Source of the DNA: a virus
Lineage: Duplodnaviria; Heunggongvirae; Uroviricota; Caudoviricetes
Virus record (IMG/VR): IMGVR_UViG_3300029250_000062
Location: 1 to 9,713 of that record
Direction: 5' to 3' (one strand)
DNA length: 9,713 nucleotides
Shown here: positions 1 to 9,713 of the stretch, one piece after another
Layout: every line of letters starts with the position of its first letter
How positions within the stretch are numbered: the stretch's first letter is position 1
Position numbers and translations under genes: made by a program
Notes under the pieces: generated by a model
What the model was told of the DNA's origin: nothing
What the model saw: the letters and a program-made list of their open reading frames with translations, nothing else
Databases searched by the model: none

Positions 1-1764
1 GAATATTACTTTGTCATTGCGCTGGCCGGGCAGTCCAACTCGATGTCTTTTGGCGAGGGGCTGCCGCTGCCGGAGACATATGACCGTCCGGACCCGCGTA
101 TTAAACAGCTGGCGCGTCGCAGTACGGTGACGCCGGGTGGTGCCGCCTGTAAATATAACGACATCATTCCGGCAGACCACTGTCTGCATGATGTGCAGGA
201 TATGAGTAACCTGAATCATCCTCATGCAGACCTGAGTAAGGGACAGTACGGTTGTGTGGGGCATGCTCTGCATGTTGCCAAAAAGCTGCTGCCGTTTATG
301 CCTGCGAATGCGGGTATCCTTCTTGTTCCATGTGGCCGTGGCGATCCGGGATTTACTGCGGGGGCCGAGGGGGCGTTTAACGAAGCGTCGGGAGCGACCG
401 CAGGCTCGTCCCTGTGGGGGGCGGATAAACCGCTGTATCATGACCTGGTCAGCAGAACCCGTGCGGCCCTGAAGAAAAATCCGAAGAACGTGCTGTTATC
501 AGTGATCTGGATGCAGGGAGAAAAAGATGTCAGTTCGGGGAGACATGCAGAACACAATGCGCTTTTCCTTGCCATGGTAAATCAGTTCCGTACGGAACTG
601 GCAGATGTGGCAGAGCAGTGTACTGGCGGGACAACGGCCAGCGTCCCGTGGATTTGCGGTGATACCACGTACTACTGGAAGGAAAGGTATGCAGCGCCGT
701 ATGAGGCGGTTTACGGTGGGTATAAAGGCAAAGCTGCGCAGAATATTCACTTTGTGCCGTTGATGACGGATGAGCATGGTGCGAATGTGCCGACAAACGA
801 GCCGTCAGAAGATCCGGACATTATCCCGGCGGGATACTATGGCGCTGCGTCACGCACTGCCAGTAACTGGACGTCAGCCGATCGTAAAACGCACTTCAGT
901 TCATGGGCGCGAAGAGGCCTTGTTTCAGACCGCCTGGCAGGTGCCATTTTGCAGTACGCCGGGCGGACATTATCGTTCCTTACCGGGCAGAGCGCACCGC
1001 AGTCGGGTGGTACAACTCCCGGTGATGATGTCAGTCCGGGGACACCGGATGTTGAGAAACCGCAGGATGGCGGTGTTGCTGGTACTGGTCATGATGAGGC
1101 CGTGAGCAGTACCAGGACGGTGGCTGAATATGATGCGAACAGTGGAAATGGTGTATGGACAGAGCAGCAGTGGGGGGCTGCCGGTGGCAAAGGCACTGTG
1201 ACTGATGACGGTGGACGGAAAGCGCTACGACTGGAAAAACAGCCCGGTAAACTGACGTCCTGGAAAATGTTCCGTACTGTTGCAGTGGAGGAGGCAAAAA
1301 ATCTTCTCAGCAAGGGGGGTGAAATTGCCGTACGGTTCAAAATTCCGGATGGAAGCGAACTGGTGAACGGACAGTTTGTCTTTGGTCTCTACTGGCCGGT
1401 GTCGCAGTGGGCGTCAGGCGCGGCAGCAAACAGTATGCTGGCATCATTCTTCCTTCAGACGGATGCATCAAATCTGAATCTTATGCACCACAAGGGCACG
1501 TCGAATGCACAACTGGGTACATTTGGTGCGTTTGACCATAACTGGCATACGGTTGTTTTCCGCTTTGCGGGAAATAACAGCGAAAGAGTCGTTCCGGTGA
1601 TTGATGGTACAGAGCAGACGGCGTTTGACCTTGTGATGTGGACAAATGATGGCTTTACAGCAGATACGCTGACGCTGACAGATATCACGGGGGCAAAAGC
1701 GACGTATCCTGTACTGCTTGATACGGTCACAGTCAAAGTTAACGAAAGCCGGGCATCATCATAA
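1..1764 (+). CDS. NanS-p-like sialate O-acetylesterase (SGNH/SASA-type hydrolase with C-terminal extension); 5'-truncated by window edge
   Basis: Frame is open from base 1; the listed ATG at 43 is internal. First in-window residues EYYFVIALAGQSNSMSFGEG contain the GQSN catalytic-serine block of SGNH/SASA esterases. Stop TAA at 1762-1764. Position immediately upstream of the lysis cassette matches where nanS-p sits in Stx-type lambdoid prophages (recollection, not searched). Confidence 0.7.
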   Translation, partial: EYYFVIALAGQSNSMSFGEGLPLPETYDRPDPRIKQLARRSTVTPGGAACKYNDIIPADHCLHDVQDMSNLNHPHADLSKGQYGCVGHALHVAKKLLPFMPANAGILLVPCGRGDPGFTAGAEGAFNEASGATAGSSLWGADKPLYHDLVSRTRAALKKNPKNVLLSVIWMQGEKDVSSGRHAEHNALFLAMVNQFRTELADVAEQCTGGTTASVPWICGDTTYYWKERYAAPYEAVYGGYKGKAAQNIHFVPLMTDEHGANVPTNEPSEDPDIIPAGYYGAASRTASNWTSADRKTHFSSWARRGLVSDRLAGAILQYAGRTLSFLTGQSAPQSGGTTPGDDVSPGTPDVEKPQDGGVAGTGHDEAVSSTRTVAEYDANSGNGVWTEQQWGAAGGKGTVTDDGGRKALRLEKQPGKLTSWKMFRTVAVEEAKNLLSKGGEIAVRFKIPDGSELVNGQFVFGLYWPVSQWASGAAANSMLASFFLQTDASNLNLMHHKGTSNAQLGTFGAFDHNWHTVVFRFAGNNSERVVPVIDGTEQTAFDLVMWTNDGFTADTLTLTDITGAKATYPVLLDTVTVKVNESRASS

Positions 1765-1769
1765 CCGGC

Positions 1770-1806
1770 AAAAAAAGCCGCCAGCGGCAGGAACGGAAGC
1801 TGGCGG
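1770..1806 (-). terminator. Putative rho-independent terminator for leftward (minus-strand) transcription
   Basis: 8-bp inverted repeat CCGCCAGC (1778-1785) / GCTGGCGG (1799-1806) preceded on the + strand by A7 (1770-1776), i.e. followed by U7 on the minus strand. The 13-nt loop is long for a terminator. Confidence 0.4.
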
Positions 1807-1903
1807 AGGTAATCCCAATGGAGAATGTAAAGAAAAGATGCTTTCGTATATCGGTTTTTTAAATGAAAACAGTTCTCATTGTCAACCATAACGGTAAGAA
1901 ACT

Positions 1904-2086
1904 ATGACATTTGTTCATCAGGTGATGCTGTACTTCTGTACGGCAGTCTGTGTTATGTATCTTCTTTCGGGTGGGTACAGGGCAGTGCGCGATTTCTGGC
2001 GCAGGCAGATTGATAAAAGGGCCGCAGAGAAAATCAGTGCCAGTCAGTCAGCCGGAAGCAAACCTGAAGATCCGCTCATTCCGTAG
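1904..2086 (+). CDS. Hypothetical small protein (60 aa) with one predicted N-terminal transmembrane helix
   Basis: ATG start, hydrophobic segment VMLYFCTAVCVMYLLSGG, weak SD. No recognisable family. Confidence 0.3.
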   Translation: MTFVHQVMLYFCTAVCVMYLLSGGYRAVRDFWRRQIDKRAAEKISASQSAGSKPEDPLIP

Positions 2087-2123
2087 TCACTTTCTTGACA
2101 ACACCTTTCAACGAGAAAATCCT

Positions 2124-2414
2124 ATGTCAGAAATAAAATCGCTGGTCACTGCTGAGGCAGTGAAGGAAGTCCTGCGCTCTGAAGAAGTCCGGAGCGCACT
2201 GAAACAGCAACTTCGGCAGAACCTTGAGGCGCGTCTTGATGCAGAAGTGGATGCCATTCTGGATGAATTGCTTGGTGCACAGCCGGAACCATCCCCGGAA
2301 CTGCTTCCGGAACCACAGGCGGAAGATGTCACCACGGAAAATGGTGATATTCAGCCGGAGTCACCGGTGACGGATATGACAGACACACAACCCGAACCGG
2401 GCACAATGCTGTAA
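2124..2414 (+). CDS. Hypothetical acidic protein (96 aa) with Pro/Glu-rich C-terminus
   Basis: In-frame ATG at 2124 inside listed ORF 1950..2414, placed just after the stop of the preceding small ORF (2084-2086). Helical charged N-terminal half, then PEPSPELLPEPQAED...TQPEPG low-complexity tail. Followed directly by a strong terminator. Confidence 0.45.
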   Translation: MSEIKSLVTAEAVKEVLRSEEVRSALKQQLRQNLEARLDAEVDAILDELLGAQPEPSPELLPEPQAEDVTTENGDIQPESPVTDMTDTQPEPGTML

Positions 2415-2425
2415 CGGCGGGGCAG

Positions 2426-2460
2426 GGCCATCAGTAAAACACTGATGGCCTTTTTTATTT
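2426..2460 (+). terminator. Rho-independent terminator
   Basis: Perfect 10-bp stem GGCCATCAGT (2426-2435) / ACTGATGGCC (2441-2450), 5-nt loop, then TTTTTTATTT (2451-2460). Confidence 0.6.
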
Positions 2461-2490
2461 CCGGTAGCACAGGTCTGTCGGGGCGGGGAT

Positions 2491-2706
2491 ATGTATCAGA
2501 TGGAAAAAATATCAACGGGCATAGCCTATGGTACTTCTGCGGGCAGTGCGGGTTACTGGTTTCTACAGTGGTTGGATCAGGTTACTCCGTCACAGTGGGC
2601 TGCTATCGGGGTTTTGGGGAGCCTGTGTCTGGGGTTCCTGACATACCTGACGAATCTGTATTTCAAGATTAAAGAAGACCGGCGCAAAGCTGCGCGGGGA
2701 GAGTAA
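2491..2706 (+). CDS. S: Class II holin, phage 21 S / 933W S-like (pinholin-type), dual-start motif
   Basis: 71 aa; N-terminal MYQMEK gives two in-frame Met starts (holin/antiholin pattern). Two hydrophobic segments (Gly/Ala-rich [18 protein letters not shown] and [23 protein letters not shown]) then charged tail [13 protein letters not shown]. Close to my recollection of S21/933W S. Directly upstream of the lysozyme gene. Confidence 0.85.
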
Positions 2707-2710
2707 GCTG

Positions 2711-3244
2711 ATGAGCAGGAAACTCCACTATGGTTTATCGGTAGCCGTTCTGGCGCTGATTGCCACAGGTGCTTCTGCGCCTGAAATCCTCGACCAGTTT
2801 CTTGACGAAAAAGAAGGTAACCACACCACGGCATACCGTGATGGTGCGGGGATCTGGACCATCTGCCGTGGTGCCATCATGGTGGATGGCAAACCTGTCG
2901 TCCCGGGCATGAAGTTGTCGAAGGAAAAATGCGCTCAGGTTAATGCCATTGAACGTGATAAGGCGCTGGCATGGGTGGAGAAAAACATCAAATTGCCACT
3001 GACTGAACCGCAGAAAGCGGGCATCGCGTCATTCTGTCCGTACAACATCGGGCCTTCGAAATGCTTCACCTCAACGTTTTACCGGAAACTGAACGCCGGA
3101 GACCGGAAAGGTGCATGTGCTGAAATCCGCCGATGGATATATGACGGCGGCAGGGACTGTCGGAATCGCTCAAATAACTGTTACGGGCAGGTATCGCGGC
3201 GTGACCAGGAGAGCGCGCTGGCGTGCTGGGGAATTGACAGATAA
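2711..3244 (+). CDS. R: SAR endolysin (T4-lysozyme-like muramidase, R21-type)
   Basis: 177 aa. N-terminal weakly hydrophobic signal-anchor-release segment LHYGLSVAVLALIATGASAP. E-8aa-D-5aa-T catalytic triad in EGNHTTAYRDGAGIWT. Starts 5 nt after the holin stop. Confidence 0.85.
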   Translation: MSRKLHYGLSVAVLALIATGASAPEILDQFLDEKEGNHTTAYRDGAGIWTICRGAIMVDGKPVVPGMKLSKEKCAQVNAIERDKALAWVEKNIKLPLTEPQKAGIASFCPYNIGPSKCFTSTFYRKLNAGDRKGACAEIRRWIYDGGRDCRNRSNNCYGQVSRRDQESALACWGIDR

Positions 3245-3333
3245 GCAGAATATTTTGCTGAAAAATGCGGTTTGCTCACACGGACGGATAACACGAAATC
3301 CTGCGAACTGACAAAAACTAAGTGAATAAAAGT

Positions 3334-3367
3334 AAAAACCCCGTTTGTTGGCTGCAAGCGGGGTTTT
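3334..3367. terminator. Putative intrinsic terminator (possibly bidirectional) inside the lysis cassette
   Basis: AAAAA-CCCCG (3334-3343) ... CGGGG-TTTT (3359-3367): GC stem flanked by an A-run upstream and a T-run downstream; 15-nt loop. Confidence 0.4.
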
Positions 3368-3400
3368 GTGTTTCTGACCTTGGATAAGGCAAGGGAGAAC

Positions 3401-3583
3401 ATGGAAAAGTATAAACGAATTCTGTTGAGGTTGACTATGAAAAACGGCCTTGAACTGAAAGCGCCTGTAACTGATGACATCAGCAGAGCACTGGCTTTTG
3501 CCATTAAGTGGGTGGCGGTCGGTGTTGCTGTGTCCCCGATGCTGTATGGGCTGGCAAAACTGGTCATTGCGTTGAAATCGTGA
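3401..3583 (+). CDS. Hypothetical small membrane protein (60 aa), C-terminal transmembrane helix
   Basis: ATG at 3401 preceded by SD AGGGAG (3391-3396). Basic N-terminus [12 protein letters not shown]-terminal hydrophobic [22 protein letters not shown]. Lies between endolysin and spanin genes. Confidence 0.45.
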
Positions 3584-3597
3584 AGGGAGGATTAAGC

Positions 3598-3729
3598 ATG
3601 TCAGACAAACTCATAACGCTGGCGAAGATCCTCTGTGTAATTGTCGGCATTTCATTTTCACTAATGCTGGTTGCTCTTTTTCTTTCCATGGCCTGGATGA
3701 TGTTGTCTTCGTCGGGGCTGCTGGGGTGA
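3598..3729 (+). CDS. Hypothetical small membrane protein (43 aa), single transmembrane helix
   Basis: ATG at 3598 preceded by strong SD AAGGGAGGA. Sequence [43 protein letters not shown]. Its stop TGA (3727-3729) overlaps the GTG start of Rz (GTGA), suggesting translational coupling. Confidence 0.45.
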
Positions 3730-4199
3730 ACATAAACCGAATGCTTTCCGCGTTTATCGTTATTCTGCTGGTGGCCTGTGGTGCGCTGTGGATGGCAACA
3801 GACCATTACCGTGATAACGCGATTACCTACAAAGCGCAGCGCGATAACAAAGCCAGTGAACTGAAGCTGGCGAACGCAACCATTACTGATATGCAGGTGC
3901 GCCAGCGCGATGTTGCTGCGCTCGATGCAAAATACTCGAGGGAATTAGCCGATGCGAGAGCTGAAAATGAAACTCTTCGCGCTGACGTTGCCGCTGGTCG
4001 TAAGCGCCTGCGGATCAACGCCACCTGTCCAGGCTCCGTGCGTGAAGCCCCCACCACCTCCGGCGTGGATAATGCAACCGGCCCCAGACTGGCAGACGCC
4101 GCTGAACGGGATTATTTCATCCTCAGAGAACGGTTGATGACAATGCAGAAGCAGCTGGAAGGGGCACAGCTATACATTCGTGAGCAATGCCTCAGATAA
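3726..4199 (+). CDS. Rz: Rz inner-membrane spanin (i-spanin)
   Basis: N-terminal TM helix ([18 protein letters not shown]) then [14 protein letters not shown]...[25 protein letters not shown], which tracks lambda Rz closely (recollection). GTG start at 3726; alternative ATG at 3741. Confidence 0.85.
3952..4137 (+). CDS. Rz1: Rz1 outer-membrane lipoprotein spanin (o-spanin), embedded in the +1 frame of Rz
   Basis: Lipobox LVVSAC, proline-rich [26 protein letters not shown] typical of lambda-type Rz1. SD GAGGGAA upstream; alternative start ATG 3967. Fully nested within Rz. Confidence 0.8.
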
Positions 4200-4588
4200 A
4201 AACCGGCCAAGGATAATCCGCTGAAGATTTGCCGGTGGCTAAAGGGGCCAAGCCACCAATTTACGTAATTAGCCACAGAGATACAATATTTTAGTTTACT
4301 TATGTATTTCTGAAGCATGTCTTTGCGCAGTATCGTCGCCGTATTCCCACATGAACAGAGACCGCAGCCCTACCGGGAGACTCCTCTGCGCGAGTGTGCG
4401 GGGATAATCAAAAACGATACACACCGGGGTTTACCGCGTTAACGGAGCGCGGCGTTGTCCCCTCATGGTCGCTGGTCCGGTGCGATGGTGGAAGAAACCG
4501 GACGATGTGTTACCTCGCAAGCTCTGTTATGTCATGTGTCTGATTTGTGATTTAAGTCGGATAATTGTCGTTGCCATTAAACAGAGGA

Positions 4589-4631
4589 TTGATGACCGAC
4601 AGGGTGGCATTGTTAGAATAAGACTTATTCT
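4589..4631 (+). promoter_or_regulatory. Putative sigma70 promoter (extended -10) with overlapping perfect palindromic operator-like site
   Basis: -35-like TTGATG (4589-4594), 19-bp spacer, extended -10 TGtTAGAAT (4611-4619). Palindrome AGAATAAG-a-CTTATTCT (4615-4631, 8-bp perfect arms) overlaps the -10/+1 region and ends 14 bp before the downstream lipoprotein start. Confidence 0.3.
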
Positions 4632-4645
4632 TATCTGTGCCGGGA

Positions 4646-4978
4646 ATGAAAATGAAAAGAAATCTTCCGTTAATTATTTTGTTGTCTTCTCTGGTTATGG
4701 GCTGTACGCAACATAAAACAGATATGCCCCGACAGTTGGTTAAGGCATTACCACAATATCCGGCCTATGCAGCGGCAAATTATATAAAGGGACGGGTTGA
4801 TGTGAAGTTTGATATTGGTGCTGATGGTACTGTCACCCGAATTGAGTTTATCCGTTCAGAGCCGCACCATTTGTTTGATGAGCAGGTTGTAAAGGCGATG
4901 GCAAAATGGCGATTTGAGAAGGACAGGCCGTGTAAAGGCGTGAAGAAAACGTTTATCTTTAGTCCTTCTGCACCCTGA
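4646..4978 (+). CDS. Lipoprotein consisting essentially of a TonB C-terminal-like domain (moron candidate)
   Basis: Signal peptide with lipobox (MKMKRNLPLIILLSSLVMG-C; Thr at +2 suggests outer-membrane sorting). Mature part LPQYPAYAAANYIKGRVDVKFDIGADGTVTRIEFIRSEPHHLFDEQVVKAMAKWRFE parallels the E. coli TonB C-terminal domain (PQYP...G.V.V.F.....DG.V.......P...F...V..AM..WR(Y/F), from memory). Alternative start ATG 4652 has better SD spacing. Confidence 0.7.
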   Translation: MKMKRNLPLIILLSSLVMGCTQHKTDMPRQLVKALPQYPAYAAANYIKGRVDVKFDIGADGTVTRIEFIRSEPHHLFDEQVVKAMAKWRFEKDRPCKGVKKTFIFSPSAP

Positions 4979-5011
4979 TTATTTCATCAGAAATTAATTA
5001 TCACTCTGTTG

Positions 5012-5113
5012 TTATTCTGTACATCCCGGCAGGGTAAGTCTTGTTCCGTCGGATATGAAGATGAAATATTGTTGGAGGACAGTGGGTACCTGCTCCTGTA
5101 ACCGAACGTTCAT
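5012..5113 (-). CDS. Possible 33-aa ORF translationally coupled to the upstream RHH gene (speculative)
   Basis: On the minus strand the ATG overlaps the RHH stop (ATGA). Product MNVRLQEQVPTVLQQYFIFISDGTRLTLPGCTE. Below the length cutoff of the supplied ORF track; no family recognised. Confidence 0.2.
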   Translation of the reverse strand: MNVRLQEQVPTVLQQYFIFISDGTRLTLPGCTE

Positions 5114-5310
5114 TTCTCGTTATTTTTCATGCTGGCCGGGCGCAGATGCGTTGCATCTGTTGCCAGCCTTCTCCTGCAGGCTTCAATAACCCACGCTGAA
5201 AAGTTACCGGACCCTTTATGCTCAAGGGCGATGCTGATCTGTTCAATCATGTGATTGGGGAAACGGATATTGCGGGTTGTGGTTCTGCGGGTCCGGTTTT
5301 TCGATGACAT
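5110..5310 (-). CDS. Arc/Mnt-like ribbon-helix-helix DNA-binding protein (possibly YlcI/YnfO DUF3950-like)
   Basis: 66 aa from ATG at 5310-5308 with SD AAGGAAA 8 nt upstream on the minus strand. RNIRFPNHMIEQISIALEHKGSGNFSAWVIEACRRRL aligns in pattern with Arc repressor FNLRWPREVLDLVRKVAEENGRSVNSEIYQRVMESF (beta-strand then two helices). Opposite strand to the surrounding late genes. Confidence 0.65.
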   Translation of the reverse strand: MSSKNRTRRTTTRNIRFPNHMIEQISIALEHKGSGNFSAWVIEACRRRLATDATHLRPASMKNNEK

Positions 5311-5351
5311 ATTTATTTCCTTTACTGATTGCCATATGACGGGGATTTTAC

Positions 5352-5717
5352 ATGGCTCAGCTTCGTACACTCCAGAGCAGAATCAAAACACTGAATACCC
5401 GACGGGTGAATATTCTGAAGGGGGAGCAGCGTCGTGTCAGTGGCAGTGCACGTGTTTCCCTCAAGCGTCATATCTGGCTGAGGGACGCCGGGCAGTGCTG
5501 TATCTGTGGTCGTGTGGTTGACCTCTGTGACAGTGAACTTGATCACCGAATTGCACTTCAGTTCGGTGGTGGTAATGAGGAGACGAATCTCTGGACGCTC
5601 TGTACCGAATGCCATCGACAAAAGTCTGCTCGTGAAGCGGCGGGTGGTATGCCGGACCCGACGCTGCCGGAGGTGTCCGGAGGTAGTGGCAGAGCGGACG
5701 ACATCATCGGACTGTAA
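5352..5717 (+). CDS. HNH endonuclease (packaging-associated, HK97 gp74-like)
   Basis: CxxC...DH...N...CxxCH arrangement: CCICGRVVD, SELDHRIALQFGGGNEETNLWTLCTECHRQK. Sits immediately upstream of the cos-like region and terS, the usual place in HK97-like packaging modules. Confidence 0.85.
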   Translation: MAQLRTLQSRIKTLNTRRVNILKGEQRRVSGSARVSLKRHIWLRDAGQCCICGRVVDLCDSELDHRIALQFGGGNEETNLWTLCTECHRQKSAREAAGGMPDPTLPEVSGGSGRADDIIGL

Positions 5718-5810
5718 CCCGACCCGGGGGGGGGGATCATCCGGCGTAAAAAACGATCGCTTTGGACACCGCGCCCCCTCTCACGCAGAGAAAAAATTCC
5801 CGTTTCAGGG

Positions 5811-5936
5811 CAGTTAACATGTTAACTGGCTGCCCGGGCATTTTTGCGGTTTTTATCTTTATTATTCAGTTTGTTGTGCGGAAAAAATGTTAACTGGCTT
5901 TTTCAGCAAATGTTAACCAGGCAGCAGTTAACATTT
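5811..5936. repeat. Array of five ATGTTAAC/GTTAACAT motifs (palindrome, direct repeat, inverted pair); putative cosB / terminase small-subunit recognition sites
   Basis: 18-bp perfect palindrome CAGTTAACATGTTAACTG (5811-5828); 12-bp direct repeat ATGTTAACTGGC (5819-5830 and 5887-5898); inverted pair AAATGTTAAC (5908-5917) / GTTAACATTT (5927-5936) with 9-bp spacer. All in non-coding DNA between HNH and terS, ending about 70 bp before the terS start. Confidence 0.45.
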
Positions 5937-6008
5937 GCGGCATGAGACGCCGGGAAAAATGGGCTGAACCATACCCGGCTGAGTGCGTTCTGGACCCGGG
6001 AGGAGGCT

Positions 6009-6572
6009 GTGCTGACAACGCAAAAACGAAAATTTGCGCTGGCGCTCATGTCCGGGAAAAACAAAACAGCGTCAGCCATTGCCGCCGGTTATTCGGCGAA
6101 GACCGCCAGGGTTAAAGGCTCGCAGCTGGCAAAAGATCCGGAGGTGCTTGCGTTTATAGCCCGTAAACAATGCGAGACGGTGGAGGTGGATGAGGTTCCT
6201 GTTTACCGGCAGAAAAAATCAGAGCAGGAGGATAAACCCCGTCGCCGTGAGGCGGCTGCAATACCACAGCCGGACGAAAACAATCCGGAGATGCCACCGT
6301 CCGCGGTGATGTCTCCTGGTATTGAATATATGGAGGATGGTCTTCCCGATCCGGTGAAAGCCATGGGGCGGATCCTGGTGGAAAACCTCTGCATTGATCC
6401 GAAACTGGCACTGGATGCGGCCTGGCGTCTGGCGCAGTTCACGCACCATAAAAAAGGGGATACCGGGAAAAAATCGGCAAAAGGTGATGCCGCGAAAAAA
6501 GCGGCTAACCGTTTTGCGGTGCCACCGCCACCCAGACTGGTGGTGAATAACGATAATGAGGGCAACGGATGA
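6009..6572 (+). CDS. terS: Terminase small subunit (HTH-containing)
   Basis: GTG start at 6009 with SD GGGAGG/AGGAGG (5998-6006). N-terminal LTTQKRKFALALMSGKNKTASAIAAGYSAKTARVKGSQL matches the usual terS signature (K.FA..Y....N.T.AAI.AGYS.KTA...GS.L). Stop TGA overlaps the terL ATG (ATGA at 6569-6572). Confidence 0.85.
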   Translation: MLTTQKRKFALALMSGKNKTASAIAAGYSAKTARVKGSQLAKDPEVLAFIARKQCETVEVDEVPVYRQKKSEQEDKPRRREAAAIPQPDENNPEMPPSAVMSPGIEYMEDGLPDPVKAMGRILVENLCIDPKLALDAAWRLAQFTHHKKGDTGKKSAKGDAAKKAANRFAVPPPPRLVVNNDNEGNG

Positions 6573-8230
6573 TACCTGTATGGAGCACAGCCTGCCCGGA
6601 CTGGGCAGAGCGCCTGAAAAAGGGGCTGTCGATTATTCCGGATCCGATTTATCCGGACGAGGCCGCACATGCCCTGGCGATTTTTAAACAACTGCGGATT
6701 GTGGATGCACCTGGTAGCCCGACGTTCGGGGAGTCCTGTGCACGGTGGGTGTTTGACCTGGTGGCGGCCCTGTTTGGCTCCTACGATGCGCAGACCGGTG
6801 TACGCCATATCAAGGAAGTTTTTATCCTTATCCCCAAGAAAAACTCGAAGTCCACGCTGGCCGCGGGGATCATGATGACGGCGCTGTTACTGAACTGGCG
6901 GCAGGCGGCGGGTTACACGATTCTGGCCCCGACTGTGGAGGTGGCGGCCAACGCCTTCAACCCTGCCCGGGATATGGTACGACGTGACGATGATCTGGAT
7001 GACCTCTGCCAGGTACAGACCCATATCCGGACCATCACCCACAGGGTGACAGACACCACCCTGAAGGTGGTGGCAGCCGATCCGAATACGGTGTCCGGTA
7101 TCAAGTCCGTGGGTACGCTGATTGATGAGTTGTGGCTGTTTGGCAAGCAGTGCAAGGCGGAGGACATGTTACGTGAAGCCATAGGCGGCCTTGCCTCCCG
7201 CCCGGAAGGGTTTGTGGTGTATACGACCACCCAGTCGAATGAACCGCCCGCCGGGGTGTTCAGACAGAAACTGCAGTACGCCCGGGATGTGCGCGACGGC
7301 AAAATTCATGATCCGCACTTTCTGCCGGTGATATTTGAACACCCTCCTGAAATGGTGGAAAGCGGGACTCACCTGCTGATGGAAAACCTCGCCATGGTCA
7401 ATCCGAATCTCGGCTATTCAGTGGATGAGGCCTTTCTGTACCGGGAGTACCGTAAAGCCCGGGAAGCCGGTGAAGAGACATTCCGGGGGTTCATGTCAAA
7501 ACACGCCAATGTGGAAATTGGTCTTGCCCTGCGCTCTGACCGCTGGGCGGGGGCTGATTTCTGGGAAGAGCAGGGCCGTTGTATCAGCCTGGACGATATC
7601 CTGCGTCGTGCTGATGTGGTGACGGTGGGGATTGACGGCGGAGGGCTGGATGATCTGCTGGGGATGTATGTGATTGGGCGTGACCGGGAGACCCGCGAAT
7701 GGCTGGGCTGGGGCCATGCCTGGGCGCATGAAACCGCGGTGGTCCGACGGAAGAGCGAGGCGTCCCGGTTTCAGGATCTTGTTGCCTGTGGAGATATGAC
7801 CATTGTCCGGCGTGTCGGGGATGACACGGCGGAAGTGGCGGAATATGTGCGTCGCATTCATGAGGCTGAGTTACTGGACCATATCGGTATTGACCCGTCA
7901 GGGGTGGGGCAGATTCTGGATTCACTGGCGGAAGCCGGGATCCCCGACGGAATTGTGGTGGGGATAAGCCAGGGCTGGAAACTGGGCGGGGCCATTAAAA
8001 CCACCGAGCGCAAACTGGCTGAAGGGGTGCTGGTGCATGGTGACCAGCCCCTGATGGCCTGGTGTGTCGGCAATGCCCGGGTGGAGCCTAAAGGTAACGC
8101 CATTCTTATCACCAAACAGGCCAGTGGACGGGGAAAAATTGACCCGCTGATGGCGCTGTTCAATGCGGTCTCCCTGATGTCCCTTAACCCGGAACCGAAA
8201 AAGAAAGAATATGCGGTTTTTTTCATATAA
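6569..8230 (+). CDS. terL: Terminase large subunit (ATPase + RNase H-like nuclease domains)
   Basis: 553 aa. Walker A-like ILIPKKNSKSTLAAG, Walker B-like GTLIDELW, C-terminal nuclease-type acidic cluster VTVGIDGGGLDDLLGMYVIG. Translationally coupled to terS. Confidence 0.9.
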   Translation: MIPVWSTACPDWAERLKKGLSIIPDPIYPDEAAHALAIFKQLRIVDAPGSPTFGESCARWVFDLVAALFGSYDAQTGVRHIKEVFILIPKKNSKSTLAAGIMMTALLLNWRQAAGYTILAPTVEVAANAFNPARDMVRRDDDLDDLCQVQTHIRTITHRVTDTTLKVVAADPNTVSGIKSVGTLIDELWLFGKQCKAEDMLREAIGGLASRPEGFVVYTTTQSNEPPAGVFRQKLQYARDVRDGKIHDPHFLPVIFEHPPEMVESGTHLLMENLAMVNPNLGYSVDEAFLYREYRKAREAGEETFRGFMSKHANVEIGLALRSDRWAGADFWEEQGRCISLDDILRRADVVTVGIDGGGLDDLLGMYVIGRDRETREWLGWGHAWAHETAVVRRKSEASRFQDLVACGDMTIVRRVGDDTAEVAEYVRRIHEAELLDHIGIDPSGVGQILDSLAEAGIPDGIVVGISQGWKLGGAIKTTERKLAEGVLVHGDQPLMAWCVGNARVEPKGNAILITKQASGRGKIDPLMALFNAVSLMSLNPEPKKKEYAVFFI

Positions 8231-8255
8231 CCCTGTTCACACTGTAACCATCACG

Positions 8256-8277
8256 AACCGCTCCGGCGGTTTTTTTA
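8256..8277 (+). terminator. Putative intrinsic terminator between terL and the head genes
   Basis: Stem AACCGC (8256-8261) / GCGGTT (8266-8271), tetraloop TCCG, followed by a T-run (through about 8280). Short stem, so modest confidence. Confidence 0.4.
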
Positions 8278-8293
8278 TTTTCAGGAGGCTGAT

Positions 8294-9713
8294 GTGACTC
8301 TTAAACGGGCCTGTTCCCTGCTGACGGTGAAATCCTTCAGTGAGGATGAACGGGTGATCACCGGGATTGCGTCAACGCCTTCTCCGGATCGGGATGGTGA
8401 CATCCTGGAGCCGGAGGGCGCGGAGTTTGGCAGTGCGATCCCGTTTCTCTGGCAGCATGACCATTCCCGCCCGGTGGGGCAGTGTACGGTGCGCCGGGTC
8501 AGCGAAGGGCTGGAAATCACGGCAACACTGGTGAAGCCCGTACCGGATATGCCGTCGCAACTGGCTGCCCGGCTGGATGAGGTCTGGGCGGCCATTAAGA
8601 CCGGGCTGGTCAGGGGGCTGTCCGTGGGCTTCCGTCCCCATGAATACACCTTTCTGGACGGAGGCGGACTGCATTTTCTGCGCTGGGAACTGATGGAGGT
8701 GTCTGCCGTCACCGTGCCCGCGAATGCGGAATGCACCATCCGGACCATTAAATCTTACGACCGCCCGTTTTCTGCCGCGTCCGGCAACCGGAAACCGGTG
8801 GTGAAAATCGCATCTTCTGCCGGCGCTGCGGCACAGTCAACAACCGTTTTTCATAAGGAAAAGACCATAATGAATATTGGCGAACAGATTAAAAGTTTTG
8901 AAAACAAGCGTGCAGCGCTGGCAGCCTCCCTTGAGGAGGTCATGACCAAAGCCGCAGAGGAAGGGCGCACGCTGGATGTGGAGGAGGAAGAGCATTACGA
9001 CAACACCGCAGCGGAAATCCGTCAGGTGGATGCGCACCTGAAGCGCCTGCGTGAACTGGAAGCCGGTAAGGCCGCCACGGCGCAGCCGGTGAAACAGGCC
9101 GGTAACGGGAATGTGGCCGCGGTGGCTTCTGCGCCGGTGATCCGTGTGGAGCAGAAACTGGATAAGGGGATTGGCTTCGCCCGCTTTGCCAAATCGCTGG
9201 CTGCGGCTAAAGGCGTCCGATCTGAAGCCCTGGAAGTGGCCCGTCGTCAGTATCCGGATGACAGTCGTCTGCATCATGTCCTGAAATCGGCAGTGGGCGC
9301 GGGGACCACCACGGATCCGCAGTGGGCAGGCAGCCTGTCTGAATATCAGGAATACGCACAGGACTTTATTGATTACCTGCGTCCGCAGACCATTATCGGG
9401 CGATTTGGTCAGGGCGGGATCCCTGCACTTCGTCAGGTGCCGTTCAATATCCGTGTGCACGCCCAGGTGTCCGGCGGTGCTGCCGGCTGGGTGGGTGAGG
9501 GTAAGGCAAAACCCCTGACGAAGTTTGATTTTGAATCCATCACCTTCAGTCATGCGAAGGTGTCGGCCATTGCGGTACTGACGGAAGAATTGATCCGTTT
9601 TTCCAGTCCGGCTGCTGATGCACTGGTCCGTAATGCGCTGGCGGAAGCGGTGGTGGCGCGTCTGGATACAGACTTTGTGGACCCGAAAAAAGCCGCAGTG
9701 GCAGATGTCTCCC
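8294..9713 (+). CDS. HK97-family prohead protease fused in-frame to major capsid protein (delta domain + HK97 fold); 3'-truncated by window edge
   Basis: GTG 8294 preceded by SD AGGAGG (8283-8288). I translated this frame codon by codon and found no stop from 8294 to 9712; that is why it is absent from the ORF track. Protease motifs GIASTPSPDRDGDILEP, PFLWQHD, VSAVTVPANAEC; then Ala/Ser/Gly-rich linker; then from Met (ATG 8870) a coiled-coil delta-like region and capsid-like body (DKGIGFARFAKSL... GWVGEGKAKP... AVLTEELIRFSSPAA). Confidence 0.75.
   Translation, partial: MTLKRACSLLTVKSFSEDERVITGIASTPSPDRDGDILEPEGAEFGSAIPFLWQHDHSRPVGQCTVRRVSEGLEITATLVKPVPDMPSQLAARLDEVWAAIKTGLVRGLSVGFRPHEYTFLDGGGLHFLRWELMEVSAVTVPANAECTIRTIKSYDRPFSAASGNRKPVVKIASSAGAAAQSTTVFHKEKTIMNIGEQIKSFENKRAALAASLEEVMTKAAEEGRTLDVEEEEHYDNTAAEIRQVDAHLKRLRELEAGKAATAQPVKQAGNGNVAAVASAPVIRVEQKLDKGIGFARFAKSLAAAKGVRSEALEVARRQYPDDSRLHHVLKSAVGAGTTTDPQWAGSLSEYQEYAQDFIDYLRPQTIIGRFGQGGIPALRQVPFNIRVHAQVSGGAAGWVGEGKAKPLTKFDFESITFSHAKVSAIAVLTEELIRFSSPAADALVRNALAEAVVARLDTDFVDPKKAAVADVS
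8870..9713 (+). CDS. Possible independently translated major capsid protein from internal in-frame start (nested in the protease-capsid ORF)
   Basis: ATG 8870 preceded by AAGGAAAAG (8855-8863). Product begins MNIGEQIKSFENKRAALAASLEEVMTKAAEEG, a typical N-terminal scaffold-like delta domain. Analogous in logic to lambda C/Nu3 nested translation. Confidence 0.4.
   Translation, partial: MNIGEQIKSFENKRAALAASLEEVMTKAAEEGRTLDVEEEEHYDNTAAEIRQVDAHLKRLRELEAGKAATAQPVKQAGNGNVAAVASAPVIRVEQKLDKGIGFARFAKSLAAAKGVRSEALEVARRQYPDDSRLHHVLKSAVGAGTTTDPQWAGSLSEYQEYAQDFIDYLRPQTIIGRFGQGGIPALRQVPFNIRVHAQVSGGAAGWVGEGKAKPLTKFDFESITFSHAKVSAIAVLTEELIRFSSPAADALVRNALAEAVVARLDTDFVDPKKAAVADVS

What the first reader, a model, noticed from the sequence alone, without database searches (positions are those of the whole stretch)
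1..1764. NanS-p-like esterase directly upstream of the lysis cassette, the Stx-phage cargo position
The ORF carries the SGNH/SASA catalytic block and a roughly 250-aa C-terminal extension that may be a carbohydrate-binding domain. In Stx-converting lambdoid phages (as I recall for 933W) nanS-p lies between stx and S, so this window probably starts just downstream of the late-promoter cargo slot. Whether a toxin or other cargo precedes it cannot be seen here. The esterase itself is an accessory function (mucin sialic acid de-O-acetylation) co-expressed with lysis.
Basis: partly seen in the sequence, partly recalled or inferred. Interest (0 to 1): 0.4.

Follow-up and report, generated by a model that had tools for sequence, protein, structure and literature searches.

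The report
Prophage NanS-p sialic-acid esterase gene
This is a copy, cut at its 5' end by the window edge, of a well-known phage gene for an enzyme that strips acetyl groups from gut-mucus sialic acid, in its usual place ahead of the lysis genes of an E. coli lambdoid prophage; it is ordinary except for one odd amino-acid change beside the catalytic pocket.

Summary
Frame 1 is open from base 1 to the stop at 1762-1764. It encodes 587 residues of a NanS-p esterase; about 75 N-terminal codons (the DUF1737 domain) lie outside the window. Residues 1-319 match E. coli NanS (PDB 3PT5, E=7e-113). Residues 373-581 match the lectin-like C-terminal domain of phage NanS-p (PDB 6YP6, E=3e-48).

DUF1378, DUF826, a terminator-like hairpin, holin, endolysin and Rz/Rz1 follow, as in 933W. 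The nearest relatives (99.7% nt) have Q, a methyltransferase, tRNA-Ile and tRNA-Arg upstream. A TolA-like ORF sits where Stx phages carry stxAB. None of 26 loci with this allele type has stx.

Two additions:
- A 2026 preprint shows the phi24B orthologue is a capsid-decoration protein anchored by DUF1737. In 99 loci, DUF1737 class follows head-module type while the esterase and lectin modules shuffle. The enzyme may therefore be virion-borne rather than pure cargo.
- The window carries a private Ser116Pro change at an invariant Block II position, which may impair catalysis or be a sequencing error.

The parts
1..1764 (+). nanS-p gene, cut at its 5' end by the window edge (587 codons plus stop; about 75 N-terminal codons including DUF1737 are missing)
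   Evidence: Open frame. phrog_143 profile positions 71-632 of 634, E=2.5e-268. 99.66% nt identity to the 662-aa SASA family esterase genes of E. coli G1/2 and UCPROB-002.
1..963 (+). SASA / SGNH type II esterase domain (aa 1-321)
   Evidence: 3PT5 NanS E=7e-113 over aa 1-319. 55.6% identity to NanS and 70.3% to the 933W NanS-p esterase domain. Pfam SASA partial hit.
28..39 (+). Block I, GQSN: Gln11 (oxyanion hole) and Ser12 (nucleophile)
   Evidence: Invariant in 99 of 99 homologues and in NanS. Equivalent to NanS Gln18/Ser19 (PMC9063846; PMC10792757 Table 2).
337..354 (+). Block II, RGDPGF (NanS has RGGSAF). Codon 346-348 CCG is Pro116, where every homologue has Ser.
   Evidence: Ser in 99 of 99 homologues and in NanS. 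12 of 12 close relatives have T at nt 346. The exact 40-mer is absent from the viral, genome and metagenome collections.
508..522 (+). Block III, WMQGE (the SASA-type QGE motif)
   Evidence: Q, G and E invariant in 99 of 99. The motif role is described in PMC9487903.
883..894 (+). Block V, RKTH, with the catalytic His298 (codon 892-894)
   Evidence: His invariant in 99 of 99 and aligned to NanS His301. Stx2a-phage alleles read RSSH, RASH or RPTH at this block (PMC10462455).
964..1116 (+). Pro/Gly/Ser-rich interdomain linker (aa 322-372)
   Evidence: No homology to NanS or 6YP6. Variable and indel-rich among homologues. It lacks the SSP motif proposed as the autoprocessing site in phi24B gp84.
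1117..1743 (+). C-terminal lectin-like jelly-roll domain (DUF6645; aa 373-581)
   Evidence: 6YP6 E=3e-48. Pfam DUF6645 E=6e-33. 47.8% identity to the 933W domain. The four aromatic residues of the proposed sugar site (Y510, Y515, Y540, F611 of vb_24B_21; PMC10462455) are F, Y, F, F here (read from the alignment).
1904..2086 (+). DUF1378 small membrane-like protein (60 aa)
   Evidence: Pfam DUF1378 E=2e-37. Follows nanS-p in relatives in the same order, and in a Stx2a phage.
2124..2414 (+). DUF826 protein (96 aa)
   Evidence: Pfam DUF826 E=7e-29. phrog_311.
2424..2452 (+). Terminator-like hairpin (12-bp stem) followed by TTTTTTATTT, between DUF826 and the holin gene
   Evidence: Consensus scan. 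Fold energy -22.6 kcal/mol, z=-4.2, none of 200 shuffles as stable. The position is conserved in 933W and Stx2_95, with weaker stems.
2491..2706 (+). Class II holin (P21 S type)
   Evidence: Pfam Phage_holin_2_1 E=5e-35.
2711..3244 (+). Endolysin (lysozyme)
   Evidence: Pfam Phage_lysozyme E=8e-25. phrog_7.
3726..4199 (+). Rz spanin, with Rz1 embedded at 3952-4137
   Evidence: Pfam Phage_lysis E=1e-48 and Rz1 E=1e-21.
8294..9713 (+). Start of an HK97-type prohead protease-major capsid fusion gene. It defines the head type that a virion-bound NanS-p would have to bind.
   Evidence: Pfam Peptidase_S78 and Phage_capsid. 645-aa orthologues in relatives.

Best explanation
Window 1-1764 is the 3' 89% of a nanS-p gene, the phage-borne paralogue of E. 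coli nanS. It lies in the late operon of a lambdoid prophage with an HK97-type head and a siphovirus tail.

The full protein (about 662 aa) has three modules:
- An N-terminal DUF1737 domain, outside the window.
- A SASA/SGNH type II esterase. It uses a Ser-His dyad (Ser12, His298 in window numbering) with an oxyanion hole formed by Gln11 and the Block II turn.
- A C-terminal lectin-like jelly-roll domain that probably holds the enzyme on sialoglycans.

By homology it removes the 9-O-acetyl group from Neu5,9Ac2 and from O-acetylated mucin glycans, making sialic acid usable.

The gene has no signal peptide and no promoter-like site in front of it in relatives; terminator-like hairpins precede it. 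It is therefore probably transcribed from pR' under Q antitermination together with the lysis genes, and leaves the cell only at lysis. It would leave either free or, as shown for the phi24B orthologue, attached to the capsid through DUF1737.

The slot upstream, where Stx phages carry stxAB, most likely holds a TolA-like ORF or nothing, not a toxin.

What is shown: identity, domain structure, conserved catalytic residues, gene order, and the context in relatives. What is inferred: substrate, regulation, release route, the content of this window's own upstream DNA, and the effect of Ser116Pro.
For: Identity and domains:
- 3PT5 NanS E=7e-113 and 6YP6 NanS-p C-terminal domain E=3e-48.
- Pfam SASA and DUF6645; phrog_143.
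- 56% identity over aa 1-583 to 933W L0105.
- 98-99.7% identity to RefSeq 'SASA family carbohydrate esterase' genes and to phage PhiR5_1.

Catalytic residues Gln, Ser, Gly, QGE and His are invariant across 99 homologues and kept here.

Gene order matches 933W and Stx2_95. Relatives have Q, a 65-aa ORF, an N6/N4 methyltransferase, tRNA-Ile, tRNA-Arg and a TolA-like ORF upstream of nanS-p.

In L020 terminator-like hairpins and no + strand promoter-like site lie between the TolA-like ORF and nanS-p. There are none of 26 window-type loci with stx.

From the literature:
- All tested NanS-p alleles of EDL933 and O104:H4 were active Neu5,9Ac2 esterases, including alleles in non-Stx prophages (PMC8065619).
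- nanS-p expression rises on mitomycin C induction (PMC10462455).
- phi24B gp84 is a capsid-decoration protein (10.64898/2026.04.10.717836).
Against: - The window lacks the first 75 codons and everything upstream, so DUF1737, Q, the tRNAs and the cargo are inferred from relatives. The exact source was not found in any collection.
- This allele is only 56% identical to the biochemically tested 933W enzyme, and no paper held here tests this allele type.
- Ser116Pro replaces an invariant Block II residue and could reduce or abolish activity.
- Capsid attachment has been shown only for a T=9 podovirus, where gp84 binds flat face-centre hexons. This phage's HK97-type head is a different capsid type and presumably has no such hexons.
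Confidence: 0.85

Rival explanations
1. The protein is mainly a structural virion component. DUF1737 anchors it on capsid hexons, also in this HK97-head siphovirus. The esterase and lectin modules then act for the phage particle (mucus adherence or penetration), and any benefit to lysogens is secondary.
For: - phi24B gp84 is one of the strongest virion bands, and its DUF1737 hexamer is resolved on the capsid.
- In 99 loci the DUF1737 class follows head-module type. The short-loop class is found with lambda- or HK97-type TerL in 40 of 41 classifiable loci. The long-loop classes are found with 933W- or Stx2_95-type TerL in 11 of 11.
- The SASA and C-terminal classes are shuffled across head types, although they lie closer to the head genes.
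- There is no signal peptide.
Against: - Identical DUF1737 sequences occur with two unrelated capsid proteins, lambda gpE and the HK97-type S78-MCP fusion.
- phi24B binding is restricted to flat face-centre hexons of a T=9 shell, which a T=7 head, as expected for lambda- and HK97-type phages, does not have.
- The loci are phylogenetically non-independent, so the Fisher p of 2e-10 overstates the support.
- The SSP processing motifs are absent from this allele.
- There are no virion proteomics for this phage type.
Confidence: 0.35
2. The protein is a soluble cargo ('moron') enzyme that benefits the lysogen population only. It is released by the lysing subpopulation and frees Neu5Ac from O-acetylated mucin sialic acids as a carbon source for surviving siblings. 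It has no role in the virion.
For: - nanS-p alleles let EDL933 and O104:H4 grow on Neu5,9Ac2, and recombinant enzymes de-O-acetylate mucin glycans (summarised in PMC8065619).
- Genomes that carry the gene have a median of 3 copies, which fits selection on dosage.
- It sits next to the variable cargo slot.
Against: - The phi24B orthologue is physically on the capsid.
- An N-terminal capsid-binding-type domain is conserved in all 99 full-length alleles, which pure cargo would not need.
- DUF1737 class covaries with head type.
Confidence: 0.35
3. The window's allele is catalytically impaired. Ser116Pro in the Block II turn disrupts the oxyanion hole, leaving at most a lectin or decoration function; alternatively the change is a sequencing error.
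For: - Pro116 is the only residue of the 587 not seen in any of 99 homologues (78 distinct) or in NanS; all have Ser.
- The position is the fourth of Block II (NanS 120-RGGSAF-125; PMC10792757 Table 2).
- In thioesterase I the backbone NH of that position bonds to the carbonyl of position 1 and positions the oxyanion Gly. Proline has no backbone NH.
- The variant 40-mer is absent from three public collections.
Against: - The effect is inferred by analogy with another SGNH enzyme, not measured.
- The neighbouring Block II position varies freely (G, D, A, S), so the loop tolerates some change.
- The ORF is otherwise intact, with no frameshift or stop.
Confidence: 0.4
4. The esterase acts on bacterial surface polysaccharides (O-acetylated O-antigen or capsule) to help adsorption or release of the phage, rather than on host mucin.
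For: Raised as an open possibility in the review PMC8065619. Virion location in phi24B would suit a surface-modifying enzyme.
Against: - The only substrates reported for the family in the papers read here are Neu5,9Ac2 and O-acetylated mucin O-glycans.
- The enzyme is placed on capsid faces, not on the tail, which is a poor position for receptor processing.
- No experimental support is reported.
Confidence: 0.1
5. The window comes from a Shiga-toxin phage, with stxAB immediately upstream of the truncated nanS-p.
For: The position is the classic one downstream of stx. HK97-type-head prophages with stx next to nanS-p exist (L067, L072).
Against: - None of 26 loci carrying this allele type (SASA class 2 with C-terminal class 1) has stx; 9 have the TolA-like ORF.
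- The stx-linked alleles belong to a different SASA class.
- The two nearest relatives (99.66% nt) have the TolA-like ORF and come from human faecal isolates, one of them stated to be from a healthy individual.
Confidence: 0.04

Closest known systems
NanS-p of Stx2a phage 933W (L0105 / z1466) and its phi24B orthologue vb_24B_21 / gp84
   Same: Same three-module design (DUF1737, SASA esterase, lectin-like C-terminal domain). Same place in the late operon between the Q/tRNA/cargo region and the DUF1378/DUF826/S/R/Rz genes. All catalytic motif residues are shared. The aromatic residues of the proposed sugar-binding site are retained as aromatics (PMC10462455).
   Different: - Only 56% identical overall: 70% in the esterase domain and 48% in the C-terminal domain.
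- Block V reads RKTH instead of RASH, and Block II reads RGDP instead of RGGS.
- The linkers lack the SSP motifs.
- In relatives DUF1737 is the short-loop class rather than the Tyr42 long-loop class.
- The phage has an HK97-type head and a long tail, not the T=9 podovirus particle.
- There is no stx upstream in relatives.
Chromosomal E. coli NanS (YjhS), PDB 3PT5
   Same: Homologous SGNH type II esterase domain (E=7e-113, 55.6% identity). Same Ser-His dyad without a Block V Asp, and the same Gln plus QGE inverted oxyanion hole.
   Different: As described in the literature (PMC10462455), NanS consists of the catalytic domain alone; the DUF1737 and lectin-like domains flanking the SASA domain are characteristic of the prophage-borne genes. 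NanS is chromosomally encoded, not in a phage late operon.
WP_054518646.1, 'SASA family carbohydrate esterase' of E. coli G1/2 and UCPROB-002 prophages, and the PhiR5_1 orthologue
   Same: Essentially the same allele: 99.66% nt over window 1-1764. PhiR5_1 is 98.1% identical at the protein level. Same downstream DUF1378 and DUF826 genes.
   Different: Four amino-acid differences from WP_054518646.1, including the private Ser116Pro. Those prophages carry a DUF1327/YdfR gene between holin and endolysin that the window lacks. PhiR5_1 has a lambda-type head module.

Membership tests
NanS-p (phage-borne sialate O-acetylesterase) | Central SASA/SGNH esterase domain homologous to NanS | tested here: met
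   3PT5 E=7e-113 over aa 1-319. Pfam SASA above its cut-off (39.3 vs 24.8 bits).
NanS-p (phage-borne sialate O-acetylesterase) | Catalytic residues: Block I GQSN (Gln and Ser), Block III QGE, Block V His | tested here: met
   All present, and invariant in 99 homologues and in NanS.
NanS-p (phage-borne sialate O-acetylesterase) | Intact Block II oxyanion turn (R-G-x-S) | tested here: inconclusive
   The Gly is kept, but the invariant Ser is Pro in the window only. The functional effect was not measurable here.
NanS-p (phage-borne sialate O-acetylesterase) | N-terminal DUF1737 domain | not testable with these tools
   The window starts at residue 76 of the full protein. All relatives from 88 to 99.7% identity carry DUF1737, but the source's own 5' end was not found.
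NanS-p (phage-borne sialate O-acetylesterase) | C-terminal lectin-like jelly-roll domain (DUF6645; PDB 6YP6) | tested here: met
   6YP6 E=3e-48. DUF6645 E=6e-33.
NanS-p (phage-borne sialate O-acetylesterase) | Location in a lambdoid late operon between the Q/cargo region and the lysis genes | tested here: met
   The downstream half is seen in the window. The upstream half is seen in relatives at 99.66% identity.
NanS-p (phage-borne sialate O-acetylesterase) | Neu5,9Ac2 esterase activity | not testable with these tools
   Needs an enzyme assay. Activity is reported for EDL933 and O104:H4 alleles (PMC8065619).
Shiga-toxin-converting phage | stxAB between the tRNA genes and nanS-p | not testable with these tools
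   The region is outside the window. In relatives with this allele type it is not met: none of 26 has stx.
DUF1737 capsid-decoration proteins (phi24B gp84 type) | DUF1737 domain of the phi24B type (long loop with Tyr42) together with a 933W/phi24B-type T=9 capsid | tested here: not met
   The window's head module is an HK97-type S78 protease-MCP fusion. Relatives of this allele carry the short-loop DUF1737 class. This lowers 'is a gp84-type decoration protein', not 'may bind its own capsid'.

The most novel reading that the evidence does not exclude
NanS-p may be a modular capsid-display system in all lambdoid phages. On this reading the small DUF1737 domain is a head-type-specific anchor: the short-loop class for lambda- and HK97-type heads, and the long-loop class for 933W-type T=9 heads. 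Interchangeable esterase and lectin modules would be swapped onto it. The window's phage would then carry a mucus-targeting enzyme on its capsid, and 'lysogen nutrition' would be a by-product. The private Ser116Pro allele would be a natural variant that keeps display and lectin binding but loses catalysis.
Probability: 0.25. Interest if true: 0.45.

Novelty: already known. Interest (0 to 1): 0.15.

Why it matters
As a gene identification it adds little. nanS-p alleles in Stx and non-Stx prophages have been catalogued and assayed, and an almost identical protein is already in RefSeq.

It does give a clean example of the Q-to-S cargo hot spot in lambdoid phages. The same flanks (methyltransferase and tRNAs upstream, nanS-p downstream) hold different contents in different relatives:
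- stxAB
- a TolA-like ORF
- methylase genes resembling a type I restriction-modification system
- TerB-like genes
- nothing

The more useful by-product bears on an open question. If the DUF1737 class really tracks head type, the phi24B finding that this 'metabolic' enzyme is a capsid decoration may extend to the much more common long-tailed lambdoid prophages of commensal E. coli. That would change how nanS-p copy number and diversity are interpreted.

Tried and rejected
- **Search for the source genome.** Exact-protein look-ups with the endolysin and the DUF826 protein returned 18 loci, none identical to the window. The best whole-window match is 97.3%. The window is a mosaic: 1-2714 and 4324-9713 resemble UCPROB-002, and 2744-4169 resembles other prophages.
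- **Exact 40-mer around the Pro116 codon.** No match in viral, genome or metagenome contigs. The variant and the source therefore remain unlocated.
- **Primary papers not held.** Rangarajan 2011 (NanS structure), Saile 2016 and Feuerbaum 2018 could not be read. Catalytic-residue numbering was taken from PMC9063846, PMC10792757 and PMC9487903 instead.
- **Search for a paper on the PhiR5/PhiR12 phages.** Only irrelevant hits.
- **Strict regular expression for the terminator hairpin.** It undercounted (6 of 86). Direct alignment showed the element is conserved in position with variable stem quality.
- **Pfam SASA alone.** It would have given a weak, partial picture; the PDB sequence search was decisive.
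- **tRNA scan of the window.** Nothing found.
- **Structure prediction.** Not run, because it would not resolve the effect of a single substitution.
Full report
**1. What is in the sequence**

Frame 1 of the + strand is open from base 1 to a TAA at 1762-1764. The ORF listing reports an ORF from the ATG at 43, but that ATG is internal. The translated sequence aligns from its first codon with residue 76 of 662-aa proteins annotated 'SASA family carbohydrate esterase' in E. coli G1/2 and UCPROB-002, at 99.66% nt identity over 1-1764. The PHROG profile phrog_143 is matched from profile position 71. The window edge therefore removes about 225 nt, which is the DUF1737 domain and the first linker.

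Residues 1-319 match the solved structure of E. coli NanS (3PT5) with E=7e-113 and 55.6% identity. Pfam SASA is hit only partially. After a Pro/Gly/Ser-rich linker of about 50 residues, residues 373-581 match the crystallised C-terminal domain of a phage NanS-p (6YP6, E=3e-48) and Pfam DUF6645.

**2. Surroundings in the window**

Downstream lie, in order:
- DUF1378 (1904-2086) and DUF826 (2124-2414).
- A strong terminator-like hairpin with a T-run (2424-2452; -22.6 kcal/mol, z=-4.2).
- A P21-type holin (2491-2706), a lysozyme (2711-3244) and Rz with embedded Rz1 (3726-4199 and 3952-4137).
- A TonB_C lipoprotein ORF in a low-GC island (4637-4978).
- An HNH endonuclease, the small and large terminase subunits, and the start of an HK97-type prohead protease-capsid fusion gene.

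There are no tRNA genes in the window. 'Directly upstream of the lysis cassette' therefore means 727 bp upstream, with two small genes in between. The same small genes are annotated between nanS-p and the holin gene in the Stx2a phage Stx2_95, and 933W has one ORF (L0106) there.

**3. The cargo-slot claim**

In 933W the annotated order is Q, pR', qut, terminators, ileZ, argN, argO, stxA2, stxB2, L0105 (nanS-p), L0106, S, R, Rz. The Stx2a phage Stx2_95 has Q, a 65-aa ORF, a methylase, three tRNAs, stx2AB, nanS-p, two small ORFs and the holin.

The nearest relatives of the window have Q, a 65-aa ORF, an N6/N4 methyltransferase, tRNA-Ile, tRNA-Arg, a TolA-like 142-aa ORF, nanS-p, DUF1378, DUF826 and the holin. 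The TolA-like ORF therefore sits exactly where stxAB sits in Stx phages.

Other relatives fill the slot with N6_Mtase plus Methylase_S genes, TerB plus DUF3927, a DnaD_N protein, or nothing. Among 27 loci with the window's allele type, 26 have at least 1.5 kb of upstream DNA. Of those, none has stx and 9 have the TolA-like ORF.

In L020 the 525-bp spacer before nanS-p holds terminator-like hairpins and no + strand promoter-like site. This fits Q-dependent late transcription, as does the induction of nanS-p by mitomycin C reported in PMC10462455.

The source genome itself was not found. The window's own upstream content is therefore an inference from relatives.

**4. How it most likely works**

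From the literature:
- NanS uses Ser19 and His301 without a catalytic Asp. Gln18 and a Block II glycine form the oxyanion hole (PMC9063846).
- The SASA family positions that Gln through the Block III (H)QGE motif (PMC9487903).
- Block assignments for 3PT5 are GQSNA, RGGSAF, MQGEFD and SHFS (PMC10792757).

In an alignment of the window with 99 full-length homologues (78 distinct) and NanS, the Gln, Ser, Block II Gly, Q-G-E and His are invariant and are present in the window.

The four aromatic residues proposed for sugar binding in the vb_24B_21 C-terminal domain (PMC10462455) are F, Y, F and F here (read from the alignment).

By homology the enzyme de-O-acetylates Neu5,9Ac2 and O-acetylated mucin glycans. 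All tested EDL933 and O104:H4 alleles did so, including alleles in non-Stx prophages (PMC8065619). The relatives' N-terminus has no signal peptide, so export depends on lysis.

**5.

(a) *Ser116Pro.* Residue 116 (codon 346-348, CCG) is Pro. It is the only window residue absent from all 99 homologues and from NanS, which all have Ser. Twelve of twelve close relatives have T at nt 346. This is position 4 of Block II. In thioesterase I the backbone NH of that position bonds to the carbonyl of position 1 and holds the oxyanion glycine, and proline has no such NH. The change may weaken catalysis, or it may be a sequencing error. Neither can be decided here.

(b) *Capsid decoration.* A 2026 preprint shows that phi24B gp84, a NanS-p, is an abundant virion protein. 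Its DUF1737 domain sits as a hexamer on face-centre hexons of a T=9 capsid, with Tyr42 as an anchor, and the protein is later processed. The 933W protein has the same Tyr42, Gly54 and SISSP features.

I tested whether this could extend to the window's phage type, using 99 loci classified by their large-terminase type.

| DUF1737 class | Terminase type found with it | Count |
|---|---|---|
| Short loop (GSPVAITPYTLMQ), as in the window's relatives | lambda-gpA or HK97 type | 40 of 41 classifiable loci |
| Long loop | 933W or Stx2_95 type | 11 of 11 classifiable loci |

The esterase and C-terminal domain classes are spread across head types, although they lie closer to the head genes than DUF1737 does. 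This is what a head-specific anchor would look like.

The caveats are real:
- The loci are not independent, so the Fisher p of 2e-10 overstates the support.
- The same DUF1737 sequence occurs with two unrelated capsid proteins.
- T=7 shells, expected for lambda- and HK97-type heads, lack the flat face-centre hexon that gp84 uses.
- The SSP motifs are absent from this allele.

**6. Comparison with what is known, and novelty**

The closest characterised relatives are 933W L0105 and phi24B vb_24B_21. They are 56% identical overall, 70% in the esterase domain and 48% in the C-terminal domain. Chromosomal NanS is also close.

The allele itself is already in RefSeq and in the plaque-forming phage PhiR5_1, at 98.1% protein identity. 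About 1,170 of 5,426 complete E. coli genomes have similar DNA, with a median of three places per genome. nanS-p in non-Stx prophages is documented (PMC8065619, PMC10462455).

The finding is therefore correct but already known. Its interest lies only in the private Block II substitution and in the possible generalisation of capsid display.

**7. Verdict**

- Observation: confirmed.
- Interpretation: supported, with three corrections. The window starts inside the gene. The likely slot occupant is not a toxin. 'Accessory' may understate a structural role.
- Interest: 0.15.

Noticed in passing
window 2424-2452 (+): A 12-bp GC-rich hairpin followed by TTTTTTATTT lies between the DUF826 stop and the holin start. 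The element is conserved in position in 933W and Stx2_95, but the window has the most perfect stem. It would end any transcription not modified by Q before the lysis genes.
   Followed up: partly
window 2714-4324: The lysis cassette is a mosaic. Bases 1-2714 and 4324-9713 match the UCPROB-002 prophage at 97-99.7%, while 2744-4169 is closer (about 95%) to prophages with lambda-type heads (L002, L004, L017). The window lacks the DUF1327/YdfR gene that sits between holin and endolysin in its nearest relatives.
   Followed up: partly
window 4637-4978 (+), in the GC trough at about 4500-5000: A 113-aa ORF with a lipoprotein-like N-terminus and a TonB_C domain (E=1e-14) lies in a 41% GC island between Rz and the packaging genes. 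It looks like a separate cargo gene. PHROGs labels the family 'Rz-like spanin', which seems doubtful.
   Followed up: no
L020:7822-8250 (relatives; about 0.75 kb upstream of window base 1): A 142-aa ORF with a TolA C-terminal domain (PF06519) occupies the exact position of stxAB, between the phage tRNA genes and nanS-p. It is present in 9 of 26 loci with this nanS-p allele type. Its function is unknown; interference with Tol-dependent colicin or filamentous-phage entry is one idea.
   Followed up: partly
L003, L005, L007-L009, L013 (upstream of nanS-p): The slot between Q and nanS-p holds different genes in different prophages: N6_Mtase plus Methylase_S (resembling a type I restriction-modification system), TerB plus DUF3927, a DnaD_N protein, or nothing. 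It is a recombination hot spot for cargo.
   Followed up: partly
L001-L103, nanS-p 5' ends: DUF1737 sequence class follows head-module type: the short-loop class with lambda- or HK97-type terminases in 40 of 41 loci, and the long-loop classes with 933W- or Stx2_95-type in 11 of 11. The esterase and lectin modules are shuffled across head types. L060 is the single exception.
   Followed up: yes
window 3368-3583 and 3508-3729 (+): Two overlapping small ORFs lie between the endolysin and Rz. The first is 71 aa and matches phrog_1115; the second is 73 aa and looks hydrophobic. Neither has a known function.
   Followed up: no
window 5352-8230 and 8294-9713 (+): The order HNH endonuclease, small terminase, large terminase is followed directly by a prohead protease-major capsid fusion gene (Peptidase_S78 plus Phage_capsid), ahead of the portal gene in relatives. 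This is a head-gene order different from both lambda and 933W.
   Followed up: partly

What the first reader, a model, noticed from the sequence alone, without database searches (positions are those of the whole stretch)
1765..1903. Intergenic element after the esterase gene: leftward terminator, consensus -35 on the minus strand, and a 14-codon ORF with a near-perfect SD
The hairpin at 1778-1806 has its U-tract on the minus strand, so it terminates leftward transcription although all neighbouring genes are rightward. About 75 bp to the right, the minus strand carries a perfect TTGACA (1885-1880) with weak -10 candidates (TTTAAA/TAAAAA), which would give a roughly 80-nt antisense transcript. 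On the + strand the 3' arm of the same hairpin overlaps a strong SD (GGAGGT 1805-1810), 7 nt before ATG 1818, which opens a 14-codon ORF (MENVKKRCFRISVF) ending in the T-run. This looks like a small regulatory unit (sRNA or leader peptide) rather than spacer.
Basis: seen in the sequence. Interest (0 to 1): 0.4.

Follow-up and report, generated by a model that had tools for sequence, protein, structure and literature searches.

The report
Unannotated Esr41-like prophage small RNA gene
The spacer after the phage esterase gene most likely holds a complete leftward gene for an 80-nucleotide regulatory RNA, an unannotated relative of the pathogenic-E. coli small RNA Esr41, and the "14-codon ORF with a perfect ribosome-binding site" is its mirror image on the opposite strand, not a coding gene.

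Summary
The sRNA reading is supported. The leader-peptide reading is not.

- **Proposed gene.** Window 1885→1770 on the minus strand has a consensus -35 (TTGACA), an 18-bp spacer, a -10 of TAAAAA, an ~80-nt RNA (1849→1770), an 8-bp GC-rich terminator and U7.
- **Distribution.** The module occurs in 975 of 5,426 complete E. coli genomes and in 306 phage records, including the Stx phages of O157:H7 Sakai. It always lies between the sialate esterase gene and DUF1378/holin, antisense to the late operon. No listed record annotates it as an RNA.
- **Closest relative.** This is Esr41, an Hfq-dependent sRNA of island SpLE1. The two loci align from the -35 to the U-tract, with 24 of 27 bases identical across seed and terminator arm (z = 7.5). 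Covariance models match in both directions but below Rfam's threshold.
- **Same slot.** The validated sRNAs PasA, PasC and EcOnc52 occupy this slot with the same architecture but unrelated 5' sequence.
- **The ORF.** It shrinks to MEKK* in the common O157 variant, and only "ME" is conserved.
- **Limits.** Expression, Hfq binding and targets are inferred. cirA is only a candidate target.

This is a new member of a known kind, of moderate interest.

The parts
1880..1885 (-). -35 hexamer TTGACA of the sRNA promoter
   Evidence: Read directly. It is TTGACA in types A, B and D and TTGACT in type C. It aligns with the Esr41 -35, together with spacer bases AACTnTTTT.
1856..1861 (-). Probable -10 hexamer TAAAAA, 18-bp spacer (weak, 4 of 6, lacks T at -7)
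   Evidence: It aligns with TATATA of the Esr41 promoter at the same 18-bp spacing. The stretch CATTTAAAAA is kept in variants down to 72% overall identity. The consensus scan does not call it. The assignment is inferred.
1770..1849 (-). Predicted ~80-nt sRNA (5' end inferred to within about 2 nt, 3' end at the end of U7)
   Evidence: Family covariance model R1 matches 1849..1770 (105.4 bits; the window sequence is part of the model). The independent Sakai Sp5 copy scores 99.3 bits. The Rfam Esr41 model matches 1844..1770 end to end at 20.5 bits, E = 0.19. The 5' end is placed by alignment to the Esr41 5' end.
1818..1825 (-). Conserved single-stranded core UUCUCCAU, the putative seed and an anti-Shine-Dalgarno sequence
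   Evidence: UCUCCAU is identical in types A, B and C and in Esr41; type D has UUUCCAU. In Esr41 this stretch gives 13 consecutive pairs with the cirA ribosome-binding site (by hand from the sequences; -25.2 kcal/mol, 0 of 300 shuffles). On the + strand it reads ATGGAGAA, which is the 'ATG' of the 14-codon ORF.
1807..1816 (-). Weak second stem-loop GGG-AUUA-CCU, the counterpart of Esr41 GGGG-UAUU-CCCU
   Evidence: Alignment and folding. It changes register in type B and is absent in type C, so it is not supported as a conserved structure.
1778..1806 (-). Terminator hairpin, 8 bp (CCGCCAGC/GCUGGCGG) with a 13-nt loop
   Evidence: -14.6 kcal/mol, 0 of 200 shuffles. Six pairs are invariant in 17 distinct sequences, so there is no covariation for or against. 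Esr41 has G-U where the window has A-U. The core GCCAGC/GCUGGC is shared with PasA, PasC and EcOnc52.
1770..1776 (-). U7 tail: termination signal and the expected Hfq-binding 3' end
   Evidence: A7 on the + strand. There are 6-9 U in nearly all variants. The tail ends 6 nt from the esterase stop codon (1762-1764).
1818..1862 (+). 14-codon ORF MENVKKRCFRISVF with GGAGGT at 1805-1810; judged a mirror image of the sRNA, not a gene
   Evidence: The ORF is not conserved: MEKK* in 45 of 144 loci, unrelated 23-25-aa peptides in types C and D, and frame shifts at the homopolymer run.
1..1764 (+). Upstream flank: 3' part of the sialate O-acetylesterase gene (SASA + DUF6645), cut by the left end of the window
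   Evidence: Pfam SASA 7.4e-10 and DUF6645 6.4e-33. The frame is open from base 1.
1904..2086 (+). Downstream flank: DUF1378 gene, followed by DUF826 (2124-2414) and the holin gene
   Evidence: Pfam DUF1378 1.8e-37 and DUF826 7e-29. RefSeq annotation of related loci agrees.

Best explanation
Window 1885→1770 on the minus strand is a self-contained gene for an ~80-nt small regulatory RNA carried by a lambdoid prophage. It is transcribed convergently with the late operon.

A sigma-70 promoter (consensus -35, 18-bp spacer, weak A-rich -10) starts transcription near 1849. An intrinsic terminator (8-bp GC stem plus U7) stops it at about 1770, 6 nt before the esterase stop codon.

The RNA is a diverged paralogue of Esr41. 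It keeps Esr41's promoter layout, its U-rich single-stranded core UUCUCCAU, the CCUCC that flanks the terminator, and the terminator with its poly-U module (the part that binds Hfq in sRNAs of this class). It has a different 5' third.

The most likely mechanism is that of Esr41. The RNA would be made in the lysogen, stabilised by Hfq, and would pair in trans through its anti-Shine-Dalgarno core with ribosome-binding regions of host mRNAs to block translation. The RBS of cirA, the TonB-dependent catecholate-siderophore receptor that colicins Ia/Ib use to enter the cell, is one candidate target.

- **Shown here:** the anatomy, its conservation, the homology to Esr41, the shared slot with PasA/PasC/EcOnc52, and the non-conservation of the + strand ORF.
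- **Inferred:** transcription, the 5' end, Hfq dependence, and the targets.
For: 1. **Complete gene anatomy in the right geometry**.
2. **Conserved as a unit.** The element is in 975 of 5,426 E. coli genomes and 306 phage records. There are 52 distinct variants in 144 loci. The -35, the -10 region, CGAAAG, UCUCCAU and the terminator with U7 are kept, while the segments between them vary and recombine.
3. **Module boundary.** Homology with Stx1/Stx2 phages starts exactly at the U-tract (window 1770) and runs rightward, while the esterase 3' end is too diverged for megablast.
4. **Homology to Esr41.**
   - The Rfam Esr41 model matches end to end: 20.5 bits for the window and 30.9 bits, E = 0.028, for the O157 variant.
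   - The family model R1 finds the real Esr41 at 22.2 bits, E about 0.001.
   - The local alignment has z = 7.5, 0 of 1,000 dinucleotide shuffles reach it, and 24 of 27 bases are identical.
   - The alignment also covers the promoter, with the same -35, the same 18-bp spacer and shared spacer bases.
5. **Esr41 is a verified sRNA.** It binds Hfq and represses cirA, chuA and bfr by direct pairing (PMC5286369).
6. **Same slot as verified sRNAs.** PasA and PasC are Northern-verified, Hfq-dependent sRNAs in this slot and orientation (PMC8550237 Table S6; bioRxiv 10.64898/2026.05.13.724894). EcOnc52, an Hfq-crosslinking peak with a predicted terminator, is there too. All share TTGACA, a 70-85-nt RNA and GCCAGC/GCUGGC plus U7.
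7. **Independent hint.** The Pas survey noted Rfam Esr41 hits near PasD, which lies upstream of the esterase.
8. **Candidate target.** Family members keep above-chance pairing with the cirA RBS: -18.4 to -22.8 kcal/mol, reached by 0-3% of shuffles. PasA and PasC show none.
Against: - No expression data were available for any member of this family.
- The -10 is weak and the consensus promoter scan does not call it.
- Both covariance-model matches to Esr41 are far below Rfam's gathering score (102 bits). Esr41's 5' stem-loop is absent.
- The terminator stem never varies, so there is no covariation support.
- Structure outside the terminator is not conserved, and the full RNA folds only marginally better than shuffles (z = -1.7).
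- The Sakai copies in Sp5 and Sp15 are not among the 63 Hfq-bound sRNA candidates of Tree et al. 2014. That screen excluded peaks within 100 nt of a coding region, and the spacer is only 134 nt, so this is weak evidence.
- Pairing with cirA is weaker than for Esr41, and pairing with bfr is no better than shuffles even for Esr41 in my simple test.
- The variant set was collected with a pattern that required three of the conserved blocks. This inflates their apparent conservation. The BLAST-collected variants show the same blocks.
Confidence: 0.72

Rival explanations
1. Cis-acting antisense or convergent-transcription element. The leftward transcript, or the act of making it, regulates the phage's own late operon. 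It could do this by pairing with the fully complementary late mRNA between the esterase and DUF1378/holin (affecting processing or stability), or by transcriptional interference that damps read-through into the lysis genes in lysogens.
For: - The RNA is perfectly complementary to the late transcript by position.
- Its 3' end abuts the esterase stop codon.
- It stays linked to the DUF1378-DUF826-holin module across phages.
- PasA, in the same slot, gave RIL-seq chimeras with the 3' ends of the esterase mRNAs E2348C_0688 and E2348C_1246.
Against: - The RNA (1849-1770) does not overlap the ribosome-binding site or start of DUF1378 (1904), nor the esterase coding region.
- The closest relative, Esr41, sits in a non-lambdoid island and acts in trans.
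- No other site of 9 nt or more on the window's + strand is complementary to the seed region.
- The late operon is read by Q-modified, termination-resistant polymerase at high rate during induction (general lambdoid biology; my own knowledge).
- This reading is compatible with the best explanation as a second function.
Confidence: 0.15
2. Terminator or insulator only. The hairpin plus U7 stops stray leftward transcription from entering the esterase and toxin region. The TTGACA and the remaining sequence would be conserved by linkage in recently spread prophages, with no discrete stable RNA made.
For: - The terminator is the only statistically exceptional structure.
- The -10 is weak.
- Many copies are near-identical and recently spread.
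Against: - Conservation is block-wise over 72-100% identity. The -35, the spacing, the -10 region and UCUCCAU are kept while the intervening sequence diverges and recombines.
- Promoter-to-terminator homology with an expressed sRNA in a different island is not expected for a bare terminator.
- Three different sequence families in this slot all keep a TTGACA 100-115 nt upstream of the terminator.
Confidence: 0.09
3. A translated 14-codon leader peptide or small protein on the + strand (MENVKKRCFRISVF), driven by the strong GGAGGT Shine-Dalgarno sequence, which couples translation to expression of downstream late genes.
For: In the window variant the SD (GGAGGT), the 7-nt spacing and the ATG are close to ideal, and the ORF lies on the strand of the late mRNA.
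Against: - Across 144 loci the ORF is MEKK* in 45, unrelated 23-25-aa sequences in types C and D, and frame-shifted at its C-terminus by homopolymer indels.
- The SD degrades to GGTGGT or GTGTGAG in other types.
- Only ATG-GAG is conserved, and that is the complement of the sRNA core.
- The SD is sequestered in the 3' arm of the 8-bp hairpin on the + strand RNA.
- The ORF ends 41 nt before the DUF1378 start, so coupling is unlikely.
Confidence: 0.03

Closest known systems
Esr41 (Rfam RF02676; EcOnc14), the Hfq-dependent sRNA of island SpLE1/OI-43/48 in EHEC O157:H7
   Same: - The promoter layout is the same: TTGACA, an 18-bp spacer with shared bases, and an A/T-only -10.
- The RNA length is similar: about 72-74 nt against about 80 nt.
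- The core UUCUCCAU, a following G-rich/AUU/CCUCC segment, the terminator CGCC(A/G)GC...GCUGGCG and U7 are shared.
- 24 of 27 bases are identical in that part.
- Covariance-model matches work in both directions.
   Different: - Esr41's 5' stem-loop (GAUGC/GCAUC) is replaced by an unrelated, unstructured 5' third (AUACGAAAGCAUCUUUUCUUUAC).
- Scores are far below Rfam's gathering threshold.
- The genomic home is the late region of lambdoid and Stx prophages, antisense between the esterase and DUF1378, not SpLE1 downstream of iha.
- The extended Esr41-cirA pairing (13 bp) is reduced to a 7-bp core plus 3 bp in the window variant.
- No experimental data exist for this family.
PasA / PasC / EcOnc51-52, prophage sRNAs of EPEC and EHEC between the sialate esterase and the holin gene
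   Same: - Identical slot and antisense orientation.
- The same architecture: TTGACA promoter, 79-85-nt RNA, terminator core GCCAGC/GCUGGC plus U7 abutting the esterase stop codon.
- These are phage-borne, often multi-copy, and associated with Stx phages.
   Different: - No significant sequence similarity outside the terminator core: z about 1.8-1.9 in local alignment, and R1 scores of 5.7 bits for PasA and 11.3 bits for PasC.
- The seed proposed for PasA (GCCAGCACCU) overlaps the terminator arm.
- Pas loci are followed directly by the holin gene, whereas this family is followed by DUF1378-DUF826 and then the holin gene.
- A BLAST search with PasA finds 28 phage records, whereas this element is in 306.
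AsxR / AgvB anti-sRNAs and STnc100/EcOnc27, the convergent sRNA pair downstream of the moron at PR'
   Same: These are also short Hfq-binding sRNAs encoded antisense or convergent in the late-region moron area of the same Stx prophages.
   Different: - They lie one intergenic region further upstream, between stx and the esterase.
- Their sequences are unrelated: there is no Rfam match in the window even at E = 10.
- They act by sponging core sRNAs.

Membership tests
Esr41 (Rfam RF02676) | Scores at or above the Rfam gathering threshold (102 bits) against the curated covariance model | tested here: not met
   The window scores 20.5 bits, E = 0.19. The O157 variant scores 30.9 bits. The real Esr41 scores 108.6 bits.
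Esr41 (Rfam RF02676) | Significant sequence homology of the seed, second stem and terminator part, and of the promoter | tested here: met
   24 of 27 bases identical, z = 7.5, 0 of 1,000 shuffles. R1 finds Esr41 at 22.2 bits, E about 0.001. The promoter aligns at the same spacing.
Esr41 (Rfam RF02676) | 5' stem-loop GAUGCU-CUA-GGCAUC | tested here: not met
   The window's 5' third is unrelated and is predicted to be unpaired.
Esr41 (Rfam RF02676) | Location in SpLE1/OI-43/48 downstream of iha | tested here: not met
   The window is the late region of a lambdoid prophage, in the order esterase, element, DUF1378, DUF826, holin.
Esr41 (Rfam RF02676) | Expressed as an ~70-nt Hfq-binding RNA that represses cirA, chuA and bfr by pairing | not testable with these tools
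   Only in-silico pairing was possible: the window scores -18.4 kcal/mol with the cirA RBS (2% of shuffles) against -25.2 for Esr41.
PasA/PasC (Pas sRNAs) | Encoded between the sialate esterase (PF03629) and the holin/lysozyme genes, antisense to them | tested here: met
   In the window, DUF1378 and DUF826 lie between the element and the holin gene.
PasA/PasC (Pas sRNAs) | Sequence similarity to PasA or PasC detectable by BLAST or a covariance model (the criterion used by Zhu et al.) | tested here: not met
   Local alignment z = 1.8-1.9. R1 scores of 5.7 and 11.3 bits, E above 0.4. Only the terminator core GCCAGC/GCUGGC is shared.
Hfq-dependent trans-acting sRNA (general class) | Own promoter, Rho-independent terminator with a 3' U-tail of at least 6, and a single-stranded seed upstream | tested here: met
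   The -35, 18-bp spacer and weak -10, the 8-bp stem plus U7, and the conserved unpaired UUCUCCAU are all present. Promoter activity itself is inferred.
Hfq-dependent trans-acting sRNA (general class) | Binds Hfq, or is unstable without it | not testable with these tools
   The Sakai copies are not in Tree 2014 Table S2, but that screen excluded peaks less than 100 nt from a coding region.
Leader peptide / small ORF | ORF, start codon and SD conserved among homologous loci, with a conserved peptide | tested here: not met
   MEKK* in 45 of 144 loci, unrelated peptides in types C and D, and only 'ME' conserved.
Intrinsic (Rho-independent) terminator, minus strand | GC-rich hairpin immediately followed by a U-run on the transcribed strand | tested here: met
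   8-bp stem at -14.6 kcal/mol, then C and U7. The + strand has no U-run after the hairpin.

The most novel reading that the evidence does not exclude
The esterase-lysis junction of lambdoid prophages may be a dedicated 'sRNA cassette' site. A constant chassis (TTGACA promoter, GCCAGC/GCUGGC terminator, U7 Hfq handle) would carry interchangeable 5' seed modules that are swapped by recombination. Three unrelated families (Esr41-like, PasA and PasC/EcOnc52-like) and B/C/B mosaics are seen here. Each incoming prophage would then reprogram a different set of host mRNAs.

On this reading, the Esr41-like family is a phage-borne regulator of TonB-dependent receptors such as CirA. It would change the iron uptake, colicin Ia/Ib sensitivity and possibly phage-receptor display of about one fifth of sequenced E. 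coli, including the Stx-phage lysogens.
Probability: 0.25. Interest if true: 0.65.

Novelty: new member of a known kind. Interest (0 to 1): 0.42.

Why it matters
If the RNA is expressed, an Esr41-type regulator is not confined to the SpLE1 island of O157. It would be carried, unannotated, by lambdoid prophages in about 18% of complete E. coli genomes and by most sequenced Stx1 and Stx2 phages.

Esr41 controls iron uptake and storage, colicin sensitivity, motility and LEE expression. Extra diverged copies on Stx phages could add or alter such control and could confound esr41 deletion phenotypes.

The result also fills a gap in the recent Pas survey, where prophages with PasD 'alone' may carry this family in the PasA/PasC slot.

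It gives a concrete example of how an anti-Shine-Dalgarno sRNA seed looks like a perfect SD-plus-ATG mini-ORF on the opposite strand, which is a trap for small-ORF prediction.

Tried and rejected
- **Rfam at gathering thresholds.** No match anywhere in the window. The Pas RNAs do not appear to be in Rfam 15: no family matched the PasA or PasC positions in the scan of their loci.
- **Covariation in the terminator or elsewhere.** None. The stem is invariant and the second stem-loop is not conserved.
- **Fur box over the promoter.** The window matches 13 of 19 positions (4% of shuffles), but types C and D match only 10 of 19, so Fur control is not supported.
- **Self-targets in the phage.** No complement of 9 nt or more to the sRNA's 5' 45 nt elsewhere on the window's + strand.
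- **bfr as a shared target.** Pairing is no better than shuffles even for Esr41 in my short-window test, so the test is uninformative. chuA was not tested because its sequence was not fetched.
- **Taxonomic range.** Only the Shigella flexneri Esr41 was real.
- **IMG/VR loci found through the esterase C-terminus.** Almost all were near-identical to the window and gave little diversity. The DNA-pattern scan gave diversity but is biased towards the blocks it required.
- **Published expression evidence.**
  - Tree 2014 Table S2 has no entry at the Sp5 or Sp15 slot, but its filter excludes short spacers.
  - The EDL933 ncRNA tables of Neuhaus 2017 have nothing at coordinates I recalled from memory, which is a weak test.
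  - E2348/69, which has RIL-seq data, has no copy at PP4, which lacks the esterase.
- **HnrS (EcOnc10-12) elsewhere in the window.** Absent.
- **PasA-2 of Zhu et al.** I considered whether the element is PasA-2. I rejected this because PasA-2 shares PasA's 3' end and this element does not.
- **Type I toxin-antitoxin.** Rejected because the peptide is neither hydrophobic nor conserved.
Full report
**1. The observation**

The window is the late region of a lambdoid prophage.
- A sialate O-acetylesterase gene (SASA + DUF6645) runs off the left end of the window and stops at 1762-1764.
- It is followed by DUF1378 (1904-2086), DUF826 (2124-2414), then the holin, lysozyme, Rz and terminase genes.

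- The hairpin is at 1778-1806: CCGCCAGC, a 13-nt loop, then GCTGGCGG.
- It is preceded on the + strand by A7 (1770-1776). On the minus strand it is therefore followed by C and U7.
- TTGACA lies on the minus strand at 1885-1880.
- GGAGGT is at 1805-1810, then 7 nt, then ATG at 1818, opening a 14-codon ORF that ends at 1862.
- The hairpin alone folds at -14.6 kcal/mol, which 0 of 200 shuffles reach.
- There is no T-run after the hairpin on the + strand, so it terminates only leftward transcription.
- The consensus promoter scan does not call the promoter because every -10 candidate lacks T at the last position.
- The 139-nt region as a whole is not unusually structured on either strand.

**2. 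Not a chance arrangement**

- The 139 nt recur at 72-100% identity in 975 of 5,426 complete E. coli genomes. There are 2,193 places, a median of 2 per positive genome and up to 7.
- They also recur in 306 phage records, including VT2-Sakai, VT1-Sakai and many Stx1a, Stx2a and Stx2c phages.
- In every locus whose annotation was fetched, the order is esterase, then the element antisense, then DUF1378, DUF826 and the holin gene.
- No listed record annotates an RNA here. The sampled E. coli genome rows show no feature at all under the match, and three phage records place a 'hypothetical protein' over it.
- A pattern scan of IMG/VR plus the fetched loci gave 144 loci and 52 distinct 175-nt variants. 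They fall into types A (the window), B (O157 Sp5/Sp15), C (Stx2a phage of strain 493/89), D and E, plus mosaics such as B/C/B.
- The conserved blocks are TTGACA, the spacer and CATTTAAAAA, CGAAAG, UCUCCAU, and CCGCCAG...CUGGCGG plus U6-9. The sequence between them varies.
- The pattern required three of these blocks, which biases that set. The same blocks appear in the variants collected by BLAST down to 72% identity.
- Homology between the window and the Stx phages begins exactly at the U-tract (window 1770) and runs rightward. The adjacent esterase 3' end is too diverged for megablast.
- Type A elements are found next to three different esterase 3' ends. The element therefore behaves as a module with a recombination boundary at its 3' end.

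**3. What it is related to**

*Esr41.*
- An E-value scan of Rfam gave one coherent hit. The Esr41 model (RF02676) matched end to end on the minus strand at 1844-1770, with 20.5 bits and E = 0.19.
- The O157 type B copy scores 30.9 bits (E = 0.028). The real Esr41 in Sakai SpLE1 scores 108.6 bits.
- Aligning the Esr41 locus with four family types shows homology from the promoter through to the end. The shared parts are TTGACAA, AACTnTTTT in an 18-bp spacer, an A/T-only -10, UUCUCCAU, GGG-AUU-CCUCC, CGCC(A/G)GC...GCUGGCG and U7.
- A local alignment scores z = 7.5. None of 1,000 dinucleotide shuffles reach it, and 24 of 27 bases are identical.
- A covariance model built from 17 distinct family RNAs (R1) finds Esr41 at 22.2 bits, E about 0.001, over model positions 22-80.
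- Esr41's 5' stem-loop is not present. The first ~22 nt of the window RNA are unrelated.

*The Pas sRNAs and EcOnc52.*
- The slot itself is known to hold sRNA genes. PasA (85 nt) and PasC (79 nt) of EPEC E2348/69 are Northern-verified, Hfq-dependent sRNAs with RIL-seq targets. They lie on the minus strand between the esterase and the next gene, in the orientation '> < >' (PMC8550237 Table S6).
- Zhu, Shabalina and Storz describe esterase-pasA/pasC-holin-lysozyme as the canonical arrangement.
- I fetched those loci and the Sakai Sp4 locus of EcOnc52.
- All have TTGACA, an A-rich -10, a 70-85-nt body, and the terminator GCCAGC...GCUGGC plus U7 abutting the esterase stop codon.
- Their bodies are not significantly similar to the window element: z is 1.8-1.9, and R1 gives 5.7 bits for PasA and 11.3 bits for PasC.
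- The window element is therefore a third sequence family in the PasA/PasC slot, and its nearest sequence relative is Esr41.
- Zhu et al. remark that Rfam Esr41 hits are frequent near PasD, which lies upstream of the esterase. That fits this element, but they did not follow it up.

**4. The 14-codon ORF**

- Anchoring on the homologous ATG, the ORF is 14-15 codons in most type A copies, with a few extended to 24-25.
- It is MEKK* in type B (45 of 144 loci), where the SD is GGTGGT.
- Types C and D give unrelated 23-25-aa peptides.
- Indels in the T/A run shift the C-terminus. Only Met-Glu is conserved.
- Type B and type C copies dominate the databases: 647 of 982 E. coli records and 299 of 306 phage records fall in the 60-90% identity bands.
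- ATGGAG is the complement of the conserved CUCCAU, and GGAGG is the complement of the CCUCC that flanks the terminator. The 'near-perfect SD plus ATG' is thus the mirror image of an anti-Shine-Dalgarno sRNA.
- On the + strand RNA the SD would also be buried in the hairpin's 3' arm.

**5. Likely mechanism**

*Shown here:* the gene anatomy and its conservation.

*Inferred by alignment to Esr41:*
- The -10 is TAAAAA (1861-1856), the counterpart of Esr41's TATATA at the same spacing.
- The 5' end is at about 1849-1851.
- The RNA is about 80 nt and ends in U7.

*Inferred by homology and class features:* Hfq binds the terminator and poly-U, and the unpaired UUCUCCAU acts as the seed on ribosome-binding regions.

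*A partial test with cirA and bfr.*
- I fetched cirA and bfr from K-12.
- Esr41's stretch UCUCCAUGGGGUA forms 13 consecutive pairs with UACCUCAUGGAGA in the cirA RBS. I traced these by hand from the sequences, and one search gives -25.2 kcal/mol, reached by 0 of 300 shuffles. This agrees with the published direct repression.
- The family members keep the 7-nt core and score -18.0 to -22.8 kcal/mol, reached by 0-3% of shuffles. The window scores -18.4, reached by 2%.
- PasA and PasC show nothing.
- cirA is thus a candidate target, not a demonstrated one. The bfr test was uninformative.
- A cis-antisense role on the late transcript cannot be excluded and may coexist. However, the RNA overlaps neither flanking coding region nor an RBS.

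**6. What argues against, and what I could not do**

- There are no expression data for this family.
- The Sakai copies are absent from Tree et al.'s list of 63 Hfq-bound candidates. That screen required peaks to lie more than 100 nt from coding regions or antisense to them, and the spacer is 134 nt.
- A look-up in the EDL933 ncRNA tables found nothing, but it relied on coordinates I recalled from memory.
- There is no covariation, because the stem is invariant.
- Fur-box, self-target and cross-species scans were negative or uninformative.

**7. Verdict**

- The sRNA interpretation is supported by homology and synteny. My confidence that this is an expressed sRNA gene is about 0.7, and lower for the specific targets.
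- The leader-peptide interpretation is rejected.
- This is a new, unannotated member of a known kind, a prophage Hfq-type sRNA and paralogue of Esr41. It is not a new kind of element.
- Interest is moderate. The element is widespread, sits in Stx phages, and is testable at once with public Sakai datasets.

Noticed in passing
window 2424-2462 (+): A strong + strand terminator-like hairpin (12-bp stem, 5-nt loop, then TTTTATTTCC) lies between DUF826 and the holin start. Similarly placed + strand hairpin-plus-T-run sequences sit just upstream of the holin gene or at the holin-proximal end of the slot in E2348/69 PP2 and PP5 and Sakai Sp9 (R1 side-hits and blast). It may insulate the lysis genes from moron promoters unless the polymerase is Q-modified.
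   Followed up: partly
window 4637-4978 (+): A 113-aa ORF with a lipoprotein-like N-terminus (MKMKRNLPLIILLSSLVMGC...) and a TonB C-terminal domain (Pfam TonB_C, 1.4e-14) lies between Rz and the terminase genes. It is a moron candidate. This is curious next to an sRNA whose relative targets TonB-dependent receptors.
   Followed up: partly
window 4324-4502 vs L164 (Sakai Sp9) 5959-6137: The region after Rz is 93% identical to Sp9, but the homology stops just before the place where Sp9 carries HnrS (EcOnc12, seed CCCAAUCAGUACAUU complementary to the end of mazF). The window has no HnrS copy.
   Followed up: yes
window 4806-4779 (-): A near-consensus sigma-70 promoter match on the minus strand (TTCACA, 16 bp, TATAAT; 11 of 12) lies inside the TonB_C ORF. 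The scan found no terminator downstream of it.
   Followed up: no
L002 (E2348/69 PP2) 2362-2660 (-); L285 (Sakai Sp4) 2510-2625 (-): PP2 carries two tandem sRNA units after the esterase. The distal one is PasA. The proximal one, next to the esterase stop codon, is the homologue of EcOnc52 of Sakai Sp4 and resembles PasC. The 236-nt 'minor' PasA form probably reads through both.
   Followed up: partly
OL657226.1 (phage 434) 45456-45540: PasA is 100% identical in the classical lambdoid phage 434, where the record annotates the spot only as 'terminator' and as a region of non-homology.
   Followed up: no
L136 (variant v49) and others: Mosaic elements occur, for example a type B 5' part, a type C seed and second-stem part, and a type B terminator loop. 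They indicate recombination inside the ~80-nt RNA gene.
   Followed up: partly
L004 4805-5014 (-), L005 4786-4991 (-) and 4732-4784 (+): Upstream of the esterase, the O157 Stx phages carry STnc100/EcOnc27, and the Stx2a phage also carries AsxR (Rfam scores 177-208 and 88 bits). The esterase gene is therefore flanked by sRNA genes on both sides. That upstream region lies outside the window.
   Followed up: partly
L008 (Sakai Sp5) 4504-5813: In Sakai Sp5 the esterase gene is split by IS629, but the Esr41-like element downstream (L008 6087-6168) is intact.
   Followed up: no

Follow-up and report, generated by a model that had tools for sequence, protein, structure and literature searches.

In the lambda lysis cassette, no genes intervene between the endolysin gene R and the spanin gene Rz, and R and Rz overlap. 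Classical morons, which are expressed in the lysogen, are preceded by a promoter of their own and followed by a terminator. In the sense of Juhala/Hendrix (cited in PMC4104026), morons are accessory genes located between conserved late genes of lambdoid phages. Two small membrane proteins offer further comparisons. The Mu gp25 releasin (DUF2730) has 99 aa, an N-out/C-in topology and an acidic 73-aa cytoplasmic domain (PMC9239132). Lcc6 of the Shewanella prophage LambdaSo, a lambda-like pinholin/SAR-endolysin prophage, has roughly 65 aa and a single transmembrane (TM) segment, and it shows that the holin step can depend on small TM proteins (bioRxiv 10.1101/2024.01.23.576932).

Here we analysed a stretch of 9,713 nt, referred to as a whole as the window, whose lysis region is that of an S21-type lambdoid prophage of E. 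coli with two small ORFs, ORF1 and ORF2, between R and Rz. Like morons, the insert is variably present between R and Rz, has swapped cargo and lower GC, and occurs at several late-operon junctions. Unlike classical morons, it has its hairpin upstream, no promoter is seen, and its last ORF runs into Rz. ORF1 resembles Mu gp25 in being small and membrane-tethered with a scant periplasmic part, and in being encoded near the endolysin and spanins. However, it has 60 aa, is N-in and tail-anchored with a basic N-terminus, lacks DUF2730 and also occurs with non-SAR endolysins, the last of which argues against a SAR-specific releasin role. Lcc6 differs, by description, in its N-terminal TMD, its 43-aa cytoplasmic tail, its location near int/xis and its being essential for lysis. 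Type I toxins such as Hok, Ldr and TisB are likewise small single-TM peptides that are sometimes prophage-borne, whereas the present locus has no supported antisense RNA gene and no toxin-mRNA promoter, and the asymmetry of its hairpin is opposite. Direct sequence membership exists for PHROG clusters 1115, 4493 and 3246 (ORF1 and s28, a small ORF of other prophages), 4906 (ORF2) and 6632 (s45, another such ORF), but these are clusters of 'unknown function' and are silent on mechanism.

Results

All features of the cassette lie on the + strand. An S21-type class II holin gene at 2491-2706 (PF04971 Phage_holin_2_1, E = 5e-35) is followed by a lysozyme-family endolysin gene at 2711-3244 (PF00959, E = 8e-25), whose product has an N-terminal, weakly hydrophobic SAR-like segment MSRKLHYGLSVAVLALIATGASA. 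The small-ORF module is headed by an intrinsic-terminator-like hairpin at 3335-3367, which was recognised by scanning, folding and compensatory changes. It continues with a leader at 3368-3400 that carries the ORF1 Shine-Dalgarno (SD) sequence CTGACCTTGGATAAGGCAAGGGAGAAC and is conserved between copies, ORF1 at 3401-3583, an intergenic stretch at 3584-3597 in which the SD of ORF2, AGGGAGGA, was read 6 nt 5' of the ATG, and ORF2 at 3598-3729. The Rz i-spanin gene (PF03245, E = 1e-48) occupies 3726-4199, with GTG 3726 as its probable start, and the gene for the Rz1 o-spanin lipoprotein (3952-4137; PF06085, E = 1e-21) is embedded in it. GC content is 0.43-0.49 over the R-Rz insert versus 0.52-0.55 in the flanking genes. 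This layout agrees with the original prediction, which had placed two small single-pass membrane-protein genes with strong ribosome-binding sites at these coordinates, behind a terminator-like hairpin.

The same prediction had held that canonical cassettes lack intervening genes. This is true of K-12 Qin, where R (rrrQ) overlaps Rz (rzpQ) without small ORFs in between, but not of natural E. coli prophages, among which the arrangement is not unusual: about a third of complete E. coli genomes (1741/5426) contain the R-Rz DNA of the window. Phage PhiR12_1 (PV340549), which is propagated on MG1655, matches 3245-3740 with 100% identity. Phage records with an ORF2-like gene directly 5' of Rz number 276, most of them Stx phages, and every one of the matching records (276/276) covers at least 80% of ORF2. 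The gene order is S-R-ant-ORF2-Rz in Min27, BP-4795 and others. Since ORF2-like genes precede Rz in most of the Stx phages sampled, an R-Rz insertion is not unusual among them.

Comparison of these prophages revealed that the content of the R-Rz gap varies: at least six families of small-TM ORFs are arrayed there, mostly located 3' of the same hairpin and leader. The cargo after the hairpin is s45-Rz, ORF1-ORF2-Rz or ORF1-s28-Rz; one locus (L094) carries four small TM ORFs in succession, and one metagenomic locus has three tandem hairpin + ORF modules 3' of a capsid gene. The s45 ORF matches phrog_6632 (E = 5.5e-29), with a dN/dS of 0.18. In locus L087 an ORF1 homologue follows a cytoplasmic GH19 endolysin accompanied by a lambda-type holin, and in L091 one follows a GH108 endolysin, in both cases at the position seen in the window; across cassettes, ORF1 homologues co-occur with PF04971, PF16080, PF05106 and GH108-cassette holins. 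Outside lysis cassettes, relatives of ORF1 were observed within baseplate clusters and 3' of capsid or tail-fibre genes, in one case (L176) in the slot directly before the tape-measure gene, and some family members are at loci without Rz. As in morons, the DNA is extra and variably present, with gap contents that differ among related prophages. The pairing of an own promoter with a downstream terminator was not found: the hairpin is upstream, and a crude consensus scan gave no promoter-like site on the + strand at 3245-3400.

The hairpin (AAAACCCCGTTTGTTGGCTGCAAGCGGGGTTTT at 3335-3367, then GTGTTTCTG) has 14 pairs in the scan and is formed by the arms AAAACCCCG...CGGGGTTTT with a U-rich tail. 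The sense-strand RNA folds with a dG of -21.6 kcal/mol (z = -3.4), a stability equalled by 1/200 shuffles, whereas the antisense strand folds more weakly, at -14.3 kcal/mol. Stem pairs 6-8 vary by compensatory change with the stem retained, and several of the variable pairs are G.U, which are valid on the + strand only, their minus-strand equivalents being A.C mismatches. Different small-TM ORFs were found 3' of this same hairpin and leader, and the hairpin also stands 5' of unrelated ORFs that lack the 5' sequence of ORF1. The leader is near-identical among E. coli, Salmonella and baseplate-context copies, and in the Salmonella copies an insert of 26 nt adds a second SD. No hairpin was found between ORF2 and Rz, and Rfam returned only sub-threshold matches, including a terminator-like one.

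Two other RNA features were considered here and rejected. An mRNA structure hiding the ORF1 SD is predicted as a small CCTTG/CAAGG stem with a z of only about -1.4. Known prophage sRNAs differ in position, with Rfam matches remaining sub-threshold: Pas sRNAs are located between esterase and holin rather than between R and Rz, and the convergent EcOnc sRNAs (Tree et al.) are at the moron site downstream of PR', adjoining stx.

ORF1 (ATG 3401, stop 3583, with AAGGCAAGGGAGAAC upstream) encodes 60 aa, in which a basic helix at the N-terminus is joined through an MKNGLExxAP linker to a C-terminal TM helix that contains a GxxxS motif. The C-terminal anchor expected of it agrees with both its best 19-residue hydrophobic window (residues 38-56) and an AF2 model (pLDDT 78.5) with helices at 2-14 and 21-59, so that it is predicted to be a tail-anchored inner-membrane protein. 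It matches phrog_1115 over residues 1-60 (E = 1.4e-42). Coding selection is indicated by a dN/dS of 0.18-0.20, by 19/7/40 variable sites at the three codon positions and by comparison with Salmonella alleles (Fisher p about 1e-6), while the alternative reading frames of ORF1 and ORF2 give dN/dS values of 0.8-4.5. When 1.84 billion cluster representatives were searched with a profile, only 21 clusters at 50% identity (204 at 90%) were retrieved, and the ORF1 family is thus narrow. It extends across Enterobacterales, with all named matches, from Escherichia, Salmonella, Klebsiella, Serratia, Enterobacter and Yersinia, labelled 'hypothetical protein'; distant relatives retain the basic N-terminal helix and an MKNGLExDAP linker. 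Because a pattern scan of GTDB representative genomes found no ORF1 relative, the diversity sample was drawn from IMG/VR, complete E. coli genomes and contig look-ups.

ORF1 had no match in Pfam, nothing was found in the PDB, and none of ORF1, ORF2, s28, s45 and two other small ORFs matched PADLOC models. RefSeq labels both ORF1 and ORF2 hypothetical, and a literature search for these peptides, or for genes between R and Rz or upstream of Rz, found nothing relevant. As a side observation, the E. coli and Salmonella alleles of ORF1 are identical over nt 7-54 but diverge by about 25% outside this stretch, and the portable-module model discussed below leaves this invariance unexplained.

ORF2 (ATG 3598, stop 3729, with GAAGGGAGGA 6 nt upstream) encodes a predicted single-pass membrane protein of 43 aa. 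Its hydrophobic core at residues 11-29 (KD 2.89) is in accordance with the single TM segment originally assigned to it, and within this segment V14, V16, G17, S19 and F20 are invariant (alignment A2). It matches phrog_4906 over residues 1-43 (E = 2.1e-23); in Pfam, only DUF3930 appeared, below threshold. With a dN/dS of about 0.4, and pS 0.58 versus pN 0.22 against the most divergent allele (p = 3e-4), ORF2 is moderately constrained, and some prophages have frameshifted C-termini. Neither protein has the features of a spanin: ORF1 has at most a few residues (about 2, from the AF2 helix) past its TM segment and ORF2 about 8-14, and neither has a lipobox. Both the coding signature and the conservation on which the original prediction hinged are present, as the two ORFs are constrained and kept in hundreds to thousands of prophages. 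Judged by their sequences, ORF1 and ORF2 are genuine genes under purifying selection, and we infer that their products are accessory membrane proteins.

Two ideas on the origin of the pair were rejected. Similarity of ORF2 to the N-terminal TMD of Rz (KILCVIVG vs RVLCVVII), as from a decayed duplicate, is marginal, with z between -0.2 and 3.4 and a value of -0.2 for the Rz N-terminus of the window itself. A single frameshifted two-TMD gene is at odds with the separate SD of each ORF and with the occurrence of each without the other; a single ORF1-ORF2 read-through fusion is known (P0039).

At the 3' end of the module, the TGA of ORF2 (3727-3729) overlaps GTG 3726 (GTGA), which is in frame with Rz. 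Junction comparison revealed that the usual Rz start, ATG-AAC-CGN, reads ATA-AAC-CGA in the allele of the window. The remaining starts are the GTG over the ORF2 stop or a downstream ATG without an SD or an N-terminal basic residue. Because the canonical ATG has been lost, initiation of Rz in this allele probably depends on coupling to ORF2. Ribosomes ending at the ORF2 TGA would reinitiate at the overlapping GTG, which would give ORF2 a role in cis. The coupling that had been predicted is therefore probable given the GTGA overlap and the ATA allele, but the RefSeq start of Rz is ATG 3741 and not GTG 3726. Since the start codon seems lost, annotation pipelines truncate or misplace Rz. In every arrangement compared, the last small ORF is 0-11 nt from the Rz start or overlaps it, and it tightly abuts Rz in E. 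coli, Salmonella and Yersinia lysis cassettes.

Discussion

We propose, tentatively and at slightly below even confidence, that ORF1 and ORF2 are genuine accessory genes on a portable, moron-like module that are expressed late and tune lysis, with ORF2 coupled to Rz. The module would consist of the sense-strand hairpin, the leader with its SD and at least one small membrane-protein ORF, and it would have colonised the endolysin-spanin junction of an S21-type lambdoid prophage. Because no promoter was detected and the module is on the late strand, both genes would probably be transcribed solely from the Q-antiterminated late transcript reading through the hairpin, which may silence them in the lysogen or stabilise a processed mRNA. 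The two products are predicted to insert N-in as single-pass inner-membrane proteins nearly without a periplasmic part, and they may act on late membrane events by TM-helix packing via conserved G/S-xxx-S motifs. The likely outcome would be non-essential tuning of lysis, through holin triggering or pmf or through spanin behaviour, and not a SAR-specific step. To our knowledge, lambda and phage 21 lyse without genes of this type, and since K-12 Qin also lacks them, any role of ORF1 and ORF2 in lysis should be dispensable. Their absence from lambda, phage 21 and the K-12 prophages would also account for their having escaped study.

The position of ORF1 and ORF2 between a SAR endolysin and Rz in a pinholin cassette had suggested that they are dedicated regulators, antiholin-, lysis-inhibitor- or releasin-like, that control endolysin release or pinholin triggering. 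Small membrane-tethered proteins do control such systems, as Mu gp25 (PMC9239132) and LambdaSo Lcc6 (bioRxiv 10.1101/2024.01.23.576932) illustrate. The ORF1 TM sequence WVAVGVAVS also loosely resembles the glycine zipper WAAIGVLGS of S21 TMD2, and one short contig (P0120) encodes a chimeric protein in which the N-terminus of S21 is joined to the C-terminus of ORF1. However, the similarity between ORF1 and S21 is non-significant (Smith-Waterman, z = 1.9), Pfam gave no holin-family or DUF2730 match, and the topology of ORF1 is the reverse of that of gp25 and Lcc6, with a basic rather than acidic cytoplasmic part. ORF1 homologues are found with several holin types, so the tie to one holin expected of an antiholin is missing, and the same slot is filled next to the GH19 endolysin with its lambda-type holin and the GH108 endolysin. 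Together with the relatives in baseplate, capsid and tail-fibre clusters, these non-SAR contexts lead us to read ORF1 and ORF2 as cargo of the module and to consider a SAR- or pinholin-specific role decidedly unlikely. The relatives in structural-gene clusters also mean that the activity of ORF1 need not concern lysis. It is conceivable, if rather unlikely, that both are non-lysis morons that block entry of superinfecting DNA, or counter or provide membrane-level defence, as in HK97 gp15-type exclusion. The presence, absence and swaps of the genes among similar cassettes, the chimeras, tandem arrays and GC dip, and the relatives 3' of tail-fibre genes would suit such a role, as would the L176 relative just before the tape-measure gene, which we take to be the slot of the HK97 gp15 moron. 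By contrast, the lack of a detected promoter and the terminator-like hairpin upstream on the sense strand speak against expression in the lysogen, so that the exclusion factor once suggested is not favoured. PADLOC found no matches, none of the best PHROG matches is annotated for exclusion, and the tight abutment of the last small ORF to Rz in E. coli, Salmonella and Yersinia is not what an exclusion moron would lead one to expect.

Two cis-acting schemes have still lower standing. If the peptides were inert and the ORFs served as translated spacers that bring ribosomes to Rz after insertion between R and Rz, the constant proximity of the last small ORF to the Rz start (0-11 nt or overlapping), the tolerance of frameshifts in the ORF2 C-terminus and the overlap of R with Rz in lambda and in K-12 rrrQ/rzpQ would all be explained. 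We nevertheless regard this as very improbable: conservation exceeds what coupling needs (dN/dS 0.2 for ORF1 and 0.18 for s45, invariant TM residues in ORF2), ORF1 is not next to Rz in the window, and family members exist at loci without Rz. Hardly credible is a type I toxin-antitoxin-like pair, in which ORF1 would be the toxin and a cis-antisense RNA would run from a minus-strand promoter in the 5' end of ORF1 to the hairpin. A promoter-like site (TAGTCA-18-TATACT, 3437..3408) does exist on that strand, with both hexamers inside the nt 7-54 of ORF1 that are invariant between E. coli and Salmonella, and an RNA of roughly 70 nt from it would span the SD and start codon of ORF1 and terminate at the hairpin and U-run. 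But the promoter match is only 9/12, no better than expected from shuffles, and its -35 element is lost in the divergent L089 allele. On the minus strand the hairpin is less stable, and its + strand G.U pairs turn into A.C mismatches there; the same hairpin heads unrelated ORFs without the minus-strand promoter sequence; and Rfam offered no match past the sub-threshold terminator-like one.

A more far-reaching extension of the portable-module proposal is that hairpin, leader and tail-anchored protein form a previously undescribed mobile late-operon module of Enterobacterales prophages with its own cis-acting RNA element, and that the ORF1/RWW-family proteins make up a new class of lysis factors, either associated with spanins or acting on the envelope, that help to set the timing of lysis and toxin release in Stx phages; we consider this speculative and unlikely. 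In the great majority of the sequenced Stx phages sampled, an ORF2-like gene or s45 is directly 5' of Rz. Shiga-toxin release requires phage lysis (PMC8065619), so any effect of ORF1 or ORF2 on lysis timing or spanin expression would bear on it. Should the two genes prove to be without phenotype, the R-Rz junction would be a moron hot spot and not a part of the lysis machinery. For the question of how genes for small membrane proteins pass between the late operons of phages, the recurring hairpin-led module is a tractable example.

Two constrained small membrane-protein genes in the lysis region

The window is late-region DNA of a lambdoid Escherichia coli prophage. A SASA-family esterase gene (43-1764) is followed by DUF1378 and DUF826 ORFs, a terminator-like hairpin (2424-2452), an S21-type holin gene, S (2491-2706; PF04971), a lysozyme gene, R, with a SAR-like N-terminus (2711-3244), a second hairpin (3335-3367) and then GTGTTTCTG, the small genes ORF1 (3401-3583; 60 aa) and ORF2 (3598-3729; 43 aa), Rz (PF03245) with an embedded Rz1 (PF06085), a lipoprotein-like TonB_C ORF (4637-4978; PF03544, E = 1e-14), a YnfO-like ORF on the minus strand and, last, an HNH endonuclease and the terminase subunits. 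The second hairpin, the two ORFs, and their Shine-Dalgarno (SD) and transmembrane (TM) segments, as named in the original prediction, were all found in place. The ORF at 4637-4978 is small, reads MKMKRNLPLIILLSSLVMGC... and has its TonB domain at the C-terminus; it lies 3' of Rz, at the position occupied by bor in lambda, and is probably a further moron, an accessory gene inserted between conserved phage genes. The hairpin at 2424-2452 (AGGGCCATCAG...CTGATGGCCTTTTTT) is strong and may be a Pas-type sRNA locus; the prophage sRNAs PasA and PasC were reported beside the holin-lysozyme operon, downstream of a sialate esterase gene (bioRxiv 10.64898/2026.05.13.724894).

Purine-rich SD sequences precede ORF1 and ORF2 alike. 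Hydropathy analysis revealed a single TM segment in each, at residues ~38-56 of ORF1 (within a longer hydrophobic stretch, ~30-58) and ~11-33 of ORF2, and the flanking charges predict an N-in topology for both, which would leave few periplasmic residues in ORF1 and about 8-14 in ORF2. In the AlphaFold2 model of ORF1 (pLDDT 78.5), a loop joins a short N-terminal helix (2-14) to a long one (21-59). Small-xxx-small motifs are conserved in both proteins (G41xxxS45 in ORF1 and G17xxxS21 in ORF2).

Judged by its substitution pattern, ORF1 is clearly a gene: dN/dS in its frame is 0.20 over 29 distinct DNA alleles, the two alternative frames gave 0.86 and 4.5 (first set, 20 alleles), variable sites fall 19/7/40 on the three codon positions, and comparison with Salmonella alleles gave pS of 0.42-0.49 and pN of 0.10-0.12 (Fisher p about 1e-6). 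By the same measures ORF2 is a gene under weaker constraint, with a dN/dS of 0.40 (24 alleles) and, in the most divergent pair, a pS of 0.58 versus a pN of 0.22 (p = 3e-4). At least 80% of ORF2 is covered in each of the 276 phage records matched by tblastn, and the full 43 codons in all 40 of these that were listed. V14, V16, G17, S19 and F20 of its TM segment are invariant, and prophages in which the C-terminus is frameshifted retain residues 1-27 and, with them, the TM core. Two other small TM ORFs found in the same gap in other prophages, s45 and s28, are also constrained (dN/dS 0.18 and 0.32). Purifying selection thus acts on both genes of the window and, together with the SD reading and hydropathy, confirms the two ribosome-binding-site-led, single-pass membrane-protein genes originally predicted.

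Within ORF1, nt 7-54 (3407-3454, 48 nt) are the same in the E. coli and Salmonella allele groups, the sole exception being one change at nt 27 in the E. coli allele of locus L091. The rest of the gene differs at about 25% of sites, a divergence at which about 13 differences would be expected in this stretch. Candidate causes are a recent recombination tract, a weak minus-strand promoter-like site within the stretch, and an internal SD with a Met13 start; GAGG-N6/7-ATG (GAGG-N6-ATG in the window) is retained even in a divergent allele (L089).

Families and distribution of the gap genes

Neither ORF has a match in Pfam, NCBIfam, PADLOC or PDB. In PHROGs, ORF1 is assigned to phrog_1115 (with 4493 and 3246) and ORF2 to phrog_4906, all of 'unknown function', and RefSeq and GenBank label both hypothetical. 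Full-text literature searches with the peptide sequences and with descriptions of ORFs between R and Rz returned nothing. The ORF1 family is narrow, since a profile run against 1.84 billion cluster representatives recovered only 21 clusters (50% identity); a word-indexed profile search gave 204 clusters (90% identity), and the named matches belong to Escherichia, Salmonella, Klebsiella, Serratia, Enterobacter and Yersinia. Distant members retain the basic N-terminal helix (xYKRxxxRLxM) and the MKNGLExDAP linker, and many end in (I/V)RWW rather than ALKS, which ties ORF1 to s28 (MSAELIRAMAFAIRIVAIAVLVWAIRWW; similarity z = 5.5), itself a match to phrog_4493.

Both ORFs recur in related prophages, and ORF1-ORF2 DNA was matched in 1741 of 5426 complete E. 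coli genomes. The premise that lysis cassettes normally lack intervening genes describes K-12 Qin, where rrrQ overlaps rzpQ with no gene between, but not these genomes; the genes escaped study because the model prophages lack them. Stx phages such as Min27, BP-4795 and phi191 have the order S-R-ant-ORF2-like-Rz (the ORF2-like gene of BP-4795 being its ORF50), and TL-2011c- and H-19B-type phages the order R-hairpin-s45-Rz, in which s45 (phrog_6632) is left unannotated in TL-2011c. In our collected loci, a biased sample, the gap holds hairpin-ORF1-ORF2 in 85 cases, hairpin-s45 in 48, hairpin-ORF1-s28 in 11 and ant-ORF2 in 6; rarer forms are hairpin-s34-ORF1'-f50-s28, with four consecutive small TM ORFs, and DNA methylase inserts. 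In the latter, a ~310-aa DNA methyltransferase gene lies between the small ORFs and Rz (L021/L033, about 3337-4272; L225, 2634-3566), confirming the R-Rz junction as an insertion hot spot. Across the small-ORF insert between R and Rz, GC content drops to 0.43-0.49.

Several chimeric small proteins were also collected: an S21 holin N-terminus joined to an ORF1 C-terminus (P0120, on a 554-nt ENA contig), an ORF1-ORF2 read-through fusion (P0039) and an ORF2 N-terminus joined to an ORF1 C-terminus (P0090/P0094). They suggest frequent recombination among TM-coding segments, or assembly artefacts. In L225 (2188-2304) and L227 (2172-2276), a hydrophobic ORF of 34-38 aa (VYVAAMICFVAAALLA...GWGWFLF) overlaps the 3' end of the SAR endolysin gene, directly before the hairpin-ORF1 module.

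A conserved hairpin leads the module in diverse contexts

The hairpin at 3335-3367 (sense strand, dG -21.6 kcal/mol, z = -3.4) and a ~35-nt leader (CTGACCTTG.ATAAGGCAAGGGAGAA) are conserved upstream of ORF1 whichever gene precedes, be it R, ant, a GH19 endolysin gene, the 93-aa ORF of a GH108 cassette or a baseplate spike gene, and a hairpin and leader of identical type also precede unrelated small TM ORFs. Stem pairs 6-8 vary compensatorily (pair 6 is T.G, T-A, A-T or G-C), several of the variable pairs form G.U on the plus strand and would be A.C mismatches on the minus, and for most variants the sense strand folds 3-7 kcal/mol more stably, indicating that the structure is selected in the sense RNA. 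The hairpin resembles an intrinsic terminator, and a consensus scan of the stretch from it to ORF1 detected no promoter. A Q-antiterminated late transcript would presumably pass through the hairpin, which would stop transcription lacking antitermination in the lysogen or serve as an intercistronic stabiliser. A metagenomic locus (L223, 3423-4403) carries, 3' of a major-capsid gene, a 48-nt hairpin element in three tandem copies, each leading one or two small TM ORFs of the ORF1 family; two of these ORFs have RWW at the C-terminus.

Salmonella cassettes place ORF1 directly 5' of Rz with three holin/endolysin combinations: a SAR lysozyme together with a PF16080 holin, lysozyme and ant together with an S21-like holin, and a cytoplasmic GH19 endolysin together with a lambda-type holin. 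Behind the GH108 endolysin gene of one E. coli prophage (L091) comes hairpin-ORF1-ORF2, followed not by Rz but by a gene for a 60-aa lipoprotein (phrog_7528, function unknown). An ORF1-family gene, with ORF2 in L091, directly precedes such a ~60-aa lipoprotein gene in both L091 (2855-3037) and L228 (2620-2799), and neither cassette has a recognisable Rz. Relatives in Klebsiella, Serratia and others lie between baseplate spike and sheath-initiator genes, and further ones 3' of tail-fibre genes, before the tape-measure gene, or between major tail and chaperone genes. Very many Yersinia enterocolitica assemblies contain a chromosomal prophage remnant with an ORF1-like gene abutting Rz; with more than 1600 blocks of the contig collection indexed for its RWW protein, this remnant appears to be widely retained. 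In L231-L233 (3001-3601) this 49-aa protein stands beside Rz, and the degraded remnant adjoins host genes and IS110. Taken together, the varied contexts and the GC dip point to a portable, moron-like unit with a preference for the R-Rz junction. On this contextual evidence the module is bound to no one lysis mechanism, is not SAR- or pinholin-specific, and is not even lysis-specific.

Rz initiation in the window-type allele

In other alleles Rz starts at ATG-AAC-CGN (MNR...), 1-11 nt past the stop codon of the small ORF ahead of it. The window-type allele (3726-3743) has ATA for this ATG (ATA-AAC-CGA), so that Rz must start at GTG 3726 (MNINRM...) or ATG 3741. The GTG start keeps the N-terminal Asn-Arg and overlaps the TGA of ORF2; ATG 3741 lacks both an SD and a basic residue ahead of the TM segment, yet is still the choice of RefSeq. 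The proposed translational coupling of ORF2 to Rz is thus judged right for this allele. The record of phage PhiR12_1 places the start further inside, at about 3792, losing the TM anchor, and this annotation is wrong.

Possible roles of ORF1 and ORF2

Our analyses show that ORF1 and ORF2 are real late-strand genes, modular and optional, encoding small N-in single-pass proteins. The products would be made only late, alongside the lysis proteins, and might act through TM-helix packing in the inner membrane, most likely as a non-essential tuning of late envelope events. Mu gp25 (PMC9239132) and LambdaSo Lcc6 (bioRxiv 10.1101/2024.01.23.576932) are precedents for small membrane-tethered accessory lysis proteins, but ORF1 and ORF2 have none of their testable defining features. 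The main rival to such tuning is that the two genes are cargo unrelated to lysis, serving for example exclusion or anti-defence, as the relatives in structural-gene clusters would suggest, although the consensus scan found no promoter of the kind such cargo would call for. It is less likely that the genes form a type I toxin/antisense unit or serve purely as a 'translated spacer'.

The original observation stands, and its interpretation finds partial support, for the coupling to Rz but not for a role tied to the SAR endolysin or pinholin. The arrangement is no surprising new system; it occurs widely, and databases already list its products as hypothetical proteins of uncharacterised function. 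Its interest is moderate, chiefly because it is nearly ubiquitous in Stx phages and because Rz initiation apparently relies on ORF2.

What the first reader, a model, noticed from the sequence alone, without database searches (positions are those of the whole stretch)
4589..4978. Moron lipoprotein that is essentially a free TonB C-terminal domain, with its own promoter and palindromic operator
Between the spanin genes and the HNH/cos/terminase module sits a 110-aa ORF with a lipoprotein signal peptide (lipobox LVMG-C, Thr at +2) followed almost at once by a region that parallels the TonB C-terminal domain motif for motif (PQYP, G-V-V-F-I--DG-V, AM--WRF). It lacks the TonB N-terminal anchor and proline-rich spacer. 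It has an autonomous promoter-like element (extended -10 TGtTAGAAT) overlapped by a perfect 8-1-8 palindrome AGAATAAGaCTTATTCT, i.e. it looks individually regulated. Periplasmic TonB C-terminal fragments are known to act as dominant-negative inhibitors of TonB-dependent transport. A prophage-encoded, lipid-anchored TonB-C-terminal mimic could therefore block TonB-box-dependent receptors, giving superinfection exclusion against TonB-dependent phages (T1, phi80-like) and group B colicins, or altering siderophore uptake in the lysogen. I do not know of a characterised phage protein of this architecture.
Basis: partly seen in the sequence, partly recalled or inferred. Interest (0 to 1): 0.8.

Follow-up and report, generated by a model that had tools for sequence, protein, structure and literature searches.

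The report
Prophage lipoprotein copying TonB's C-terminal domain
A lambdoid (Stx-type) prophage carries a small self-contained accessory gene for an outer-membrane lipoprotein that is essentially the receptor-binding end of the host protein TonB; relatives occur in about 30% of complete E. coli genomes, it is already annotated, and its function, most plausibly jamming TonB-dependent uptake of phages and colicins, has never been tested.

Summary
It has a conserved lipoprotein signal (LVMG|C, Thr +2), a 7-residue tether and a complete TonB C-terminal domain (Pfam TonB_C 1.3e-14; model pLDDT 86; 1.1-1.3 A rmsd to E. coli TonB CTD, including the BtuB- and FhuA-bound forms). It stops just after the TonB-box-binding strand and lacks E. 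coli TonB's last, occluding strand.

The gene sits in a 604-bp, 42% GC insertion (4507-5110) that a related phage lacks, so it is a true moron. It is under strong purifying selection (dN/dS 0.12). Its 72%-identical homologue in prophage Perceval is transcribed in the lysogen.

The palindromic "operator" is real but specific to this clade. It is absent from the expressed Perceval/phage 21 clade and has no second copy in a phage with the identical promoter region.

The gene is not new as a sequence. It is annotated "TonB family protein", occurs in phage 21, and matches 1618 of 5426 complete E. coli genomes. I found no functional study. The decoy mechanism is plausible and untested (about 0.4).

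In passing: a covarying about 180-nt RNA-like element (4327-4506), not in Rfam, marks the cargo boundary in hundreds of lambdoid phages.

The parts
4507..5110 (+). Moron insertion (604 bp) carrying promoter-like site, ORF and 3' tail
   Evidence: Absent from phage vB_EcoS-569R3, whose flanks join precisely (alignment A5). GC is 42.2% against 51-56% in the lysis and terminase flanks. A different, shorter cargo sits at the same site in Stx1_14040.
4496..4506 (+). Left copy of the imperfect direct repeat AACCGGACGAT at the insertion junction
   Evidence: Read from the sequence. 569R3 has a single copy, AACCGAACGTT.
5100..5110 (+). Right copy of the junction repeat AACCGAACGTT
4592..4619 (+). Sigma-70-like promoter candidate: -35 ATGACC, 16-nt spacer, TG-extended -10 TGtTAGAAT
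   Evidence: Consensus scan, 9/12 matches plus TG. TGTYAGAATAAGAC is kept in the phage 21 clade although synonymous sites are saturated. Invariant in 81 close loci. The homologue is expressed in the LF82 lysogen. No transcription start site has been mapped.
4615..4631 (.). Perfect 8-1-8 palindrome AGAATAAG-A-CTTATTCT overlapping the -10
   Evidence: Clade-specific: the right arm is absent in the phage 21/Perceval clade. No second copy in JLK-2012. Function unknown.
4652..4978 (+). ORF, 108 aa plus stop: prolipoprotein with a TonB C-terminal domain
   Evidence: The exact protein is seen on at least 1000 contigs, named 'TonB family protein'. dN/dS is 0.12 against phage 21.
4652..4705 (+). Signal peptide MKRNLPLIILLSSLVMG and lipobox Cys18 (codon 4703-4705); the +2 residue is Thr
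   Evidence: Read from the sequence. The lipobox is conserved across the family: LVMGC, LAVGC, LSVGC, LLSAC, LMGC, ISAC and others.
4706..4726 (+). 7-residue tether TQHKTDM between the lipidated Cys and the folded domain
   Evidence: pLDDT rises above 95 from about residue 28 in 110-aa numbering. Tethers are 7-14 residues across the family.
4727..4963 (+). TonB_C domain, equivalent to E. coli TonB 153-231; ends 4 residues after the TonB-box-binding strand
   Evidence: phmmer alignment to 1u07 and 8rd6. Foldseek rmsd 1.1-1.3 A to 2gsk_B, 2grx_C and 1u07. DSSP elements in the order E-H-E-E-H-E.

Best explanation
Shown or strongly supported: the region is a self-contained moron (4507-5110) of a lambdoid, Stx-type prophage. 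It is transcribed from its own weak extended -10 promoter in the lysogen. No terminator was found upstream, so it is presumably also read through by the late transcript. It encodes a 108-aa prolipoprotein. After lipidation at Cys18 and Lol sorting (Thr at +2), a TonB C-terminal domain should hang from the inner leaflet of the outer membrane on a 7-residue tether.

Inferred mechanism: this domain acts as a decoy for TonB boxes. Its edge strand (equivalent to TonB 224-231) is permanently exposed, because the protein lacks the last strand that E. coli TonB must swap out. It can therefore pair by beta-augmentation with the TonB boxes of TonB-dependent transporters (FhuA, FepA, Cir, BtuB and others) or of incoming group B colicins. 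It sits exactly where those boxes emerge. It has no link to ExbB-ExbD, so it occupies the box without transmitting energy and competes with host TonB.

Predicted consequence: the lysogen, and the lysing cell, become less permeable to TonB-dependent phages (T1, phi80, H8), group B colicins and siderophore-receptor microcins. The cost is reduced siderophore and B12 uptake.
For: Identity and fold.

Lipoprotein signal: conserved over 33-100% identity, with +2 never Asp.

Tether: always short, 7-14 aa. This holds the domain at the periplasmic face of the outer membrane.

Selection: purifying, dN/dS 0.12 overall and 0.10 in the domain, with dS about 1.4.

Moron status: insertion and low GC.

Expression: the Perceval homologue is expressed in the lysogen (PMC9928086).

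Prevalence: matches in 1618 of 5426 complete E. coli genomes, of which 414 have a match over at least 80% of the query.

Position: fixed between the lysis cassette and terminase even in a 40%-identical Klebsiella phage.

Geometry: the region around TonB residue 160, at the N-terminal end of the domain, contacts TonB boxes in vivo. This makes an N-terminal outer-membrane tether geometrically plausible (PMC11658791).

Suppressor position: the window protein has Leu where TonB has Q160, and TonB Q160L is the classical broad suppressor of TonB-box mutations.

Precedents: exported TonB periplasmic fragments inhibit FhuA and FecA transport (Howard et al. 2001, title seen). Phage outer-membrane lipoproteins Llp and Cor inactivate FhuA from the periplasmic side (bioRxiv 10.64898/2026.03.26.714494).
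Against: - No experiment on this family was found.
- No complex could be modelled with the tools at hand, so it is untested whether a 7-residue N-terminal tether allows the TonB-like docking pose.
- TonB residues implicated in receptor contact are not kept. R166 is Tyr. Q160 is L, Y, H or P across the family. V226 is a conserved Lys or Arg.
- General jamming of TonB would starve about 30% of E. coli strains of iron. The effect must therefore be weak, regulated or receptor-specific.
- Relatives at 33-46% identity sit in apparently non-prophage chromosomal contexts in Raoultella, Klebsiella, Pantoea and Erwinia. This hints at a housekeeping role for the fold-plus-lipid architecture.
- JLK-2012 (J followed by lom, no cor annotated) shows nothing pointing to a TonB-dependent receptor. 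Self-exclusion is therefore not indicated.
Confidence: 0.4

Rival explanations
1. The TonB-CTD fold is used here for a different partner, not TonB boxes. Candidates are peptidoglycan, OmpA, Lpp, or another periplasmic or outer-membrane protein. On this view it is an envelope or host-interaction fitness factor of the lysogen. That would match the Bor/Iss lipoprotein that occupies the neighbouring moron slot in related phages.
For: Chromosomal, seemingly non-phage relatives with the same lipoprotein architecture occur in Raoultella, Klebsiella, Pantoea and Erwinia. Receptor-contact residues of TonB are replaced: R166 by Tyr, and Q160 is variable. The family has its own conserved signature, SEPxHLFD...KWRFE..KP, distinct from TonB. 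It is carried by about 30% of E. coli with no known iron-uptake defect. bor/iss lies next to it in phage 21, Perceval and ATCC 11775.
Against: The whole TonB-box-binding sheet, including the edge strand, is kept at 1.1-1.3 A rmsd to receptor-bound TonB. No alternative ligand is indicated by any search. TonB-box binding is mostly backbone-mediated, so side-chain changes do not exclude it (established knowledge of 2GRX and 2GSK; PMC11658791).
Confidence: 0.3
2. It is mainly a lytic-cycle function. The protein would be made from the Q-antiterminated late transcript and block TonB-dependent receptors of the dying cell. That would stop superinfection and keep progeny from being wasted on debris, as T5 Llp does.
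For: The gene is co-oriented with the late operon, directly after Rz/Rz1 and before terminase, and no terminator is predicted between them. Llp is the precedent.
Against: The homologue is transcribed in the uninduced lysogen. The insertion carries its own promoter-like site. Nothing indicates that the carrier phages use a TonB-dependent receptor. A late-made lipoprotein would have little time to act.
Confidence: 0.12
3. It is a decaying fragment of a captured tonB gene with no function, as the old annotations 'partial tonB-like' and 'TonB fragment' imply.
For: Database names.
Against: dN/dS is 0.12 with saturated synonymous sites. A lipoprotein signal has been acquired and conserved. Length is constant at about 108-111 aa across genera. 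It is closer to the lipoprotein family (97-100 bits) than to TonB (about 62 bits). It is expressed.
Confidence: 0.03
4. It is a lysis protein (spanin), as the label of PHROG 1267 says.
For: PHROG 1267, labelled 'Rz-like spanin', matches at E=5.7e-43. It is an outer-membrane lipoprotein encoded next to the lysis cassette.
Against: The window already has a canonical embedded Rz/Rz1 pair. The protein is a globular TonB_C domain. It lacks the short Pro-rich o-spanin layout and the C-terminal TM segment of a u-spanin. The label is most likely propagated from neighbouring genes.
Confidence: 0.02

Closest known systems
C-terminal domain of TonB (E. coli TonB 150-239; Pfam PF03544, TIGR01352; PDB 1U07, 2GSK, 2GRX)
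   Same: Same fold at 1.1-1.3 A rmsd and 37-42% identity. It keeps the YP motif, the conserved Gly, Pro, Phe and Trp core, and the edge strand that pairs with TonB boxes.
   Different: It has no N-terminal TM anchor (ExbB/ExbD coupling) and no Pro-rich spacer. It has a lipoprotein signal and is anchored to the opposite membrane. It lacks TonB's last strand (232-239). R166 is Tyr and Q160 is Leu. It therefore cannot transduce energy.
Engineered periplasmic TonB fragments (Howard, Herrmann, Stratilo & Braun 2001, J Bacteriol 183:5885)
   Same: A free TonB C-terminal region in the periplasm without the energy-coupling N-terminus. By its title, the paper reports inhibition of FecA and FhuA transport.
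   Different: Those are laboratory constructs, soluble and overexpressed. This one is natural, lipid-anchored, about 40% identical to TonB, and expressed at prophage level. I could not read the paper itself.
Phage superinfection-exclusion lipoproteins Llp (T5) and Cor (phi80, N15, HK022, mEp167)
   Same: Small phage-encoded lipoproteins of the inner leaflet of the outer membrane. They act on the periplasmic face of a TonB-dependent transporter.
   Different: The fold is unrelated, and there was no hit to them in any search. Llp and Cor are FhuA-specific and act allosterically on the extracellular loops. A TonB-CTD decoy would target the shared TonB box and so, in principle, many transporters and colicins.
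Lambdoid morons bor/iss and lom
   Same: The same genomic niche, between Rz and cos/terminase. The gene is next to bor/iss in phage 21, Perceval and ATCC 11775. These are also envelope proteins expressed from the prophage, and the gene has atypical GC.
   Different: Different protein family and presumably a different target.
Chromosomal 'TonB family' lipoproteins of Raoultella, Klebsiella, Pantoea and Erwinia (uncharacterised)
   Same: The same architecture: signal, lipobox, short tether and a single TonB_C domain of about 110-135 aa, at 33-46% identity.
   Different: Not in prophage late regions, judged only from ORF inspection of the neighbours. Their function is equally unknown.

Membership tests
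TonB_C domain (PF03544 / TIGR01352) | Profile match above the curated cut-off | tested here: met
   Pfam 54.8 bits against a cut-off of 24.6. TIGR01352 54.5 bits against 27.1.
TonB_C domain (PF03544 / TIGR01352) | Three-stranded sheet with two helices, superposable on solved TonB CTDs | tested here: met
   AF2 pLDDT 86.4. Foldseek hits 1u07, 2gsk_B and 2grx_C with TM(target) 0.88-0.92 and rmsd 1.1-1.4 A.
TonB_C domain (PF03544 / TIGR01352) | Binds TonB boxes by beta-augmentation | not testable with these tools
   The edge strand is present and unobstructed. No complex prediction or binding assay was possible.
TonB energy transducer (full-length TonB, NCBIfam PRK10819 equivalogs) | N-terminal transmembrane anchor that couples to ExbB-ExbD | tested here: not met
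   The N-terminus is a cleavable lipoprotein signal. The equivalog models score 49-74 bits against cut-offs of 265-448 and match only their C-terminal 80 positions.
TonB energy transducer (full-length TonB, NCBIfam PRK10819 equivalogs) | Proline-rich periplasm-spanning spacer | tested here: not met
   Only 7 residues (TQHKTDM) lie between Cys18 and the domain.
Bacterial outer-membrane lipoprotein | Positively charged n-region, hydrophobic core and a lipobox [LVI][ASTVIM][GAS]C | tested here: met
   MKRN-LPLIILLSSLVMG-C read from the sequence. The Cys is invariant across the 14 family members in alignment A3. No SignalP or LipoP was available.
Bacterial outer-membrane lipoprotein | No Asp at +2 (Lol-avoidance signal absent), hence outer-membrane sorting | tested here: met
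   +2 is Thr here and T, S or A in the homologues. Actual lipidation and localisation are not testable here.
Moron (Hendrix-type accessory transcription unit in a prophage) | Present or absent between otherwise collinear relatives | tested here: met
   A 604-bp insertion relative to vB_EcoS-569R3. Other cargo occupies the same site in Stx1_14040 and others.
Moron (Hendrix-type accessory transcription unit in a prophage) | Base composition different from the flanks | tested here: met
   42% GC against 51-56%.
Moron (Hendrix-type accessory transcription unit in a prophage) | Own promoter; expressed in the lysogen | tested here: inconclusive
   The promoter-like site lies inside the insertion and its -10 is conserved. 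Expression is shown only for the 72%-identical Perceval homologue. No transcription start site is known for this allele.
Moron (Hendrix-type accessory transcription unit in a prophage) | Own terminator | tested here: not met
   No intrinsic-terminator-like site in 3600-5500.
Cor/Llp superinfection-exclusion lipoproteins | Sequence or fold similarity to Cor or Llp | tested here: not met
   The Pfam, PHROG and PDB fold searches return only TonB and TolA-like folds. It is a functional analogy only.
Spanins (PHROG 1267 label) | o-spanin embedded in or adjacent to an i-spanin gene, short Pro-rich mature part; or u-spanin with a C-terminal TM segment | tested here: not met
   A separate Rz/Rz1 pair is present. 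The protein is a globular TonB_C domain with no C-terminal TM segment.
Known anti-phage defence systems (PADLOC) | Match to a defence-system model | tested here: not met
   Only a chance-level hit, E=0.022.

The most novel reading that the evidence does not exclude
About a third of E. coli strains carry a prophage-borne, outer-membrane-tethered 'dead' TonB head. It would occupy the TonB boxes of siderophore and B12 receptors and of invading group B colicins. One 91-residue protein would then give lysogens broad, receptor-independent protection against TonB-dependent phages, colicins and microcins. In phage 21 and Perceval the cost might be offset by the co-carried TonB-independent SitABCD metal importer. 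This would be the first natural inhibitor of the Ton system and a new class of superinfection-exclusion / bacteriocin-immunity factor.
Probability: 0.3. Interest if true: 0.75.

Novelty: new variant of a known kind. Interest (0 to 1): 0.5.

Why it matters
TonB-dependent transporters are the gates for siderophores, vitamin B12, many phages, group B colicins, microcins and siderophore-antibiotic conjugates. No natural protein inhibitor of the TonB-receptor interaction is known.

If this very common prophage gene is such an inhibitor, it would change how phage, colicin and 'Trojan-horse' antibiotic susceptibility is read across E. coli lineages, including EHEC, AIEC and APEC. It would add a new mechanism to lysogenic conversion. 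It would also give a ready-made, evolution-optimised TonB-box binder for structural and drug-design work.

The test is cheap: one plasmid, standard phages and colicins, and an iron-uptake assay.

If the decoy idea fails, the family still needs explaining, because the architecture is conserved and under purifying selection in both phages and chromosomes.

Tried and rejected
- Fur regulation of the palindrome. The best match to the 19-bp Fur consensus is 13/19, no better than several other places in the window. Rejected.
- Palindrome as a CI/Cro operator. There is no site within 3 mismatches anywhere else in JLK-2012, and its OR region has different repeats. Rejected.
- Palindrome as an RNA hairpin or terminator. 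It is AU-rich with a 1-nt loop and no T-run, and no terminator is called. Rejected.
- Spanin annotation of PHROG 1267. Rejected.
- Pseudogene or TonB remnant. Rejected by dN/dS.
- Defence-system libraries. No PADLOC hit.
- Viral structure library BFVD. No hit with E < 0.1, so there is no characterised viral structural relative.
- Upstream small ORFs. The 41-aa ORF 4317-4442 is interrupted in 569R3. The short ORF that starts in the hairpin loop (ATG 4485) is 21 aa here and 45 aa in phage 21, with only the first 6-13 residues alike. I do not treat it as a gene.
- Rfam on the whole window at E<=1. Nothing in 4300-5100.
- AgvB/AsxR-type prophage sRNA dyads. These lie between the late promoter and the lysis genes, not downstream of Rz (PMC7873438). 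I did not equate them with the conserved element.
A narrower alignment worked.
- Nine full-text literature searches found no functional study of a phage TonB-like lipoprotein. Howard et al. 2001 is not held in the library.
Full report
**What is there**

The window is the late region of a lambdoid, Stx-phage-like prophage. In order it holds:
- a large protein of unknown function (43-1764; PHROG 143, no assigned function; annotated yjhS / DUF1737 domain-containing in JLK-2012);
- holin (2491-2706);
- endolysin (2711-3244);
- Rz (3726-4199) with embedded Rz1 (3952-4137);
- the ORF in question;
- a reverse-strand YlcI/YnfO-like gene (5110-5370);
- HNH endonuclease (5352-5717);
- terminase small subunit (6009-6572);
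- terminase large subunit (6569-8230).

The ORF runs to the stop at 4976-4978. In 81 near-identical loci that ATG is often ATA, or the ATGAAA unit is lost or triplicated, while the ATG directly before AAAAGA is constant. A GGGA Shine-Dalgarno-like motif sits 7 nt upstream of 4652. NCBI and all homologues begin at MKR. I therefore take 4652-4978, 108 aa.

**The protein**

- The N-terminus is MKRN-LPLIILLSSLVMG-C.
  - This is a textbook lipoprotein signal with Thr at +2.
  - The Cys is invariant across the 14 family members in alignment A3, and the lipobox is present in all full-length relatives down to 33% identity.
  - The +2 residue is T, S or A and never Asp.
  - By the established Lol rules this predicts sorting to the outer membrane.
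- Seven residues after the Cys, a domain begins that matches the following:
  - Pfam TonB_C at 1.3e-14;
  - TIGR01352 at 1.1e-14;
  - the solved E. coli and Salmonella TonB C-terminal domains at about 1e-16, aligned residue for residue to TonB 153-231.
- An AlphaFold2 model built on 20 family members has pLDDT 86, and above 95 over the domain.
- Foldseek against the PDB returns only TonB C-terminal domains at the top.
  - They superpose at 1.1-1.4 A rmsd.
  - They include the BtuB-bound (2gsk_B) and FhuA-bound (2grx_C) forms.
  - TolA domain III follows as a weak echo.
- There is no TM anchor and no Pro-rich spacer. The full-length TonB equivalog models match only with their last 80 positions and far below cut-off.
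- The protein ends four residues after the strand that pairs with TonB boxes in the complexes.
  - It therefore lacks the last strand of E. coli TonB.
  - In free E. coli TonB that strand has to be displaced and exchanged for the TonB box.
  - TonB domains without it are described as 'open' to the box (PMC6118199).

**It is a functional gene**

Against the 72%-identical phage 21 allele, dN/dS is 0.12 overall and 0.10 in the domain, with synonymous sites near saturation at dS about 1.4. Length and architecture are constant. An exhaustive HMMER search finds a set of about 107-135-aa relatives with the same lipobox, short tether and single TonB_C layout. These score higher (about 97-100 bits) than TonB itself (about 62 bits). 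The phage gene therefore belongs to a distinct lipoprotein branch of the TonB_C superfamily. It is not a recent fragment of tonB.

**It is a moron**

- Phage vB_EcoS-569R3 is collinear on both sides but lacks 604 bp, window 4507-5110. The junctions carry an imperfect direct repeat, AACCGGACGAT and AACCGAACGTT.
- The insertion is 42% GC against 51-56% in the flanks.
- The insertion contains the promoter-like site, the ORF and a 132-nt tail.
- No intrinsic terminator is predicted.
- Other phages carry different cargo at exactly the same point.
- The gene keeps its position between lysis cassette and terminase in phage 21, Perceval, ev017, the PhiR phages, E. coli ATCC 11775 (next to bor/iss) and a 40%-identical Klebsiella phage.

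**Expression and the 'operator'**

- The scan finds ATGACC-16-TAGAAT with an upstream TG at 4592-4619. The number of such hits in the region is not above chance.
- The block TGTYAGAATAAGAC is conserved between the two clades although their synonymous sites are saturated. It is invariant among the close loci.
- Direct evidence comes from the literature. In E. coli LF82, the Perceval gene LF82_160, 'TonB fragment', is transcribed 8-fold above the prophage background in uninduced cultures and is listed as a moron (PMC9928086, Table 1). I link it to the 72%-identical Perceval CDS through their shared annotation 'TonB fragment' (locus tag PERCE_65 in the phage record).
- The palindrome AGAATAAG-A-CTTATTCT is exact at 4615-4631 and unlikely by chance.
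- Its right arm lies in a 13-nt segment that the expressed phage 21/Perceval clade lacks.
- Five close loci have a C-to-T change in the palindrome.
- JLK-2012, which has the identical promoter region, has no related site elsewhere, including its cI-cro operator region.
- The palindrome does not resemble a Fur box above background.
- It may modulate this allele, but it is not a defining part of the system.

**Is it new?**

Not as a sequence.
- The exact protein occurs on at least 1000 contigs as 'TonB family protein'.
- It is 100% identical in Stx1a phages and Lys8385Vzw, and 99% identical in JLK-2012.
- Relatives match in 1618 of 5426 complete E. coli genomes. Of these, 414 have a match covering at least 80% of the query.
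- The Center for Phage Technology annotated it in phage 21 as 'TonB C-terminal domain protein'.
- PHROGs files it as family 1267 under the misleading label 'Rz-like spanin'.
- Nine full-text searches found no study of what it does.

**Mechanism**

Shown:
- the fold;
- the lipoprotein signal;
- the short tether of 7-14 residues family-wide;
- the exposed edge strand;
- purifying selection;
- expression of a homologue in a lysogen.

From established knowledge:
- TonB boxes bind by beta-augmentation to that strand.
- The region around residue 160, at the N-terminal end of the domain, lies next to the box in vivo (PMC11658791).
- Exported TonB fragments inhibit FhuA and FecA function (Howard et al. 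2001, title only).
- Phage outer-membrane lipoproteins Llp and Cor already work from the periplasmic face of FhuA.

Inferred:
- the tethered domain can reach and hold TonB boxes;
- this reduces TonB-dependent entry of phages, colicins and microcins.

A curiosity: the residue aligned with TonB Q160 is Leu, and TonB Q160L is the classical suppressor of TonB-box mutants. The position varies in the family, so I give this little weight.

Against the decoy reading:
- TonB R166 and V226 are replaced by a conserved Tyr and Lys/Arg.
- Universal jamming would be costly in so many strains.
- Relatives exist in non-phage chromosomal contexts in Raoultella, Klebsiella, Pantoea and Erwinia.
- The carrier phage shows J followed by lom, with no cor annotated and nothing pointing to a TonB-dependent receptor.

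I put the decoy mechanism at about 0.4. A different-partner envelope function gets about 0.3. A mainly late-cycle Llp-like role gets about 0.1.

**Seen in passing: a conserved element upstream of the insertion**

The 180 nt immediately upstream of the insertion (4327-4506) are conserved in about 400 lambdoid phage records, whether or not they carry the TonB gene. Homology always stops at the same point, after which at least seven different cargos follow.

The element has no conserved ORF and no Rfam match. It fits a multi-helix structure on the + strand:
- 96% of cells are paired, against 35-60% when the partners are slid.
- The covariation score exceeds all 500 shuffles.
- Variation in the two long helices is almost entirely G-U-compatible transitions.
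- There are compensatory GC-to-UA changes in the terminal hairpin, 4475-4481 with 4497-4503.

The structure was derived from the same sequences, so this is suggestive and not proof. The moron junction repeat overlaps the 3' arm of that hairpin.

**Verdict**

The gene is known and annotated but functionally uncharacterised. The decoy hypothesis is reasonable, cheap to test and would matter if true.

Noticed in passing
window 4327-4506 (+): An approximately 180-nt non-coding element lies directly upstream of the moron. It is conserved in about 400 lambdoid phage records, with or without the TonB gene. Homology ends at the same base, after which at least 7 different cargos follow.

It is not in Rfam. 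It fits a multi-helix + strand structure:
- P1: 4330-4336 with 4414-4420.
- P2: 4342-4352 with 4396-4406.
- G-run/C-run helix: 4426-4429 with 4459-4462, enclosing a hairpin at 4434-4452.
- P4: 4475-4481 with 4497-4503, with a conserved loop UGCGAUGGUGGAAGAAA.

96% of cells are paired against 35-60% in slid controls, and covariation exceeds 500/500 shuffles. It may be a structured RNA or a recombination boundary of the late operon. The coordinates for P4 in notebook entry 4 are wrong by 5; those given here are correct.
   Followed up: yes
window 4485-4550 (+); L002 2852-2989: A short ORF starts at a conserved AUG in the P4 hairpin loop (MVEETG...) and runs into the variable cargo. It is 21 aa here and 45 aa in phage 21 (annotated CPT_21_72). 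Only the first 6-13 residues are alike. It could be a leader or coupling ORF, or nothing.
   Followed up: partly
window 4806-4779 (- strand): The best sigma-70 consensus match of the region (TTCACA-16-TATAAT, 11/12) lies antisense inside the TonB-like ORF. In phage 21 the -10 is kept, under coding constraint, and the -35 is weaker. It may be an antisense transcript or a chance match in AT-rich DNA.
   Followed up: no
L006 (phage 21, 21967-24502 of OL657228) and Perceval (PMC9928086 Table 1): The phage 21/Perceval clade that carries the TonB-like lipoprotein also carries the sitABCD Mn/Fe ABC importer, which does not need TonB. In LF82 both are expressed as morons. This could compensate for damped TonB-dependent iron uptake. 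The association was not tested statistically.
   Followed up: partly
L088-L098 (Raoultella, Klebsiella, Erwinia, Pantoea chromosomes): Lipoprotein-plus-TonB_C proteins at 33-46% identity sit in apparently non-prophage neighbourhoods, for example next to lacI/lacZ-like genes in Raoultella and near amyA-like genes in Pantoea. The neighbours were judged from ORF translations only and were not profile-searched.
   Followed up: partly
PHROG family 1267: The phage orthologous group that holds this protein is labelled 'Rz-like spanin'. The members are TonB_C lipoproteins, so the label is probably an annotation error that will spread to new phage genomes.
   Followed up: yes
window 3368-3583 and 3508-3729 (+): Two overlapping small ORFs with hydrophobic segments lie between the endolysin and Rz. 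The first matches PHROG 1115, of unknown function. They may be extra lysis-cassette membrane proteins.
   Followed up: no
window 5110-5370 (-) and 5352-5717 (+): A YlcI/YnfO-family (DUF3950) gene on the opposite strand abuts the right end of the moron. It overlaps the start of the HNH endonuclease gene that precedes the terminase.
   Followed up: no

What the first reader, a model, noticed from the sequence alone, without database searches (positions are those of the whole stretch)
5012..5420. Opposite-strand Arc-like RHH regulator gene, possibly coupled to a 33-codon ORF, divergent from HNH
The only convincing minus-strand gene in the window encodes a 66-aa ribbon-helix-helix protein with a good SD. 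Its stop overlaps (ATGA) the ATG of a further 33-codon ORF. Its start is only 41 bp from the divergent HNH start, so its promoter must lie within the HNH 5' coding sequence, where a GAATATTC palindrome sits (5408-5415). A TTATTCT half-site like that of the palindrome at 4615-4631 recurs at 5013-5019. The RHH protein could be the repressor for the TonB-like moron or an autoregulated antitoxin-like module. From memory, DLP12 ylcI occupies a similar position between lysis genes and terminase.
Basis: partly seen in the sequence, partly recalled or inferred. Interest (0 to 1): 0.5.

Follow-up and report, generated by a model that had tools for sequence, protein, structure and literature searches.

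The report
Known prophage YlcI ribbon-helix-helix gene
The minus-strand gene is real but ordinary: it belongs to the already annotated, functionally uncharacterised YlcI/YnfO (DUF3950) family of small, probably DNA-binding prophage proteins. The 33-codon ORF attached to it is not a gene.

The parts
5110..5310 (-). ylcI/ynfO-family gene (66 aa, DUF3950). Predicted ribbon-helix-helix core is about residues 13-50, followed by a variable C-terminal tail.
   Evidence: Pfam PF13132 E 4.3e-19 (68.5 bits, cut-off 25). NCBIfam NF041551 scores 35.3 bits (cut-off 30). phrog_949 E 3e-32. The identical CDS is annotated by PGAP as WP_021565045.1. dN/dS is about 0.03 against the lambda allele. Of 60 variable sites, 33 are at codon position 3.
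5318..5322 (-). Shine-Dalgarno AAGGA, 7 nt upstream of ATG 5310.
   Evidence: Read directly from the sequence.
5311..5351 (.). 41-bp divergent intergenic region between ylcI and HNH. Positions 5335-5357 are conserved across alleles. Positions 5311-5333 are replaced in the O157-type allele.
5412..5440 (-). Sigma-70 promoter-like site CTGACA-17-CAGAAT inside the HNH 5' coding region. Candidate ylcI promoter, not shown to function.
   Evidence: 9 of 12 matches. The -35 block 5427-5449 is invariant in all 22 alleles. The -10 is lost in the O157-type allele.
5408..5415 (.). GAATATTC palindrome overlapping the candidate -10.
   Evidence: 2 copies in the window, 0.12 expected. It is intact in 20 of 22 alleles, altered by single changes in two, and abolished (GGACATTT) in the O157-type allele.
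5388..5398 (+). 11-mer ACACTGAATAC, also present in the 5' leader of the lambda/DLP12-type ylcI. Weak lead for a shared site.
   Evidence: p about 0.012 by shuffling. There is a single copy in the window. Its synonymous HNH positions vary.
5012..5113 (-). 33-codon ORF overlapping the ylcI stop as ATGA. Judged not to be a gene.
   Evidence: No hit in Pfam, NCBIfam, PHROGs or PADLOC. It has 11 variable sites in 53 loci: 2 synonymous, 9 non-synonymous, at codon positions 4/6/1. Only its first 14 nt are shared with cassette-free prophages.
4496..5110 (.). TonB-like moron cassette of about 604 bp, inserted immediately after the ylcI stop and bounded by the direct repeats AACCGGACGAT (4496-4506) and AACCGAACGTT (5100-5110).
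   Evidence: Alignment with the cassette-free JJ1887 prophage. Homology breakpoints.
4637..4978 (+). TonB C-terminal-domain protein with a lipobox (LVMGC). This is the moron cargo.
   Evidence: Pfam TonB_C E 1.4e-14; NCBIfam tonB_Cterm. PGAP calls it 'TonB family protein'.
4592..4631 (+). Promoter-like site (ATGACC-16-TAGAAT with TG) overlapping the 8-1-8 palindrome AGAATAAG-A-CTTATTCT upstream of the TonB-like gene.
   Evidence: The match to the Fur consensus is 13 of 19, which is background level.
5352..5717 (+). HNH endonuclease, first gene of the HK97-type packaging module, followed by TerS (6009-6572) and TerL (6569-8230). It is divergent from ylcI.
   Evidence: Pfam HNH E 4.8e-7; phrog_589 E 1.6e-44. 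PGAP annotation.

Best explanation
Positions 5110-5310 (minus strand) encode a member of the YlcI/YnfO (DUF3950) family. This is a small basic protein whose conserved core most likely folds as a ribbon-helix-helix and binds DNA as a dimer. The gene is the last one before the packaging module of a lambdoid E. coli prophage, and it lies antisense to the late operon. It therefore needs its own promoter and is probably expressed from the resident prophage rather than with the late genes.

The most likely job is a sequence-specific transcriptional repressor. It would control its own promoter and possibly transcription entering the divergent packaging genes.

How firmly each step stands:
- Shown: gene identity, purifying selection, and genomic position.
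- Supported by fold prediction only: the RHH fold.
- Inferred: DNA binding, autoregulation and the target.

The attached 33-codon ORF and the neighbouring TonB-like moron are not part of the unit.
For: - Family membership is above the curated cut-offs. PGAP annotates the identical CDS. The family is present in 1464 of 5426 E. coli genomes, with a median of 2 places per genome.
- The core is strongly constrained. Codons 1-49 against the lambda allele show 22 synonymous and 5 non-synonymous differences, giving dN/dS of about 0.03.
- The AlphaFold model has core pLDDT of 76-82. Its topology is an extended segment 14-18, a helix 19-32 and a helix 37-55.
- The Foldseek PDB list is dominated by RHH proteins, including NikR, ParD2, Arc, AmrZ, TacA, MazE9 and CopA.
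- hhalign places NIRFP on Arc's NLRWP in the expected register, with E 0.0024.
- The position is the same in three settings: before HNH-TerS in this window, before the Nu1-type TerS in L009, and in lambda and K-12 DLP12.
- K-12 RNA-seq lists a ybcW-ylcI convergent transcript overlap, so ylcI is transcribed in a resident cryptic prophage (PMC12288877).
- Distant members in 17 satellite loci are antisense to all neighbours. In 7 of 7 loci tested with the repeat finder, the upstream DNA carries 2-4 copies of an element-specific 11-19-nt repeat. By my reading of the upstream sequences the repeat is of GTG-N6-CAC type and recurs in all 17. This is an operator-like layout.
- One member is fused to the DNA-binding N-terminal domain of TerS.
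Against: - No RHH Pfam family and no solved structure matches by sequence.
- No repeated operator-like element was found upstream of ylcI in this window or in the DLP12 or O157-type loci.
- The only promoter-like site scores 9 of 12, and its -10 and palindrome are lost in the O157-type allele.
- No sigma-70-like promoter for ylcI passes the scan in K-12.
- No paper in the searched library gives a function.
Confidence: 0.6

Rival explanations
1. RHH antitoxin plus small toxin. On this reading YlcI is the antitoxin of a two-gene module, and the translationally coupled 33-codon ORF (5012-5113) is the toxin.
For: There is an ATGA stop/start overlap. RHH antitoxins (TacA, ParD, MazE9) are among the structural neighbours. 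There is a weak HicB-like PHROG hit at E 0.028.
Against: ORF33 has no family hit. Only its first 14 nt belong to the conserved ylcI flank; the rest is antisense cassette DNA. Thirty of 80 loci with the same ylcI allele carry an unrelated downstream sequence, and the 61-aa and lambda alleles have other short ORFs of 25 and 17 codons. The variable sites are 2 synonymous against 9 non-synonymous, with only one at codon position 3. The SD is poor (GAG, 2 nt from the ATG).
Confidence: 0.03
2. Dedicated repressor of the adjacent TonB-like moron, acting at the 4615-4631 palindrome that overlaps the moron's promoter-like site.
For: A perfect 8-1-8 palindrome overlaps an extended -10-like promoter. The moron is nearly always next to ylcI: 401 genomes cover both and 414 cover the moron. 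AGAATA occurs both in this palindrome and at the GAATATTC site.
Against: The adjacency is explained by a single insertion event at a fixed site bounded by direct repeats. ylcI occurs in 1464 genomes and 3501 places, most of them without the cassette, including lambda and K-12. The YlcI core is unchanged whether or not the cassette is present. The extra TTATTCT copy is at chance level.
Confidence: 0.07
3. Guard or accessory factor for packaging. On this reading YlcI binds near the packaging genes or the cos region. It would either keep HNH and terminase silent in the lysogen, where cos cleavage would break the chromosome, or modulate cos recognition.
For: The gene is invariably the last one before the packaging module, whichever module type follows: HNH-TerS-TerL in this window, cos-Nu1 in lambda, DLP12 and L009. 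A satellite homologue is fused to the TerS N-terminal DNA-binding domain. cf-PICI satellites that carry their own TerS and TerL also carry a YlcI/YnfO gene (PMC13612085).
Against: No shared multi-copy site was found between ylcI and the packaging genes. In satellites the gene sits next to the primase operon, not the packaging genes. Late genes are driven from a distant late promoter. From my own knowledge, lambda packaging has been reconstituted without such a factor.
Confidence: 0.15
4. The antisense transcript is what matters, not the protein. On this reading transcription of ylcI against the late operon acts as an excludon-type brake on read-through from the lysis genes.
For: The gene is antisense to the late operon in every context. 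K-12 RNA-seq lists a ybcW-ylcI convergent overlap. No intrinsic terminator follows ylcI.
Against: The protein core is under very strong purifying selection while synonymous sites are saturated. An RNA-only role would not produce that pattern.
Confidence: 0.05

Closest known systems
YlcI (DLP12) and YnfO (Qin) of E. coli K-12; Pfam DUF3950 / NCBIfam NF041551
   Same: Same family by HMM. The core motif ...NIRFPN.MIEQI.IAL..KGSGNFSAWVIEACRRRL is shared, with 86.5% identity over residues 1-52 between the window protein and the lambda/DLP12 allele. Same orientation and same slot: after the lysis/bor region, antisense, directly before the packaging genes.
   Different: The C-terminal tail differs (ATDATHLRPASMKNNEK against TSEKRAYTSIKSDEE or the 77-aa YnfO tail). 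In this window the gene is followed by an HK97-type HNH-TerS-TerL module instead of cos-Nu1 (nohD/nohA), so the upstream DNA is unrelated.
Unannotated 64-aa ORF of phage lambda (NC_001416 48109-48303, minus strand)
   Same: Its protein is identical to the 64-aa YlcI ORF of the DLP12-type locus L022, and K-12 ylcI is annotated at the same length (195 nt, 64 aa). It is a homologue of the window protein and the last ORF before cosQ/cosN.
   Different: It lies about 170 bp from cosQ with a different upstream region. It carries no feature in the lambda RefSeq record, although some other lambda-like records annotate it as a hypothetical protein or as YlcI/YnfO.
Arc and Mnt repressors of phage P22 (immI region)
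   Same: Small phage RHH repressors of about 50-80 aa, encoded within the late region. Arc's DNA-reading strand motif N-L-R-W-P aligns with N-I-R-F-P in this protein. Arc structures are among the Foldseek neighbours.
   Different: This protein is not a member of Pfam Arc: BLASTP finds nothing and hhalign probability is only 12%. There is no antirepressor gene beside it, and no operator has been identified.
RHH antitoxins and CopG-type regulators (TacA, ParD, MazE9, PutA N-domain, NikR N-domain)
   Same: They are the best structural neighbours of the model.
   Different: No toxin partner is present and there is no sequence-level relationship.
DUF3950 genes of P4-like/PICI satellites of Enterobacterales and Pasteurella (e.g. 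L091, Pmp7)
   Same: Same domain at 36-46% identity. These are short genes lying antisense to all neighbours.
   Different: In satellites the gene sits between alpA and the primase operon, downstream of 2-4 element-specific repeats spaced about 23 and 47 bp apart. No such repeats exist in this window.

Membership tests
YlcI/YnfO family (NCBIfam NF041551; Pfam PF13132 DUF3950) | HMM score above the curated cut-off. | tested here: met
   NF041551 scores 35.3 bits against a cut-off of 30. PF13132 scores 68.5 bits against 25. phrog_949 E 3e-32.
YlcI/YnfO family (NCBIfam NF041551; Pfam PF13132 DUF3950) | Conserved NFSAWV motif and a small size (about 40-80 aa). | tested here: met
   F37, W40, V41 and C45 are invariant and N36, S38 and A39 are at least 90% conserved in the 30-sequence alignment. 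The protein is 66 aa.
YlcI/YnfO family (NCBIfam NF041551; Pfam PF13132 DUF3950) | Lambdoid-prophage position between the lysis genes and the packaging genes, on the opposite strand. | tested here: met
   Window layout. K-12 DLP12. Lambda.
Ribbon-helix-helix superfamily (Arc/MetJ/CopG) | Strand-helix-helix topology of about 45 residues. | tested here: inconclusive
   The AF2 monomer shows an extended segment 14-18, a helix 19-32 and a helix 37-55, with core pLDDT 76-82. No beta-strand is called, as expected without the partner chain.
Ribbon-helix-helix superfamily (Arc/MetJ/CopG) | Structural similarity to solved RHH proteins. | tested here: met
Ribbon-helix-helix superfamily (Arc/MetJ/CopG) | Sequence-profile match to an RHH family. 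| tested here: not met
   No RHH Pfam hit at E up to 10 for any of 30 family members. No PDB sequence hit. hhalign against an Arc profile gives E 0.0024 and probability 12%.
Ribbon-helix-helix superfamily (Arc/MetJ/CopG) | Dimerisation through an antiparallel beta-ribbon and sequence-specific DNA binding. | not testable with these tools
   This needs biochemistry or a multimer prediction.
Type II toxin-antitoxin module with RHH antitoxin | A conserved, co-transcribed toxin gene adjacent to the antitoxin. | tested here: not met
   ORF33 is not conserved, shows no coding signature and has no family hit.
Arc family (Pfam PF03869) | Match to the Arc HMM. | tested here: not met
   Only DUF3950 is reported for the protein. 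BLASTP against Arc finds nothing.

The most novel reading that the evidence does not exclude
DUF3950 proteins are a single, overlooked class of RHH repressors that mobile elements embed antisense in long operons. In P4-like/PICI satellites of Gram-negative bacteria the protein would be the missing repressor of the replication operon, acting at the triple element-specific repeats. In lambdoid phages, including lambda itself where the gene is unannotated 170 bp from cosQ, the nearly invariant copy would read a conserved target. That target could be at the packaging/cos end or on co-resident satellites and prophages, so the protein would mediate cross-talk between elements.
Probability: 0.15. Interest if true: 0.65.

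Novelty: already known. Interest (0 to 1): 0.22.

Why it matters
For this window it matters little. The gene is a routine, already annotated member of a common prophage family, and the more exciting readings (a toxin-antitoxin pair, a moron repressor) do not hold.

The family itself is still a domain of unknown function, although it is present in about a quarter of complete E. coli genomes, in K-12 (ylcI, ynfO) and in phage lambda. Showing that it is an RHH DNA-binding protein and finding its target would fill a small but persistent gap in the lambda and K-12 gene catalogues. It might also identify a regulator of Gram-negative phage satellites.

Tried and rejected
- **Toxin-antitoxin reading.** Rejected on the cassette boundary, the alleles without the ORF, and the 2:9 ratio of synonymous to non-synonymous variable sites.
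- **Longer 86-aa form from GTG 5370.** Rejected. PGAP and all homologues start at the MSS/MST methionine, a good SD precedes it, and in lambda the ATG is the first start codon after the upstream in-frame stop, so no such extension is open there.
- **Fur box at the TonB-moron palindrome.** It matches 13 of 19 consensus positions, which equals shuffled background.
- **Sequence-level link to RHH.** The results were nothing or only weak matches in the correct register.
- **Shared operator search.** An 11-mer, ACACTGAATAC, is common to the window and the lambda-type leader (p about 0.012). It is single-copy in the window and not protected from synonymous change, so I keep it only as a lead. The satellite-type element GTG-N6-CAC occurs once upstream of ylcI (5440-5451), which is consistent with chance.
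- **RNA features.** There is no Rfam hit, no terminator, and no unusual fold downstream of ylcI.
- **Defence-system membership.** There is no PADLOC hit.
- **Literature.** No functional study of ylcI, ynfO or DUF3950 is in the searched library. The 2013 lambda ribosome-profiling paper is not held.
- **Long 'c0' ORFs and the Pmp7 'transcriptional repressor' CDS in satellites.** These are antisense shadows of the DUF3950 gene.

Full report
**Setting.** The window is the late region of a lambdoid E. coli prophage. The order is:
- a SASA-type esterase
- holin (2491-2706)
- lysozyme (2711-3244)
- Rz/Rz1 (3726-4199)
- a TonB C-terminal-domain gene (4637-4978)
- the minus-strand ORF under study (5110-5310)
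- HNH endonuclease (5352-5717)
- TerS (6009-6572)
- TerL (6569-8230)

The stretch 4950-5420 is 100% identical to E. coli DETEC-S792. The window as a whole is a mosaic that no complete genome in the collection matches end to end.

**Observation.**
- the 66-codon ORF from ATG 5310 to the stop at 5112-5110
- AAGGA at 5318-5322, 7 nt upstream of that ATG
- the ATGA overlap at 5110-5113 with a 33-codon ORF running to 5012
- the 41-bp gap to the HNH ATG at 5352
- GAATATTC at 5408-5415
- the 8-1-8 palindrome at 4615-4631

These are confirmed. Two points need correction. Apart from the two copies inside the palindrome, its recurrence is unremarkable.

**What the gene is.** The protein matches Pfam DUF3950 (E 4e-19), NCBIfam YlcI_YnfO_N (35.3 bits against a cut-off of 30) and phrog_949 (E 3e-32). 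PGAP annotates exactly this CDS as 'YlcI/YnfO family protein'. Related DNA is present in 1464 of 5426 complete E. coli genomes, with a median of two places per genome.

K-12 ylcI in DLP12 lies in the same slot and orientation. The order there is essD, rrrD, rzpD, borD, ybcV, ybcW, then ylcI on the minus strand, then nohD.

The family is narrow. Only 98 clusters at 50% identity were found among 1.84 billion representatives, and genuine members come from Enterobacterales plus one Pasteurella satellite.

The gene is clearly coding:
- Against the lambda allele, codons 1-49 differ at 22 synonymous but only 5 non-synonymous positions, giving dN/dS of about 0.03.
- Across 86 loci, 33 of 60 variable sites are at third codon positions.
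- After residue 50 the protein is mosaic, with at least four unrelated tails.

**Fold.** No sequence method links the family to a solved structure or to an RHH Pfam family. BLASTP against Arc finds nothing.

At fold level the picture is consistent:
- An AlphaFold model built from 19 family sequences has core pLDDT of 76-82. Its topology is an extended segment 14-18, a helix 19-32, a short loop, and a helix 37-55.
- The Foldseek PDB list is almost entirely RHH proteins, including NikR, ParD2, Arc, AmrZ, TacA, MazE9 and CopA, with E between 0.9 and 8.
- Profile comparison with an Arc family alignment places N-I-R-F-P on Arc's N-L-R-W-P, which is the DNA-reading strand, but only with E 0.0024 and probability 12%.

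I therefore treat the RHH fold as likely (about 0.8), not proven.

**The 33-codon ORF.** It is not a gene.

Alignment with a prophage that has the same ylcI allele but no TonB gene (JJ1887) shows a cassette of about 604 bp in the window, spanning 4496-5110. The cassette is bounded by the direct repeats AACCGGACGAT and AACCGAACGTT and is inserted immediately after the ylcI stop. Only the first 14 nt of ORF33 are conserved ylcI flank. The rest is the antisense strand of the cassette's 3' end.

Several comparisons agree:
- Among 80 viral contigs with the 66-aa allele, 30 lack the cassette. After MNVR their downstream frame reads a completely different peptide.
- The 61-aa allele is followed by a different short ORF of 25 codons, and the lambda allele by one of 17 codons.
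- Within 53 cassette-bearing loci, ORF33 has 11 variable sites. Two are synonymous and nine non-synonymous, and they fall at codon positions 1/2/3 in the ratio 4/6/1. This is the opposite of a coding pattern.
- It has no hit in Pfam, NCBIfam, PHROGs or PADLOC.

The toxin-antitoxin reading therefore fails.

**Link to the TonB-like moron.** The moron occurs in 417 genomes and is almost always next to ylcI. That adjacency follows from one insertion at one site. ylcI occurs three to four times more often without the moron, including in lambda and K-12, and its core is unchanged either way. The palindrome at 4615-4631 does overlap a promoter-like site with a TG-extended -10 and is a good operator candidate for some protein. 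Nothing ties it to YlcI, and it is not a Fur box (13 of 19 consensus positions, which is background).

**Promoter and operator of ylcI.** The only promoter-like site on the minus strand is CTGACA-17-CAGAAT at 5440-5412, inside the HNH 5' coding region. Its -10 overlaps GAATATTC. Across 22 alleles the -35 block 5427-5449 is invariant. The palindrome is intact in 20 of them, altered by single changes in two, and the palindrome and -10 are both destroyed in the O157-type allele. That allele's YlcI has an almost identical N-terminal arm.

Other candidates are weak:
- No repeated element lies upstream of ylcI in the window, in DLP12 or in the O157-type locus.
- An 11-mer, ACACTGAATAC (5388-5398), also occurs in the leader of the lambda/DLP12-type gene (p about 0.012). 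It is single-copy in the window, and its synonymous HNH positions vary.
- A 25-nt imperfect inverted repeat (5264-5288 and 5377-5401) is symmetric about the intergenic centre, but it is of borderline significance.

It remains unproven.

**Wider context that bears on mechanism.** First, the gene is always the last one before the packaging genes, whichever module follows. That module is HNH-TerS-TerL in this window and cos-Nu1 in L009, lambda, DLP12 and Qin-like loci. The gene is always antisense to the late operon. K-12 RNA-seq lists a ybcW-ylcI convergent overlap, so the gene is transcribed in a resident cryptic prophage (PMC12288877).

Second, more distant members (36-46% identity) lie in P4-like/PICI satellites:
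- They sit between alpA (and BRO/AntA genes in some) and the primase operon, again antisense to everything around them.
- In 7 of 7 loci tested with the repeat finder, the upstream DNA carries two to four copies of an 11-19-nt repeat. The spacing is about 23 and 47 bp, and the repeat sequence is specific to each element.
- By my reading of the sequences the repeat is of GTG-N6-CAC type, recurs in all 17 satellite loci, and sits next to a conserved CACGTCAAG.
- This is the layout of a divergent operator region, although the simple sigma-70 scan finds no promoter there.
- One satellite protein fuses the domain to the TerS N-terminal DNA-binding domain.

These observations support a DNA-binding regulator role for the family. 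They do not show it for this window.

**Most likely mechanism.** YlcI in this window is probably a dimeric RHH repressor made from its own promoter in the lysogen. It would autoregulate and possibly control transcription at the boundary between the lysis genes and the packaging genes. The near-invariance of the DNA-reading arm, set against unrelated upstream DNA and saturated synonymous sites, suggests a conserved target that I could not find.

Confidence by step:

| Claim | Confidence |
|---|---|
| Family identity | about 0.97 |
| RHH fold | about 0.8 |
| Transcription-factor function | about 0.55 |
| Any specific target | below 0.2 |

**Novelty.** The gene and its family are already known and annotated. 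The function is unknown in the literature I could search. The finding is a correct identification of an ordinary feature, with two speculative additions that do not survive checking.

Noticed in passing
L090 3110-3304 (= NC_001416 48109-48303, minus strand): The phage lambda RefSeq record carries an intact 64-aa YlcI/YnfO ORF about 170 bp from cosQ and about 200 bp from the right cohesive end, and it has no feature there. The protein is identical to the 64-aa DLP12-type YlcI (L022). Some other lambda-like records annotate it as a hypothetical protein or as YlcI/YnfO.
   Followed up: partly
Loci L012-L039 and others from genome contigs: Dozens of 'hits' in unrelated taxa (Cohnella, Streptomyces, Pseudomonas, Candidatus Nanosynbacter and others) lie about 200-390 bp from the end of contigs of roughly 3.5 kb or 48.4 kb. 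From the contig sizes and the position near the end, I infer that these are lambda DNA or sequencing-control DNA contaminating the assemblies, not real homologues.
   Followed up: partly
L090 about 3448-3472 (lambda about 48447-48471); L173 4083-4110 (K-12 DLP12): A perfect 7-1-7 palindrome, TGATAAT-n-ATTATCA, lies next to cosQ. It matches 16 of 19 positions of the Fur-box consensus, and its central base varies between loci. In K-12 it overlaps a rightward promoter-like site, GTGACA-16-TATCAT (10 of 12), that points through cos towards nohD.
   Followed up: partly
window 4496-5110: The TonB-like gene is carried on a discrete cassette of about 604 bp flanked by 11-bp direct repeats. The cassette brings its own promoter-like site and an 8-1-8 palindrome. 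The protein has a lipobox (LVMGC). PHROGs labels its family 'Rz-like spanin', which looks like a mislabel.
   Followed up: partly
L091 3879-3933; L066 3895-3983; L068 3879-3985; L057 3891-3971; L054 3891-3928; L076 3650-3739; L172 4775-4838: Satellite (P4-like/PICI) DUF3950 genes lie downstream of 2-4 copies of an element-specific repeat of 11-19 nt, of GTG-N6-CAC type by my reading, spaced about 23 and 47 bp apart. A conserved CACGTCAAG lies alongside. This is a candidate regulatory switch between the DUF3950 gene and the primase operon.
   Followed up: partly
L172 4435-5109 (Pasteurella phage Pmp7) and the 'c0' ORFs in L052-L085: A 224-aa CDS annotated 'transcriptional repressor' in Pmp7, and similar long ORFs in other satellites, are the antisense shadow of the 59-aa DUF3950 gene. 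For example, ASITQDEKL is the reverse reading of NFSSWVIDAC.
   Followed up: yes
L091 4001-4390 (protein P0196): A complete 129-aa satellite ORF fuses the DUF3950 domain to the N-terminal DNA-binding part of a Terminase_2 small subunit (Pfam E 1.7e-6).
   Followed up: partly
window 5264-5288 and 5377-5401: A 25-nt imperfect inverted repeat (76% complementary) places one arm in the ylcI 5' coding region and the other in the HNH 5' coding region, symmetric about the intergenic centre. My estimate of the chance expectation is about 0.06.
   Followed up: no

What the first reader, a model, noticed from the sequence alone, without database searches (positions are those of the whole stretch)
5718..6008. 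Probable cos region: G10 homopolymer plus an organised array of GTTAAC-core repeats upstream of terS
The 290-bp non-coding stretch between HNH and terS contains (i) CCC-G10 (5723-5735) directly after the HNH stop, (ii) an 18-bp perfect palindrome CAGTTAACATGTTAACTG, (iii) a 12-bp direct repeat ATGTTAACTGGC 68 bp later, (iv) an inverted pair AAATGTTAAC/GTTAACATTT, and phased A/T tracts (5841-5887). An HNH gene beside cos and terS is the HK97-type packaging layout, where HNH assists terminase cleavage. The repeats are good candidates for TerS-binding (cosB-like) sites and the G-rich segment for the cleavage site. The G10 tract is also slippage-prone.
Basis: partly seen in the sequence, partly recalled or inferred. 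Interest (0 to 1): 0.55.

Follow-up and report, generated by a model that had tools for sequence, protein, structure and literature searches.

The report
Phage cos site with repeat array
This stretch is the DNA-packaging (cos) site of a very common E. coli prophage of the Shiga-toxin-phage type; the cut falls in a C-rich 10-bp segment rather than in the G10 run, and the GTTAAC repeats are probably docking sites for the small terminase, so it is an ordinary kind of element with some undescribed detail.

Summary
The region is a cos site, but the cut is not in the G10 run. The PhageTerm-ordered genome of the close relative Lys8385Vzw ends at ...GGACACCGCCCCCCCT and restarts at CTCACGCAGAG. This places the 10-nt 3' cohesive end at window 5770-5779 (CGCGCCCCCT). 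The ends of Bcep176, SfI and HK97 align to the same decamer.

The G-run (5726-5735) ends 45 nt left of the cut. A G-rich block ends 41-46 nt before the cut in nearly all ~120 relatives and in HK97 and SfI. It is therefore a conserved left-arm element. Its length varies from 5 to 13 among E. coli relatives.

The GTTAAC core derives from codons 1-3 of terS (ATG TTA ACA), which in typical family members start at +40. In this lineage about 190 bp were added, and the motif AAATGTTAACTG now occurs five times. Two other lineages with a displaced terS start also multiplied TGTTAA. Relatives whose TerS has a different N-terminal domain lack the motif. This supports, but does not prove, binding by the TerS helix-turn-helix domain in a cosB-like manner.

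Verdict: partly supported; new member of a known kind; modest interest.

The parts
5352..5717 (+). HNH endonuclease gene, the packaging-associated nuclease upstream of cos
   Evidence: Pfam PF01844, E=4.8e-7, 30.3 bits against a cut-off of 21.4. phrog_589 HNH endonuclease, E=1.6e-44. Annotated as HNH/DNase in relatives.
5726..5735 (+). G10 run, positions -54 to -45 from the top-strand cut; the family-conserved G-rich block of the left arm of cos, not the cut site
   Evidence: A G-rich block ends 43-45 nt before the cut in 34 of 40 genome loci and 44-45 nt in 77 of 83 IMG/VR loci. It ends 42 nt before the end in HK97 and 41 nt in SfI. Its length is 5-13 in 108 E. coli-type sequences, mostly 7-8. 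Position 5735 is T in the majority of relatives.
5764..5769 (+). GGACAC, the conserved left flank of the cut (-16 to -11)
   Evidence: Information content is 1.4-2.0 bits at -15, -14 and -12 to -10 across 48 unique family sequences; -13 (A or C) scores 0.6. GGAC also precedes the decamer in SfI and GAC in HK97.
5770..5779 (+). Cohesive-end decamer CGCGCCCCCT (cosN); inferred 10-nt 3' overhang, with nicks after 5779 on the top strand and opposite 5769/5770 on the bottom strand
   Evidence: The Lys8385Vzw record ends ...CGCCCCCCCT and starts CTCACGCAG. PhageTerm reported cos with 3' ends and CGCCCCCCCT (PMC7946995). Bcep176 carries the aligned decamer at both record ends. The run-off-sequenced SfI decamer aligns here. 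Positions -7 to -1 vary across the family.
5780..5802 (+). Conserved right flank CTCACGCAGAGAAAAAATTCCCG (+1 to +23), including an A6 tract at +12 to +17; first bases of the virion left end
   Evidence: Family consensus CYCACGCRCAGAAAAAATYCCC, with information content mostly 1.1-2.0 bits. Conserved from Enterobacterales to Burkholderiales and with both TerS types.
5811..5828 (.). 18-bp palindrome holding motif copies 1 (-) and 2 (+). Its right half, ATGTTAACTG at +40 to +49, is the relic of the ancestral terS start codon region
   Evidence: In typical relatives the terS ATG is at +40 and reads ATG TTA ACA G. No variation in 5811-5831 among 76 unique relatives.
5832..5883 (.). A+T-rich spacer with T5 tracts, between the palindrome and the distal motif cluster
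   Evidence: 60% A+T against 46% for the window. No IHF consensus within one mismatch. Most of the sequence variation among relatives sits here.
5885..5898 (+). Motif copy 3, AAATGTTAACTGGC
   Evidence: The ATGTTAAC core is invariant in 76 unique relatives; only 5895 and 5897 vary.
5908..5921 (+). Motif copy 4, AAATGTTAACCAGG
   Evidence: The core is invariant in relatives.
5923..5936 (-). Motif copy 5; reads AAATGTTAACTGCT on the minus strand
   Evidence: The core is invariant in relatives.
6009..6572 (+). terS (GTG start, preceded by GGAGGAGG at 5999-6006). N-terminal helix-turn-helix of the Terminase_2 (SPP1/SF6 G1P) type
   Evidence: PF03592, E=1.3e-8, residues 2-57. phrog_641, E=1.8e-68. 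The N-terminus aligns from residue 1 with FSL SP-016 and Burkholderia TerS. Weak PDB matches to the SF6 TerS DNA-binding domain.
6569..8230 (+). terL, the large terminase (ATPase plus RNase H-like nuclease)
   Evidence: PF03354 and PF20441. phrog_9. About 21-22% identical to SfI/SfIV TerL by tblastn.

Best explanation
Window 5718-6008 is the cos site of a lambdoid E. coli prophage of the BP-4795 / 2851 / Lys8385Vzw type. This phage packages unit-length genomes with an HNH-assisted, HK97-type terminase.

Inferred by homology:
- Terminase (TerL, probably helped by the HNH protein) makes staggered nicks on either side of the decamer CGCGCCCCCT (5770-5779), leaving 10-nt 3' cohesive ends.
- The virion left end starts at 5780, and the right end carries the G-run.

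Shown comparatively:
- The site has a deeply conserved core: a G-rich block ending about 45 nt left of the cut, then GGACAC, a variable decamer, and CTCACGCRCAGAAAAAATYCCC on the right.
- This core stays the same in relatives whose TerS has a different N-terminal domain.

Inference from that: the core, including the G-run, is read by TerL/HNH or serves packaging termination in a cosQ-like way. It is not read by the TerS DNA-binding domain.

To the right of the core lie five copies of AAATGTTAACTG, at +32 to +49 and +106 to +157. The most likely reading is that they bind the N-terminal helix-turn-helix domains of the oligomeric TerS. They would then anchor terminase next to the cut and set the packaging direction towards terS, as lambda cosB or the SPP1 pac boxes do. 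This is inference supported by comparison; no binding was tested.

The array arose when about 190 bp were added between the ancestral terS start (ATG TTA ACA at +40) and the present GTG start at +230. The old start region was kept as DNA and the motif was multiplied.
For: Cut position:
- Lys8385Vzw is 95-97% identical here. Its PhageTerm-ordered record ends ...GGACACCGCCCCCCCT and begins CTCACGCAGAGAAAAAATTCCCG. The paper reports cos, 3' ends and CGCCCCCCCT.
- The Bcep176 record repeats the aligned decamer at both ends.
- The experimentally sequenced SfI decamer TGCCCGCCCC follows GGAC and lies 41 nt after a G-rich block.
- The HK97 right end has G9, then 42 nt ending GAC CGCCGCCAAA.

Family anatomy:
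- The G-run ends 43-45 nt before the cut in 34 of 40 genome loci and 44-45 nt in 77 of 83 IMG/VR loci. The terS ATG is at +39 or +40 in 32 of 40 and 73 of 83 loci.
- The flanks are conserved and decamer positions -7 to -1 vary.

The motif as a DNA element:
- TGTTAA/TTAACA occurs 83 times in 1785 nt at +26 to +60, against 0.00014 per nt elsewhere in the same loci.
- The TTA at codon 2 or 3 is usually the only TTA Leu codon in terS, even in genes of 60-64% G+C.
- In three lineages terS starts far from the cut: the window at +230, a Paraburkholderia locus at +145 and a Cellvibrionaceae locus at +137. All three have TGTTAA or TTAAC near the ancestral start position and extra copies in the added spacer. 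In the window and the Paraburkholderia locus the new terS start reads CTG instead of TTA.
- Relatives whose TerS lacks the helix-turn-helix domain keep the G-run and the cut core but have TTCAAAAGGAATTCAA instead of TGTTAA. Their TerS has a Gly/Arg-rich N-terminal arm and the same C-terminal half.
- All five ATGTTAAC cores are invariant in 76 unique E. coli relatives, while variation falls between them.

Proteins: HNH, a TerS with an N-terminal helix-turn-helix, and an HK97-class TerL.
Against: - No virion ends were mapped for this prophage itself. The cut is assigned by homology. The key relative's ends come from PhageTerm read statistics, and that paper prints garbled coordinates.
- TerS binding to the repeats is untested.
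- Part of the link between TerS type and motif is trivial, because TTAACA encodes Leu-Thr at the TerS N-terminus.
- A+T-rich codons near a start codon are also favoured for translation initiation.
- The E. coli relatives are only about 2-5% diverged, so invariant 8-mers are modest evidence.
- The centre-to-centre spacings of the copies (8, 68, 23 and 15 bp) show no clear helical phasing.
- No IHF site was found.
- The role of the G-run is unknown, and its length tolerance (5-13) argues against a strict spacing requirement on its left side.
- In HK97 the mapped TerS site is at +15 to +29 (PMC11331095). The conserved A-tract block at +8 to +23 here could therefore be the real TerS site instead of the repeats.
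Confidence: 0.72

Rival explanations
1. One reading: the G10 / CCC-G10 segment is the cleavage site (cosN), and the cohesive end is made there.
For: The segment is G/C-rich like many cohesive ends, lies directly after the HNH gene, and is conserved across the family.
Against: - Four independent records place the ends 41-45 nt to the right of the G block: Lys8385Vzw, Bcep176, SfI and HK97.
- The G-run varies from 5 to 13 in close relatives, which fits poorly with a fixed-length cohesive end.
Confidence: 0.03
2. The GTTAAC array is a neutral or translation-related leftover. Under this reading, duplications of the terS 5' end (ribosome-binding region plus ATG TTA AC) have simply not yet decayed. 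Alternatively they act on terS mRNA translation rather than as a packaging signal. TerS would then bind the conserved A-tract block at +8 to +23, as in HK97.
For: - The motif is derived from terS codons 1-3.
- HK97 TerS binds at +15 to +29 next to an A-tract, and an A6 tract at +12 to +17 is conserved family-wide here.
- The E. coli group is young, at 2-5% divergence.
Against: - Copies occur in both orientations, so they cannot all act as start regions.
- The old Shine-Dalgarno sequence is destroyed (GGAGG has become CAGGG), yet the core is perfectly kept.
- Independent lineages with displaced terS starts also multiplied the motif.
- The +1 to +23 block is unchanged in relatives with a different TerS N-domain, whereas the +25 to +45 DNA changes with it.
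Confidence: 0.15
3. The repeats bind some other factor, such as a phage late regulator, a host protein or the HNH protein, or they form a promoter or operator for terS.
For: - One weak promoter-like match on the minus strand is built from TTAACA and TAACAT, with 9 of 12 positions matching.
- Palindromic sites are typical of dimeric regulators.
Against: - Promoter-like matches are few: 2 found against 0.7 expected, sd 0.8, and the one in the repeats is on the wrong strand for terS.
- There is no terminator in the intergenic region and no Rfam match.
- The motif tracks the TerS helix-turn-helix type across the family, and upstream gene content varies. In Serratia locus L125 the 330 bp shown upstream of terS contain no HNH-like coding sequence, judged by eye.
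Confidence: 0.08
4. The module packages by a headful (pac) mechanism, as the SPP1/SF6-type (Terminase_2) TerS might suggest. The repeats would then be pac boxes without fixed ends.
For: The TerS N-terminal domain belongs to Pfam Terminase_2, whose studied members SPP1 and SF6 are pac phages (the SPP1/SF6 packaging mode is from my own knowledge).
Against: - PhageTerm classed the close relative as cos with 3' ends.
- The Bcep176 record has a 10-nt terminal repeat.
- TerL is of the HK97/SfI class with an adjacent HNH gene.
Confidence: 0.02

Closest known systems
cos of Stx1 phage Lys8385Vzw (MT225100; PMC7946995) and its relatives BP-4795, 2851, 1717, YYZ-2008 and phi330
   Same: The region is the same at 95-99% identity. 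It has the same HNH-cos-terS-terL order, the same repeat array, and the decamer CGCCCCCCCT where the window has CGCGCCCCCT.
   Different: - One substitution in the decamer. The window's form is the commoner one among relatives.
- G-run of 10 against 7.
- The paper reports only the decamer, and says nothing about the G block or the repeats.
HK97 cos with gp74 HNH, gp1 TerS and gp2 TerL (PMC11331095, PMC10359639)
   Same: - An HNH gene upstream of cos and a 10-nt 3' overhang.
- A G9 run followed by ATCA, ending 42 nt before the end, then GAC plus a decamer.
- An A/T tract shortly after the cut, and TerL of the same Pfam class.
- HNH stimulates cos cleavage.
   Different: - The TerS and HNH proteins show no detectable BLASTP similarity.
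- HK97 TerS has no helix-turn-helix domain. It reads a single 15-bp site at +15 to +29 through its central tunnel and terminal arms.
- Here TerS is of the helix-turn-helix (Terminase_2) type and there is a five-copy repeat array.
- The right flank sequences are unrelated (GTTTGAATTTAACGC against CTCACGCAGAG).
Bacteriophage lambda cos (cosQ-cosN-cosB, with R3-I1-R2-R1); features taken from my own knowledge
   Same: - The layout is the same: an element upstream of the cut on the last-packaged side, then the nick site, then several TerS recognition repeats separated by an A+T-rich segment, lying between the cut and the terS gene.
- Packaging would start towards terS.
   Different: - Lambda has 12-nt 5' overhangs and needs no HNH protein.
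- Its gpNu1 is a winged-helix protein of a different family.
- It has an IHF site in cosB, and none was found here.
- There is no sequence similarity.
SPP1 / SF6 G1P small terminase and its pac boxes; pac-site features taken from my own knowledge
   Same: The TerS N-terminal helix-turn-helix domain belongs to the same Pfam family (PF03592; weak PDB matches 4zc3, 2cmp and 3zqp). There are multiple repeated recognition boxes around intrinsically A+T-rich DNA.
   Different: Those phages package by the headful mechanism without fixed ends. Here the ends are fixed cohesive ends made by an HK97-class TerL with an HNH partner.
SfI / SfV cos (PMC3636060)
   Same: HNH stop, then the G-rich block GGGGAGGGGCGGG, then 41 nt ending in GGAC plus a C-rich decamer (TGCCCGCCCC) shown by run-off sequencing. 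This is the same left-arm architecture.
   Different: - The right arm and TerS differ. SfI TerS starts MAGTAGRSGRRP and has no helix-turn-helix domain.
- SfI has no TGTTAAC repeats; a single TTTAAC occurs at +31 to +36.

Membership tests
HK97-type HNH-assisted cos packaging module | An HNH endonuclease gene directly upstream of cos and the terminase genes | tested here: met
   PF01844, 30.3 bits against a cut-off of 21.4. phrog_589, E=1.6e-44. The stop codon lies 8 nt before the G-run.
HK97-type HNH-assisted cos packaging module | TerL of the TerL_ATPase / RNase H-like nuclease class shared with HK97 and SfI | tested here: met
   PF03354 and PF20441 above their cut-offs. tblastn finds SfI and SfIV TerL at E about 1e-12. 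That HK97 gp2 belongs to these Pfam families is from my own knowledge.
HK97-type HNH-assisted cos packaging module | Fixed 10-nt 3' cohesive ends | not testable with these tools
   No virion DNA from this prophage is available. By homology the feature is met: Lys8385Vzw (PhageTerm), Bcep176 (10-nt terminal repeat in the record) and SfI (run-off sequencing) all cut around the aligned decamer.
HK97-type HNH-assisted cos packaging module | Left-arm architecture: a G-rich block about 41-45 nt before the cut, and GAC/GGAC next to the decamer | tested here: met
   Window: the G10 run ends at -45 and GGACAC lies at -16 to -11. HK97: 42 nt. SfI: 41 nt. Family: 43-45 nt.
HK97-type HNH-assisted cos packaging module | TerS homologous to HK97 gp1, with tunnel-threading recognition of one 15-bp site | tested here: not met
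   BLASTP against HK97 gp1 gives E = 0.91. The only Pfam hit is Terminase_2.
Lambda-type cosB | Several repeats of a TerS recognition sequence between the cut and terS | tested here: inconclusive
   Five copies of AAATGTTAACTG lie at +32 to +157, and comparative support exists. Protein binding cannot be tested here.
Lambda-type cosB | An IHF site between the repeats | tested here: not met
   WATCAANNNNTTR has no match with up to one mismatch inside 5718-6008.
Lambda-type cosB | A gpNu1-family TerS and 12-nt 5' overhangs | tested here: not met
   TerS matches Terminase_2 only. The relative's ends are 10-nt 3' overhangs.
Terminase_2 (SPP1/SF6 G1P-like) small terminase | An N-terminal helix-turn-helix DNA-binding domain matching PF03592 | tested here: met
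   36.0 bits against a cut-off of 26.1; residues 2-57 match profile positions 1-56.
Terminase_2 (SPP1/SF6 G1P-like) small terminase | Headful (pac) packaging | tested here: not met
   Relatives have defined cohesive ends.

The most novel reading that the evidence does not exclude
The G-rich block would be an essential but so far undescribed third element of all HK97-type cos sites, shared by HK97, SfI/SfV, the Burkholderia Bcep176 group and this E. coli family. It would be read by TerL or the HNH partner, for example to terminate packaging in a cosQ-like way. Because it is a slippage-prone homopolymer here (5-13 G), its length could tune or switch the packaging efficiency of individual prophages in strains that carry up to seven copies of this module. 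In parallel, the TGTTAAC array would be an expandable cosB whose copy number changes by duplication of the terS start region.
Probability: 0.2. Interest if true: 0.55.

Novelty: new member of a known kind. Interest (0 to 1): 0.33.

Why it matters
This packaging module is present in about 23% of complete E. coli genomes (1255 of 5426), with up to seven copies per genome, and it includes many Shiga-toxin-converting phages. Knowing where cos is cut and which neighbouring elements are needed has practical uses:
- predicting which resident or defective prophages can be packaged or cross-packaged;
- setting correct genome ends in annotation;
- designing cos-based transduction or detection tools.

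The comparative result also gives the HK97 model system two testable leads. One is a conserved G block about 45 nt left of the cut that is independent of TerS type. The other is a right-arm motif that changes with the TerS N-domain.

Tried and rejected
- **IHF site in the A+T-rich spacer:** none within one mismatch.
- **Promoter or terminator in the intergenic region:** only one weak minus-strand promoter-like match built from the repeat itself, and no terminator.
- **Known RNA family:** only a chance mir-214 match, at 15 bits against a gathering score of 66.7.
- **Independently mobile insertion (MITE-like) for 5829-6000:** it occurs in 3004 places in 1276 E. coli genomes. That is essentially the same count as the terL-capsid junction (2979 places in 1255 genomes), and none of the 30 sampled hits overlaps an annotated feature.
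- **Small ORF 5819-5893 (MLTGCPGIFAVFIFIIQFVVRKKC) starting at the relic ATG:** its Shine-Dalgarno sequence is mutated, relatives carry indels at 5835, 5836 and 5880, and substitutions fall at all codon positions. It is probably not coding.
- **Minus-strand ORFs 8281-8748 and 8837-9553 (no Pfam hit):** they are shadows of the capsid/protease gene, which runs off the window end.
- **Literature search for the decamer and flank sequences:** this returned only the Lys8385Vzw paper. A search for a Bcep176 cos description found nothing useful.
- **Record boundaries not counted as physical ends:** the vB_E354 record starts at +20, and the phiBt-TXDOH and phi330 records are annotated as circularly permuted with the cohesive ends joined.
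- **PDB sequence search with TerS:** only weak hits, E = 0.19-0.78, to the SF6 TerS DNA-binding domain.
- **Not attempted:** structure prediction and the large protein-database searches, because they would not decide any open point.
Full report
**1. Observation**

- The HNH ORF ends with TAA at 5715-5717.
- CCC (5723-5725) is followed by G10 (5726-5735).
- CAGTTAACATGTTAACTG is a perfect 18-bp palindrome at 5811-5828.
- ATGTTAACTGGC recurs 68 bp later, at 5819-5830 and 5887-5898.
- GCAAATGTTAAC and GTTAACATTTGC form a perfect inverted pair at 5906-5917 and 5927-5938.

GTTAAC occurs 7 times in the window against 1.3 expected, and none of 200 shuffles reached 7. Five of the seven lie within 120 bp. 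All five exact ATGTTAAC copies are there, oriented - + + + -. Their consensus is AAATGTTAACTG.

The A/T tracts exist: 5836-5910 is 67% A+T against 46% overall. Their spacing, read from the sequence, is irregular, so 'phased' is too strong.

The flanking genes are an HNH endonuclease, a TerS of the Terminase_2 family and an HK97-class TerL.

**2. Origin of the window**

The window comes from an E. coli lambdoid prophage.
- The HNH-to-terS region is 93-99% identical to BP-4795, phage 2851, 1717, YYZ-2008 and many Stx1a/Stx2-converting phages.
- The terL-capsid junction of this module is found in 1255 of 5426 complete E. coli genomes, with up to seven places per genome.
- Upstream lie the usual late genes: an esterase, lysozyme R, Rz and a TonB_C protein.

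**3. Where the DNA is cut**

A paper on the Stx1 phage Lys8385Vzw reports, from PhageTerm, cos packaging with 3' cohesive ends and the sequence CGCCCCCCCT (PMC7946995). Its record, MT225100, is ordered accordingly. It ends ...GATCGCTCCGGACACCGCCCCCCCT and begins CTCACGCAGAGAAAAAATTCCCGTTTCAGGGCAGTTAACATGTTAACTGG. This aligns base for base with the window.

The decamer is therefore window 5770-5779 (CGCGCCCCCT), and the virion left end starts at 5780. The G-run ends 45 nt to the left.

Three further records agree.
- The Burkholderia phage Bcep176 record carries the aligned decamer CGCACGTTCC at both of its ends, as expected if the 10-nt cohesive end was written at each end.
- The SfI cohesive end TGCCCGCCCC, found by run-off sequencing (PMC3636060), follows GGAC and lies 41 nt after a G-rich block.
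- The HK97 right end reads G9-ATCAAATC...ATGAC-CGCCGCCAAA, with 42 nt from the G-run to the end.

The claim that the G-rich segment is the cleavage site is therefore not supported.

**4. The G-run is nevertheless a real, conserved element**

I collected three sets of relatives:
- 108 close relatives from IMG/VR;
- 53 distant relatives from one genome per species, found with a TerS alignment;
- 94 further family members found with the right-flank core.

A G-rich block ends 43-45 nt before the cut in 34 of 40 analysable genome loci. It ends 44-45 nt before the cut in 77 of 83 IMG/VR loci. These loci range from Enterobacterales to Burkholderiales and Xanthomonadales. HK97 and SfI have it too.

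Among E. coli-type sequences its length is 5-13, mostly 7 or 8. Ten, as in the window, is in the upper tail. In most relatives position 5735 is T. The right edge of the block is in register with the cut and the length varies leftward.

**5. Anatomy of the core**

I anchored 48 unique family sequences at the cut.
- GA(C/A)ACC at -15 to -10 is strongly conserved (1.4-2.0 bits except at the A/C position).
- +1 to +22, CYCACGCRCAGAAAAAATYCCC, is also conserved (mostly 1.1-2.0 bits).
- Decamer positions -7 to -1 drift (0.2-0.8 bits).

Conserved flanks around a variable overhang fit a nuclease that is positioned by the flanks.

**6. The GTTAAC repeats**

In typical family members the terS ATG lies at +39 or +40 (32 of 40 and 73 of 83 loci). 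The gene begins ATG TTA ACA G in Enterobacterales, or ATG GCT TTA ACA G preceded by TTGTTA in Burkholderiales. Salmonella phage FSL SP-016 shows this layout. Its HNH-terS spacer is only 106 bp and aligns with window 5719-5826. Its TerS aligns with the window's from residue 1.

So the right half of the window's palindrome (ATGTTAACTG, +40 to +49) is the ancestral terS start. About 190 bp (5827-6008) are extra. The old Shine-Dalgarno sequence GGAGG now reads CAGGG. The present start is GTG at 6009, behind GGAGGAGG.

Four observations indicate that TGTTAA(C) is selected as DNA and not only as codons.
1. The hexamer or its complement occurs 83 times in 1785 nt at +26 to +60, against 0.00014 per nt elsewhere in the same loci.
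2. The TTA at codon 2 or 3 is usually the only TTA among 7-15 Leu codons in terS, even in genes of 60-64% G+C.
3. Three lineages have a displaced terS start: the window, a Paraburkholderia locus at +145 and a Cellvibrionaceae locus at +137. All three have the motif near the ancestral start position and extra copies in the added spacer. In the window and the Paraburkholderia locus the new start reads CTG instead of TTA.
4. Some relatives have a TerS with the same C-terminal half but a Gly/Arg-rich N-terminal arm instead of the helix-turn-helix domain. They keep the G block, the cut core and the ATG at about +40, but carry TTCAAAAGGAATTCAA in place of TGTTAA.

Within the E. coli group all five 8-bp cores are invariant in 76 unique sequences, and substitutions fall between them.

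**7. Mechanism proposed**

Shown: the position of the decamer relative to mapped ends in relatives, the conservation pattern, and the link between the motif and the TerS N-domain.

Inferred:
- TerL, together with the HNH protein, nicks on either side of 5770-5779 to give 10-nt 3' ends. In HK97 the HNH protein gp74 stimulates cos cleavage (PMC11331095).
- The G block and the GGACAC / CTCACGC flanks are read by the conserved TerL/HNH machinery, or act in termination like lambda cosQ.
- The helix-turn-helix domains of the TerS oligomer bind the palindrome at +32 to +49 and the distal cluster at +106 to +157, across a 52-bp A+T-rich spacer. This holds terminase at the left end and directs packaging towards terS.

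The main uncertainty is whether TerS binds the repeats or the A-tract block at +8 to +23. HK97 TerS binds at +15 to +29. However, that block does not change when the TerS N-domain changes, which favours the repeats.

**8. Comparison with known systems**

- It works like an HK97-type cos for cutting: an HNH partner, a 10-nt 3' overhang and a shared left arm.
- It works like lambda cosB or the SPP1 pac boxes for recognition: repeated helix-turn-helix sites between the cut and terS.
- It is not a full member of the HK97 set, because neither TerS nor HNH shows detectable similarity to gp1 or gp74.
- It is not lambda-like in its ends, its TerS family or an IHF site.
- It is not a pac system, despite the Terminase_2 TerS.

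**9. Novelty and verdict**

The cos decamer of this phage group is already published (PMC7946995), so the core of the finding is known biology in a new copy.

In the literature I could search, I found no description of:
- the family-wide G block shared with HK97 and SfI;
- the origin of the repeats from the terS start;
- their repeated expansion in independent lineages.

These are modest, testable additions rather than a new kind of system. I rate it a new member of a known kind with interest 0.33.

**10. Dead ends**

- There is no IHF site, terminator, convincing promoter or Rfam family in the region.
- The extra 190 bp are not independently mobile.
- The 24-codon ORF at 5819-5893 is unlikely to be coding.
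- The minus-strand ORFs after terL are shadows of the capsid gene, which runs off the window.

Noticed in passing
L152, L156-L166, L237 (relatives); no counterpart in the window: A second TerS type of 100-113 aa starts MAGxxGRSGGARPGAGR and has no helix-turn-helix domain. It shares the C-terminal half with the window's TerS. It sits behind the same G block, cut core and ATG at about +40, but the +25 to +45 DNA reads TTCAAAAGGAATTCAA instead of TGTTAA. This is a domain swap in TerS accompanied by a swap of the adjacent DNA.
   Followed up: partly
L268:620-690 (HK97 right end); L125, L127-L129, L145, L164, upstream of the G block: An A+T-rich, sometimes repeated motif of the form AATGAGA-N-ATTCGCAT(TTGC) or AATGATA-N-TTCTCATTTGCAT lies directly left of the G block in HK97 and in several distant relatives. 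It looks somewhat like a Fur box (from memory; not tested). It is absent from the window, where the HNH stop abuts the G-run.
   Followed up: no
window 5770-5779 and relatives L007-L114: The cohesive decamer is polymorphic among E. coli prophages. Counted to +6 (CTCACG or CTCATG) in 111 sequences: CGCGCCCCCT 75, CGCCCCCCGT 18, CGCCCCCCCT 13, others 5. O157 and other STEC genomes carry up to 7 copies of this module, so co-resident prophages may have non-identical cohesive ends.
   Followed up: partly
window 5819-5893 (+): A 24-codon hydrophobic ORF (MLTGCPGIFAVFIFIIQFVVRKKC) starts at the relic terS ATG. Its Shine-Dalgarno sequence is mutated and relatives have indels, so it is probably not expressed.
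   Followed up: partly
window 8281-8748 and 8837-9553 (-): Two long minus-strand ORFs have no Pfam hit. Relatives annotate a plus-strand capsid/protease gene here that runs off the window end, so these ORFs are spurious.
   Followed up: yes
window 4637-4978 (+) and 43-1764 (+): A TonB C-terminal-domain protein gene lies between Rz and HNH. A SASA-esterase/DUF6645 gene lies upstream of the lysis genes. Both are accessory genes in the late region and neither was examined further. From memory, the esterase resembles the NanS-p esterases of Stx phages; this was not tested.
   Followed up: no
window 5110-5370 (-): An 86-codon minus-strand ORF overlaps the HNH start by 19 nt. Its position matches a short minus-strand gene annotated in relatives as a DUF3950 domain protein. 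It is transcribed against the late operon.
   Followed up: no
L003 / L169 (Burkholderia phage vB_E354), L004 (phiBt-TXDOH), L115 (phi330): Several 'complete genome' records of family members start at arbitrary points, such as +20 or inside terS, although the conserved cos core is present. Their ends could be re-set from the decamer.
   Followed up: partly

What the first reader, a model, noticed from the sequence alone, without database searches (positions are those of the whole stretch)
8231..8293. No portal gene where HK97-like modules normally have one (between terL and protease)
After terL ends at 8230 there are only about 60 bp (terminator-like hairpin plus SD) before the protease-capsid ORF begins. 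In canonical HK97-like head modules the order is terS-terL-portal-protease-capsid. Either the portal lies elsewhere (downstream of the capsid gene, outside the window), or this element has an unusual head-module order, or it is defective or satellite-like and depends on a helper.
Basis: partly seen in the sequence, partly recalled or inferred. Interest (0 to 1): 0.5.

Follow-up and report, generated by a model that had tools for sequence, protein, structure and literature searches.

The report
Portal gene sits after capsid gene
The missing portal gene is not missing: in this common family of E. coli lambdoid prophages (long-tailed Shiga-toxin phage type) it lies just after the capsid gene, beyond the window's end, in a known and widely conserved alternative gene order.

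Summary
terL ends at 8230. A 63-bp spacer carries a hairpin, a T-run and AGGAGG. A prohead-protease::capsid fusion ORF starts at GTG 8294 and runs off the window. No portal is encoded anywhere in the window.

The arrangement is ordinary for this lineage. The region is 95-99.9% identical to the head module of genus Pankowvirus (phages 2851, YYZ-2008, Stx2a_WGPS6) and to prophages in about 1,240 of 5,426 complete E. coli genomes. In every relative inspected the order is HNH, terS, terL, protease::MCP (645 aa), small ORF, portal, connector, then a lambda-like tail. Six contigs encoding the window's exact TerL show the portal about 210 bp after the capsid stop.

In a survey of 48 genomic loci from Alpha-, Beta- and Gammaproteobacteria, 44 have the portal downstream of the capsid gene. 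Only the two most distant relatives (23-28% MCP identity) keep the canonical order. [quoted passage not shown] Pankowviruses are inducible and form plaques, so a satellite or defective reading is unsupported. Low interest; already known.

The parts
5352..5717 (+). HNH endonuclease gene preceding the terminase genes (typical partner of HK97-type cos terminases)
   Evidence: Pfam PF01844 E=4.8e-07. phrog_589 HNH endonuclease E=1.6e-44. Same position in all Enterobacterales relatives.
6009..6572 (+). terS, small terminase subunit (187 aa)
   Evidence: PF03592 E=1.3e-08. phrog_641 E=1.8e-68.
6569..8230 (+). terL, large terminase subunit (553 aa)
   Evidence: PF03354 + PF20441. phrog_7622 and phrog_9. 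The exact protein is found on at least 24 public contigs.
8231..8293 (+). terL-to-capsid spacer (the finding): no coding capacity, holds a hairpin, a T-run and a ribosome-binding site
   Evidence: Sequence. ORF list. No Rfam family. A spacer of 45-105 nt is typical across relatives.
8255..8282 (+). Intrinsic-terminator-like hairpin (GAACCGC-TCCG-GCGGTTT) plus T-run, conserved across genera
   Evidence: Pattern scan. Fold. The alignment with phage 2851, YYZ-2008, Serratia and Pantoea shows a conserved stem with an A/T to C/G compensatory change. Function is inferred, not shown.
8283..8288 (+). Shine-Dalgarno AGGAGG, 5 nt upstream of GTG 8294
   Evidence: Sequence. Invariant in alignment A1.
8294..9713 (+). 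5' 1,420 nt of the prohead protease::scaffold-like linker::HK97-type major capsid protein fusion gene. The full gene is 1,938 nt (645 aa) and would end about 518 nt beyond the window.
   Evidence: Translation. PF04586 + PF05065. phrog_617 E=1e-261. 100% amino-acid identity to the E2348/69 protein over the part present.
8870..8872 (+). In-frame ATG (Met193) preceded by AAGGA at 8855-8859. It aligns with Met1 of the separate capsid gene of Burkholderia phage vB_SBP39. It is a possible internal start giving a protease-less scaffold-MCP product (inferred).
   Evidence: Sequence. Alignments A2 and A3, with M193 invariant in A2.

Best explanation
The window is the late-operon segment (esterase, lysis genes, HNH, terS, terL, start of the capsid gene) of an E. 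coli lambdoid prophage whose head module is the Pankowvirus type found in long-tailed Stx1a/Stx2c/Stx2a phages.

In this HK97-like lineage the portal gene has changed places with the protease/capsid genes. The order is HNH, terS, terL, 63-bp spacer, protease::scaffold::MCP fusion, small ORF (about 73 aa), portal, protein X, head-tail connector, head closure, then the tail genes. By extrapolation from relatives, the portal would start about 730 bp beyond the window's 3' end.

Nothing is missing and no helper is needed. All these genes lie on one strand in one late transcription unit, read by Q-antiterminated RNA polymerase (established lambdoid biology; Q genes lie upstream in relatives). Assembly does not depend on gene order. 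The rest of the pathway is inferred from HK97 biology. The portal dodecamer nucleates a procapsid built from the fusion protein. The N-terminal S78 protease and coiled-coil linker face inward and are removed by autoproteolysis. The HNH/TerS/TerL complex then packages DNA through the portal.

Shown here: gene content, order, conservation, and that phages with this module are viable. Inferred: co-transcription, the proteolytic maturation scheme, and any role for the conserved hairpin (for example an mRNA 3'-end or stability element that antiterminated polymerase reads through).
For: Protein identities. The portal N-terminal 420 residues match solved HK97-family portals (E=2.9e-28 to 1e-11).

Portal downstream in close relatives:
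- E2348/69 prophage, 99.8% identical.
- Phage 2851 and YYZ-2008 and WGPS6.
- The nearest whole-window match, UCPROB-002.
- Six contigs encoding the window's exact TerL, 99.6-99.7% nt identity over 4324-9713, all with the portal domain about 210 nt after the capsid stop.

Frequency in E. coli: terS-terL-capsid DNA is present at >=80% coverage in 1,243 of 5,426 complete genomes. The colinear terS-to-connector block is present in 1,242.

Breadth:
- Burkholderia phage vB_SBP39, Serratia and Pantoea prophages share the order.
- Of 48 loci from one-genome-per-species contigs, 40 show terL>protease>MCP>portal. Four truncated loci show MCP>portal. Two degraded loci show no portal. Only the two most distant loci (MCP 23-28% identical) have terL>portal>MCP.

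Literature:
- bioRxiv 10.1101/606087, Fig. [quoted passage not shown]
- Pankowvirus phiSTEC799-Stx2c was induced, is long-tailed and lysogenises MG1655 (PMC12029490).
- Pankowvirus phi330, closest to WGPS6, is a plaque-forming siphophage (PMC12502783).
Against: The window stops inside the capsid gene, so the portal of this particular copy is not seen directly. Individual copies can be damaged. The portal is annotated as frameshifted in UCPROB-002, interrupted in L063, and terL is split by IS629 in phages 1717 and F349. No exact source record for the whole window was found (best match 97% coverage, 97.3% identity). Co-transcription, processing of the fusion protein and the hairpin's role were not tested.
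Confidence: 0.93

Rival explanations
1. The element is a phage satellite, such as a capsid-forming PICI, that carries packaging and capsid genes but depends on a helper.
For: An HNH-terS-terL plus HK97-type capsid gene set also occurs in cf-PICIs (criteria quoted in 10.1101/2025.02.11.637232).
Against: [quoted passage not shown] The window carries lysozyme and Rz genes directly upstream. Near-identical relatives continue into a full lambda-like tail module and have Q antiterminator genes upstream. cf-PICIs also encode their own portal, so a missing portal would not point to them.
Confidence: 0.02
2. This particular copy is a defective prophage remnant that is truncated or decayed downstream and has no functional portal.
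For: Decayed copies exist. There is a frameshifted portal in L005, an interrupted portal in L063, and degraded modules in an Arsenophonus endosymbiont and in Paraburkholderia (L054, L053). E. coli genomes carry a median of 2 places matching this region, and up to 8.
Against: Every ORF visible in the window is intact. The capsid fragment is 100% identical to that of E2348/69. 1,242 of 1,243 genomes with the terL-capsid junction also have the colinear portal-connector block. Even if true, this would concern copy decay, not the gene order that prompted the finding.
Confidence: 0.05

Closest known systems
Genus Pankowvirus head module (Enterobacteria phage 2851, YYZ-2008, Stx2a_WGPS6; also lambda-like prophages of EPEC E2348/69 and many STEC)
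   Same: Window 6000-9713 is 96-98% identical in DNA to these phages and 99.8% identical to E2348/69. The spacer, hairpin and GTG start are the same. The order is HNH-terS-terL-protease::MCP-small ORF-portal-connector.
   Different: The lysis and moron region upstream is mosaic: only 79-93% identical or replaced. In the named phages the portal is fused in frame to the next gene (859-861 aa). In contigs with the window's exact TerL the portal (454 aa) and that gene are separate.
Canonical HK97 head module (terS-terL-portal-protease-MCP, with HNH next to the terminase)
   Same: The same protein families are present: TerL PF03354/PF20441, portal PF04860, protease PF04586 (S78), MCP PF05065, gp6-like connector, head closure protein and gp10-like protein. 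The portal matches the solved HK97-family portal chain 8cez (E=7.9e-20).
   Different: The portal is placed after the capsid gene. The protease is fused to the MCP. There is an extra small ORF and an extra gene X between portal and connector.
Burkholderia phage vB_SBP39 and related Alpha/Betaproteobacterial prophages
   Same: The same swapped order, terS-terL-protease-MCP-small ORF-portal-connector. Homologous proteins (38.9% identity over 96% of the fusion).
   Different: Protease and MCP are separate genes. The portal is of normal size (444 aa). No X homologue was detected in several of these loci.
Capsid-forming PICIs (cf-PICIs)
   Same: HNH, terS, terL and HK97-like protease, capsid, portal, adaptor and connector genes.
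   Different: cf-PICIs lack lytic genes and a tail module and are 10-18 kb. This element has lysis genes in the window, and relatives have a full tail module.
Protease-capsid fusion proteins of other phages (PHROG 4523 'major head and protease protein'; actinobacteriophage capsid/protease fusions, the latter from my own knowledge)
   Same: A single polypeptide carries the S78 protease and the HK97-fold MCP.
   Different: Only a weak profile match (E=1.7e-11 over residues 93-249). These are separate lineages, and their gene order was not examined here.

Membership tests
HK97-like head/packaging module | Terminase_1-type TerL (ATPase + nuclease) | tested here: met
   PF03354 E=3.1e-11 and PF20441 E=1.5e-09.
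HK97-like head/packaging module | S78 (HK97 gp4-type) prohead protease and HK97-fold major capsid protein | tested here: met
   PF04586 and PF05065 on one ORF.
HK97-like head/packaging module | HK97-family portal (PF04860) in the same module | tested here: met
   Not visible in the window. In relatives 99.6-99.8% identical to the window over the terminase-capsid region, a PF04860 portal (E=7.6e-81) follows the capsid gene.
HK97-like head/packaging module | Canonical order terL-portal-protease-MCP | tested here: not met
   The order is terL-protease::MCP-portal. The module shares the protein families but is an order variant.
Pankowvirus-type head module | High nucleotide identity and colinearity with the head genes of phages 2851, YYZ-2008 and WGPS6 | tested here: met
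   100% coverage of window 6000-9713 at 96.7-98.3% identity. Same gene order.
Pankowvirus (genus membership of the whole element) | >70% genome-wide nucleotide identity (the criterion used in PMC12502783) | not testable with these tools
   Only 9.7 kb of the element is available, and the upstream part is mosaic.
cf-PICI satellite | Absence of lytic genes | tested here: not met
   Phage_lysozyme at 2711-3244 and Rz at 3726-4199 in the window. Criterion.
cf-PICI satellite | Absence of a complete tail module; size 10-18 kb with an integrase/replication module | tested here: not met
   The window ends before this region. All close relatives carry a full tail module downstream and Q plus replication genes upstream in a prophage of more than 40 kb.

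The most novel reading that the evidence does not exclude
The swapped order may not be purely neutral. Two features fit a lineage-specific way of setting head-protein stoichiometry.

(a) The terminator-like hairpin just before the capsid gene is conserved across genera. It could mark a regulatory or mRNA-stability boundary between terminase and structural genes.

(b) The relocated portal sits next to gene X, which has copy-number-variable 54-aa repeats and a CBM5/12-like C-terminus. A single G in a G5/G6 run switches between separate portal + X and an 861-aa portal-X fusion. This could reflect programmed frameshifting or phase-like variation that attaches X to some portal subunits.

None of this is shown.
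Probability: 0.12. Interest if true: 0.4.

Novelty: already known. Interest (0 to 1): 0.08.

Why it matters
It matters little for biology and somewhat for annotation. The absence of a portal between terL and the protease is the signature of a common, functional head-module type. That type occurs in about 23% of complete E. coli genomes, often in several copies, including Stx-converting phages. It should not be read as evidence of a defective prophage or a satellite.

The survey here adds a modest point. The swapped order characterises a whole clade of HK97-like modules across Alpha-, Beta- and Gammaproteobacteria, whereas their more distant relatives keep the canonical order.

Tried and rejected
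- **Portal hidden in the window:** tblastn of E. coli and Burkholderia portals against both strands found nothing. The minus-strand ORFs inside terL and the capsid gene are shadow ORFs; none was tested further.
- **Known RNA in the spacer:** an Rfam gathering scan of the whole window gave 0 hits.
- **Statistical support for the hairpin:** none from the fold z-score (-1.19) or the terminator count (3 found, 5.1 expected). Only conservation supports it.
- **Exact source genome:** not in the E. coli complete-genome collection (best 97% coverage, 97.3% identity).
- **Identity of gene X:** Pfam gives only sub-threshold CBM_5_12 hits (21-23 bits against a cutoff of 26.2). PHROGs call it 'portal protein' or unknown. 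A PDB sequence search found nothing.
- **Literature:** searches for a dedicated description of the protease-MCP fusion or of the order in this lineage gave only the figure-legend remark in 10.1101/606087. The supplement of PMC12502783 shows mass-spectrometry maps only for the short-tailed phages, so I found no virion proteomics for the Pankowvirus portal.
- **Satellite reading:** rejected on the cf-PICI criteria.

Full report
**1. The observation**

The window's + strand carries terS (6009-6572) and terL (6569-8230, PF03354 + PF20441). After the terL stop there are 63 bp (8231-8293). A long frame then opens at GTG 8294 and runs off the window. It has a Peptidase_S78 prohead-protease domain at residues 48-152 and a Phage_capsid domain from residue 386.

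The spacer holds a terminator-like hairpin at 8255-8272 followed by TTTTATTTTC, and an AGGAGG 5 nt before the GTG. No meaningful ORF lies in the spacer and there is no Rfam family. tblastn with two portal proteins finds no portal anywhere in the window on either strand.

The hairpin is not remarkable by the scan's own statistics. It is, however, conserved in Serratia and Pantoea relatives with a compensatory stem change, while the surrounding spacer has diverged.

**2. What the region is**

Upstream the window has a SASA/DUF6645 esterase (cut by the window start), DUF826, a lysozyme, an Rz spanin, a TonB_C-domain ORF and an HNH endonuclease. This is a lambdoid late region.

Window 6000-9713 matches 1,263 E. 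coli records. In 1,243 of 5,426 complete genomes a single place covers at least 80% of it. It also matches 94 phage records, nearly all Stx1a-, Stx2c- or Stx2a-converting phages, at 90-99.7% identity. These include Enterobacteria phage 2851, YYZ-2008 and Stx2a_WGPS6, which ICTV places in genus Pankowvirus.

**3. Where the portal is**

In EPEC E2348/69 (99.8% identical) the annotated order is HNH, terS, terL, 645-aa 'major capsid protein', a 73-aa ORF, an 861-aa portal, head-tail connector, head closure protein, gp10-like protein, tail completion protein, and a lambda-like tail.

- The 645-aa protein is the protease::MCP fusion (PF04586 + PF05065).
- The portal's first ~380 residues match PF04860 at E=7.6e-81.
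- The portal also matches solved HK97-family portals.

The same order is annotated in phages 2851, YYZ-2008 and WGPS6, and in the best whole-window match.

Six public contigs encode exactly the window's TerL and are 99.6-99.7% identical to window 4324-9713. All have the portal domain starting about 210 nt after the capsid stop.

A 7.3-kb query spanning terS to connector is colinear (>=80% coverage) in 1,242 genomes, against 1,243 for the terS-terL-capsid query. So wherever this terL-capsid junction occurs in E. coli, the portal follows.

Extrapolating from these relatives, the capsid gene would end about 518 nt past the window. The portal would begin about 730 nt past it.

**4. How widely the order is conserved**

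The fusion protein has about 2,500 database relatives. The top hits are 644-648-aa S78+capsid proteins from Salmonella, Enterobacter, Klebsiella, Serratia, Kosakonia and Pantoea at 73-78% identity.

- Serratia and Pantoea loci read HNH-terS-terL-fusion-(small ORF)-portal (447-449 aa)-unknown 300-348-aa protein-connector.
- Burkholderia phage vB_SBP39 reads terS-terL-protease-MCP-small ORF-portal-connector, with protease and MCP as separate genes.

A scan of one genome per species returned 48 loci from Gamma-, Beta- and Alphaproteobacteria, plus one Tissierellaceae MAG. Mapping terL, protease, MCP and portal with tblastn gave these results:

| Order observed | Loci |
|---|---|
| terL>protease>MCP>portal | 40 |
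| (protease>)MCP>portal, contig truncated upstream | 4 |
| No portal in the flank, degraded (L053, L054) | 2 |
| Canonical terL>portal>MCP (L055, L056; MCP 23-28% identical) | 2 |

Protease and MCP share one ORF in 32 of 43 assessable loci.

The swapped order is therefore the ancestral state of a large clade, not an oddity of this element.

**5. Is it functional?**

- Pankowvirus phiSTEC799-Stx2c was induced, has a long tail and lysogenises MG1655 (PMC12029490).
- Pankowvirus phi330, whose closest relative is WGPS6, is a plaque-forming siphophage with a 55-nm head and a 145-nm tail that uses OmpC (PMC12502783).
- WGPS6 matches window 6000-9713 at 96.7% identity and has the same order.

The module therefore builds infectious particles without a helper. 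Linking phi330 to this exact module is an inference through WGPS6.

**6. Mechanism**

Gene order does not affect head assembly, because all the genes are co-oriented in the late operon. In lambdoid phages this operon is read by Q-modified, terminator-resistant RNA polymerase. That is established knowledge; Q genes are annotated upstream in relatives.

By analogy with HK97, the portal nucleates a procapsid built from the fusion protein. The N-terminal protease and coiled-coil linker are internal and are removed by proteolysis. HNH/TerS/TerL then package DNA. This scheme is inferred.

Met193 of the fusion (ATG 8870, preceded by AAGGA) aligns with the start of the separate MCP gene in the Burkholderia phage and is invariant in alignment A2. 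A nested protease-less product is therefore possible but untested.

The conserved hairpin would be read through by antiterminated polymerase. It may serve as an RNA 3'-end or stability element, or it may stop non-antiterminated read-through in lysogens. This is speculation.

**7. Comparison with known systems and rivals**

The protein families are those of HK97, but the canonical order is not met. The module is best filed as the Pankowvirus-type order variant.

The cf-PICI satellite reading fails its defining criteria of no lytic genes, no tail module and a size of 10-18 kb, because lysis genes are in the window and tails follow in relatives.

A decayed copy cannot be formally excluded, because the window ends early and some copies carry frameshifted portals. 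That would not explain the gene order.

**8. Side observations**

In E2348/69 and the named Stx phages the 859-861-aa 'portal' is a portal (residues 1-~450, 63% identical to the 449-aa Serratia portal). It is fused in frame to the homologue of the separate downstream gene X. Met455 aligns with Met1 of X.

- In contigs with the window's exact TerL the two are separate ORFs of 454 aa and 299-461 aa.
- The only difference at the junction is a G5 versus G6 run.
- X contains 3.3 copies of a 162-bp repeat at 95% identity.
- X has a sub-threshold CBM_5_12-like C-terminus in three orthologues.
- X has no solved homologue.

**9. Verdict**

The explanation is ordinary and already documented. Interest is low.

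Noticed in passing
L001:20788-20793 (E2348/69) versus L058:~15219-15223; junction alignment A4: A G6 run gives one 861-aa portal-X ORF in E2348/69 and phage 2851. A G5 run gives a 454-aa portal ending in AAAATGA, overlapping the ATG of a separate X gene. The G5 form occurs in contigs carrying the window's exact TerL, and the same ATGA overlap is seen in Serratia. This could be a mutation hot-spot, a sequencing-prone site or a frameshift site.
   Followed up: partly
L001:20806-22026; L006:9492-10394; L007:9482-10528; L058:15236-16135; L061:9695-11080: A conserved gene X lies between portal and connector in this lineage. It has an N-terminal helical segment, copy-number-variable 54-aa repeats (162-bp unit, 3.3 copies at 95% identity in E2348/69; protein length 299-461 aa among E. 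coli copies) and a C-terminal domain with sub-threshold CBM_5_12 hits (motif GDTVTWGGSLWHC). Its function is unknown and there is no PDB homologue.
   Followed up: partly
window 8255-8288: The hairpin + T-run + AGGAGG before the capsid gene is conserved in Serratia and Pantoea prophages (about 75% protein identity) with a compensatory A/T to C/G stem change, while the rest of the spacer is unalignable.
   Followed up: partly
window 8855-8872: An in-frame ATG (Met193) with an upstream AAGGA coincides with the start of the stand-alone capsid gene in Burkholderia phage vB_SBP39. This is a possible nested scaffold-MCP product, analogous to nested C/Nu3-type genes.
   Followed up: partly
L001:19277-19498 (73 aa); L006:7976-8146 (56 aa); L004:3944-4120 (58 aa): A small ORF of unknown function (phrog_829) always sits between the capsid and portal genes, even in the Burkholderia phage. 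In E. coli it overlaps the annotated portal start by 55 nt.
   Followed up: partly
window 4637-4978: A TonB C-terminal-domain ORF (PF03544, E=1.4e-14) lies between the lysis genes and HNH. It looks like a moron, is present in some relatives (L005, L058-L062) and is absent in E2348/69 and the Stx phages.
   Followed up: no
window 43-1764: The ORF with SASA esterase + DUF6645 domains is cut by the window start. The full protein in relatives is 662 aa with an additional DUF1737 domain. It is the late-region esterase common in Stx-type prophages.
   Followed up: no
L005:23600-26346; L059, L060, L062 portal regions; L063:13875-15096: The portal/X region is often annotated as frameshifted, or has no called gene, in draft and complete assemblies, even though tblastn shows an uninterrupted portal domain in L059, L060 and L062. 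The G-run and the 162-bp repeats probably cause assembly or annotation trouble.
   Followed up: partly
L040 (Tissierellaceae MAG contig, 8.2 kb); L028 and L029 (Hydrocarboniphaga effusa): A module of this otherwise proteobacterial type sits on a contig binned to a Firmicutes MAG, which suggests possible mis-binning or host jump. One Hydrocarboniphaga chromosome carries two copies with identical hit patterns.
   Followed up: no

What the first reader, a model, noticed from the sequence alone, without database searches (positions are those of the whole stretch)
8294..9713. Prohead protease and major capsid protein encoded as one continuous reading frame, with an internal RBS and ATG at the capsid start
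My codon-by-codon translation from GTG 8294 gives an HK97-type protease domain, then a flexible Ala/Ser/Gly-rich linker (SAASGNRKPVVKIASSAGAAAQSTTVF), then without any stop a delta-domain/capsid protein beginning at ATG 8870, which itself has a plausible SD (AAGGAAAAG). This implies a long protease-scaffold-capsid polyprotein and possibly a shorter capsid-only product from the internal start, which would set the protease:capsid ratio and guarantee protease encapsidation. The ORF track misses it because the ORF has no stop in the window. Fusions of this kind are known in principle but are not the canonical HK97 arrangement.
Basis: seen in the sequence. Interest (0 to 1): 0.65.

Follow-up and report, generated by a model that had tools for sequence, protein, structure and literature searches.

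The report
Protease–capsid fusion gene with nested start
A common E. coli prophage encodes its head-maturation protease and its capsid protein as one long gene, which was already known, and comparison with relatives indicates that a second, conserved ribosome-loading site inside the gene also makes the capsid protein alone, much as phage lambda and herpesviruses make protease and scaffold from nested genes.

Summary
Window 8294-9712 is one open frame, the first 473 codons of a 645-aa gene. It encodes an HK97-type (S78) prohead protease, a disordered linker, a helical delta/scaffold hairpin and an HK97-fold capsid protein. It is not an assembly error: identical DNA is in about 1,250 complete E. 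coli genomes and many Stx phages, and full-length fusions persist down to 37% identity in other phyla.

The fusion itself is already known. GenBank calls it "major head protein/prohead protease", PHROG 617 covers it end to end, and similar fusions are published for actinophages and Pseudomonas phage MD8.

The internal start was not annotated in any record I inspected, and I found no paper describing it. It is strongly supported:
- ATG 8870 with an SD is conserved in every intact homolog although the linker is hypervariable.
- It is the only one of 636 alignment columns that combines a conserved SD core with a start codon.
- The Gly codon in the SD is GGA in 18 of 18 sequences, against 0-19% at 38 other Gly columns.
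- The site is an AT-rich, unstructured island.
- In split-gene relatives the capsid gene starts at this same Met with the same SD.

Most likely two products are made, a 69-kDa protease-capsid fusion and a 48-kDa capsid precursor. All the evidence is computational. Interest is moderate.

The parts
8255..8281 (+). Terminator-like hairpin (GAACCGC-TCCG-GCGGTTT) with a T-run, between the terL stop (8228-8230) and the SD of the fusion gene
   Evidence: T-rich sequence also lies just upstream of the SD in the other Enterobacterales loci. Function was not tested.
8283..8288 (+). SD1, AGGAGG, 5 nt upstream of the GTG start of the full-length ORF
   Evidence: Duplex energy with the anti-SD is -10.3 kcal/mol.
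8294..9713 (+). Full-length ORF for protease-linker-delta-capsid. The window holds codons 1-473 of 645, and the gene continues 519 nt beyond the window end including its stop codon. Predicted product 69.0 kDa.
8294..8719 (+). HK97 gp4-type (Peptidase_S78) prohead serine protease domain, residues 1-142
   Evidence: Pfam PF04586 at 34.7-35.5 bits against a cut-off of 21. BLASTP against HK97 gp4 gives 29% identity, E=4e-9. AF2 pLDDT is about 85-90.
8456..8458 (+). Codon CAT for His55, the candidate catalytic His (LWQHD motif)
   Evidence: Invariant in 60 sequences down to 37% identity. Lies one residue from HK97 gp4 His65 in the BLAST alignment.
8621..8623 (+). Codon TCC for Ser110, the candidate catalytic Ser (GLSVGF motif)
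   Evidence: Aligns exactly with HK97 gp4 Ser114 in GMSVGF. Invariant in 60 sequences.
8720..8869 (+). Disordered, hypervariable linker rich in Ala/Ser/Lys/Thr, residues 143-192, which also carries the internal translation-initiation region
   Evidence: AF2 pLDDT below 50 over 143-193. It is the most variable, indel-rich part of alignments A1 and A2.
8855..8860 (+). SD2, AAGGAA, internal Shine-Dalgarno 9 nt upstream of ATG 8870
   Evidence: An SD core is present in 89% of homologs at this column against a 6.8% column mean. The Gly codon in the SD is GGA in 18 of 18 sequences. The same SD serves the capsid gene in split relatives.
8870..8872 (+). Internal in-frame ATG (Met193), the proposed start of the delta-capsid product of 453 aa and 48.2 kDa. 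In the +1 frame, TAA-TGA (8868-8873) overlaps it.
8876..9079 (+). Delta-domain-like helical hairpin (scaffolding domain), residues 195-262
   Evidence: AF2 helices 195-223 and 229-262 with pLDDT above 90. A weak coiled-coil Pfam hit lies at 189-210.
9080..9148 (+). Second variable, disordered segment, residues 263-285. Candidate region for the maturation cleavage (inference).
   Evidence: pLDDT below 50 over 267-285. Variable with indels in A1.
9149..9298 (+). Conserved small three-helix module, residues 286-335, of unknown fate: either part of the scaffold or of the mature N-terminus
   Evidence: AF2 helices 293-304, 309-319 and 324-330 with pLDDT about 82. Conserved in A1 and A3.
9299..9713 (+). 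Start of the HK97-fold capsid core, residues about 336-473 in the window. The core continues to residue 645 outside the window.
   Evidence: Pfam PF05065 at 53.1 bits for the full protein. Foldseek matches Bxb1, D3 and HK97 capsids at probability 1.0, with TM up to 0.76 normalised to the target.

Best explanation
This is the head-assembly gene of a lambdoid (Stx-phage-type) E. coli prophage, and it works as a nested, in-frame two-product gene. Ribosomes that start at GTG 8294 make a 69-kDa polyprotein: an HK97 gp4-type serine protease, a flexible linker of about 50 residues, a delta-like helical scaffolding hairpin and an HK97-fold capsid protein. Ribosomes that load independently at the internal site (AAGGAA, 9 nt, ATG 8870) make the 48-kDa delta-capsid precursor alone. 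Both products share the delta and capsid parts, so they co-assemble into capsomers and procapsids. The minority of subunits carrying the protease tether it covalently to the inner face of the shell. Encapsidation is therefore guaranteed, and the dose is set by the relative strength of the two initiation sites. Once the shell is closed, the protease removes the linker and scaffold parts and degrades itself, leaving the mature capsid protein. Shown here: the ORF, the domains, the conserved catalytic residues, and RNA-level selection on the internal start. Inferred: that two proteins are made, their ratio, co-assembly and the cleavage sites. The layout is one indel away from the ordinary two-gene arrangement, and both forms occur among relatives.
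For: ORF and domains:
- The frame is open. The full gene is 645 aa and is annotated from the same GTG.
- S78 protease and Phage_capsid both score above the Pfam cut-offs.
- His55 and Ser110 are invariant in 60 sequences down to 37% identity. Ser110 aligns with HK97 gp4 Ser114.
- The AF2 model shows protease, disordered linker, helical hairpin starting at residue 195, and an HK97 fold. Foldseek matches HK97, Bxb1 and D3 capsids.

The fusion is real and maintained:
- About 1,250 E. coli genomes carry it.
- Full-length fusions occur in Salmonella, Enterobacter, Klebsiella, Serratia, Pantoea, Proteus, Rhizobium, Chelativorans, Hydrocarboniphaga, Pseudomonas phage IME307 and a Rhizobium phage.

Internal start:
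- All 29 intact loci have an in-frame ATG or GTG at the start of the delta helix, preceded by AAGGA, AAAGGA, AGGAGG or GAAGGAGG, although the linker residues vary and contain indels.
- Of 636 alignment columns, this is the only one combining an SD core in 89% of sequences (column mean 6.8%) with a start codon.
- 55 of 60 representatives of 50%-identity clusters have a Met there. Four of the other five have Val, and the fifth has a Met nine residues upstream.
- The Gly codon inside the SD is GGA in 18 of 18 sequences. The 38 other conserved Gly columns of the same sequences use GGA 0-19% of the time, and GGA is 9.5% of all Gly codons. The synonymous position is therefore under RNA-level selection.
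- The -30..+15 region has 36% GC against 55% for the ORF and is the lowest-GC window in 17 of 27 loci. Predicted unpaired probability is 0.63, against 0.40 for background codons and 0.38 for the upstream start.
- In split-gene relatives the capsid gene starts at the homologous Met with the same SD, and the protease stop lies in or next to the SD-ATG spacer. These are Devosia, Chelativorans, Burkholderia phage FUBS1 and Moraxella phage Mcat7.
- Capsid-only proteins in the 1.8-billion-protein library begin at query residue 193-196.
Against: - No direct evidence exists for either protein species, such as proteomics, N-terminal sequencing or ribosome profiling. I found none in the searchable literature.
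- In the E. coli sequence the internal SD is only moderate. It scores -6.2 kcal/mol, within the top 8-13% of positions in the ORF, with a rather long 9-10 nt spacer. The upstream site has a perfect AGGAGG. The ratio of the two products therefore cannot be predicted, and for E. coli the two sites have similar predicted accessibility (0.50 against 0.48).
- The homologs are phylogenetically related, so counts across sequences are not independent. The Gly-column and alignment-column controls share that phylogeny and mitigate this, but they do not give a formal probability.
- The proportion of fused forms among top database hits is inflated, because two-domain proteins score higher. Among deposited distant phages, split forms are at least as common as fused ones. 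Any advantage of the fusion therefore remains unproven.
Confidence: 0.77

Rival explanations
1. Polyprotein only. Every capsid subunit is made as the 69-kDa protease-delta-capsid fusion, giving one protease per subunit, and the internal ATG and SD are an unused relic of the ancestral two-gene arrangement.
For: The ORF is continuous and the upstream start has a strong AGGAGG SD. Published descriptions of similar fusions treat them as single propeptides (PMC8508860 read, PMC7302621). Split relatives show that the internal site once was, or elsewhere still is, a separate gene start, so a relic is conceivable.
Against: A relic would decay. Instead the SD core and start codon persist across lineages at 37-50% identity inside the fastest-evolving segment of the protein. 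The synonymous position of the SD's Gly codon is fixed as the otherwise rare GGA in 18 of 18 sequences. The region stays an AT-rich, unstructured island.
Confidence: 0.13
2. The conserved K-[G/E]-x-x-M motif is a protein-level signal, for example the protease's own cleavage site that releases delta-capsid from the protease, and not a translation signal.
For: HK97 protease cleaves gp5 after Lys103, in FNK|SLGS (own knowledge; the gp5 sequence around residue 104 was checked). A cleavage somewhere in the linker is expected in any model. Lys is frequent in the motif.
Against: The amino acids at the motif vary (K-E, K-G, Q-G, Q-E, T-G) while the nucleotides AGGA or GGAG persist. Gly is encoded only by GGA there. 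The same motif precedes the capsid ATG in split genes, where it lies at the end of a separate protease gene or overlaps its stop codon. The two functions are not mutually exclusive.
Confidence: 0.05
3. The internal SD-like sequence acts as an elongation pause site that helps the protease domain fold before the scaffold emerges, and is not a start site.
For: An SD-like motif sits inside an ORF, immediately after a domain boundary and within a disordered linker.
Against: This does not explain the conserved start codon at the correct spacing, the AT-rich unstructured context typical of initiation regions, or the homology with real gene starts.
Confidence: 0.03
4. The fusion is a sequencing or assembly frameshift or a decaying pseudogene, and the functional phage has separate protease and capsid genes.
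For: Defective copies with deletions or frameshifts do exist in individual genomes (P0003-P0011 and P0089, Arsenophonus locus L023).
Against: Identical or near-identical intact ORFs occur in 1,253 complete genomes and 90 or more phage records, including inducible and isolated phages (2851, BP-4795, JLK-2012, phi330). Fused orthologs of the same length occur across many genera.
Confidence: 0.01

Closest known systems
Phage HK97 gp4 (prohead protease) and gp5 (major capsid protein with N-terminal delta domain)
   Same: The protease family is homologous: S78, 29% identity, E=4e-9, with the Ser motif GLSVGF matching GMSVGF. The capsid protein has an HK97 fold and is preceded by a helical scaffolding domain fused to its N-terminus. 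The protease gene lies immediately upstream of the capsid gene.
   Different: HK97 has two separate genes, with a TAA stop and a 2-nt gap. Its protease is recruited non-covalently through its C-terminal region (own knowledge of Duda, Oh & Hendrix 2013, which could not be opened). Here the stop is missing and the protease is tethered covalently. The capsid parts show no significant BLASTP similarity. Gene order also differs: here the portal gene lies after the capsid gene.
Phage lambda C/Nu3 (and Mu I/Z) nested protease-scaffold genes
   Same: One ORF has an N-terminal protease and a C-terminal assembly domain, plus an in-frame internal start with its own RBS that makes the assembly domain alone. 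The shared C-terminus brings the protease into the procapsid (established knowledge; lambda and P2 are cited as single-gene protease-scaffold cases in PMC8508860).
   Different: Lambda uses an S49/ClpP-like protease, the nested product is a free scaffold, and the capsid protein gpE is a separate gene. Here the nested product is the scaffold-capsid fusion itself.
Herpesvirus UL26/UL26.5 (assemblin-scaffold with a nested scaffold gene)
   Same: The design logic is the same: a protease fused in frame to the scaffold, and a shorter, more abundant in-frame product lacking the protease (own knowledge).
   Different: The shorter product comes from a separate internal promoter and transcript in a eukaryotic host, not from an internal bacterial RBS. 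The capsid protein is separate.
Published single-gene protease(-scaffold)-capsid fusions: actinophage clusters AN, AM, AU, EE, EL, Rhodococcus phage RRH1, and Pseudomonas phage MD8 gp5
   Same: Protease, scaffold and HK97-fold capsid are encoded in one gene, and the papers describe this as unusual but recurrent (PMC5513430, PMC7302621, PMC8508860).
   Different: These are different sequence families. MD8 has a lambda C-like protease and a Mu-like capsid. My protease probe did not reach the actinophage genes. None of these papers mentions an internal start. My look at MD8 gp5 was inconclusive.
The same gene as already annotated in E. coli O157 and Stx phages (phrog_617; RefSeq WP_000173031.1)
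   Same: It is this gene. Annotations include 'putative major head protein/prohead protease' in BP-4795, YYZ-2008, JLK-2012 and Stx2a_WGPS6, 'capsid and scaffold', and 'phage major capsid protein'.
   Different: No record I inspected annotates the internal start or a second product. Several records name only one of the two functions.

Membership tests
Peptidase S78 (HK97 gp4-type prohead serine protease) | Significant match to the family profile (PF04586) above the curated cut-off | tested here: met
   34.7-35.5 bits against a cut-off of 21, residues 48-152. BLASTP against HK97 gp4 gives E=4e-9.
Peptidase S78 (HK97 gp4-type prohead serine protease) | Catalytic His and Ser conserved (His65 and Ser114 in HK97 gp4) | tested here: met
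   Ser110 aligns exactly with Ser114. His55 lies one residue from His65 in the ungapped BLAST alignment. Both are invariant in 60 sequences down to 37% identity. The identity of the HK97 catalytic residues is from my own knowledge; their positions were verified.
Peptidase S78 (HK97 gp4-type prohead serine protease) | Herpesvirus-assemblin-like fold of the catalytic domain | not tested
   The AF2 model of residues 5-140 is confident (pLDDT about 85-90). The whole-protein Foldseek list was filled by capsid hits, and no domain-only search was run.
Peptidase S78 (HK97 gp4-type prohead serine protease) | Proteolytic removal of the scaffold domain and self-degradation inside the procapsid | not testable with these tools
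   Needs biochemistry or proteomics.
HK97-fold major capsid protein (Pfam Phage_capsid PF05065) | Profile match above the curated cut-off | tested here: met
   53.1 bits against a cut-off of 24.2 for the full protein, residues 386-635. 28 bits for the part inside the window.
HK97-fold major capsid protein (Pfam Phage_capsid PF05065) | HK97 fold in three dimensions | tested here: met
   Foldseek against the PDB gives Bxb1, D3, HK97 Prohead I and II, and T5 capsids at probability 1.0, E down to 1.6e-14, and TM up to 0.76 normalised to the target.
HK97-fold major capsid protein (Pfam Phage_capsid PF05065) | N-terminal helical delta (scaffolding) domain fused to the capsid protein | tested here: met
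   A helical hairpin at 195-262 with pLDDT above 90 lies directly upstream of the capsid core. Its removal at maturation is inferred and was not tested.
HK97-fold major capsid protein (Pfam Phage_capsid PF05065) | Lys-Asn isopeptide 'chainmail' crosslink (K169-N356 in HK97). This is specific to HK97 and is not required for the fold family. | not tested
   No residue-level structural superposition was available.
Nested in-frame protease/assembly-protein genes (lambda C/Nu3 type) | Single ORF with an N-terminal protease and a C-terminal assembly domain | tested here: met
Nested in-frame protease/assembly-protein genes (lambda C/Nu3 type) | In-frame internal start codon with its own ribosome-binding site, under selection | tested here: met
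   Homology to real gene starts is shown.
Nested in-frame protease/assembly-protein genes (lambda C/Nu3 type) | Two polypeptides actually produced, with the shorter one in excess | not testable with these tools
   Needs western blot, mass spectrometry or ribosome profiling. Sequence-based strength estimates for the two sites are ambiguous in E. coli.
Single-gene protease-scaffold-capsid fusions (as described in actinophages and MD8) | Protease, scaffold and capsid domains in one ORF conserved among relatives | tested here: met
   phrog_617 matches end to end.

The most novel reading that the evidence does not exclude
A conserved internal ribosome-loading site may be a general and so far overlooked feature of protease-capsid fusion genes in tailed phages, including the independently evolved actinophage and MD8-type fusions. 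If so, these 'fusion' genes are really nested gene pairs. The two start sites would set the protease dose per capsid, as herpesviruses do with UL26/UL26.5, and lineages would switch between fused and split forms through single indels in a disordered linker without losing capsid expression.
Probability: 0.3. Interest if true: 0.6.

Novelty: new variant of a known kind. Interest (0 to 1): 0.45.

Why it matters
The fusion itself is old news. What could matter is how it is read. This gene sits in about a quarter of complete E. coli genomes and in most long-tailed Stx phages, yet every annotation I saw lists one product and often only one of its two functions. If the nested start is used, three things follow.
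- **Annotation:** genome annotations miss the real major capsid precursor, the 453-aa product starting at Met193.
- **Protease packaging:** how these phages load the right number of protease molecules into each shell gets a simple, testable answer: covalent tethering of a minority of subunits, with the dose set by two ribosome-binding sites.
- **Shared design:** the nested protease strategy known from lambda C/Nu3 and herpesvirus UL26/UL26.5 would extend to a third layout, in which the nested product is the capsid protein itself.

The fused and split relatives also offer a natural experiment on why covalent or non-covalent protease targeting is chosen.

Tried and rejected
- **Assembly frameshift:** rejected because of massive conservation.
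- **SD duplex energy alone:** in Enterobacterales the internal SD ranks only in the top 4-21% of positions, which is not convincing. I replaced it with the alignment-column test, the Gly-codon test and the composition and accessibility tests.
- **Cleavage-site explanation for the K-G/E motif:** rejected as the sole explanation because of the GGA lock and the varying amino acids.
- **BLASTP of the capsid part against HK97 gp5:** not significant. PDB sequence search gave only a weak Bxb1 hit at E=0.0017. Family membership therefore rests on Pfam and fold.
- **Shorter E. coli variants of 580-605 aa:** one-off deletion or frameshift derivatives that say nothing about the architecture.
- **Literature:** two queries were malformed. 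Others found fusions in actinophages and MD8 but nothing on internal initiation and no virion proteomics for this phage group. Three papers could not be opened: the HFTV1 ribosome-profiling preprint, Liu & Mushegian 2004 and Duda et al. 2013. Absence of prior description is therefore not proven.
- **Generality:** a tblastn probe with the protease domain did not reach the actinophage fusions. In MD8 gp5 the strongest in-frame SD plus ATG (M185) lies in a conserved protease motif, so the result is inconclusive without a comparative set.
- **Rfam:** no known RNA family anywhere in the window.
- **Promoters:** no promoter-like site in 7900-9713, so a separate internal transcript is not indicated.
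Full report
**1. The observation**

The ORF is missing from the mechanical ORF list only because it runs off the window end. GTG 8294 is preceded by AGGAGG (8283-8288) with a 5-nt spacer. ATG 8870 is preceded by AAGGAA (8855-8860) with a 9-nt spacer. Pfam finds Peptidase_S78 (residues 48-152) and Phage_capsid (from residue 386), both above the curated cut-offs.

**2. What and where it is**

The window is the late region of a lambdoid, Stx-phage-type E. coli prophage. In order it holds a NanS-p/SASA esterase, DUF1378, DUF826, lysozyme, Rz, a TonB_C-domain protein, an HNH endonuclease, TerS, TerL and then this gene.

The last 1.5 kb is 100% identical to E. coli chromosomes and occurs in 1,255 of 5,426 complete E. 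coli genomes. It also occurs in 93 phage records, including phages 2851, YYZ-2008, JLK-2012, BP-4795 and many Stx1a, Stx2a and Stx2c phages.

In a 100%-identical chromosome the gene is 1938 nt (645 aa), and RefSeq starts it at the same GTG. In that strain the prophage sits next to ompW and carries no stx genes. GenBank phage records already name the gene "putative major head protein/prohead protease(proteinase)". RefSeq calls it "phage major capsid protein", some records "phage prohead protease" or "capsid and scaffold", and JGI [quoted passage not shown]. PHROG 617 matches it end to end, and another PHROG is named "major head and protease protein". The fusion itself is therefore already known.

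**3. Anatomy**

An AlphaFold2 model built on 60 diverse homologs has mean pLDDT 79. It shows these segments:

| Residues | Feature | pLDDT |
|---|---|---|
| 5-140 | Compact protease domain | about 85-90 |
| 143-193 | Disordered linker | below 50 |
| 195-262 | Two-helix hairpin, the expected look of a delta/scaffolding domain | above 90 |
| 267-285 | Second disordered, variable stretch | below 50 |
| 293-330 | Small conserved three-helix module | about 82 |
| 345-645 | Capsid core | about 90 |

- The core matches solved capsids of Bxb1, D3, HK97 (Prohead I and II, Head II) and T5 at Foldseek probability 1.0, with TM up to 0.76 normalised to the target.
- The protease part is 29% identical to HK97 gp4 (E=4e-9). 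Ser110 (GLSVGF) aligns exactly with gp4 Ser114 (GMSVGF), and His55 (LWQHD) lies one residue from gp4 His65.
- His55 and Ser110 are among only 13 invariant columns in 60 sequences down to 37% identity. The protease is therefore presumably active throughout the family.
- The capsid part has no significant BLASTP similarity to HK97 gp5, so membership rests on the Pfam profile (53 bits) and the fold.

**4. The fusion is real and widespread, but not universal**

- Full-length fusions of about 645 aa at 73-78% identity occur in Salmonella, Enterobacter, Klebsiella, Serratia, Kosakonia, Pantoea, Yokenella and others.
- At 40-60% identity they occur in Proteus, Phlomobacter, Hydrocarboniphaga, several Rhizobiales and a Neomarinimicrobiota MAG.
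- In a library of 1.84 billion cluster representatives, 1,183 clusters match at E<1e-30. About 130 of the best 150 are full-length fusions. That proportion is inflated, because two-domain proteins score higher.
- Split relatives also exist, with separate protease and capsid genes: Devosia and Chelativorans genomes, Burkholderia phage FUBS1 and Moraxella phage Mcat7.
- Pseudomonas phage IME307 and a Rhizobium phage are fused.
- All share the unusual order TerL, protease/capsid, small ORF, portal.
- An Arsenophonus endosymbiont copy and several one-off E. coli variants are degraded.

**5. The internal start**

This part is not annotated in any record I inspected, and the comparative evidence for it is strong.

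a. In all 29 intact loci an in-frame ATG or GTG sits at the first residues of the delta helix. It is preceded at 5-10 nt by AAGGA, AAAGGA, CAGGAGGG or GAAGGAGG. The linker around it is the most variable, indel-rich part of the protein.

b. Of 636 alignment columns, this is the only one that combines an SD core in 89% of sequences (column mean 6.8%) with a start codon. The only other SD-rich columns come from the conserved "EDER" residues near the N-terminus and have no start codon.

c. Among 60 representatives of 50%-identity clusters, 55 have a Met within 8 residues of the helix start. Four of the other five have Val there, a possible GTG start, and the fifth has a Met nine residues upstream.

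d. The amino acids encoded by the SD vary (K-E, K-G, Q-G, Q-E, T-G) while the nucleotides persist. Where the residue is Gly, the codon is GGA in 18 of 18 sequences. The 38 other conserved Gly columns in the same sequences use GGA 0-19% of the time, and GGA is 9.5% of all Gly codons. This control shares the phylogeny, and it shows selection on the RNA and not on the protein.

e. The -30..+15 region averages 36% GC against 55% for the ORF and is the lowest-GC 45-nt window in 17 of 27 loci. Its predicted unpaired probability is 0.63, against 0.40 for background codons and 0.38 for the annotated start.

f. In the split relatives the capsid gene starts at the homologous Met (MSKIAEQI, MSKYAEQI, MTIAEKI and MNFQEQL, compared with MNIGEQI) with the same SD-spacer-ATG layout. 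The protease stop lies in the spacer (Devosia TGA, Chelativorans TAG), inside the SD (Burkholderia TAAGGA) or overlaps the ATG (Moraxella ATGA).

g. Capsid-only proteins in the large library begin at query residues 193-196.

In the window itself, the +1 frame reads TAA-TGA at 8868-8873, overlapping ATG 8870. That is the classic stop/start overlap one would see if the protease were one frame off.

**6. Mechanism proposed**

The gene most likely yields two in-frame products. One is a 69.0-kDa protease-linker-delta-capsid protein from GTG 8294. The other is a 48.2-kDa delta-capsid protein from ATG 8870. They share the assembly-competent part and so would co-assemble. Subunits bearing the protease would place it inside the shell on a flexible tether of about 50 residues. 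After assembly the protease would remove the linker and scaffold and degrade itself.

- **Shown:** the ORF, the domains, the conserved catalytic residues, RNA-level selection on the internal initiation region, and its homology to genuine gene starts.
- **Inferred:** that both products are made, their ratio, co-assembly, and the cleavage sites. The candidates for cleavage are the variable 263-285 segment, or about residue 336 by weak analogy with HK97 Ser104.

The ratio cannot be read from the sequence. In E. coli the upstream site has the stronger SD but a GTG start, while all other Enterobacterales use ATG. The two sites have similar predicted accessibility in E. coli, whereas in most relatives the internal site is clearly more open.

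**7. Rivals**

- **Polyprotein only, with a relic internal site (about 0.13).** This is contradicted by the persistence of the signal in the fastest-evolving segment and by the codon lock.
- **A protein-level cleavage motif (about 0.05).** This is contradicted by the varying residues with constant nucleotides, although a cleavage nearby is not excluded.
- **An elongation pause site (about 0.03).** This does not explain the start codon.
- **An artefact (about 0.01).** This is excluded.

**8. Comparison with what is known**

The closest functional analogues are lambda C/Nu3 (and Mu I/Z) and herpesvirus UL26/UL26.5. In each, a protease is fused in frame to the scaffold and a nested, shorter product lacks the protease. 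Here the nested product is the scaffold-capsid fusion itself.

The closest homologue with a known mechanism is HK97 gp4/gp5, which has two genes and non-covalent protease targeting.

Single-gene protease(-scaffold)-capsid fusions are published for actinophage clusters AN, AM, AU, EE and EL, for Rhodococcus phage RRH1 and for Pseudomonas phage MD8. None of the texts I could read mentions an internal start. I could not open three potentially relevant papers, and the literature library is limited. Prior description therefore cannot be excluded.

**9. Verdict**

The fusion is already known and very common. The conserved nested initiation site is a well-supported, apparently undescribed refinement, which makes this a new variant of a known kind of arrangement. 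Interest is moderate at 0.45. The result would not astonish a phage-assembly specialist, but it is directly testable and it affects the annotation of a gene present in thousands of genomes.

Noticed in passing
window 8255-8281: A terminator-like hairpin with a T-run sits between the terL stop and the SD of the fusion gene. T-rich sequence precedes the SD in the other Enterobacterales loci too. HK97 also has annotated putative terminators flanking its protease-capsid pair.
   Followed up: partly
L001 7370-13991 (window 6569 onward); also L043, L044, L045: The head-gene order is unusual: TerL, protease/capsid, a small ORF of about 60-73 aa (phrog_829), then portal. The portal gene therefore follows the capsid gene. 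The order is conserved in E. coli, Burkholderia, Moraxella and Pseudomonas phages.
   Followed up: partly
L001 11244-13991 (outside the window): The portal protein is 915 aa. The Phage_portal domain covers only residues 54-382. The C-terminal extension contains 4.3 tandem copies of a 162-nt (54-aa) repeat at 90% identity (L001 12822-13525). Phage JLK-2012 annotates the region as two ORFs.
   Followed up: partly
window 8868-8873: In the +1 frame, TAA-TGA overlaps the internal ATG (aTAATGAa). This is the classic stop/start overlap of coupled genes and may be a trace of a former two-gene arrangement that a 1-nt indel in the linker would restore.
   Followed up: partly
L029 about 4530-4594 and L030 about 4560-4621: The separate proteases of Devosia and Chelativorans end in an identical 20-residue tail, LDAPARDRAKPFVIRSIKRT, although the sequence before it differs. 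It may be a capsid-targeting peptide like the C-terminus of HK97 gp4. The fused forms have no such conserved tail.
   Followed up: no
window 8294 versus loci L003-L019: The E. coli lineage starts the full-length ORF with GTG, whereas all other Enterobacterales loci use ATG at the same position. This may be a down-tuning of the fusion product.
   Followed up: no
proteins P0001, P0123, P0132 (database hits): Some database proteins of about 1,080-1,094 aa carry the whole protease-capsid match at their C-terminus, behind an N-terminal extension of about 440 residues. P0001 has a TerL ATPase Pfam domain. They are either frameshifted TerL-capsid read-throughs or gene-calling artefacts.
   Followed up: no
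protein P0005 (E. coli O157:H-), residues 292-334 of the fusion, equivalent to window 9167-9295: A natural 43-residue in-frame deletion removes almost exactly the small three-helix module between the delta hairpin and the capsid core. Whether that copy is functional is unknown.
   Followed up: no
window 43-1764, 4637-4978, 5352-5717: Accessory late-region genes are present: a SASA/NanS-p-type esterase with DUF6645, a small TonB_C-domain protein, and an HNH endonuclease just upstream of terS/terL, the usual HNH-terminase pairing of cos phages.
   Followed up: no
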